Below are positions 1 through 11,781 of a DNA stretch of 11,781 nt, piece after piece. The stretch is from IMG/VR virus record IMGVR_UViG_3300026877_000093, positions 1 through 11,781 of that record; one strand, given 5' to 3'. The position numbers and the translations under genes are program-made. Under the pieces are notes generated by a model. It was given only the letters and a program-made list of their open reading frames with translations. It was not told the DNA's origin and ran no database searches. How positions within the stretch are numbered: the stretch's first letter is position 1; each line of letters opens with the position of its first letter.

Positions 1-1053
1 AAATTGTTGATAAGTAACAGCATAATTCTCAATTTCTGAATTATAAGCTATATTTGTCCCACCTGGTGAAGGGTCATACAAATGCAATTTAAACAAACTG
101 CCAAATATTGAAATTACAGTTTTATCTGCCGTTAAAATAGCAACTAAATCTAGTTGTGTAACATTATTAGGATTAAATTCGGGAATTAAAACCGCAAAAT
201 CTAGAGGTGTATAATCCAAAATCATCCCAAAAATATCCGCAAAATTTTGCAAAATCATACCGTTTTGTAATTGTACTTTATAACTTGGTATTTCTTCAAT
301 ATTTGGGACTAAAACACACCTATCTAGCCACCCAACATCAAGCGCAAGTCCACTATTAATTATTTCGTTTAAATTTGGAATAAACGAAATAACAAACTTA
401 GCTAAATCGGGTAGTTGATTGTAGTTTATATTTAATGTATTTAATAAATCATTAACTCCGGTATTCTGTATATTTTGTAAACTAAAACTATCGGAACTTG
501 TAATACTAGTATTACCAATACCTAAACTAGGTAAATCAACAGAAATATTTGAAACTGGTAATTGAGAAAAATATTTTTCAATTTTTTTACAAGAAGCGTT
601 TTGGTATTCAATTGCTAATGCTGGTTGATAAACGCTTAAACCAAAATAAGTTTCATCAAAAACCGCCGGTTGATACAAAGTTGAACATAGTTTTACATAA
701 TTATCATATAAAGCGGTACTTTGTTGTACAAATTGTAAACCGCTTGCAGTACCAAACAAAGGAGTAAAACCTAGTTGTAAATTTGTAAAACTTGTTATAT
801 CAGAATTAAATGTTGAAATTGCTAAATTATTTAATGAAGAAAGCAAAGTTGTAATAATTGAAGCGTAAGCAATACCATAATTTGTATTTATACCTTCCGG
901 AATTTCAATACTTTCCAATGCCGAAGGTAAAACTGAAGAAACACCGGCGTCAAACATTGATGAAAATGCCGGAAATGTATCCCTTTTTAAAACTTTTTGA
1001 TATAATTTTTGTTTCATCGATGCAATATTTCTTTTACTTAACACAGTAGCCAT
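1..1053 (-). CDS. Minor virion structural protein, SIRV2 ORF488 (gp33)-like; 3' end lies beyond the window edge
   Basis: Manual translation from ATG at 1053 (MATVLSKRNIASMKQKLYQKVLKRDTFPAFSSMFDAG...LDVGWLDRCVLVP...AVTYQQF) is open for 351 codons to position 1. It is absent from the ORF track because its stop is outside the window. Identity is inferred from its divergent position next to GNAT-Hjr, as in SIRV genomes. Confidence 0.8.
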   Translation of the reverse strand, partial: MATVLSKRNIASMKQKLYQKVLKRDTFPAFSSMFDAGVSSVLPSALESIEIPEGINTNYGIAYASIITTLLSSLNNLAISTFNSDITSFTNLQLGFTPLFGTASGLQFVQQSTALYDNYVKLCSTLYQPAVFDETYFGLSVYQPALAIEYQNASCKKIEKYFSQLPVSNISVDLPSLGIGNTSITSSDSFSLQNIQNTGVNDLLNTLNINYNQLPDLAKFVISFIPNLNEIINSGLALDVGWLDRCVLVPNIEEIPSYKVQLQNGMILQNFADIFGMILDYTPLDFAVLIPEFNPNNVTQLDLVAILTADKTVISIFGSLFKLHLYDPSPGGTNIAYNSEIENYAVTYQQF

Positions 1054-1101
1054 AATTACAAATGTGCAGTTAAAAAACAAAAATTCACAATACGCATAAT
1101 G

Positions 1102-1137
1102 TATATATATGTCATACACTGTAATAATTGTTGGTAA
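1102..1137 (+). promoter_or_regulatory. TATA box followed by the rudiviral GTC motif (promoter of the GNAT-Hjr-ORF70 unit)
   Basis: TATATATAT-GTC at 1102-1113. GTC directly after the TATA box is a known SIRV promoter feature. Confidence 0.6.
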
Positions 1138-1139
1138 AT

Positions 1140-1601
1140 ATGGAGTTTGTAATTGAAGAAGCAAAAGAAAAAGAATTAATAAAATTTGCAAGGTTGTTAA
1201 TTGAATTTTATCATTCGCAATCAATACCTCAAGGTAGTGGAGCTGGAAAATATTCCCGTTATTTTTTATATATTGCAAATGAAGAAAACCAAAAATTTAT
1301 AGTTGCAGTTGCGTGGCTTCACGATAATACGCCTTTTCGTTTTATTGCACAAAATTATAATATTCCATTTGACAGGACATATTTTATTAGAAGAATTACA
1401 AAAACGGCACCGGGAGATTACTTAGTTAAATTTTTAATTGATTTAAGTGAAAAACTTAAAAATGACGGGATTGAAGTGTTGTGGACTTTAGGTATGTTAG
1501 GCCATTCAAACGCTTTATATAAAAAAGCCGGTTTTCAACAAATTGGAGAAACAAATAGGACAAAACACCCAATATTTATTAAATGGCTAAATAAGGGGTA
1601 A
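1140..1601 (+). CDS. GNAT-fold acetyltransferase-like protein (SIRV2 ORF154-like), 153 aa
   Basis: ATG at 1140 preferred over TTG at 1128. C-terminal GNAT-type motif (GHSNALYKKAGFQQIGET), beta-strand YFIRRI, and position directly upstream of the resolvase. Confidence 0.75.
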   Translation: MEFVIEEAKEKELIKFARLLIEFYHSQSIPQGSGAGKYSRYFLYIANEENQKFIVAVAWLHDNTPFRFIAQNYNIPFDRTYFIRRITKTAPGDYLVKFLIDLSEKLKNDGIEVLWTLGMLGHSNALYKKAGFQQIGETNRTKHPIFIKWLNKG

Positions 1602-1604
1602 GCC

Positions 1605-1970
1605 ATGAATTTTCGACAATCCGGCAAATATTATGAATATAAAACTTTGGAAATATTAGAAAAAGGTGGTTATAAAGTTTTAAGAATACCAGTTTCTGGA
1701 ACTGGAAAACAAGCACTGCCGGATATTATAGCAACACATAATAACGTAATTTTCGCAATTGAAGTTAAATCTACTTCAAAAAATTATGTTGAAATAGATA
1801 AACAACAAATTGAAAAACTATTCAAATTTTGCGAAATGTTTAATTTTTGTGAATGCAAGACTTTAGTTGTTGTTCATTATAAAAAATATAAAAGTGTCAT
1901 ATTTTATAATTTAAAGCAAGATGTCCGAGGTAAAGAGAAAATCAAGTTTAAGTACGGAAATAACAGCTAA
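1605..1970 (+). CDS. hjc: Archaeal-type Holliday junction resolvase (Hjc family), 121 aa
   Basis: Hjc motifs SGKYYE, GYKVLRIPVSG, PDIIA and AIEVKS (PD-(D/E)xK). Same length as SIRV ORF121. Confidence 0.95.
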   Translation: MNFRQSGKYYEYKTLEILEKGGYKVLRIPVSGTGKQALPDIIATHNNVIFAIEVKSTSKNYVEIDKQQIEKLFKFCEMFNFCECKTLVVVHYKKYKSVIFYNLKQDVRGKEKIKFKYGNNS

Positions 1971-2133
1971 ACTTTATTTAGCGCTTGATGATTTAACAAT
2001 GGCGTTAGCCACGTGTAACGATGAAAATGTAAGAAAAAGCGAAGTTTTTCAAAAAGCGTTAGAAGTTGTAAAAATTGTTAAAGAAATGAGAAAATTGCAA
2101 GTAAAGGGGGAAAGTGAGAAACCAAATGAGTAA
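1921..2133 (+). CDS. Small helical protein (SIRV2 ORF69-like), 70 aa, overlapping hjc by 50 nt
   Basis: ATG start, amphipathic helical sequence, and size and position matching the small gene after the resolvase in SIRVs. Confidence 0.7.
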   Translation: MSEVKRKSSLSTEITAKLYLALDDLTMALATCNDENVRKSEVFQKALEVVKIVKEMRKLQVKGESEKPNE

Positions 2134-2178
2134 GCTTTAAATTAAAAGGTAAAAATTTTTTGAATTTTACCAGTATCA

Positions 2179-2192
2179 TTTATATTTTTGTT
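2179..2192 (+). promoter_or_regulatory. TATA box for a leaderless transcript of the fibre gene
   Basis: TTTATATT at -33..-26 from ATG 2212, with no RBS upstream of the ATG. Confidence 0.5.
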
Positions 2193-2211
2193 TTGCAGTA
2201 ATATAAATAAT

Positions 2212-5200
2212 ATGAGTACAATATTTGACTTAGGAGCTATTGGTACGTTTTTCTCTGATGAGATATCAGCGTTAGAAAACTTTGCAAATTGGGTAAGTTC
2301 AACATTTATAAATTTTATGAACGCAATAACCACAGATATACAAAATACATTTAGTTTTATAGGCCAAGCAATTAGCGATATACCTACTTTTATGCAAAAT
2401 ATTGCAACTGATTTTCTCACAATTTTACAAAATTTTGTCCAAACTGCGATACCAATTATACAAGGTTTTTTAAGTTGGCTTGAACAACAAATTGTAAACG
2501 CTTTTCAAGTTTTATCATCAATCGCTTCACAATTTATAAATGATGCTTATGGTTTTTTTCAAAACATTGCAAATGTGTTTTCGCAAATAATTGCAACAGT
2601 TGTGCAAGACTTTTTATCCGGCTTTGGTTCAAATATGTTGCGCATAGCGCCGGCAATTTCACAAATTGTACAATTTTTAACTCCTTTTATAGCTCCGATA
2701 ACAATTGGCAAATTTTTACCTGCAATTTCAGAAAAATTAGCTGAAATTTTACCTGAAATTGAAATTTCTTTGGCACCAATTGGTTTAGGTGGTAGAATCC
2801 CAATAAAATTTGGAGAAATTATAAAAGCTTTTGCAGAATCTGGAGTTGATTTTTTAAATGAAGTTAGACAAGAAATACAAGTTACTCTTAAGGAATTTTT
2901 AAAAGAACCTTTTGTTGCAGATTTTAAAATAACTGCAAGAGAAATATTTAATAACATAGGTCTTGGAGATTTACCGTTTGCTGATCCACCATTTCGAGAA
3001 ATTGCGAAATGGGTAGCTGTTAGGTCATTTTCCGAAATTCAAGACCATTTAAGTGAAACAATTTTATTAACTGGTTTCCCCGCTTGGTTTACTAACGCTT
3101 ATTTAACACCTCCGGCTAATGATTTTGTACCTTTAAACCCTATATTTAAACCCGTCTCAATTCGTGATGTTATTTTAGGTGCACAATTCGGAATTTTGAA
3201 TTTTGACGCTGTTTCACAATATTCATATAATAATTTAATAACTCCAAGAACTGCACAATTAATGTATAAAAATGAGACGGCACGTTTATTGCAAAAAGCA
3301 GTTGAAGAAGGCATTAGACAATTTGTAGTAACACCTTCGCAAGCTTATGAAGAAATTATTAAAAATATTAATTTAGCCGGCAAAGACCTATTTTTAAAAG
3401 TTTTTGACCTTGAATACCAATACGCAACACAAAGACTTATAAGGCAATTTTTAAGATCACTTTTAAGTAGGGCATTAACAAATTTTGGAAGGCCTTACAT
3501 TGATTTAAAGTTTTTACAAACAACAATACAAACTTTATTTAAAAGTTTAGGCTATCCAACACAGGTAGAACAAGTTTTTAATATCATGATTGAAGAATCG
3601 CAAATTGTTTATACTAACCAATTGTTATTAACGCAATTACAACAAATTGTGAGATTGGGGATATTTAATGAAAAAGAAATAAAATCAGAATTAAAAGCTA
3701 ATAATTTTAATGAAAATGTAGCACTAGCAATTTTACAAGGAGAGCTTAAATACATACAATTACAACATTTGCTAAAAGAATTTCAGTTTAAATTACAAAA
3801 TTATATTATAAGTAGTAGAGACGCAGAAAAAGGATTAAAAAGCTTAGGTTTCGATAATTCAATAATTTCTGAGACAATTTTTGAGTACCAAACTGCACCA
3901 CTTATAAAATATCAAATTTCGCAAATTGAAAGTTTAGCCAGAAAAGGGTATTTAAGTGTTGACGAAATTAAAAAAGAGCTAAATGCAATAGGTGTTATAA
4001 AAGAGTTTGAAGATGTGTTTTTAAATTACCTAAACCAAGAAATTGCCATATCTTCAACTTTAAATATACTAAGACAACAATTAAGAAGCTTTTTAGTTGA
4101 TCCCAAATTTGTGGAAACAGAATTAAGAAAATTAAAAGTAAATGATTATTTGGTAAATGAAATAATACAAGAAGAATATAATATAAACATTGCAAAACTC
4201 CAATTTTCATTAATTGAAAGTATTGCAAAAGTTCTTTATTTCGACCAACAACAATTAAATACAGAACTAGGAAAAATTGTAAAAGATAAAACTGCAATTG
4301 ACATTTATACACAAAAGTTTTATTTTGAATACATATATCCAAAAATTATAAGTTATTATACACAGTTGGCAAGACACGGCATTTCTGCAAATATTTCAAA
4401 ATTACCGAAAGATATTGTAGAATATGAAATTAAACCGGCAATTCAAGTTTTTCAATTAACAACAGAATTAGAATATATAAAAACATTATTAAAAGATTTA
4501 CAAATAACTCCAACTTCTGCAATAAATAGACTTGAAAATTTAGGTATGCAAAAAGATTTAGCTAATTTATTTGTACAAACTTACATACCCACATTTTACA
4601 GTTTACACACAATTATTAGTAATATAGTACAAGGAGAACTTTTCAAAGTTGGTAAAATACCAGTAAACTTAGGTAATGCCGAAAATGAATTAAGAAAATT
4701 AGGAATTCCAGATAATCAAATAAAAGTGTTGTTGGAACAATACGCTTCAACATTTGGTTTGGAAATTTGGAGAAAATATTTACCTTCACTTTCTAACATT
4801 GAAAATGCAATCAAATATAATTATCCGCTTAATCAACTTGTTGAATATTCGTTTATACCATCAGAACTGTTAAATTTACACGTTAATTTATTTCAACAAA
4901 TTTTTATAGGAGAATATGTACAATCTCTTAAAAATGAATATATCCAACTTTTAGTTTACGGCGTGCAAAATACACAGCTAGAAAGTTTATTAAAGCAATA
5001 TGGTATTAATGACGTTTTATTAGGTATTTACAAATTATCAGCACAAATTAGAAAATTATTAATGGCTTACCAAGAACTTTACATTACACCTTCAAAAGCT
5101 TTAACAATAAGTGAATATGTATCAAATCCAACACAGTTATTGCAAAAAGTATTTAGTGAATTTCAAGTTCCTAGTGATTTACAAAATACTTATCTCGAGT

Positions 5201-5388
5201 ATGCAATAAATAGAAGAGTTAGAACTTACATAAACGAAATAATCTCGACAATCAGTTTATTATTTGAAAAACAGAAAATTGACTTGAATACTGCACAATC
5301 ATACTTACAACAACTCAAGAAATATGGTTTGACTGATGAAGAAGTACAATTAATAATATTAAATTGGCAATTACGCTCAGCTTACTAA
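2212..5388 (+). CDS. Large minor virion protein / terminal fibre protein (SIRV2 ORF1070, gp38-like), 1058 aa
   Basis: ATG at 2212 preferred over TTG at 2188. Largest ORF, helical with 11-aa and 48-aa periodicities. Size and synteny match the rudiviral fibre protein. Confidence 0.88.
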   Translation: MSTIFDLGAIGTFFSDEISALENFANWVSSTFINFMNAITTDIQNTFSFIGQAISDIPTFMQNIATDFLTILQNFVQTAIPIIQGFLSWLEQQIVNAFQVLSSIASQFINDAYGFFQNIANVFSQIIATVVQDFLSGFGSNMLRIAPAISQIVQFLTPFIAPITIGKFLPAISEKLAEILPEIEISLAPIGLGGRIPIKFGEIIKAFAESGVDFLNEVRQEIQVTLKEFLKEPFVADFKITAREIFNNIGLGDLPFADPPFREIAKWVAVRSFSEIQDHLSETILLTGFPAWFTNAYLTPPANDFVPLNPIFKPVSIRDVILGAQFGILNFDAVSQYSYNNLITPRTAQLMYKNETARLLQKAVEEGIRQFVVTPSQAYEEIIKNINLAGKDLFLKVFDLEYQYATQRLIRQFLRSLLSRALTNFGRPYIDLKFLQTTIQTLFKSLGYPTQVEQVFNIMIEESQIVYTNQLLLTQLQQIVRLGIFNEKEIKSELKANNFNENVALAILQGELKYIQLQHLLKEFQFKLQNYIISSRDAEKGLKSLGFDNSIISETIFEYQTAPLIKYQISQIESLARKGYLSVDEIKKELNAIGVIKEFEDVFLNYLNQEIAISSTLNILRQQLRSFLVDPKFVETELRKLKVNDYLVNEIIQEEYNINIAKLQFSLIESIAKVLYFDQQQLNTELGKIVKDKTAIDIYTQKFYFEYIYPKIISYYTQLARHGISANISKLPKDIVEYEIKPAIQVFQLTTELEYIKTLLKDLQITPTSAINRLENLGMQKDLANLFVQTYIPTFYSLHTIISNIVQGELFKVGKIPVNLGNAENELRKLGIPDNQIKVLLEQYASTFGLEIWRKYLPSLSNIENAIKYNYPLNQLVEYSFIPSELLNLHVNLFQQIFIGEYVQSLKNEYIQLLVYGVQNTQLESLLKQYGINDVLLGIYKLSAQIRKLLMAYQELYITPSKALTISEYVSNPTQLLQKVFSEFQVPSDLQNTYLEYAINRRVRTYINEIISTISLLFEKQKIDLNTAQSYLQQLKKYGLTDEEVQLIILNWQLRSAY

Positions 5389-5422
5389 ATAAATATGAAA
5401 AGGAAGACAACAGTACTGTGCT

Positions 5423-5485
5423 ATATACATAATATTATAAATGAGGTGAGTACAGTTTTTTACGTCAACTCACATAATATAACAT
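5423..5485 (+). promoter_or_regulatory. Promoter region of ORF530-ORF316: upstream element ATATACATAATAT, T-rich box and GTC
   Basis: TTTTTTAC-GTC with G at -22. The 13-bp element at -63..-51 recurs at the same offset upstream of ORF269. Confidence 0.65.
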
Positions 5486-7078
5486 ATGGCTTTACCATAC
5501 ACTGTTAATTATAAATTGCCCTTAGAATATTTAACTTTGCAAGAGTGGAATAACTTCATACAAAATTTATTATTTTTAAATCAATATGGCTCAGCTCAAT
5601 TGTTACAATATTTCCAAAACGGTAGTTTTCAAAATTTAAATGAAGTAATTGCAAAGTATTTAAGTGTTGCAAGTTTGAAAATAAACGGTTATAACGCTTT
5701 ACATAACTTGTCAGAACCACAAGCGTATACTTTTGGCACGGGAAACCAACAACCGTTTCAAAACATGGCAAACAGACCGTTTTTTGGATTAGAAACTATA
5801 ACACCGCCAACTCTAAACTTTCAAGTACAATTACAACCGTTGGCTAAACAATTGCAATTATTAATTCCAAATTTAATAAGTAAAATTACCGTACCAAACT
5901 ATGTAGCAGGCACTCAATTTCAATTTTCCGGTTCTGCGACTGTACAAAATTTAATACAAAATTATTTTGACCCTTCATATTTACAAACTTGGAGAGAAAT
6001 AATAATTCAAAATTTAGGCAATAACGCAGTGCAAATAAACAATGCAATATATTTAATGCCTAAACAATGTTTAAAAATAACTGCGAGTTCTCCATCAGAA
6101 ATACAATTAACTGCACAAAGTCCGACACTTTTAAGCGAAACAATTGGTTTTATTGGGACTCCAATATCTACTTATGTAATTACAATAACAAATAATCAGC
6201 CAAACCCAACACCTTCACCGTTTCAACAATTGCTAATTCTAAATTTATCAACTCTTTTATCAAGTGCAAGTCAGCTTTTAAACTTGCAATTTTGTTTAGA
6301 CCCTCAATGTAATACTCCATTATATGCTTGGATTGAACAAAATAATTTAACTAATGCTTATATTTGGGTAAAAATCCCAACTTCAATTCCAGCAAATGGT
6401 TCATTAACTATTTATATGTTTATACAAAATTCAATTCAATACCCTTACACTGGAATGGCCCCATATTTATCTTCTACATATGCACAATATGATAATGGAG
6501 GAAATGTATTTAATTTTTATGATAATTTTAAAGGGACTACATTAAACCCGGCATGGACAGTCCCTTCAGGTTTTAGTTACCAAGTAAATAACGGTTTTAT
6601 CGCTGAACCTTCCAGCGGTTCTGCTCCTTCTGCATATAATTTAAATGTTCAAGAAACATCATCGATAATAGCAGAATGGGCTTTAAATATGTCATCTACC
6701 ACATATTCTAGAAATTATACATATTTTCAGCTAAATAGGTATACAGGATACTCAAACATGCATATGTTAGGCGTATCAGGGTCTGATACACTTTTTAATA
6801 ATAATACAAAAATTAATACTGTTTCTATTTCTTCGTCAGGAATACAAATTTTTGGAGTACGGAATGGTGGGACAACAGTAACATGGTATTATGAAGGTAA
6901 TTCGTATACTAATAATTCTGTAACTGCAGAAACTGATTATCTTGCACTTGGATGGGCTTATAACGCACAAAGTTACAATTTTCCTACAATATATTGGGTT
7001 AGGACTAGAGCTTATCCTCCAAATGGAGTAATGCCTTCAAATTCTCAACCGCAACAAACTATAGTATTTGTAGGTTAA
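5486..7078 (+). CDS. Minor virion protein (SIRV2 ORF564, gp39-like) with a C-terminal DUF2341-like / lectin-like region, 530 aa
   Basis: Follows the fibre gene. From aa ~229 it has DUF2341-type motifs (ITITNNQ..PTPSPFQQ, PLYAWIE, IWVKIP.SIPANGSLTIYM, YDNG.NVF.FYDNF) and ends in WVRTRAYPPNGVMPS. Confidence 0.8.
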   Translation: MALPYTVNYKLPLEYLTLQEWNNFIQNLLFLNQYGSAQLLQYFQNGSFQNLNEVIAKYLSVASLKINGYNALHNLSEPQAYTFGTGNQQPFQNMANRPFFGLETITPPTLNFQVQLQPLAKQLQLLIPNLISKITVPNYVAGTQFQFSGSATVQNLIQNYFDPSYLQTWREIIIQNLGNNAVQINNAIYLMPKQCLKITASSPSEIQLTAQSPTLLSETIGFIGTPISTYVITITNNQPNPTPSPFQQLLILNLSTLLSSASQLLNLQFCLDPQCNTPLYAWIEQNNLTNAYIWVKIPTSIPANGSLTIYMFIQNSIQYPYTGMAPYLSSTYAQYDNGGNVFNFYDNFKGTTLNPAWTVPSGFSYQVNNGFIAEPSSGSAPSAYNLNVQETSSIIAEWALNMSSTTYSRNYTYFQLNRYTGYSNMHMLGVSGSDTLFNNNTKINTVSISSSGIQIFGVRNGGTTVTWYYEGNSYTNNSVTAETDYLALGWAYNAQSYNFPTIYWVRTRAYPPNGVMPSNSQPQQTIVFVG

Positions 7079-7085
7079 TAAAACA

Positions 7086-8036
7086 ATGACCATCGCGACT
7101 ACTACTCAATGCACTGATGTTTACCAAATTGCTAATTTGTTATCTCCACCAAGTAAATATTCAATAATTTCTTCTTCACTATGGAATGAAATTGTACAAG
7201 ATTTATATTTAACATATAGCGTATTTCAATATATTAATTTTTTATCAGCATTTCCATATACAGATTATATATTTCCTGCAATTCAACAATTTAATAATTT
7301 TCCGCAAAATTTTACGCCTTATACTTTTACCCCTTTACTTAATGCCCAAACGGGTACACCGCTTAACGCTGATGATTTTAACAACTTAATAAACGCAATT
7401 ATAGAATTAGCAAATATGGCTAATATACAATTACAAACAAAATTAAATTATGTACAACCGAACGAAATTGTTAAAGCTTCGCAATTTGCAAATGTAATTT
7501 ATGCAGTAAATCAATTATTAACTTTTAATTATAATACTTATTTTATTTTAAGTTGTTCAGGTGCCGAATTTATTAACCTACTAAGCACGCAAACTGCATT
7601 TTTAAATGTATTAATATACAACTTAAGCAATAACCTATCAGTTTCAAACAATACTTATATAAAAAATTTACTTTTAAATTCTTTGAGTCAAAACATTTAT
7701 AACTATGGAATAATTGATAAATTAGTAATTGTATCAAGTAATGGAAACATTTATCTTTATAATGATGCATTTATTAACTCTTTAACCATAAATAATAATA
7801 TTCAAAATATTTATGTAAATGATAGTTCTTCAATTGAAACATTATCAATTTCATACAATACTGGTAAAATTTACCTTAATGGAAATGCATTTATTAATAC
7901 TTTAACCATAAATACCCAAAATGGTTATATTTATGTAAATGATAATTCCGTAATAAATAATTTAATTTGTAATACAAATGTAGGAGCAGTTATTATAGCA
8001 CCTACTGCAGTAGTTATAAATAACCAGTGCACTTAA
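7086..8036 (+). CDS. Conserved rudiviral protein (SIRV2 ORF309-like) with C-terminal 20-aa beta-solenoid-type repeats, 316 aa
   Basis: Starts 7 nt after the ORF530 stop. Asn/Ile-rich repeats of the form IY(L/V)NxxxxIxxLxIxxxxG. Confidence 0.75.
   Translation: MTIATTTQCTDVYQIANLLSPPSKYSIISSSLWNEIVQDLYLTYSVFQYINFLSAFPYTDYIFPAIQQFNNFPQNFTPYTFTPLLNAQTGTPLNADDFNNLINAIIELANMANIQLQTKLNYVQPNEIVKASQFANVIYAVNQLLTFNYNTYFILSCSGAEFINLLSTQTAFLNVLIYNLSNNLSVSNNTYIKNLLLNSLSQNIYNYGIIDKLVIVSSNGNIYLYNDAFINSLTINNNIQNIYVNDSSSIETLSISYNTGKIYLNGNAFINTLTINTQNGYIYVNDNSVINNLICNTNVGAVIIAPTAVVINNQCT
7741..7980 (+). repeat. Imperfect intragenic tandem repeat, 4 x 60 bp arranged as 2 x 120 bp
   Basis: ATGCATTTATTAA..CTTTAACCATAAATA is shared by the units at 7741 and 7861. 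ATATTTATGTAAATGATA is shared by the units at 7801 and 7921. Confidence 0.8.
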
Positions 8037-8513
8037 TTATAATTTACAAAATACAAATTCTCTATTATCATCAGTTATGAAAGTCAAAATTGTACCGTAA
8101 AGTTTTTTCATCAATTCAAATCTATTCTCAGTCCAGTCATGAATAGCAATACAATATTGTTTATATTTCTGCAATTCTTCAAATCTCAAATTTTTTTCAC
8201 ATCCTTCACAATCCATAATAAAAATGTCAGTATTCGGATACTCTTTACCAGTCCATTCCCCATTTATCTCAACTTTTTCACAAATTTGAAATTCTTTGCA
8301 AACTTTTTCTTTAAACCTCTTGTTTAACTCACCACTTTTTTCAAAACCAATTACTTTTTTAGCGTCTTTCAAAAGAAAATACAAAGCAGAACTTCCGCAA
8401 TCATTTCCAATTATTGTAATTGTTTTATCTTTAACATCTAATTTTCCATATGCTAAATTAAATTCATACCAATAACAACATCCTAATTTACAAAAATAAT
8501 CGTTATAATTCAT
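8037..8513 (-). CDS. SAM-dependent methyltransferase, FkbM-like (SIRV2 ORF158b-like), 158 aa
   Basis: Motif I-like TITIIGNDCGSSALYF, then AKKVIGFE (acidic end of beta-2) and FIMDCEGCE (FkbM K.D.EG.E-type). Size and synteny match. Confidence 0.85.
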   Translation of the reverse strand: MNYNDYFCKLGCCYWYEFNLAYGKLDVKDKTITIIGNDCGSSALYFLLKDAKKVIGFEKSGELNKRFKEKVCKEFQICEKVEINGEWTGKEYPNTDIFIMDCEGCEKNLRFEELQKYKQYCIAIHDWTENRFELMKKLYGTILTFITDDNREFVFCKL

Positions 8514-9319
8514 GAACTTATTACCTCAAACAAAGCGTAAACTGTAGTAGGGCCTGTGGCCCAAGCGTAAACGTTTGCCGGGTTATTTACATGTATCTCT
8601 AAACTATCATTTGGCAAAATCGGAAAGTTATTATAAATGTTGTTACCAATGTAAACTATATAATTACTTAAGTTTTGTAAAATTATTCTTGCAGTTTGCA
8701 ATGCCGAACCGGAATAAAGCGGGTTAGGTGTAGTACCAACATTAAGTTGTAAACCTTGTATAGTAGGAGGTGCTAAATATAACGTAAGCTGGTTTATTGT
8801 ATTTGCCAAACCGACAGTTGCTAAATAAATATAAAAAAGTGAATAAGCTAAATAATTAGAAACAGCATAAACTGCATTTTGCAAAGGAATTCCTAATTGT
8901 TGAGATACAGAATTTATTAAATTGTAAAATGACGCATAAAAATTTTGTAAATCTTGTTGTACTACGTTTGAAATTTCTTGCGGTAAATTAACAAGCGAAT
9001 TATAAAGTTGTTCATTACTGTACAAAATTGCGTTTATTTGGTCATTAGCAGTTGAAATAAAACCAGCAATATAAATAGGATCAAGTTCAGTTATTACAGG
9101 CTGGCCAGCAACATAAACATCATTATAAAAATAACCGGCATCGGCAATTATCCAATTCGGGATTACCAAATTCCCATTTTGGAGAATTGATGTTACTGCA
9201 TTTCCGCCGGTTTGATATAATTGGTTTAATAACAAAACGGCAGTATTCCACATACTTGATGTCAAACGCTGGAATGGTGAAGCCAACAAATCCGAAATTG
9301 ATGTATAAGTTACACTCAC
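8510..9319 (-). CDS. Conserved rudiviral protein (SIRV2 ORF269-like), 269 aa from a GTG start; probable paralogue of the ORF530 N-terminal part
   Basis: GTG at 9319 gives 269 aa (MSVTYTSISDLLASPFQRLTSSMWN...). The extension to 9364 in the ORF track runs through the promoter. Its stop overlaps the methyltransferase start (ATGA). Confidence 0.8.
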   Translation of the reverse strand: MSVTYTSISDLLASPFQRLTSSMWNTAVLLLNQLYQTGGNAVTSILQNGNLVIPNWIIADAGYFYNDVYVAGQPVITELDPIYIAGFISTANDQINAILYSNEQLYNSLVNLPQEISNVVQQDLQNFYASFYNLINSVSQQLGIPLQNAVYAVSNYLAYSLFYIYLATVGLANTINQLTLYLAPPTIQGLQLNVGTTPNPLYSGSALQTARIILQNLSNYIVYIGNNIYNNFPILPNDSLEIHVNNPANVYAWATGPTTVYALFEVISS

Positions 9320-9389
9320 AATTATTATTTTCTTACTTGGCAAAAATAAACATGCACAGCACATATATTATATTATGTATATGTGCTGT
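9320..9389 (-). promoter_or_regulatory. Promoter region of ORF269-methyltransferase, including a 12-bp inverted repeat
   Basis: TTTATTTTT-GCC with G at -22, ATATACATAATAT at -63..-51, and inverted repeat ACAGCACATATA (9356-9367) / TATATGTGCTGT (9378-9389). Confidence 0.65.
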
Positions 9390-9420
9390 AACACTTGTTG
9401 TAAATTAGTCCCGTAAAAAT

Positions 9421-9456
9421 TGTTATTTGTCATAAATTACAAATATAATTTGGTAA
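9421..9456 (+). promoter_or_regulatory. Putative GTC-type promoter of the glycosyltransferase
   Basis: TGTTATTT-GTCATA-N16-TGGTAA, matching the layout upstream of the GNAT gene. Confidence 0.45.
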
Positions 9457-9463
9457 CAAGAAA

Positions 9464-10534
9464 ATGAGTAAAACAATTTATTATGTACATCCTATGCACC
9501 ACGATGTTTCATTTAAATTTGTAGCAAAAGAACATATAAAAATGTTAAAAGAAAAATATACAGTTTATGAAATACCAATTTTATCTTTTTACCAATTTAC
9601 ACCTTTTAAATTTCCAATTTCCATAATTCATCCATTTTTTTACAGTATGTGGTATTGGGGAAAAATTGAATTTTCATTCTTTGAAACTTACAGAACTAAA
9701 GTAAGTGCCGTTTTAGGTGTAGAAGTTGCAGATACTAATAAAATTGCCGAAAAATACATCAATTATGCAAATAATTACGCCGATGCAATAATATTAAATT
9801 CGCAGTGGTCAATTAACGCATTTATAAACTCCGGCTTAAAAATACCAGCTTATAAAGTCGTACATAATTTTAACCCAAAATTATTAGCAAATGATAAAGA
9901 ATTAGAAATAGATAAACACGTTTCTTATATTGAAAAAATAAAAAATGAAAAGAAAATCAAATTAATATTTATTTCATTATGGCACTCGGATTTTAGAAAA
10001 GGAACCGATATTTTTCATGAAATAGCAAAAAAACTACAAAAAGAAAGAGATGATATTTACTTTTTAGTTAAAAGCGGTATGCCAAAAAATGATTTTAATG
10101 ATTTAAAAATGTTTAATGTAACAGGAGTAGTAAGTTTTGATAATATAGTTAAAATGTACAGAATTTCGGATTTATATTTATTAACTTCAAGAGGCGGGAG
10201 TTTTGAATTAAACGGTTTAGAAGCGTTTATTTCAAAAATTCCCGCAATTGCGACAAAAGGCGGGGCGTGGGAAGAATATTACCCATCTCAATTAAAAGAT
10301 TTACTAGTTGATCCTTGCAATTCTCCAACAGTTTTGCCGGGTAACCCAATACATGTAGGCCAGGGCGTGGAAATGTGTATTGATAAAGCAGTAAACAAAA
10401 TTTTGAAAGTTTTAGATAATTATGATAATTACAAAGCTAAAATTGAAGAAAATCATAGTTTTTGGCTAGAAAATTTTAGTTACCAAAATGTGAAAAAACA
10501 ACTAATAAATGTAGTTGAGAAATACATAAAATAA
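9464..10534 (+). CDS. GT-B fold glycosyltransferase (GT4 / Glycos_transf_1-like; SIRV2 ORF356-like), 356 aa
   Basis: Motifs ADAIILNSQWS, RKGTD, MYRISDLYLLTSRGGSFELNGLEA and PAIATKGGAWEEY. Same length as SIRV ORF356. Confidence 0.92.
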   Translation: MSKTIYYVHPMHHDVSFKFVAKEHIKMLKEKYTVYEIPILSFYQFTPFKFPISIIHPFFYSMWYWGKIEFSFFETYRTKVSAVLGVEVADTNKIAEKYINYANNYADAIILNSQWSINAFINSGLKIPAYKVVHNFNPKLLANDKELEIDKHVSYIEKIKNEKKIKLIFISLWHSDFRKGTDIFHEIAKKLQKERDDIYFLVKSGMPKNDFNDLKMFNVTGVVSFDNIVKMYRISDLYLLTSRGGSFELNGLEAFISKIPAIATKGGAWEEYYPSQLKDLLVDPCNSPTVLPGNPIHVGQGVEMCIDKAVNKILKVLDNYDNYKAKIEENHSFWLENFSYQNVKKQLINVVEKYIK

Positions 10535-10549
10535 AACCAAAATAAACAT

Positions 10550-10557
10550 AAAAAAAA
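10550..10557 (-). terminator. Oligo(T) archaeal terminator after acrIII-1
   Basis: T8 run on the minus strand, 13 nt past the stop at 10571. Confidence 0.5.
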
Positions 10558-10570
10558 TATTTAAAATAGA

Positions 10571-10930
10571 TTATGAAGAACTATAAACGTAAGTAAAACC
10601 AGTTAGCACTTTTATAAGTTTTAACTCATACCCAATTTTTTCGATTTCTTCAATTGTTTTTAGGACTTGCCCTTCTGCCAACCGCTGTTTTAAAGTAAAT
10701 ACTATAGCCTCATCACCTTCATCAAAATAAACTTGTATTCTGTTTACTGGAACTTCTACACCTAGCAACATGCTTAGTAATTTAGCAGTAACATCATGTC
10801 CAATTGCAGATATAAATTTTTGGTTTTGTACCAATTTTTTAGTATCATCAAGCGATATATTTCTTATAGCAACTACAATATTCTTTTTTGTAGGTATTAT
10901 TGGCGAATTTAATAAATATAAATTACCCAT
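10571..10930 (-). CDS. acrIII-1: AcrIII-1 viral ring nuclease (DUF1874; STIV B116 / AFV3 ORF109 / SIRV1 gp29 family), anti-type III CRISPR cA4 nuclease, 119 aa
   Basis: Family motifs LYLLNS, SAIGH (H45), NR (R64) and QRLAEG (R83, E86), spaced as the SIRV1 gp29 residues H47/R66/R85/E88. GGTGA RBS 6 nt upstream of the ATG. Confidence 0.93.
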   Translation of the reverse strand: MGNLYLLNSPIIPTKKNIVVAIRNISLDDTKKLVQNQKFISAIGHDVTAKLLSMLLGVEVPVNRIQVYFDEGDEAIVFTLKQRLAEGQVLKTIEEIEKIGYELKLIKVLTGFTYVYSSS

Positions 10931-10936
10931 TTTAAA

Positions 10937-11107
10937 TCACCAACATTCTTGCATATAACTTAAAACTCTTTTTTCTGAAATTCCTAGCAATTTCGCTATT
11001 TCTGACAAAGTATAACCTTGTACTGCAAGTTCATGCACTAGCTTAACAAAATCTTCTTTGTTTTGTATTACATATGTTTTGTTTCCAACTTGTACCTCTT
11101 TTTTCAT
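10937..11107 (-). CDS. Rudiviral Gp1-like HTH DNA-binding protein (SIRV1 ORF56a / SIRV2 ORF83 family), 56 aa
   Basis: ATG at 11107 gives MKKEVQVGNKTYVIQNKEDFVKLVHELAVQGYTLSEIAKLLGISEKRVLSYMQECW, with a clear HTH. It closely resembles the short SIRV1 Gp1 as recalled. The 74-aa call extends through the promoter. Confidence 0.85.
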   Translation of the reverse strand: MKKEVQVGNKTYVIQNKEDFVKLVHELAVQGYTLSEIAKLLGISEKRVLSYMQECW

Positions 11108-11117
11108 TTTGTCTATC

Positions 11118-11150
11118 CCATTATAAAATAAGAAATATGACATATTTATA
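11118..11150 (-). promoter_or_regulatory. TATA + GTC promoter of the gp1-acrIII-1 operon
   Basis: Minus strand TATAAATAT-GTCATA-N15-TGG. Confidence 0.65.
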
Positions 11151-11211
11151 CTATACTCCACAAAGCTATATTCCTAATATCATATATACAACTCGGCATT
11201 CTTTTACTTTA

Positions 11212-11314
11212 TTTGATTATAATCAAAGTAATGAAATAAATTATAGATGAAAAACAAATAAAATTAGAACTTATAATTATAATCACAATAATGCAATAAA
11301 TTATTGACAAAAAA
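11212..11314. repeat. 16-bp perfect palindrome overlapping an imperfect 39-bp direct repeat with a 60-bp period
   Basis: TTTGATTATAATCAAA at 11212-11227. 11216-11254 and 11276-11314 match at 33/39 positions. Confidence 0.65.
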
Positions 11315-11421
11315 ATAGAAAAAAAGAAAATAATTAGAAATAAGAAAGAATATAAAAATACCAAAACTAATAACAAGAAAAGAAAACAAAAAAGAAAAAA
11401 TATTTAACTTAAATTAAAAAA

Positions 11422-11676
11422 TTATTGAATTAAATATACTCGCTTTTTCATCCTTCCCGTTTCAGGGTTAATTTCCGTTTTTACGGAAATTAAACCCCTT
11501 TGTTGCAGTTTCTTTAACCTCGCTAACATATAATATTGATATTTTGATGCCCAAGCAAAATGAGATATTATATCTTCTTGCCATAATGAACCACCATTCT
11601 CAGCCAAAAGCTGGAGAATGGCTTTTTGCTTCTTACCCAATTTTTTCACGTTTATTTGTTTTTTCTCTCCTTCCAT
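11422..11676 (-). CDS. Winged helix-turn-helix protein (MarR-like), 84 aa
   Basis: Helix 1 LGKKQKAILQLLAENGG, recognition helix ending LKKLQQRGLI, wing ETGRMKKRVYL. RBS TGAGGT 8 nt upstream. Confidence 0.85.
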   Translation of the reverse strand: MEGEKKQINVKKLGKKQKAILQLLAENGGSLWQEDIISHFAWASKYQYYMLARLKKLQQRGLISVKTEINPETGRMKKRVYLIQ

Positions 11677-11727
11677 TTCCCTTTACCTCACTCTATATAT
11701 CTCACTCCTCACTTTTAAATTTTTCTG
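11677..11727 (-). promoter_or_regulatory. Strong BRE-TATA promoter and RBS of the wHTH gene
   Basis: Minus strand AGAAAAA-TTTAAAAG (11726-11712), then three AGTGAG copies and the TGAGGT RBS. Confidence 0.65.
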
Positions 11728-11781
11728 TAAACTTATACACACAAATTTTTACCTTTACTACCTTTCTCCGTTTTTTAACCT

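What the first reader, a model, noticed from the sequence alone, without database searches (positions are those of the whole stretch)
5423..9382. Two inward-facing, ungapped homologous promoters bracket the four-gene cassette
Upstream of ORF530 (+): ATATACATAATATtataaatgaggtgag. Upstream of ORF269 (-): ATATACATAATATaatatatgtgctgtg. The 13-mer is identical and lies at exactly -63..-51 from each start codon. Identity is 23/28 over the element and 42/63 up to the start codon with no gaps, although the proteins are highly diverged. This implies a selected binding site for a shared (late?) regulator. The copies are also inverted repeats around a ~4-kb block, so inversion is conceivable. A near copy (ATATACATTAT, minus strand 1106-1096) sits 10 nt closer to the start of the ORF488-like virion gene.
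Basis: seen in the sequence. Interest (0 to 1): 0.7.

Follow-up and report, generated by a model that had tools for sequence, protein, structure and literature searches.

The report
Shared upstream promoter element of rudiviruses
The two identical 13-base sequences are real and under strong selection, but they are two copies of an upstream promoter element that rod-shaped Sulfolobus viruses place before many of their central, structural-region genes, most likely as a docking site for a transcription factor, not a special bracket or inversion switch for this four-gene block.

Summary
Each copy is at -63..-51 from its start codon, with 23/28 and 42/63 ungapped identity (random 63-mer pairs: 18.7 +/- 3.8, maximum 36).

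The window is an uncultivated rudivirus contig, about 75-77% identical to SIRV8, 9 and 11.

The pairing is not special. The 12-mer core occurs 11 times in SIRV2 and 9 times in SIRV8 (0.14-0.16 expected). It lies upstream of the capsid gene, ORF399, ORF335/55, ORF110 and ORF488, as well as ORF564 and ORF269. All these promoters share one layout:
- the 13-mer;
- a degenerate mirror half;
- a T-rich TATA block centred about 26.5 nt before the ATG;
- the rudiviral GTC trinucleotide;
- no Shine-Dalgarno sequence, so the mRNA is probably leaderless.

Any two such promoters share 36-48/63 identity. Across 17-19 distinct orthologous promoters, mean per-column agreement with the consensus base is 97% in the 13-mer and 61-76% in the flanks.

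The best reading is an upstream factor-binding site at about -63..-41 that supports a weak TATA box. The host activator Sta1 is the leading candidate binder. In SIRV1 it footprints about 30 bp upstream of the capsid core promoter, where this element lies.

Inversion is not supported: 23 SIRV-like genomes or contigs (this window's contig included) keep the same orientation.

The parts
5423..5435 (+). Upstream promoter element, copy 1 (ATATACATAATAT), at -63..-51 of ORF530
   Evidence: In 17 distinct orthologous promoters, mean per-column agreement with the consensus is 97%.
5436..5445 (+). Degenerate mirror half of the element (TATAAATGAG). It matches 7/10 of the ideal ATTATGTATA when the last two bases of the 13-mer are counted.
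   Evidence: The consensus is TATGTATAAG, with 88% agreement among orthologues. SIRV8 P564 and SIRV2 P134 carry a perfect 20-bp palindrome.
5456..5466 (+). Inferred core promoter of ORF530: T-rich TATA block TTTTTTAC followed by the rudiviral GTC trinucleotide
   Evidence: The block centre is about 26.5 nt before the ATG and there is no Shine-Dalgarno sequence. The GTC feature is reported in Kessler 2004, as cited in PMC5569661. The TSS has not been mapped.
5486..7078 (+). ORF530, homologue of SIRV2 ORF564 (contains DUF2341). Its first ~235 aa or so are paralogous to ORF269.
7086..8036 (+). ORF316, homologue of SIRV2 ORF309; second gene of the rightward unit, preceded by an SD-like AGGT
8037..8513 (-). 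ORF158, homologue of the SAM-dependent methyltransferase SIRV2 ORF158a; second gene of the leftward unit, preceded by GAGGT
   Evidence: Pfam gave no hit for the window copy. The name comes from the RefSeq annotation of the homologues.
8510..9319 (-). ORF269 (GTG start at 9319), a core rudivirus gene of unknown function
9339..9349 (-). Inferred core promoter of ORF269: T-block TTATTTTT followed by GCC (GTC in most orthologues)
9360..9369 (-). Degenerate mirror half of copy 2 (AATATATGTG)
   Evidence: It forms part of a palindrome with 12-bp arms spanning 9389-9356 (z = -3.2).
9370..9382 (-). Upstream promoter element, copy 2 (ATATACATAATAT), at -63..-51 of ORF269. It sits between the divergent ORF269 and glycosyltransferase promoters.
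   Evidence: In 19 distinct orthologous promoters, mean per-column agreement with the consensus is 97%.
9420..9431 (+). Separate TATA-like block plus GTC of the divergent glycosyltransferase gene (ATG at 9464)
   Evidence: Spacing is the same as in ordinary SIRV2 TATA+GTC promoters.
1094..1106 (-). Third copy (ATATACATTATGC), 53 nt before the ATG (1053) of the ORF488-like virion gene. Its reverse complement overlaps the TATA+GTC of the divergent ORF157.
   Evidence: The same variant is present in SIRV2.

Best explanation
The 13-mer is the best-conserved part of a roughly 23-bp, imperfectly palindromic upstream promoter element. SIRV-like rudiviruses place it about 20 bp upstream of a weak, T-rich TATA box in a whole class of promoters, including those of the capsid gene, ORF399, ORF335/55, ORF110, ORF488, ORF564 and ORF269.

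In the window it heads two convergent two-gene units, ORF530-ORF316 and ORF269-ORF158. A third copy heads the ORF488-like gene.

Transcription is inferred to start at or within a few bases of the start codon (leaderless mRNA). That would explain why the element sits at a fixed -63 from the start codon in different genes.

The element is inferred to bind a dimeric transcription factor that helps TBP/TFB load onto the weak TATA box. Genes carrying it would then be switched on together, separately from the terminal early genes.

The leading candidate binder is the host activator Sta1 (Lrs14 family). A virus-encoded factor is the alternative: the C2H2 zinc-finger protein ORF55, or the RHH proteins SvtR and gp21.

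Shown here: sequence, conservation, distribution and layout. Inferred: TSS position, activation, and the identity of the binder.
For: Over-representation:
- The 12-mer core TATACATWATAT is 42- to 78-fold over-represented: window 2 observed vs 0.05 expected, SIRV2 11 vs 0.14, SIRV8 9 vs 0.16.
- Eight of 10 distinct SIRV2 sites lie in the 21% of the genome that is non-coding.

Distribution:
- In SIRV2 the exact 13-mer lies 63-72 nt upstream of ORF399, ORF134, ORF110, ORF564 and ORF269. One-mismatch copies serve the divergent pair ORF335/ORF55, ORF176 shares the ORF269 copy, and a variant sits at ORF488/ORF154. SIRV8 shows the same pattern.

Common layout:
- 13-mer + 10 + 10 + 8-nt T-block + GTC + 19 nt = 63 nt, in unrelated genes. 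Pairwise identity is 36-48/63 whatever the gene or genome.
- Agreement with the consensus by segment: 13-mer 0.97, mirror half 0.84-0.88, T-block 0.83-0.87, GTC 0.74-0.82, spacer and remainder 0.61-0.76.
- A near-identical relative (L022; ORF530 97.7% identical) has a rewritten spacer but the same 13-mer and spacing.

Core promoter assignment:
- In SIRV1 P134 the published core-promoter oligo Reg2 maps to -40..-11, that is, to the T-block (PMC1635249).
- First genes lack a Shine-Dalgarno sequence, whereas internal genes have GAGGT or AGGT.

Sta1 link:
- Sta1 was pulled down by SIRV1 promoters 56, 134 and 399 but not by SSV T6, activated promoters 56 and 134, and footprinted the core promoter plus a site about 30 bp upstream (PMC1635249).
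- In P134 the element starts at -70. It is the consensus match best placed for the reported upstream footprint; the other upstream matches are at -82 and -130.
- The 399 fragment holds two copies of the element and the 56 fragment a half-element.
- Established knowledge: archaeal activators such as Ptr2 act from sites upstream of BRE/TATA, while repressors usually overlap BRE/TATA or the TSS.
Against: - No TSS data were available for these genes. Kessler 2004, Okutan 2013 and Quax 2013 are not held, so the leaderless start and the TATA assignment rest on position only.
- The published Sta1 consensus ATNT-N8-WNAT does not discriminate: 92 matches in the window against 79 +/- 12 by chance.
- That consensus does not specify the ACAT core, which is the most conserved part of the element.
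- Sta1 belongs to the Lrs14 family, now discussed as nucleoid-associated proteins with limited specificity (titles and abstracts).
- SSRV1 infects a Sta1-bearing host yet keeps the element only at its capsid gene.
- The perfect palindrome is absent from every Sulfolobales species-representative genome among the hits, so no host regulon is visible.
- Window P530 also contains a good TATA-like TTATAAAT directly after the 13-mer (5436-5443), which could serve as an alternative core promoter.
Confidence: 0.6

Rival explanations
1. The element is an operator for a virus-encoded regulator rather than for host Sta1. Candidates are the C2H2 zinc-finger protein ORF55, the RHH proteins SvtR/ORF56b or gp21/aCcr1, or an unknown protein. 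It might act as a repressor or a timing switch for middle/late genes.
For: - Near-invariance of a 13-mer fits a highly specific binder better than the loose Sta1 consensus.
- SIRV2 ORF55 is a C2H2 zinc finger (Pfam E 3.8e-6). By tblastn it is found in SIRV8 but in none of the other seven genomes compared, including SRV and SBRV1, which carry degenerate forms of the element. Its own promoter shares an element with P335.
- The Icerudivirus mirror half AATGTATTAG contains the aCcr1 box core TGTATTA, which gp21 binds (PMC9976892).
- The P56b promoter carries a half-element.
Against: - A position 20 bp upstream of the TATA box is atypical for archaeal repressors.
- The window copies lack GTATTA.
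- gp21 and SvtR-type RHH proteins occur in genera that lack the element (for ORF59b; annotations).
- tblastn is weak for proteins of about 55 aa, so the ORF55 co-occurrence is soft evidence.
- A related single zinc finger, AFV1p06, prefers GC-rich DNA (PMC3541406).
Confidence: 0.22
2. The 13-mer, alone or with the adjacent TTATAAAT in P530, is itself a TATA/BRE core promoter. It would drive a transcript with a 5' leader of about 30-35 nt, and the T-rich block would lie in the initiation or leader region.
For: - The element is A+T-rich.
- Its reverse complement overlaps the TATA+GTC of the divergent ORF157/ORF154 promoter.
- Window P530 has TTATAAAT at 5436-5443.
Against: - In SIRV1 P134 the published core-promoter oligo maps to the T-block, not the element (PMC1635249).
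- The GTC that marks the end of rudiviral TATA boxes follows the T-block.
- In the distant genera the TATA box TTTTTAA sits at the position homologous to the T-block.
- There is no Shine-Dalgarno sequence in the would-be leader.
- TTATAAAT is not conserved even in the closest relative, L022.
Confidence: 0.1
3. The similarity is neutral leftover homology from the duplication that produced ORF269 and the N-terminal domain of ORF530/564, with the promoter copied along with the gene.
For: The proteins are paralogues, and the alignment runs ungapped up to the start codon.
Against: - The paralogues share about 24-26% protein identity, and both exist in every rudivirus genus. Neutral DNA of that age would be randomised.
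- Distant genera have plain TATA promoters without the element before both genes.
- Unrelated genes such as ORF399, the capsid gene and ORF110 carry the same promoter at the same or similar spacing and with equal identity.
Confidence: 0.04
4. The two copies act as inverted repeats that allow inversion of the ~4-kb block lying between them.
For: There are 13 bp of perfect inverted identity (23/28) at the two ends of the block.
Against: - All 23 SIRV-like genomes or contigs holding both genes (this window's contig included) have the same convergent orientation.
- The SRV/SBRV1 order (309-like, 564-like, 269-like, methyltransferase, all co-directional) cannot be produced by inversion between the elements.
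- Pfam finds no recombinase domain in the block.
- The same repeat occurs at 7-9 other places per genome, which would make the genome unstable if it were recombinogenic.
Confidence: 0.02

Closest known systems
Sta1 upstream binding site in SIRV1 promoters 134 and 56 (Kessler et al. 2006, PMC1635249)
   Same: Same virus family and the same promoter class. The site is an imperfect inverted repeat upstream of the core promoter. In SIRV1 P134 the element ATATACATTATATTAT at -70 is the consensus match that best fits the reported footprint about 30 bp upstream of the core promoter. Both window copies fit ATNT-N8-WNAT.
   Different: The published consensus is far looser than the observed 13-mer and matches at chance frequency. 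Binding to ORF564- or ORF269-type promoters has never been tested. The figure showing the footprint could not be read, so the identification rests on position.
Rudiviral TATA-box + GTC promoters (Kessler et al. 2004, as cited in PMC5569661)
   Same: Both window promoters have a T-rich block followed by GTC (P530) or GCC (P269; GTC in most orthologues), as do most SIRV2 promoters.
   Different: That description covers only the core promoter. The upstream 13-mer marks a subset of about 7-9 promoters per genome with weak T-blocks and no leader.
Conserved early-gene (anti-defence) regulatory sequence of rudiviruses, proposed to be controlled by Aca8 (PMC11065993)
   Same: The logic is the same: one highly conserved regulatory sequence precedes many unrelated genes of one virus and defines an expression class.
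   Different: The sequence differs (strong BRE plus TTTAWATA). The genes differ too (terminal small genes), as does the proposed regulator (Aca8, a repressor). The window element marks central and structural-region genes.
Upstream activating sites of archaeal activators such as Ptr2
   Same: A palindromic site upstream of BRE/TATA, proposed to aid TBP recruitment at a weak TATA box.
   Different: The factor is unrelated or unknown, and no functional data exist for this element.
aCcr1 box (AGTATTA / TGTATTAT) bound by SIRV2 gp21 (PMC9976892)
   Same: The Icerudivirus mirror half (AATGTATTAG) contains TGTATTA.
   Different: Neither the two window copies nor the Usarudivirus copies contain GTATTA.

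Membership tests
Class of SIRV-like promoters with the upstream ATATACATWATAT element | Exact or near-exact 13-mer lying 50-80 nt upstream of a start codon, oriented towards the gene | tested here: met
   Both copies are exact, at -63..-51. A third copy lies at -53.
Class of SIRV-like promoters with the upstream ATATACATWATAT element | T-rich block plus GTC-type trinucleotide starting 33-41 nt after the start of the element and ending about 20 nt before the start codon | tested here: met
   P530: TTTTTTAC-GTC. P269: TTATTTTT-GCC. The register is identical to SIRV2 P399 and P564 and to SIRV8 P564 and P269.
Class of SIRV-like promoters with the upstream ATATACATWATAT element | Conservation of the element in orthologous promoters above that of the flanks | tested here: met
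   0.97 against 0.61-0.76 in 17 and 19 distinct sequences.
Archaeal core promoter (BRE/TATA about 26 nt upstream of the TSS) | TATA box centred about 26-27 nt upstream of a mapped transcription start | not testable with these tools
   The T-block centre is 26.5 nt before the start codon, but no TSS data were accessible.
Sta1 binding site | Match to ATNT-N8-(A/T)NAT | tested here: met
   5423-5438 and 9382-9367 both match. However, the pattern occurs 92 times against 79 expected, so the match carries no weight.
Sta1 binding site | Location about 30 bp upstream of the core promoter, as in the SIRV1 P134 footprint | tested here: met
   The element ends 20 nt before the T-block. In SIRV1 P134 the homologous element is at -70..-55 and the core oligo at -40..-11.
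Sta1 binding site | Motifs TTATT, CANGNA and TTATT, which are essential in the sso0777 promoter (PMC2175319) | tested here: not met
   No CANGNA flanked by two TTATT motifs in either window copy, judged by reading the sequences.
Sta1 binding site | Physical binding and activation by Sta1 | not testable with these tools
   Requires EMSA, footprinting or in vitro transcription.
aCcr1 box | AGTATTA / TGTATTAT within the promoter | tested here: not met
   Absent from both window promoters. Present only in Icerudivirus versions.
Invertible DNA segment | Inverted repeats at both ends | tested here: met
   13 bp exact, 23/28, which is very short.
Invertible DNA segment | Recombinase or invertase gene in or next to the segment | tested here: not met
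   Pfam finds only DUF2341 and a glycosyltransferase domain. The nearest nuclease is the Holliday junction resolvase homologue at 1605-1970.
Invertible DNA segment | Both orientations present among genomes or reads | tested here: not met
   0 of 23 SIRV-like genomes or contigs (this window's contig included) show the inverted form. Reads were not available.
Rudiviral early-gene regulatory sequence (PMC11065993) | Purine-rich BRE followed by TTTAWATA | tested here: not met
   Neither promoter has it. SIRV2 early promoters look different.

The most novel reading that the evidence does not exclude
The 13-mer is the operator of a dedicated, still unidentified virus-encoded or virus-recruited factor. 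That factor would define a 'structural/late' regulon in SIRV-like rudiviruses, the counterpart of the Aca8-controlled early regulon. The roughly 63-bp promoter module would spread between genes of one genome by recombination. Hints for this: the Icerudivirus-only 30-nt variant shared by P269, P335 and the distal P564 copy, and the presence of the element only before the capsid gene in Hoswirudiviruses.
Probability: 0.25. Interest if true: 0.6.

Novelty: new member of a known kind. Interest (0 to 1): 0.4.

Why it matters
Temporal control of archaeal virus genes is poorly understood. Apart from the early-gene sequence described in 2024 and the GTC motif, few cis-elements are defined.

The work here gives a sharply defined, testable motif: ATATACATWATAT with a mirror half, about 20 bp upstream of a weak TATA box. 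It also gives a list of roughly 7-9 target promoters per genome in cultivable model viruses (SIRV1, SIRV2, SIRV8).

That makes one experiment straightforward: find what binds the element, and ask whether it switches on capsid and virion-associated genes together. The work also predicts leaderless transcription of these genes and corrects several annotated start codons.

For this particular window, the result means the 'bracketing' pair is ordinary for its virus group.

Tried and rejected
- Neutral duplication relic: rejected. The same promoter precedes unrelated genes, and distant genera with both paralogues lack the element.
- Inversion switch: rejected on comparative grounds.
- Match to the Sta1 consensus as evidence: rejected, because the pattern occurs at chance frequency.
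- aCcr1 box: absent from the window copies.
- Helical phasing of the -53 / -63 / -72 spacings: considered. The offsets from the element to the GTC are 37, 41, 50 and 58, which do not fit a clean 10.5-bp series, so no claim is made.
- Search for the perfect 20-bp palindrome in 185,579 species-representative genomes: 73 hits, none from Sulfolobales. The one 'Aeropyrum' contig is unrelated.
- Rfam: no RNA family anywhere in the window.
- Single-strand folding: only the P269 copy forms a notable hairpin (z = -3.2) and P530 does not (z = -0.2). A cruciform is therefore not a shared feature.
- Literature search for the motif string: no relevant paper.
- Not held in the library: Kessler 2004, Guilliere 2009, Okutan 2013 and Quax 2013. 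Published TSS and timing data could therefore not be checked.

Full report
**Identity of the window.** The window is an 11.8-kb contig of an uncultivated rudivirus (IMGVR_UViG_3300026877_000093). It is about 75-77% identical in DNA to the Yellowstone SIRV8, 9 and 11 and about 74% identical to SIRV1 and SIRV2. Gene order matches SIRV2:
- ORF1066 corresponds to ORF1070.
- ORF530 corresponds to ORF564.
- ORF316 corresponds to ORF309.
- ORF158(-) corresponds to methyltransferase ORF158a.
- ORF269(-) corresponds to ORF269.
- The glycosyltransferase corresponds to ORF356.

**Check of the observation.**
- ATATACATAATAT lies at 5423-5435(+) and 9382-9370(-), and nowhere else exactly.
- Both copies are at -63..-51 from their start codons.
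- Ungapped identity is 23/28 and 42/63. For 200,000 random pairs of 63-mers from the window the mean is 18.7, sd 3.8, maximum 36.
- The GTG start of ORF269 at 9319 is confirmed by more than 30 homologues that start at the aligned codon.
- The near copy at 1106-1096(-) lies 53 nt before the ATG of the ORF488-like gene.

**The pair is not special.**
- The 12-mer core TATACATWATAT occurs 11 times in SIRV2 and 9 times in SIRV8, against 0.14-0.16 expected under a second-order Markov model.
- Eight of 10 distinct SIRV2 sites fall in the 21% of the genome that is non-coding.
- Listing the 110 nt upstream of every SIRV2 gene puts the exact 13-mer before ORF399 (-63), the capsid gene ORF134 (-70), ORF110 (-72), ORF564 (-63) and ORF269 (-72). 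One-mismatch copies serve the divergent pair ORF335/ORF55. ORF176 shares the ORF269 copy. A variant serves ORF488/ORF154. SIRV8 shows the same set.
- Aligned on the element, these promoters share one layout: 13-mer, a 10-nt degenerate mirror half (consensus TATGTATAAG), a 10-nt spacer, an 8-nt T-rich block, GTC (or GGC/GCC), then 19 nt to the start codon. That totals 63 nt.
- Any two such promoters share 36-48/63 ungapped identity, whatever the gene or genome. WIN_P530 against WIN_P269 scores 42, and against its own SIRV8 orthologue 41. WIN_P269 scores 46 against the SIRV11 P564 but 38 against its own orthologue. SIRV2 P399, from an unrelated permease-like gene, scores 46 against SIRV2 P564.
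- The 42/63 figure is therefore a property of the promoter class.

**Selection.**
- In 17 distinct ORF530-type and 19 distinct ORF269-type promoters from genomes and metagenomic contigs, mean agreement with the consensus base is 0.97 in the 13-mer. It is 0.84-0.88 in the mirror half, 0.83-0.87 in the T-block, 0.74-0.82 in the GTC, and 0.61-0.76 elsewhere.
- The closest relative (L022; ORF530 97.7% identical) has a rewritten spacer but the same 13-mer and spacing.

**Relation to the gene duplication.**
- ORF269 is a distant paralogue of the first ~235 residues or so of ORF530/564 (BLASTP E 1e-4; hhalign 89.5%, E 2e-6).
- Both paralogues are present in all rudivirus genera.
- ARV1, ARV2, SSRV1, MRV1 and SMRV1 have plain TTTTTAA-type TATA boxes about 30 nt before both genes and no element.
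- SRV and SBRV1 carry degenerate or reversed versions. SSRV1 and MRV1 keep a palindromic copy only before the capsid gene.
- The shared promoter is therefore not a leftover of the duplication. It is a regulatory design maintained, and probably spread, within the SIRV-like clade.

**Which part is the core promoter.**
- The T-block followed by GTC matches the 'TATA box plus virus-specific GTC' described for SIRV1 and SIRV2 (Kessler 2004, as cited in PMC5569661). It is seen in most other SIRV2 promoters.
- In SIRV1 P134 the oligonucleotide taken from the Sta1-protected core promoter region (Reg2, PMC1635249) maps to -40..-11, that is, onto the T-block.
- In the 63-nt promoters the T-block centre lies 26.5 nt before the start codon, which is the canonical TATA-to-TSS distance in archaea.
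- The first genes lack a Shine-Dalgarno sequence, while the internal genes ORF316 and ORF158 have AGGT and GAGGT.
- I infer leaderless transcripts. This would explain the fixed distance of the element from the start codon. It remains inference, because no TSS data could be read.

**Mechanism.**
- The element then occupies about -63..-41 relative to the TSS, upstream of BRE/TATA. That is the position from which known archaeal activators act.
- The T-blocks (TTTATTTNT, TTTTTTAC) are poorer than the early-gene TTTAWATA (PMC11065993), which suggests dependence on a helper factor.
- Sta1, a host winged-helix protein, is the leading candidate. It was pulled down by SIRV1 promoters 56, 134 and 399 but not by SSV T6, and it activated promoters 56 and 134, especially at limiting TBP/TFB. 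It footprinted the core promoter and a site about 30 bp upstream (PMC1635249).
- In SIRV1 P134 the upstream matches to its consensus are at -70, -82 and -130. The element at -70 is the one best placed for that footprint.
- The 399 fragment carries two copies of the element and the 56 fragment a half-element.

**Caveats on the Sta1 assignment.**
- The consensus ATNT-N8-WNAT occurs at chance frequency (92 observed against 79 +/- 12 expected).
- It ignores the invariant ACAT core.
- The motifs essential in the host sso0777 promoter (PMC2175319) are absent from the window copies.
- The Lrs14 family is now discussed as nucleoid-associated.

**Virus-encoded alternatives.**
- The C2H2 zinc-finger protein ORF55. 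By tblastn it is found in SIRV8 but in none of the other seven genomes compared, and its own promoter sits next to an element.
- SvtR.
- gp21/aCcr1, whose box TGTATTA appears in the Icerudivirus mirror half but not in the window (PMC9976892).

**Inversion.**
- All 23 SIRV-like genomes or contigs that hold both genes (this window's contig included) keep them convergent.
- SRV and SBRV1 have the 309-like gene before the 564-like gene, with ORF269 and the methyltransferase co-directional. Inversion between the two elements cannot generate that arrangement.
- There is no recombinase domain in the block.
- The repeat occurs at many other sites per genome.

**Verdict.** The 'bracketing pair' and inversion framing does not. 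The element is a member of a promoter class typical of SIRV-like rudiviruses, and it probably corresponds to the upstream Sta1 site reported in 2006 for the capsid promoter. What may be new is the sharp definition of the motif, its regulon-wide distribution and the fixed leaderless layout. That is of moderate interest and is directly testable in SIRV2.

Noticed in passing
window 9320-9463: The window has no homologue of SIRV2 ORF176 / SIRV8 ORF48 (tblastn), although that gene is present in all nine rudivirus genomes compared. Here the glycosyltransferase gene directly follows the ORF269 promoter.
   Followed up: partly
window 5486-6190 and 8513-9319: ORF269 is a distant paralogue of the N-terminal ~235 residues or so of ORF530/ORF564 (BLASTP E 1e-4; hhalign 89.5%, E 2e-6). 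Both have unknown function, and both are core rudivirus genes.
   Followed up: yes
window 7712-7948: ORF316 contains a 117-nt tandem direct repeat (7712-7828 and 7832-7948, 74% identical), that is, an internal ~39-residue repeat in the protein.
   Followed up: no
window 9356-9389 (-): The ORF269 copy of the element sits inside a longer palindrome, ACAGCACATATA-N10-TATATGTGCTGT (12-bp arms; DNA fold z = -3.2). The ORF530 copy has no comparable symmetry.
   Followed up: partly
window 1094-1127: The reverse complement of the third element copy (GCATAATGTATAT) runs into TATATAT-GTC. This looks like the TATA+GTC of the divergent ORF157 gene, so one sequence may serve both directions. SIRV2 ORF154 shows the same arrangement.
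   Followed up: partly
L003 (SIRV2) 14711-14745, 23679-23710, 27745-27779: Icerudiviruses share a ~30-nt extended version (ATTATAT-TTATTATATGAATTAT-RRG) at P269, P335 and a second, distal copy upstream of ORF564. This suggests that a promoter module has been copied within the genome.
   Followed up: partly
L018 (SSRV1) ~5013-5035; L019 (MRV1) ~4421-4443: Hoswirudiviruses lack the element before their ORF564 and ORF269 homologues. They keep a palindromic copy (CATATACAAAATATTATGTATATGG) about 60 nt upstream of the major capsid protein gene.
   Followed up: partly
L022 ~7470-7535 (close relative, IMGVR_UViG_3300026625_000038): A virus with identical ORF269 and 97.7% identical ORF530 has a very different 25-nt spacer between the element and the T-block in the ORF530 promoter. 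The 13-mer and the overall length are unchanged.
   Followed up: partly
L003 23785/23800 and ~18740-18830; L017 9336/9402: Several GenBank start codons look misplaced. SIRV2 ORF564 is annotated at TTG 23785, but the conserved ATG is at 23800. The SIRV2 ORF488 start lies upstream of its own promoter element. The ARV2 gp18 start at 9336 should be at 9402 by homology.
   Followed up: partly
window 11216-11323: Two 48-nt direct repeats (79% identical, 60 nt apart) lie in the region of small ORFs at the right end of the window. They might be repeated regulatory sequences of small genes.
   Followed up: no
L004 (SIRV8) 22033-22848 and homologues in SIRV4/5/9/10/11: Usarudiviruses carry an extra ~271-aa gene between the ORF1070-like and ORF564-like genes. 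It has no BLASTP match to the neighbouring proteins and is absent from the window.
   Followed up: partly

What the first reader, a model, noticed from the sequence alone, without database searches (positions are those of the whole stretch)
5486..9319. ORF269 appears to be a hidden paralogue of the ORF530 N-terminal module: an inverted-duplication fibre/adhesin cassette
Collinear matches (ORF530 vs ORF269): PLEYLTLQEWNNFIQNLLFLNQYG vs PFQRLTSSMWNTAVLLLNQLYQTG; YFQNGSFQNLNEVIA vs ILQNGNLVIPNWIIA; ITVPNYVAGTQF vs LAPPTIQGLQL; EIIIQNLGNNAVQINNAIY-LMPKQCLKITASSPSEIQLTAQSPT vs RIILQNLSNYIVYIGNNIYNNFPILPNDSLEIHVNNPANVYAWATGPT. ORF269 ends about where the DUF2341-like region of ORF530 begins. Inference: one ancestral gene duplicated with its promoter, and one copy gained a receptor-binding domain. 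The pair, with ORF316, may form a hetero-oligomeric virion-tip adhesin in which only some chains carry a head. I am not aware of this being described.
Basis: partly seen in the sequence, partly recalled or inferred. Interest (0 to 1): 0.78.

Follow-up and report, generated by a model that had tools for sequence, protein, structure and literature searches.

The report
Headless twin of rudivirus tip protein
In this rod-shaped archaeal virus a small conserved gene of unknown function (ORF269) is an ancient, head-less copy of the front part of a known minor virion protein (ORF530, the SIRV2 P564 family), and the spacer lengths of the two proteins change together across viruses, which suggests that they are built into the same structure at the virion tip.

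Summary
The window is a rudivirus (SIRV-like) contig carrying the conserved block ORF1066 (terminal-fibre protein family), ORF530 (P564 family), ORF316, a methyltransferase, ORF269 and a glycosyltransferase.

**Observation: confirmed, in the twilight zone.**
- ORF269 aligns collinearly with ORF530 residues 11-222.
- BLASTP for the pair gives E 1e-4. Profile-profile E ranges from 2e-8 to 1e-3, depending on the alignments used.
- Two domains hit separately and in the right order: the N-terminal domain and a beta-domain.
- Shuffle controls, negative-control families and reciprocal Foldseek hits all agree.

**Interpretation: partly supported.**
- The duplication predates all known Rudiviridae.
- The convergent ("inverted") arrangement is specific to SIRV-type viruses. 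The two genes are tandem in SRV and SBRV1 and 3-4 kb apart elsewhere.
- The shared promoter is real. It is a regulon element also found upstream of the capsid gene and ORF399, and it fits the published Sta1 site. It is not a relic of the duplication.

**New evidence.**
- The variable linkers of the two proteins co-vary: 94 with 56 residues, or 134 with 76. They are concordant in 21 of 21 SIRV-type genomes, although the flanking domains do not cluster by length class.
- ORF530 carries a recombinationally swapped head cassette (residues 357-502). ORF269 has none.

**Best reading.** ORF269 is a length-matched, head-less partner of ORF530 in the virion terminal complex. This is inferred, not shown.

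The parts
5400..5485 (+). ORF530 promoter and 5' region. The core element ATATACATAATAT lies at 5423-5435. The 17-mer at 5427-5443 ends 43 nt before the ATG.
   Evidence: It aligns without gaps, anchored at the start codon, with the ORF269 upstream region: 58% identity, against a mean of 31% and a maximum of 45% for other gene pairs. It fits the published Sta1 consensus ATNT-N8-(A/T)NAT (PMC1635249).
5486..5752 (+). ORF530 N-terminal domain (aa 1-89), containing the W-N helix motif. It is homologous to ORF269 aa 14-79.
   Evidence: regex specificity
5753..5890 (+). ORF530 variable linker (aa 90-135). This is the short class: 56 residues between the TF and AG anchors.
   Evidence: Mean identity across ten viruses is 27%. 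Its length co-varies with the ORF269 linker.
5891..6151 (+). ORF530 beta-domain (aa 136-222), homologous to the ORF269 C-terminal domain.
   Evidence: hhalign E 1.2e-5. AF2 pLDDT is 62-80 and the strand order matches that of ORF269.
6152..6553 (+). ORF530 conserved DUF2341-containing domain (aa 223-356).
   Evidence: Pfam PF10102 E 3.7e-9 at aa 271-358. AF2 pLDDT 80-93. BFVD hits to structural proteins of SPV2, SEV1 and TTV1.
6554..6991 (+). ORF530 hypervariable head cassette (aa 357-502).
   Evidence: P0173 is 100% identical over aa 1-283, unrelated over 357-502 and 82% identical over the last 28 aa. Many homologues cover only about 67% of the query. Mean identity is 27%.
6992..7078 (+). ORF530 conserved C-terminal tail (aa 503-530) plus the stop codon.
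7086..8036 (+). ORF316 (SIRV2 ORF309 family). It has a W-N motif at aa 29-41 and a repeat-rich C-terminal half.
   Evidence: Family membership. The motif is shared only with the 564 and 269 families. hhalign aligns only the motif.
8037..8513 (-). ORF158, a SAM-dependent methyltransferase homologue. It overlaps the ORF269 stop codon and is probably co-transcribed with ORF269.
   Evidence: SIRV2 gp41 annotation and synteny.
8513..8770 (-). ORF269 C-terminal beta-domain (aa 184-269).
   Evidence: It hits roughly 85-125-aa Caudovirales proteins in BFVD with TMt 0.5-0.8.
8771..9058 (-). ORF269 helical linker (aa 88-183). This is the short class: 94 residues between the anchors.
   Evidence: AF2 predicts helices at 81-142 and 146-182. 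The PDB profile hit is to designed coiled coils. Indels and co-variation.
9059..9319 (-). ORF269 N-terminal domain (aa 1-87) with the W-N helix; GTG start at 9317-9319.
   Evidence: The N-terminus is conserved in all homologues. The start-anchored promoter alignment supports this start.
9320..9405 (-). ORF269 promoter and 5' region. The core element lies at 9370-9382 on the minus strand. The 17-mer at 9362-9378 ends 43 nt before the GTG. It is embedded in a 10-bp perfect palindrome.

Best explanation
ORF269 (SIRV2 gp42 family) and the first ~222 residues of ORF530 (SIRV2 P564/gp39 family, a minor virion protein) descend from one ancestral three-part module. The parts are a conserved N-terminal domain carrying a 'W-N' helix, a variable linker, and a conserved small beta-sandwich domain.

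The duplication happened before the known Rudiviridae diverged. ORF530 additionally carries a DUF2341 domain, a recombinationally exchangeable head cassette and a conserved tail, which is the layout of a host-recognition protein. ORF269 has no head and is conserved from end to end.

Both genes sit behind the same type of promoter as the capsid gene, so they are probably expressed together with virion proteins.

I infer that ORF269 is a head-less structural partner (strut or adaptor) of ORF530 in the terminal complex of the rod. The two linkers run side by side or span the same distance, so their lengths must match.

What is shown: the paralogy, the domain layout, the head swapping, the promoter similarity and the linker co-variation. 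What is inferred: virion location, physical contact and stoichiometry.

My confidence in the paralogy alone is about 0.85. My confidence in the co-assembly model is about 0.45.
For: - Homology: sequence and profiles, with shuffles and control families; matching order of strands in the beta-domain; reciprocal Foldseek hits, plus a shared set of small phage beta-domain proteins.
- Same three-part conservation profile in both families: 0.70/0.43/0.71 and 0.57/0.27/0.48.
- Core gene in all 42 rudivirus records.
- Head cassette.
- Co-regulation. The published Sta1 footprint consensus and the use of promoters 134 and 399 come from PMC1635249.
- Co-variation across genera: linker pairs 94/56, 112/68, 125/80, 137/70, 141/76, 152/89; r = 0.92, n = 10, not independent.
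- Co-variation within SIRV-type genomes: 21 of 21 carry either 90-102 with 52-56 or 134 with 76. Three pairings were confirmed on single contigs.
- Flanking domains of both genes, including those lying between the two linkers, do not cluster by length class: within-class minus between-class identity is -0.013 to +0.014.
- The best tree needs 7 and 6 class changes, and 6 of 6 independent pairs are concordant.
- The +40 helix-prone residues in ORF269 go with +20 Pro/aromatic-rich residues in ORF564.
- The W-N motif occurs only in the 564, 269 and 309 families among 241 ORFs.
- P564 and ORF581 are described as virion structural proteins in record annotations.
Against: - The similarity is in the twilight zone and depends on the profile: E is only about 1e-3 with alignments A3/A5, and the shuffle maximum of 32.8 is close to the observed 34.4.
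- HMMER is marginal.
- The ORF269 profile did not retrieve P564 proteins from 1.84 billion representatives.
- Both AF2 models are poor in the N-terminal halves: mean pLDDT 48.8 and 57.2.
- No proteomic or other experimental report on ORF269 turned up in the searchable literature. The published lists of rudiviral structural proteins that I recall do not include it.
- The co-variation has few strongly supported independent events: only 1 pair on starred branches, and the sign test on 6 pairs gives about 0.03.
- The promoter class is shared with non-structural genes too, such as ORF399 and ORF335.
Confidence: 0.6

Rival explanations
1. ORF269 is a true paralogue but works on its own. For example, it could form a homo-oligomeric plug or fibre-base component, or an intracellular protein. 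The linker co-variation would then reflect shared ancestry or co-transfer, not physical contact.
For: Each family has its own invariant residues in the N domain. Only one independent contrast lies on strongly supported branches. No interaction data exist.
Against: 21 of 21 genomes are concordant even though recombination has uncoupled both linkers from their neighbouring domains. The correlation also holds across genera.
Confidence: 0.22
2. ORF269 is a non-virion assembly factor (chaperone or scaffold) that templates folding or trimerisation of the ORF530 N-module and is then released, in the manner of a phage tail-fibre assembly protein.
For: This would explain its absence from the structural-protein lists I recall. 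It would also explain co-expression with virion genes and matched linker lengths.
Against: Known fibre chaperones are usually not paralogues of the anchor part of their client (my knowledge). ORF269's own terminal domains are more conserved than those of ORF530, which fits a fixed structural contact.
Confidence: 0.12
3. The similarity is not homology. It would be convergence or shared composition in an AT-rich genome, plus coiled-coil periodicity.
For: Weak HMMER scores. The result depends on the profile used. The helical linker of ORF269 also 'hits' the ORF1070 N-terminus at E about 2e-4, which shows that periodic helices can produce such scores.
Against: The signal lies in the two non-helical domains, in the right order, while the helical middle contributes nothing. 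Shuffles and control families score far lower. Foldseek hits are reciprocal.
Confidence: 0.1
4. ORF269 is an enzyme: GenBank records OM401712-OM401714 call it a 'putative protein acetyl transferase'.
For: Only the depositors' label.
Against: There is no Pfam match at E 0.1 or below. phrog_7221 is of unknown function. The profile finds no enzyme among PDB sequences. The architecture is helix-rich plus a small beta-sandwich.
Confidence: 0.02

Closest known systems
SIRV2 P564 (gp39) / SRV ORF581 family of rudiviral minor structural proteins (phrog_7548, DUF2341-containing)
   Same: ORF530 is a full-length member. ORF269 shares its first three segments: N domain, linker and beta-domain.
   Different: ORF269 lacks DUF2341, the variable head and the conserved C-terminal tail. 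Its linker is about twice as long and helix-prone rather than Pro/aromatic-rich.
SIRV2 gp42 / ORF269 family (phrog_7221, unknown function)
   Same: The window's ORF269 is an ordinary member, 50-75% identical to homologues in all cultured rudiviruses.
   Different: No structural difference. What is new is the family's link to P564, and a wider metagenomic superfamily with alternative C-terminal domains.
Tailed-phage receptor-binding protein sets that share an N-terminal anchor or adaptor module and carry exchangeable distal heads (my knowledge: branched tailspike systems of CBA120- and G7C-like phages, and mosaic side tail fibres)
   Same: A conserved proximal module is duplicated within one genome. 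One copy carries a distal cassette exchanged by recombination between near-identical viruses.
   Different: The virion is a helical rod of realm Adnaviria with no tail. There is no sequence or Pfam relation to phage fibre families. One paralogue has no head at all. Virion location is unproven.
Sta1-responsive SIRV promoters (genes 134, 399 and 56; PMC1635249)
   Same: The upstream elements of ORF530 and ORF269 fit ATNT-N8-(A/T)NAT. In SIRV2 they resemble the promoters of ORF399 and ORF134 most closely.
   Different: Sta1 binding to these two promoters has not been tested, and the consensus is very degenerate in AT-rich DNA.

Membership tests
Rudiviral ORF269/gp42 family (phrog_7221) | Full-length similarity to SIRV2 ORF269 and its homologues | tested here: met
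   phrog_7221 E 7e-136; 50-75% identity over 99-100% of the length in 42 rudivirus records.
Rudiviral P564 family (phrog_7548) | Applied to ORF530: full-length similarity including DUF2341 and the conserved C-terminal tail | tested here: met
   phrog_7548 E 3e-194; PF10102 E 3.7e-9; alignment A2.
Rudiviral P564 family (phrog_7548) | Applied to ORF269: N-terminal W-N domain plus beta-domain, collinear with P564 residues 11-222 | tested here: met
   hhalign Prob 90-95% with representative profiles and 17-26% with A5. The two domains give E 3e-4 and 1.2e-5 separately.
Rudiviral P564 family (phrog_7548) | Applied to ORF269: DUF2341 domain, variable head and conserved C-terminal tail | tested here: not met
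   ORF269 ends at the position equivalent to P564 residue 222, and has no Pfam hit. It therefore shares a module but is not a family member.
Virion terminal-complex / receptor-binding protein set | Presence in purified virions at the rod ends | not testable with these tools
   Only record annotations call P564 homologues structural. Nothing was found for ORF269.
Virion terminal-complex / receptor-binding protein set | Distal domain under diversifying exchange | tested here: met
   Met for ORF530, where the head cassette 357-502 is swapped in P0173. Not met for ORF269, whose close relatives are 92-99% identical over the full length.
Virion terminal-complex / receptor-binding protein set | Physical association of ORF269 with ORF530 | tested here: inconclusive
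   Only indirect evidence: linker-length co-variation. No multimer prediction was available.
Sta1-type promoter regulon | Palindromic ATNT-N8-(A/T)NAT element overlapping the core promoter, and similarity to promoters 134 and 399 | tested here: met
   Sequence match and genome-wide comparison in SIRV2. Binding was not tested.
GNAT or other acetyltransferases | Recognisable acetyltransferase domain | tested here: not met
   No Pfam hit at E 0.1 or below, and no hit to PDB sequences.

The most novel reading that the evidence does not exclude
Rudivirus termini are built from a family of proteins that dock through a common W-N helix module: ORF564, ORF269 and ORF309. ORF269 would act as a head-less, length-matched strut or 'ruler' paired with the head-bearing ORF564 chain, so only some chains of each tip assembly carry a receptor-binding head. 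The linker cassettes of the two genes would be kept matched by selection even though recombination shuffles everything around them. This would be a co-adapted two-gene stalk in an archaeal filamentous virus, with no described counterpart.
Probability: 0.3. Interest if true: 0.75.

Novelty: new variant of a known kind. Interest (0 to 1): 0.55.

Why it matters
The ends of rudiviruses bind host pili and start infection, yet only the ORF1070 fibre protein has been assigned a role there.

Linking a universally conserved orphan gene (gp42/ORF269) to the P564 minor virion protein does three things:
- It gives the orphan gene a testable role.
- It defines a domain map of P564: anchor, linker, beta-domain, DUF2341, swappable head and tail.
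- It points to the head cassette as the likely host-specificity determinant.

The matched linker classes are a rare natural 'double-mutant' signal. They can be tested directly with the existing SIRV2 genome-editing tools.

The wider ORF269-like superfamily suggests that the same anchor module is reused with different distal domains in uncultured archaeal viruses.

Tried and rejected
- **Larger metagenome-rich alignments (A3 against A5).** They weakened rather than strengthened the profile match. I report the full range of E-values instead of the best one.
- **Structure route.** AF2 monomer models were poor in the N-terminal halves. Foldseek against PDB gave nothing significant for ORF530. Profile searches of PDB sequences found only designed coiled coils for ORF269 and nothing for ORF530. 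The fold of the beta-domain is therefore named only loosely, as a small cupin- or jelly-roll-like sandwich.
- **Bridging through distant ORF269-like proteins.** They are clearly related to ORF269 (99.7%) but only weakly and collinearly to P564 (E 0.004). P0141 alone against P564 aligns only at the W-N motif.
- **ORF316 as a third paralogue.** Rejected beyond the short W-N motif.
- **A DNA-level inverted duplication.** Rejected: only promoter-sized matches were found.
- **Promoter similarity as proof of a duplicated promoter.** Rejected after the SIRV2 genome-wide comparison.
- **The extra 270-aa ORF of isolate V60.** It is unrelated.
- **Genomic contexts of several distant homologues.** The contigs were too short to be informative.
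- **Literature.** Searches for ORF269, gp42 and P564 found no functional data. The SRV genome paper was not held in the library.

Full report
**What the window is.** The 11.8-kb window is low in G+C (about 29%). It is a rudivirus contig (IMG/VR UViG_3300026877_000093). At the DNA level it is about 76% identical to Yellowstone SIRV isolates. It carries the conserved central block of Rudiviridae:
- ORF1066 (2188-5388), the SIRV2 ORF1070 terminal-fibre protein family
- ORF530 (5486-7078), the SIRV2 ORF564/P564 family, with a DUF2341 match at residues 271-358
- ORF316 (7086-8036), the ORF309 family
- on the minus strand, a SAM methyltransferase (8037-8513) and ORF269 (8510-9319)
- a glycosyltransferase (9464-10534) and a B116-like gene

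ORF269 starts at a GTG at 9319. The longer 284-codon reading from the ATG at 9364 runs into a conserved promoter element. It is also not supported by the N-termini of homologues.

**Checking the observation.** BLASTP of the two window proteins gives 29.6 bits, E 1e-4, 26% identity over 248 columns.

Profiles built from one sequence per cultured virus give hhalign Prob 90-95% and E 1.7e-6 to 2.2e-8. The alignment covers 205-220 columns, from ORF269 14-266 to ORF530 11-222.

Controls for that comparison:
- The reversed profile scores 18.9.
- 150 column shuffles have mean 16.7 and maximum 26.8, against 66.0 observed.
- Block shuffles reach 35.7 at most.
- Other rudiviral families score 0.06-6% probability.

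Splitting ORF269 into three parts shows where the signal lies:
- N domain: E 3e-4 (14-79 against 11-75)
- C-terminal beta-domain: E 1.2e-5 (184-266 against 137-222)
- Helical middle: no match to P564

So there are two independent hits in the correct order.

Across ten viruses, 39 of 100 cross-family BLASTP pairs reach 25 bits, at corresponding positions. Control family pairs give 1/70 to 6/100.

The AF2 models are poor overall: mean pLDDT 48.8 and 57.2. The two beta-domains are modelled moderately well and show the same succession of strands.

Foldseek against BFVD is reciprocal. ORF269 hits SBRV1 ORF582 (E 8e-5, 291 columns). ORF530 hits a SIRV ORF269 homologue (E 8e-3, 213 columns). Both hit the same set of small Caudovirales beta-proteins.

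**Caveats on the homology.** With larger, SIRV-dominated alignments the same alignment scores only E about 1e-3, and the shuffle maximum of 32.8 comes close to the observed 34.4. HMMER alone is marginal. An exhaustive HMM search with the ORF269 profile did not reach P564 proteins. I rate true homology at about 0.85.

**Anatomy.** Both families show the same conservation profile: a conserved N domain, a variable linker and a conserved beta-domain. Mean identities are 0.70/0.43/0.71 for ORF269 and 0.57/0.27/0.48 for ORF530.

ORF530 continues with three further segments:
- a well-conserved and confidently modelled DUF2341 domain (223-356)
- a hypervariable segment (357-502)
- a conserved 28-residue tail

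A metagenomic relative (P0173) is 100% identical over residues 1-283, unrelated over 357-502 and 82% identical in the tail. Many other homologues cover only about two thirds of the query. This is the signature of a recombinationally exchanged head cassette.

The DUF2341 half resembles structural proteins of other Sulfolobales viruses (SPV2, SEV1, TTV1 TPX) in BFVD.

ORF269's close relatives are 92-99% identical along the full length, and the family varies mainly by linker indels.

**Gene order and age.** ORF269 homologues occur once in each of 42 rudivirus records. P564 and ORF309 homologues occur in all ten genomes examined. The duplication therefore predates the known family.

The convergent arrangement (564, 309, then MTase and 269 on the opposite strand) holds only for SIRV-type viruses. 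In SRV and SBRV1 the ORF269 homologue follows the P564 homologue on the same strand. In SMRV1, ARV1, ARV2, MRV1 and SSRV1 the two genes are 3-4 kb apart in various orientations. Tandem duplication followed by rearrangement is as plausible as an inverted duplication.

A distant rudivirus-like metagenomic contig (L010) has a single 461-residue protein, P0141, between its ORF1070-like gene and its ORF356-like glycosyltransferase gene. P0141 has an ORF269-like module plus an unrelated 200-residue C-terminal extension. No P564 homologue lies in the stretch fetched. Heads therefore come and go on this module, and the direction of change in rudiviruses cannot be decided.

**Promoters.** The 86-89 nt upstream of the two start codons align without gaps and in register, in the window, V60 and SIRV2. 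In each locus they are the most similar of all gene-pair upstream regions: 58%, 71% and 52%, against background maxima of 45-49%. The same holds in eight IMG/VR loci: 52-74%, against a background of 31-33% with sd 5%.

The core is a palindromic ATATACAT(A/T)ATAT element. In the window the 17-mer ends exactly 43 nt before each start codon.

Genome-wide in SIRV2, however, the ORF564 promoter is closest to that of ORF399 (38 of 40 positions) and then to ORF134, the capsid gene. The ORF269 promoter is closest to that of ORF335.

Promoters 134 and 399 are the ones on which the host activator Sta1 was purified. The element fits the published consensus ATNT-N8-(A/T)NAT (PMC1635249). The similarity therefore indicates a shared regulon with the capsid gene, not a promoter copied along with the gene.

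**New evidence for a physical link.** Linker lengths of the two families co-vary. Across genera the ORF269/P564 pairs are 94/56, 112/68, 125/80, 137/70, 141/76 and 152/89 (r = 0.92, n = 10, not independent).

Within SIRV-type viruses there are two classes. In one, ORF269 has 90-102 linker residues and P564 has 52-56. In the other, the lengths are 134 and 76.
- All 21 genomes or contigs that carry both genes are concordant. Three pairings were checked on single contigs, two of them from the same sample.
- The class is not a clade marker. On a tree of the ORF269 flanking domains the best topology needs 7 and 6 class changes. Six of six independent contrasts are concordant, though only one lies on strongly supported branches.
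- The N domains, the beta-domains and DUF2341 show no clustering by class: the within-class minus between-class identity is -0.013 to +0.014. These include the segments lying between the two linkers. The linkers themselves differ by about 0.2.

Recombination has thus uncoupled each linker from its neighbours, yet the two linkers, about 3.4 kb apart, stay matched.

The long class adds 40 helix-prone residues to ORF269 and 20 Pro/aromatic-rich residues to P564. If the first is helical and the second extended, both would add roughly 60 Å. That figure is an inference.

A short W-N motif is found, among 241 ORFs, only in the 564, 269 and 309 families.

**Most likely mechanism.**
- Shown: paralogy, domain layout, head exchange, promoter class and linker co-variation.
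- Inferred: ORF269 is made together with virion proteins and is built into the terminal complex as a head-less partner of P564. The conserved N and beta-domains would contact invariant viral partners. The linkers would lie alongside each other or span the same distance. P564 alone would present the exchangeable head to the host.

Rivals are a paralogue with an independent role, a released assembly factor, non-homologous similarity, and the 'acetyltransferase' label in GenBank, for which I found no support.

**Comparison with what is known.** PHROGs keeps the two families apart, and Pfam has no model for ORF269. None of the reviews or genome papers I could search mention a function for ORF269 or a relation to P564.

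The logic resembles tailed-phage receptor-binding protein sets that share an anchor and carry exchangeable heads (my knowledge). There is no sequence relation to them, however, and the virion is a tailless helical rod.

I class this as a new variant of a known kind. It is of moderate to good interest for archaeal virology, and directly testable in SIRV2.

Noticed in passing
window 8771-9058 (ORF269 aa ~103-175) and window 2350-2700 (ORF1066 aa ~56-170): The helical linker of ORF269 gives hhalign E about 2e-4, and HMMER E 3e-5 against SIRV2 ORF1070, with the N-terminal helical region of the terminal-fibre protein. Identity is 19%. ORF1066's N-terminus also weakly matches phage tape-measure PHROGs. 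This is probably helical periodicity, but a real coiled-coil partnership is not excluded.
   Followed up: partly
P0125-P0169; L010:8001-9386: A wider ORF269-like superfamily exists in metagenomes. Members share the N module (W-N helix, then a VQGKxVLKDGDPI-like motif) and a coiled coil, followed by either the ORF269-type beta-domain or unrelated C-terminal domains. P0141 (461 aa) sits between an ORF1070-like 1469-aa gene and an ORF356-like glycosyltransferase in a rudivirus-like 26.7-kb contig. Among cultured viruses it matches only rudiviral ORF269 genes.
   Followed up: partly
window 8513-8770 and 5891-6151: Both beta-domains hit the same uncharacterised 85-125-aa proteins of tailed phages in BFVD, with TM-score 0.5-0.8 normalised to the target. 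One of them is annotated as a virion structural protein of Microcystis phage MaMV-DC. The domain may be a widespread small virion module.
   Followed up: no
window 6554-6991: The head cassette of ORF530 is replaced in an otherwise identical metagenomic relative. P0173 is 100% identical over aa 1-283. This points to very recent recombination among co-occurring viruses.
   Followed up: yes
window 7086-8036; L002:7682-9220; L003:5469-7070; L004:4871-6442: ORF309-family proteins range from 309 to 664 aa. V60 ORF512, SRV ORF533 and SBRV1 ORF523 carry an extra ~235-aa domain ahead of the W-N motif, and MRV1 and SSRV1 have a second copy of the motif. The C-terminal half of ORF316 is made of Asn/Ile-rich repeats that suggest a beta-helix.
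   Followed up: partly
window 9355-9395: The ORF269 promoter core is embedded in a perfect 10-bp palindrome (CAGCACATAT ... ATATGTGCTG). It lies in the divergent intergenic region shared with the glycosyltransferase gene.
   Followed up: no
L003:2180-2292 and L003:7060-7170: In SRV the promoters of ORF1059 (fibre protein) and ORF581 (P564 homologue) are nearly identical over about 40 nt. This is another case of promoter sharing among terminal-protein genes.
   Followed up: no
window 8510-9364: Metagenome gene callers (P0001-P0008, 284 aa) start ORF269 at the ATG at 9364, which lies inside the promoter element. The conserved start is the GTG at 9319. Separately, GenBank records OM401712-14 label the homologue 'putative protein acetyl transferase' with no detectable support.
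   Followed up: yes
L053 (SIRV2 genome) 917, 8644, 8737, 13988, 17343, 23737, 27779, 30560, 34534: The exact 13-mer ATATACAT(A/T)ATAT occurs nine times in SIRV2. Five copies lie 63-72 nt upstream of the start codons of ORF399, ORF134, ORF110, ORF564 and ORF269, and two lie in the terminal repeats. This gives a candidate regulon list for the host activator Sta1.
   Followed up: partly

What the first reader, a model, noticed from the sequence alone, without database searches (positions are those of the whole stretch)
10571..11150. Lipothrixvirus-like AcrIII-1 placed in an operon behind the Gp1-like HTH gene
The sequence (LYLLNSPIIP, F.SAIGH..TA.LLS.LLGV.VP.NR.Q, F.LKQRL.EG.V.KT.EE.EKIGYEL) matches my recollection of AFV3 ORF109 better than SIRV1 gp29 (YLANAFSINML type). 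Its GGTGA RBS is built into the last codons of gp1 (TGG TGA), with a 6-nt gap. SIRV Gp1 genes are terminal and expressed very early. Inference: xenologous replacement moved the anti-type III CRISPR nuclease from the core to an early terminal operon, with the HTH possibly acting as an Aca-like regulator.
Basis: partly seen in the sequence, partly recalled or inferred. Interest (0 to 1): 0.65.

Follow-up and report, generated by a model that had tools for sequence, protein, structure and literature searches.

The report
Viral ring nuclease in aca8 operon
An uncultivated hot-spring rudivirus has a DUF1874/AcrIII-1 gene (a nuclease family that destroys the cyclic tetra-adenylate alarm signal of type III CRISPR) placed 6 bases behind its terminal early regulator gene aca8, which should give it the early expression that the late-expressed SIRV1/SIRV2 copy lacks.

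Summary
Window 10571-10930(-) encodes a 119-aa PF08960/DUF1874 protein (E 8.5e-33). Its best solved relative is AFV3-109 (E 4.8e-29), far ahead of SIRV1 gp29 (E 7e-10). All family-invariant cA4-site residues are kept, including H45. Six bases upstream ends a 56-aa HTH gene (10937-11107), a homologue of SIRV1 gp01 / SIRV2 gp01/gp54, which has been published as Aca8. The junction TGG-TGA-TTTAAA-ATG is real.

A 98%-identical complete genome (25,459 bp, 1,300-bp inverted terminal repeats) shows the layout ITR, wHTH, aca8, DUF1874, then a convergent glycosyltransferase. It has one DUF1874 copy, and the SIRV1 gp29 core slot is empty.

Every other aca8 checked ends in a stop codon followed by a T-tract terminator and has no DUF1874 directly behind it. 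SRV has one 203 nt further down. Nine metagenome contigs of this lineage keep the junction. Two metatranscriptome assemblies each hold a contig that crosses it.

The "xenologous replacement from the core" story is not shown. The closest relatives (Usarudivirus) lack DUF1874 altogether, and a lipothrixvirus donor cannot be resolved. The Aca idea and an AcrIII-1 gene next to aca8 (SRV) are already published. This is a new variant of a known kind. It bears on the dispute over whether viral ring nucleases act as native anti-CRISPRs.

The parts
10571..10930 (-). DUF1874 / AcrIII-1-family (viral ring nuclease) gene, 119 aa, second cistron
   Evidence: PF08960 at E 8.5e-33. AFV3-109 2j6b at E 4.8e-29. 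N8, H45, T48, R64, R83 and E86 align with SIRV1 gp29 N8, H47, T50, R66, R85 and E88. dN/dS between variants is 0.07-0.09.
10931..10941 (-). Junction: GGTGA Shine-Dalgarno (10937-10941, from TGG plus the TGA stop of aca8) and 6-nt spacer TTTAAA (10931-10936). The two ORFs are in the same frame.
   Evidence: The motif and spacer are unchanged in all 9 contigs of this lineage and 95-100% identical over 10925-10945 in 7 variants. All other aca8 homologues checked have TAA/TAG, or TGA followed by other sequence.
10937..11107 (-). aca8 homologue (gp1-type HTH, 56 aa, start at MKKEVQ), first cistron
   Evidence: PDB 2x48 (SIRV1 ORF55) at E 1.9e-12, aligned from residue 19 of the long ORF. tblastn to SIRV2 gp54 at E 9.5e-18. 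phrog_7067 at E 1e-24. The start position is kept as GTG in variants.
11136..11150 (-). Core promoter: TATA box TATAAATA followed by TGTCATA, ending 28 nt before the aca8 start codon
   Evidence: The same TATA-then-TGTCATA arrangement lies 17-33 nt before the start of at least 10 other ORFs of the complete genome, and none lies inside aca8 upstream of DUF1874.
11211..11308 (-). Two copies (11211-11248 and 11271-11308) of a 38-nt regulatory module. The proximal copy contains a perfect 16-bp palindrome at 11212-11227. Candidate operator.
   Evidence: There are 4 copies in the 25.5-kb genome: two here and one each upstream of the 145-aa and 296-aa genes of the other terminal arm.
10550..10557 (-). 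T8 tract 14-21 nt after the DUF1874 stop: likely archaeal terminator of the bicistron
   Evidence: On the minus strand there is no T-run of 6 or more between the aca8 promoter and this point.
11422..11676 (-). 84-aa winged-HTH gene, first gene inward from the ITR, separate transcription unit
   Evidence: phrog_9113 at E 6.7e-26. Homologues sit in the terminal arms of Usarudiviruses and ARV1. Several T6-T7 tracts follow it.
2134..2187 (+). Empty slot where SIRV1/2/3 carry gp29/gp37 (DUF1874), between the gp28-like ORF (1921-2133) and the 1066-aa ORF (2188-5388)
   Evidence: Window ORFs compared with SIRV1 gp25-gp30 and SIRV2 gp35-gp38. There is a single PF08960 match in the window and in the complete relative.
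9464..10534 (+). Convergent core glycosyltransferase that bounds the terminal arm
   Evidence: Pfam Glyco_trans_1_4. It is 75-80% aa identical to Usa- and Icerudivirus, 66.5% to SRV, 55-60% to ARV/SSRV1 and 25% to AFV9.

Best explanation
The 119-aa ORF is a functional DUF1874/AcrIII-1-family ring nuclease that cleaves cyclic tetra-adenylate. It belongs to the AFV3-109 / ARV / ATV branch of the family. In this uncultivated rudivirus lineage (hot-spring metagenomes; slightly closer to Usarudivirus than to Icerudivirus) it is the second cistron of a two-gene transcript with aca8. That transcript starts at the canonical viral promoter 28 nt upstream of aca8, in the terminal anti-defence arm of the genome, and ends at a T8 tract after the nuclease gene. 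Translation of the nuclease uses a GGTGA Shine-Dalgarno created by the TGG-TGA end of aca8. Because aca8 is an immediate-early gene in SIRV2, the nuclease would be made at the onset of infection. Published work shows that this timing is what a viral ring nuclease needs to neutralise type III CRISPR signalling. Aca8, or the neighbouring wHTH protein, probably shuts the unit down later through the repeated palindrome-bearing module.

Shown: domain, conserved residues, gene order, junction, terminal position, conservation across the population, purifying selection, contigs in RNA libraries that bridge the junction.

Inferred: enzymatic activity, single transcript, early timing, repression by Aca8.
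For: Family and active site. Ring-nuclease activity has been demonstrated for SIRV1 gp29 and for B. subtilis YddF (bioRxiv 10.1101/778746); placing YddF on the window's side of the deepest split in my tree is an inference from 'YddF family' labels on bacterial hits, not a tested placement.

Not a gp29 orthologue: tree and AU tests.

aca8 identity.

Complete relative with 1,300-bp ITRs, one DUF1874 copy and the order ITR-wHTH-aca8-DUF1874.

Operon signals:
- 6-nt gap and GGTGA.
- GGTGA is also used at the same spacing by two other genes of the genome.
- No TATA/TGTCATA promoter inside aca8, while at least 10 other ORFs have one.
- No T-run of 6 or more between the promoter and the T8 after DUF1874.
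- The isolates' and UViG aca8 homologues end TAA/TAG followed by a T-tract; among 9 further metagenome loci 7 end TAA and 2 end TGA, all with a T-rich run within 45 nt. None has an adjacent DUF1874.

Population conservation: 9 metagenome contigs with aca8 84-100% identical keep the GGTGA-TTTAAA-ATG junction. dN/dS for DUF1874 is 0.07-0.09.

RNA libraries: a 288-nt contig (10802-11089) in X11 and a 440-nt contig (10672-11111) in X17, from two studies, cross the junction. They are the longest virus-matching pieces listed for each run. No RNA contig covers 11241-11440.

Literature: aca8 is expressed immediately after infection and every aca8 gene carries the early regulatory sequence (PMC11065993). 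Early expression of gp29 restores Acr activity in SIRV2 (bioRxiv 10.1101/2023.01.10.523387).
Against: - No enzymatic, timing or infection data exist for this virus, and its host is unknown.
- Contigs from RNA libraries prove neither a single transcript nor strand, and DNA carry-over cannot be excluded (warning).
- A TATA-like stretch inside the 3' part of aca8 (about 10952-10966, roughly 29 nt before the nuclease ATG) could serve as an internal promoter.
- The BRE and flanks of the aca8 promoter here differ from the SIRV P_ADE consensus, so early timing is extrapolated from homology of the gene, not of the motif.
- The same genome also encodes an AcrIIIB1 homologue at the other terminus. The authors of the SIRV2 study regard that as lowering the odds that a ring nuclease is the anti-type-III factor.
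- SIRV2 gp37 has a non-Acr role in native infection.
Confidence: 0.6

Rival explanations
1. The gene is a DUF1874 protein whose main role is not anti-CRISPR, for example inhibition of the host lysine methyltransferase as shown for SIRV2 gp37, or another cA4-independent function. Its place behind aca8 would then reflect only that terminal arms accept accessory genes.
For: SIRV2 gp37 has no Acr activity in native infection and binds SiL_1451. About two thirds of archaeal viral ring-nuclease genes lie outside anti-defence islands (bioRxiv 10.1101/2023.01.10.523387). The genome already has an AcrIIIB1 homologue.
Against: The published reason for gp37's failure is late expression, which this arrangement removes. 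All cA4-contacting invariant residues are kept under strong purifying selection. The SiL_1451-binding residues are reported to be conserved only in a few SIRV-like proteins, and this protein is in the other clade.
Confidence: 0.2
2. The two genes are adjacent but transcribed separately. The nuclease would have its own weak promoter inside the 3' end of aca8, with timing independent of aca8.
For: A TATA-like AT-rich stretch lies about 29 nt upstream of the nuclease ATG. The genome is 27% G+C, so such stretches are common. Contigs cannot prove one transcript.
Against: No TATA-plus-TGTCATA signature is present, although at least 10 other ORFs of this genome have one. Shine-Dalgarno motifs in Sulfolobales typically mark internal operon genes, while first genes are leaderless or have short leaders (general knowledge). 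The aca8 terminator present in all other lineages is missing here. RNA-library contigs span the junction in two studies.
Confidence: 0.12
3. One reading: an ancestral core gp29 was lost and replaced xenologously by a lipothrixvirus gene that landed in the terminal operon.
For: The core slot is empty. The best single hits are betalipothrixviruses and ATV at 49-53% identity. A sister position to the lipothrixvirus clade is not rejected (p 0.50). The core glycosyltransferase is 76% identical to SIRV1-3, whose DUF1874 is only 35% identical.
Against: All Usarudivirus records lack DUF1874 by tblastn, and three were confirmed by HMM. SIRV11 has the same Hjc-gp28-ORF1058 order without it. A core copy is therefore known only in Icerudivirus and may have been gained there, since gp29 groups with STIV and AFV1. 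The lipothrixvirus clade (98/93) excludes the window protein. Aquificae-type and ARV/ATV-type proteins are equally close.
Confidence: 0.15
4. The aca8-then-DUF1874 order next to the ITR is old and shared with Stygiolobus rod-shaped virus. It would have been lost in Usa- and Icerudiviruses rather than newly assembled here.
For: SRV has ITR, ORF57 (aca8), ORF148 (DUF1874 N-terminal domain), then further genes and a convergent glycosyltransferase. A window-plus-SRV clade is not rejected (p 0.13).
Against: In the best tree SRV ORF148 groups with a fusellovirus protein on a very long branch, outside the 98/93 clade that holds the window protein. The constrained tree is 15 log-likelihood units worse. 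SRV has a 203-nt gap, a TAA stop and a T-tract after aca8. Its nuclease is listed with its own early motif.
Confidence: 0.2

Closest known systems
AcrIII-1: SIRV1 gp29 / SIRV2 gp37 (viral ring nuclease, PDB 2x4i, 6scf)
   Same: Same Pfam family. The catalytic His and the invariant cA4-contact residues N, T, R, R and E are conserved.
   Different: Only 35% identity and a different deep clade (AU p 5e-5). gp29/gp37 sit in the middle/late Hjc operon of the genome core, and that slot is empty here. This copy is terminal and sits behind aca8.
AFV3-109 and relatives (betalipothrixviruses, ATV ORF117, ARV2 gp37, SSRV1 gp33)
   Same: Closest sequences at 49-53% identity, with the same N-terminal LY(I/L)LNS motif type and the same large clade (98/93 support).
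   Different: It is not nested in any of these subclades. Their genes are not next to an aca8 gene. AFV3 ORF109 lies near an AcrIIIB1 homologue.
Stygiolobus rod-shaped virus ORF57 (Aca8) and ORF148 (AcrIII-1 homologue)
   Same: The only other case found of a DUF1874 gene immediately downstream of aca8 next to the ITR and facing the glycosyltransferase. It is already listed as an anti-defence gene.
   Different: SRV has a 203-nt gap, a TAA stop and a T-tract after aca8, and so probably its own promoter. Its protein is 148 aa with a C-terminal extension, is very divergent, and lies in another part of the tree.
Aca8 (SIRV2 gp01/gp54, SIRV1 gp01, PDB 2x48)
   Same: A 55-56-aa HTH with 42-58% identity, the same position beside the ITR, and a TATA box about 40 nt before the start codon.
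   Different: Elsewhere aca8 is a single gene ending at a T-tract terminator. Here it is fused into an operon by a TGA stop that doubles as part of the next gene's ribosome-binding site.
Bacterial acr-aca operons (anti-CRISPR gene plus autorepressor HTH)
   Same: A small HTH regulator and an anti-CRISPR-family gene share one tightly spaced unit behind a strong promoter that has palindromic repeats nearby.
   Different: The order is reversed, with the regulator first. The promoter is archaeal. Repression and operator binding are untested. The palindromes lie about 60-160 nt upstream of the TATA box and do not overlap it.
Engineered SIRV2 Para-gp29 (bioRxiv 10.1101/2023.01.10.523387)
   Same: A ring nuclease placed in the terminal arm under early expression, which was sufficient for anti-type-III activity.
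   Different: That virus was constructed in the laboratory. This one is a natural lineage found in several metagenomes.

Membership tests
AcrIII-1 / DUF1874 viral ring nuclease | PF08960 (STIV_B116-like) domain over its full length | tested here: met
   E 8.5e-33, 113 bits against a cut-off of 26, profile positions 1-101 of 101. phrog_5063 at E 1.1e-35.
AcrIII-1 / DUF1874 viral ring nuclease | Absolutely conserved catalytic histidine (H47 of SIRV1 gp29) | tested here: met
   H45 aligns with H47. The column is invariant in all 39 sequences.
AcrIII-1 / DUF1874 viral ring nuclease | Conserved cA4-contact residues (N8, T50, R66, R85 of gp29) and the invariant E88 | tested here: met
   N8, T48, R64, R83 and E86 are present. 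The semi-conserved S11, N13 and S49 are I, P and V, as in the whole AFV3/YddF-type branch.
AcrIII-1 / DUF1874 viral ring nuclease | Homodimeric fold with the cA4 pocket at the interface | not tested
   Inferred only from 53% identity to the solved AFV3-109 dimer. No model was built.
AcrIII-1 / DUF1874 viral ring nuclease | cA4 cleavage activity | not testable with these tools
   Needs purified protein and a cA4 assay with an H45A control.
AcrIII-1 as a bona fide anti-CRISPR | Expression at the onset of infection and protection from type III targeting | tested here: inconclusive
   The context is favourable: aca8 operon, terminal arm, shared regulatory module. RNA-library contigs cross the junction. 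There are no timing or infection data.
Aca8 | Sequence homology to SIRV2 gp01/gp54 (55-aa HTH form) | tested here: met
   PDB 2x48 at E 1.9e-12. tblastn to SIRV2 gp54 at E 9.5e-18. Alignment at 42-58% identity.
Aca8 | Location beside the ITR in a terminal arm with other anti-defence genes | tested here: met
   In the complete relative the gene lies at 1848-2018, 548 nt inside the 1,300-bp ITR boundary. An AcrIIIB1 homologue is the first gene of the other arm.
Aca8 | Preceded by a strong promoter within a virus-specific regulatory sequence shared with other early genes | tested here: met
   TATA plus TGTCATA at 11136-11150. A 38-nt module is shared with two other terminal-arm units, 4 copies per genome. 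Promoter strength and timing are not measured.
Aca8 | Binds the regulatory sequence and represses early genes | not testable with these tools
   This is still only a prediction for SIRV2 Aca8 as well (PMC11065993).
acr-aca operon | Both genes on one transcript | tested here: inconclusive
   For: 6-nt gap, GGTGA, no terminator, no internal canonical promoter, and junction-spanning contigs in two metatranscriptome assemblies. Contigs cannot prove a single RNA.
acr-aca operon | acr gene upstream and aca gene downstream (usual bacterial order) | tested here: not met
   The order here is aca8 first, nuclease second.

The most novel reading that the evidence does not exclude
This rudivirus lineage would be a natural answer to the 'timing problem' that makes SIRV2's ring nuclease useless as an anti-CRISPR. 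By converting the aca8 stop and terminator into a ribosome-binding site, the virus made a cA4-degrading nuclease part of its immediate-early, self-limiting aca8 transcript. It would then be the first archaeal virus with a true aca-acr operon and a natively effective AcrIII-1, working alongside an AcrIIIB1 homologue at the other genome end.
Probability: 0.4. Interest if true: 0.65.

Novelty: new variant of a known kind. Interest (0 to 1): 0.5.

Why it matters
Whether viral DUF1874 ring nucleases are real anti-CRISPRs in natural infections is contested. In SIRV2 the gene is expressed too late to work, and only 2 of 24 archaeal viral homologues were reported under early control. This lineage puts a well-conserved ring nuclease into the earliest transcription unit through a minimal, traceable change: a TAA stop plus terminator becomes TGA plus ATG. 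The arrangement persists in many hot-spring samples. That provides a concrete natural cassette for testing the timing hypothesis and Aca8 autoregulation. It also shows that, within one virus family, the gene occupies different sites with different expression contexts (demonstrated only for SIRV2).

Tried and rejected
1. Apparent 190-aa Aca8-DUF1874 fusion protein P0001. The contig translates to it only with TGA read as W, so it is a gene-calling artefact. The TGA stop is intact.

2. Host identification through the CRISPR repeat seen as loose ends in RNA-run contigs. There is no exact 25-nt match in GTDB representative genomes. A 21-nt core gave two single chance hits in unrelated bacterial MAGs. 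The host stays unknown.

3. The sigma-70 promoter and bacterial hairpin-terminator scan is uninformative for an archaeal virus: 9 promoter-like sites against 8.6 expected, and 0 terminators.

4. The word-index protein search returned mostly unnamed metagenome proteins and none of the viral isolates, so named viral sequences had to be fetched locus by locus.

5. The first metagenome scan with the broad Aca8 alignment failed for lack of a conserved block. It was repeated with a narrower alignment.

6. The idea that TGTCATA marks early promoters was rejected. It precedes core and structural gene units too.

7. No structure prediction, complex prediction or large profile search was run. Family assignment was already unambiguous.
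Full report
**What is in the window.** The window is a 38%-complete IMG/VR rudivirus fragment. On the minus strand, 10571-10930 encodes a 119-aa protein. It matches Pfam PF08960 (STIV_B116-like, formerly DUF1874) over the whole profile at E 8.5e-33. Against solved structures the best match is AFV3-109 (2j6b, E 4.8e-29, about 53% identity). STIV B116 (1.3e-11) and SIRV1 ORF114/gp29 (2x4i, 7.1e-10) score far lower.

The residues that a 39-sequence alignment shows to be invariant are all present. They include the catalytic histidine: N8, H45, T48, R64, R83 and E86 correspond to gp29 N8, H47, T50, R66, R85 and E88 (residue roles from bioRxiv 10.1101/778746).

**The upstream gene.** The long ORF 10937-11161 aligns with SIRV1 ORF55 (PDB 2x48) only from its residue 19 (E 1.9e-12). 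The real gene is therefore 10937-11107, 56 aa. It has homologues near one or both ends of all SIRV-type rudiviruses, SBRV1 and SRV. SIRV2 gp01/gp54 of this family has been named Aca8, a putative anti-CRISPR-associated regulator. It is expressed immediately after infection, its 55-aa form is the real product, and every aca8 gene carries the early regulatory sequence (PMC11065993).

**The junction.** The minus strand reads TGG TGA TTTAAA ATG. GGTGA, the Sulfolobales Shine-Dalgarno core (general knowledge), is formed by the last sense codon and the stop of aca8, and ends 6 nt before the nuclease ATG. GGTGA occurs 19 times in 50,918 positions of the complete relative. It is used at the same spacing by two other genes there.

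The isolates' and UViG aca8 homologues (SIRV1-4, SRV, one UViG) end in TAA or TAG followed at once by a T-rich terminator-like tract. Of nine further metagenome loci, seven end in TAA and two in TGA followed by unrelated sequence. None has a DUF1874 gene adjacent. In this lineage the terminator is gone, the stop is TGA and the nuclease follows. On the minus strand there is no T-run of 6 or more between the aca8 promoter and a T8 tract 14-21 nt after the nuclease stop.

**Promoter and regulatory module.** A TATA box followed by TGTCATA (11136-11150) ends 28 nt before the aca8 start. The same signature lies 17-33 nt before at least 10 other ORFs of the genome, core and structural genes included. 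It is therefore the general viral promoter type. None lies inside aca8 ahead of the nuclease.

Upstream lie two copies of a 38-nt module, 11211-11248 and 11271-11308. The proximal copy holds a perfect 16-bp palindrome at 11212-11227. The complete genome has only two more copies of the module. They lie in the intergenic regions ahead of the 145-aa gene and the 296-aa ATPase gene of the opposite terminal arm. This fits the published notion of a virus-specific regulatory sequence shared by terminal early or anti-defence genes. Which regulator binds it is unknown.

**Genome context.** IMGVR_UViG_3300026625_000038 is 98.2% identical to the window over the shared 7.2 kb. It is complete: 25,459 bp with 1,300-bp perfectly inverted terminal repeats. 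Its left arm runs ITR, an 84-aa wHTH gene, aca8, DUF1874, then the convergent core glycosyltransferase. The nuclease is the third gene from the end, 2.0-2.4 kb in. There is one PF08960 match in the whole genome.

The other arm begins with a 256-aa AcrIIIB1 homologue. It is 34.5% identical to SIRV2 gp48 (E 1.8e-39) and 51.5% identical to SIRV7 gp49, which in SIRV7 is the gene behind aca8.

**The core slot.** SIRV1 has gp25(-), gp26, Hjc, gp28, gp29 (DUF1874) and gp30 (ORF1070), and SIRV2 has the same order. The window has the homologues in that order, but the gp28-like ORF ends at 2133 and the 1066-aa ORF starts at 2188. The slot is empty.

This is not special to this virus. No Usarudivirus record (SIRV4-11, OM4017xx) gave a tblastn hit with either DUF1874 query. 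An HMM search of the SIRV4, SIRV7 and SIRV11 records was also negative, with SRV as a positive control. SIRV11 shows the same Hjc-gp31-ORF1058 order.

**Phylogeny.** I built a careful IQ-TREE of 39 sequences: 22 named viral proteins plus 17 metagenome relatives. It separates a SIRV1/2 + STIV + AFV1 + SMV4 + SSRV2 clade (100/99) from a large clade (98/93). The large clade holds the window protein, betalipothrixviruses, ARV1/ARV2/SSRV1/ATV, a clade of Aquificae phages with hot-spring metagenome proteins, and a clade of other bacterial-phage and metagenome proteins. Within it the window protein and its 94% variant form one of four unresolved branches.

| Constrained clade (AU test) | p | Result |
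|---|---|---|
| Window + SIRV1/2 | 5e-5 | rejected |
| Window + whole SIRV/STIV clade | 0.001 | rejected |
| Window + lipothrixviruses | 0.50 | not rejected |
| Window + ARV/ATV | 0.22 | not rejected |
| Window + SRV | 0.13 | not rejected |

The adjacent core glycosyltransferase gives a different picture:

| Virus group | Glycosyltransferase aa identity | DUF1874 aa identity |
|---|---|---|
| Usarudivirus | 75.5-79.5% | none present |
| SIRV1-3 | 75-76% | about 35% |
| SRV | 66.5% | no hit at E 1e-3 |
| ARV/SSRV1 | 55-60% | 42-49% |
| AFV9 | 25% | 40% |

The nuclease is clearly incongruent with the core genes. The donor and the direction (replacement, or gain into a lineage that never had a core copy) are not resolved.

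**Precedent.** SRV has ITR, ORF57 (aca8), a 203-nt gap, ORF148 (a DUF1874 domain with a C-terminal extension), further genes, then the convergent glycosyltransferase. ORF148 is already listed as an AcrIII-1-type anti-defence gene with an early motif in the supplementary data of PMC11065993. Among all aca8 loci recovered from IMG/VR and JGI metagenomes, only SRV and the window lineage have a DUF1874 gene downstream. The tight operon form is specific to this lineage.

**Population data.** Nine metagenome contigs, with aca8 84-100% identical, keep the GGTGA-TTTAAA-ATG junction unchanged and keep the order wHTH-aca8-DUF1874-GT. Between variants, DUF1874 has dN/dS 0.07-0.09 and aca8 0.12-0.42. The neighbouring wHTH gene diverges much more, at 39-85% nucleotide identity. 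The promoter/module region stays 90-96% identical. The aca8 start codon position is kept as GTG in two variants.

**RNA evidence.** The stretch is held by 21 public runs, mostly hot-spring metagenomes and including three metatranscriptomes. I laid three RNA runs and one DUF1874-holding DNA run on 5800-11781. RNA run X11 has a 288-nt contig at 10802-11089, and RNA run X17 (another study, a variant strain) has a 440-nt contig at 10672-11111. Both cross the junction with more than 120 nt on each side, and each is the longest virus-matching piece listed for its run.

No RNA contig covers 11241-11440, whereas the DNA run covers 10407-11368. X11 also covers the wHTH gene separately. This is what a bicistronic aca8-nuclease RNA separate from the wHTH RNA would give. 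Contigs show neither strand nor ends nor a single molecule, and DNA carry-over cannot be excluded, so I count it as supportive and not decisive.

**Why the position matters.** Martinez-Alvarez et al. (bioRxiv 10.1101/2023.01.10.523387) showed four things:
- SIRV2 gp37 is a middle/late product of the Hjc operon.
- It gives no protection against type III-B targeting in native infection.
- gp29 protects when expressed early from the terminal arm.
- Only 2 of 24 archaeal viral ring-nuclease genes are under the early anti-defence promoter.

The present lineage places a conserved ring nuclease into the aca8 unit, which is the condition they identified as necessary. They also argue that co-occurrence with AcrIIIB1 lowers the likelihood of an Acr role, and this genome does have an AcrIIIB1 homologue. 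That is the main argument for the non-Acr rival.

**Verdict.** The components and the concept are known, and the tight aca8-nuclease operon is a new variant.

Noticed in passing
window about 6410-6448, 7006-7045, 7109-7150, 8461-8513, near 9291: Short matches in the metatranscriptome contigs are flanked by loose ends that look like Sulfolobales-type CRISPR repeats, ending in ATTGAAAG. Two repeat variants are present. Expressed CRISPR arrays in these springs therefore carry spacers against this virus.
   Followed up: partly
L037 (G001) 1-1300 and L038, corresponding to G001 24160-25459; window 11655-11781: The 1,300-bp ITR runs 22 nt into the first gene of both arms. The 84-aa wHTH gene and the 256-aa AcrIIIB1 homologue therefore share one promoter and their first seven codons (MEGEKKQ).
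   Followed up: partly
G001 23411-24181 (-), = L038 10411-11181: The first gene of the opposite arm is an AcrIIIB1 homologue: 34.5% identical to SIRV2 gp48 (E 1.8e-39) and 51.5% identical to SIRV7 gp49, the gene downstream of aca8 in SIRV7.
   Followed up: yes
G001 21329-22219 (-), = L038 8329-9219: A 296-aa P-loop ATPase (Pfam AAA_15 / AAA_21, the ATPase type of OLD/AbiEii-like systems) sits in the terminal arm behind a copy of the 38-nt module. Its function is unexplored.
   Followed up: no
G001 whole genome; window 11136-11150 and others: A TATA box followed by TGTCATA lies 17-33 nt upstream of at least 11 ORFs (counting aca8), including the Hjc-operon and glycosyltransferase units. It appears to be a genome-wide promoter signature of this virus.
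   Followed up: partly
G001 (25,459 bp) compared with SIRV genomes of 32-36 kb: The genome is compact. Between the glycosyltransferase and aca8 it has only the nuclease gene, whereas SIRV7 has about 5 kb there with a permease, a tRNA-ribosyltransferase and others. By glycosyltransferase identity it is about equally far from Usarudivirus and Icerudivirus and is probably a separate species or genus.
   Followed up: partly
window 10931-10939: aca8 and the nuclease ORF are in the same reading frame, separated only by TGA and two codons. Read-through of TGA would give a fusion protein. One database entry (P0001) shows exactly this, but only because the contig was called with TGA read as W.
   Followed up: yes
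window 9384-11159: DNA run X5 has a contig joint that skips 1,774 nt (glycosyltransferase, nuclease and aca8) at depth 43, but with only 22 nt on the shorter side. It may be a variant lacking this block or an assembly artefact.
   Followed up: no
L065 640-801, L066 1119-1280: Two metagenome aca8 homologues (56% identical) also end TGG TGA but are followed by unrelated sequence that contains further GGTGA copies and no DUF1874. What follows them was not examined.
   Followed up: no
run X4: A run labelled 'hypersaline lake metagenome' holds 80% of the sampled words of this acidic-hot-spring virus stretch. This is probably a labelling or cross-sample issue.
   Followed up: no
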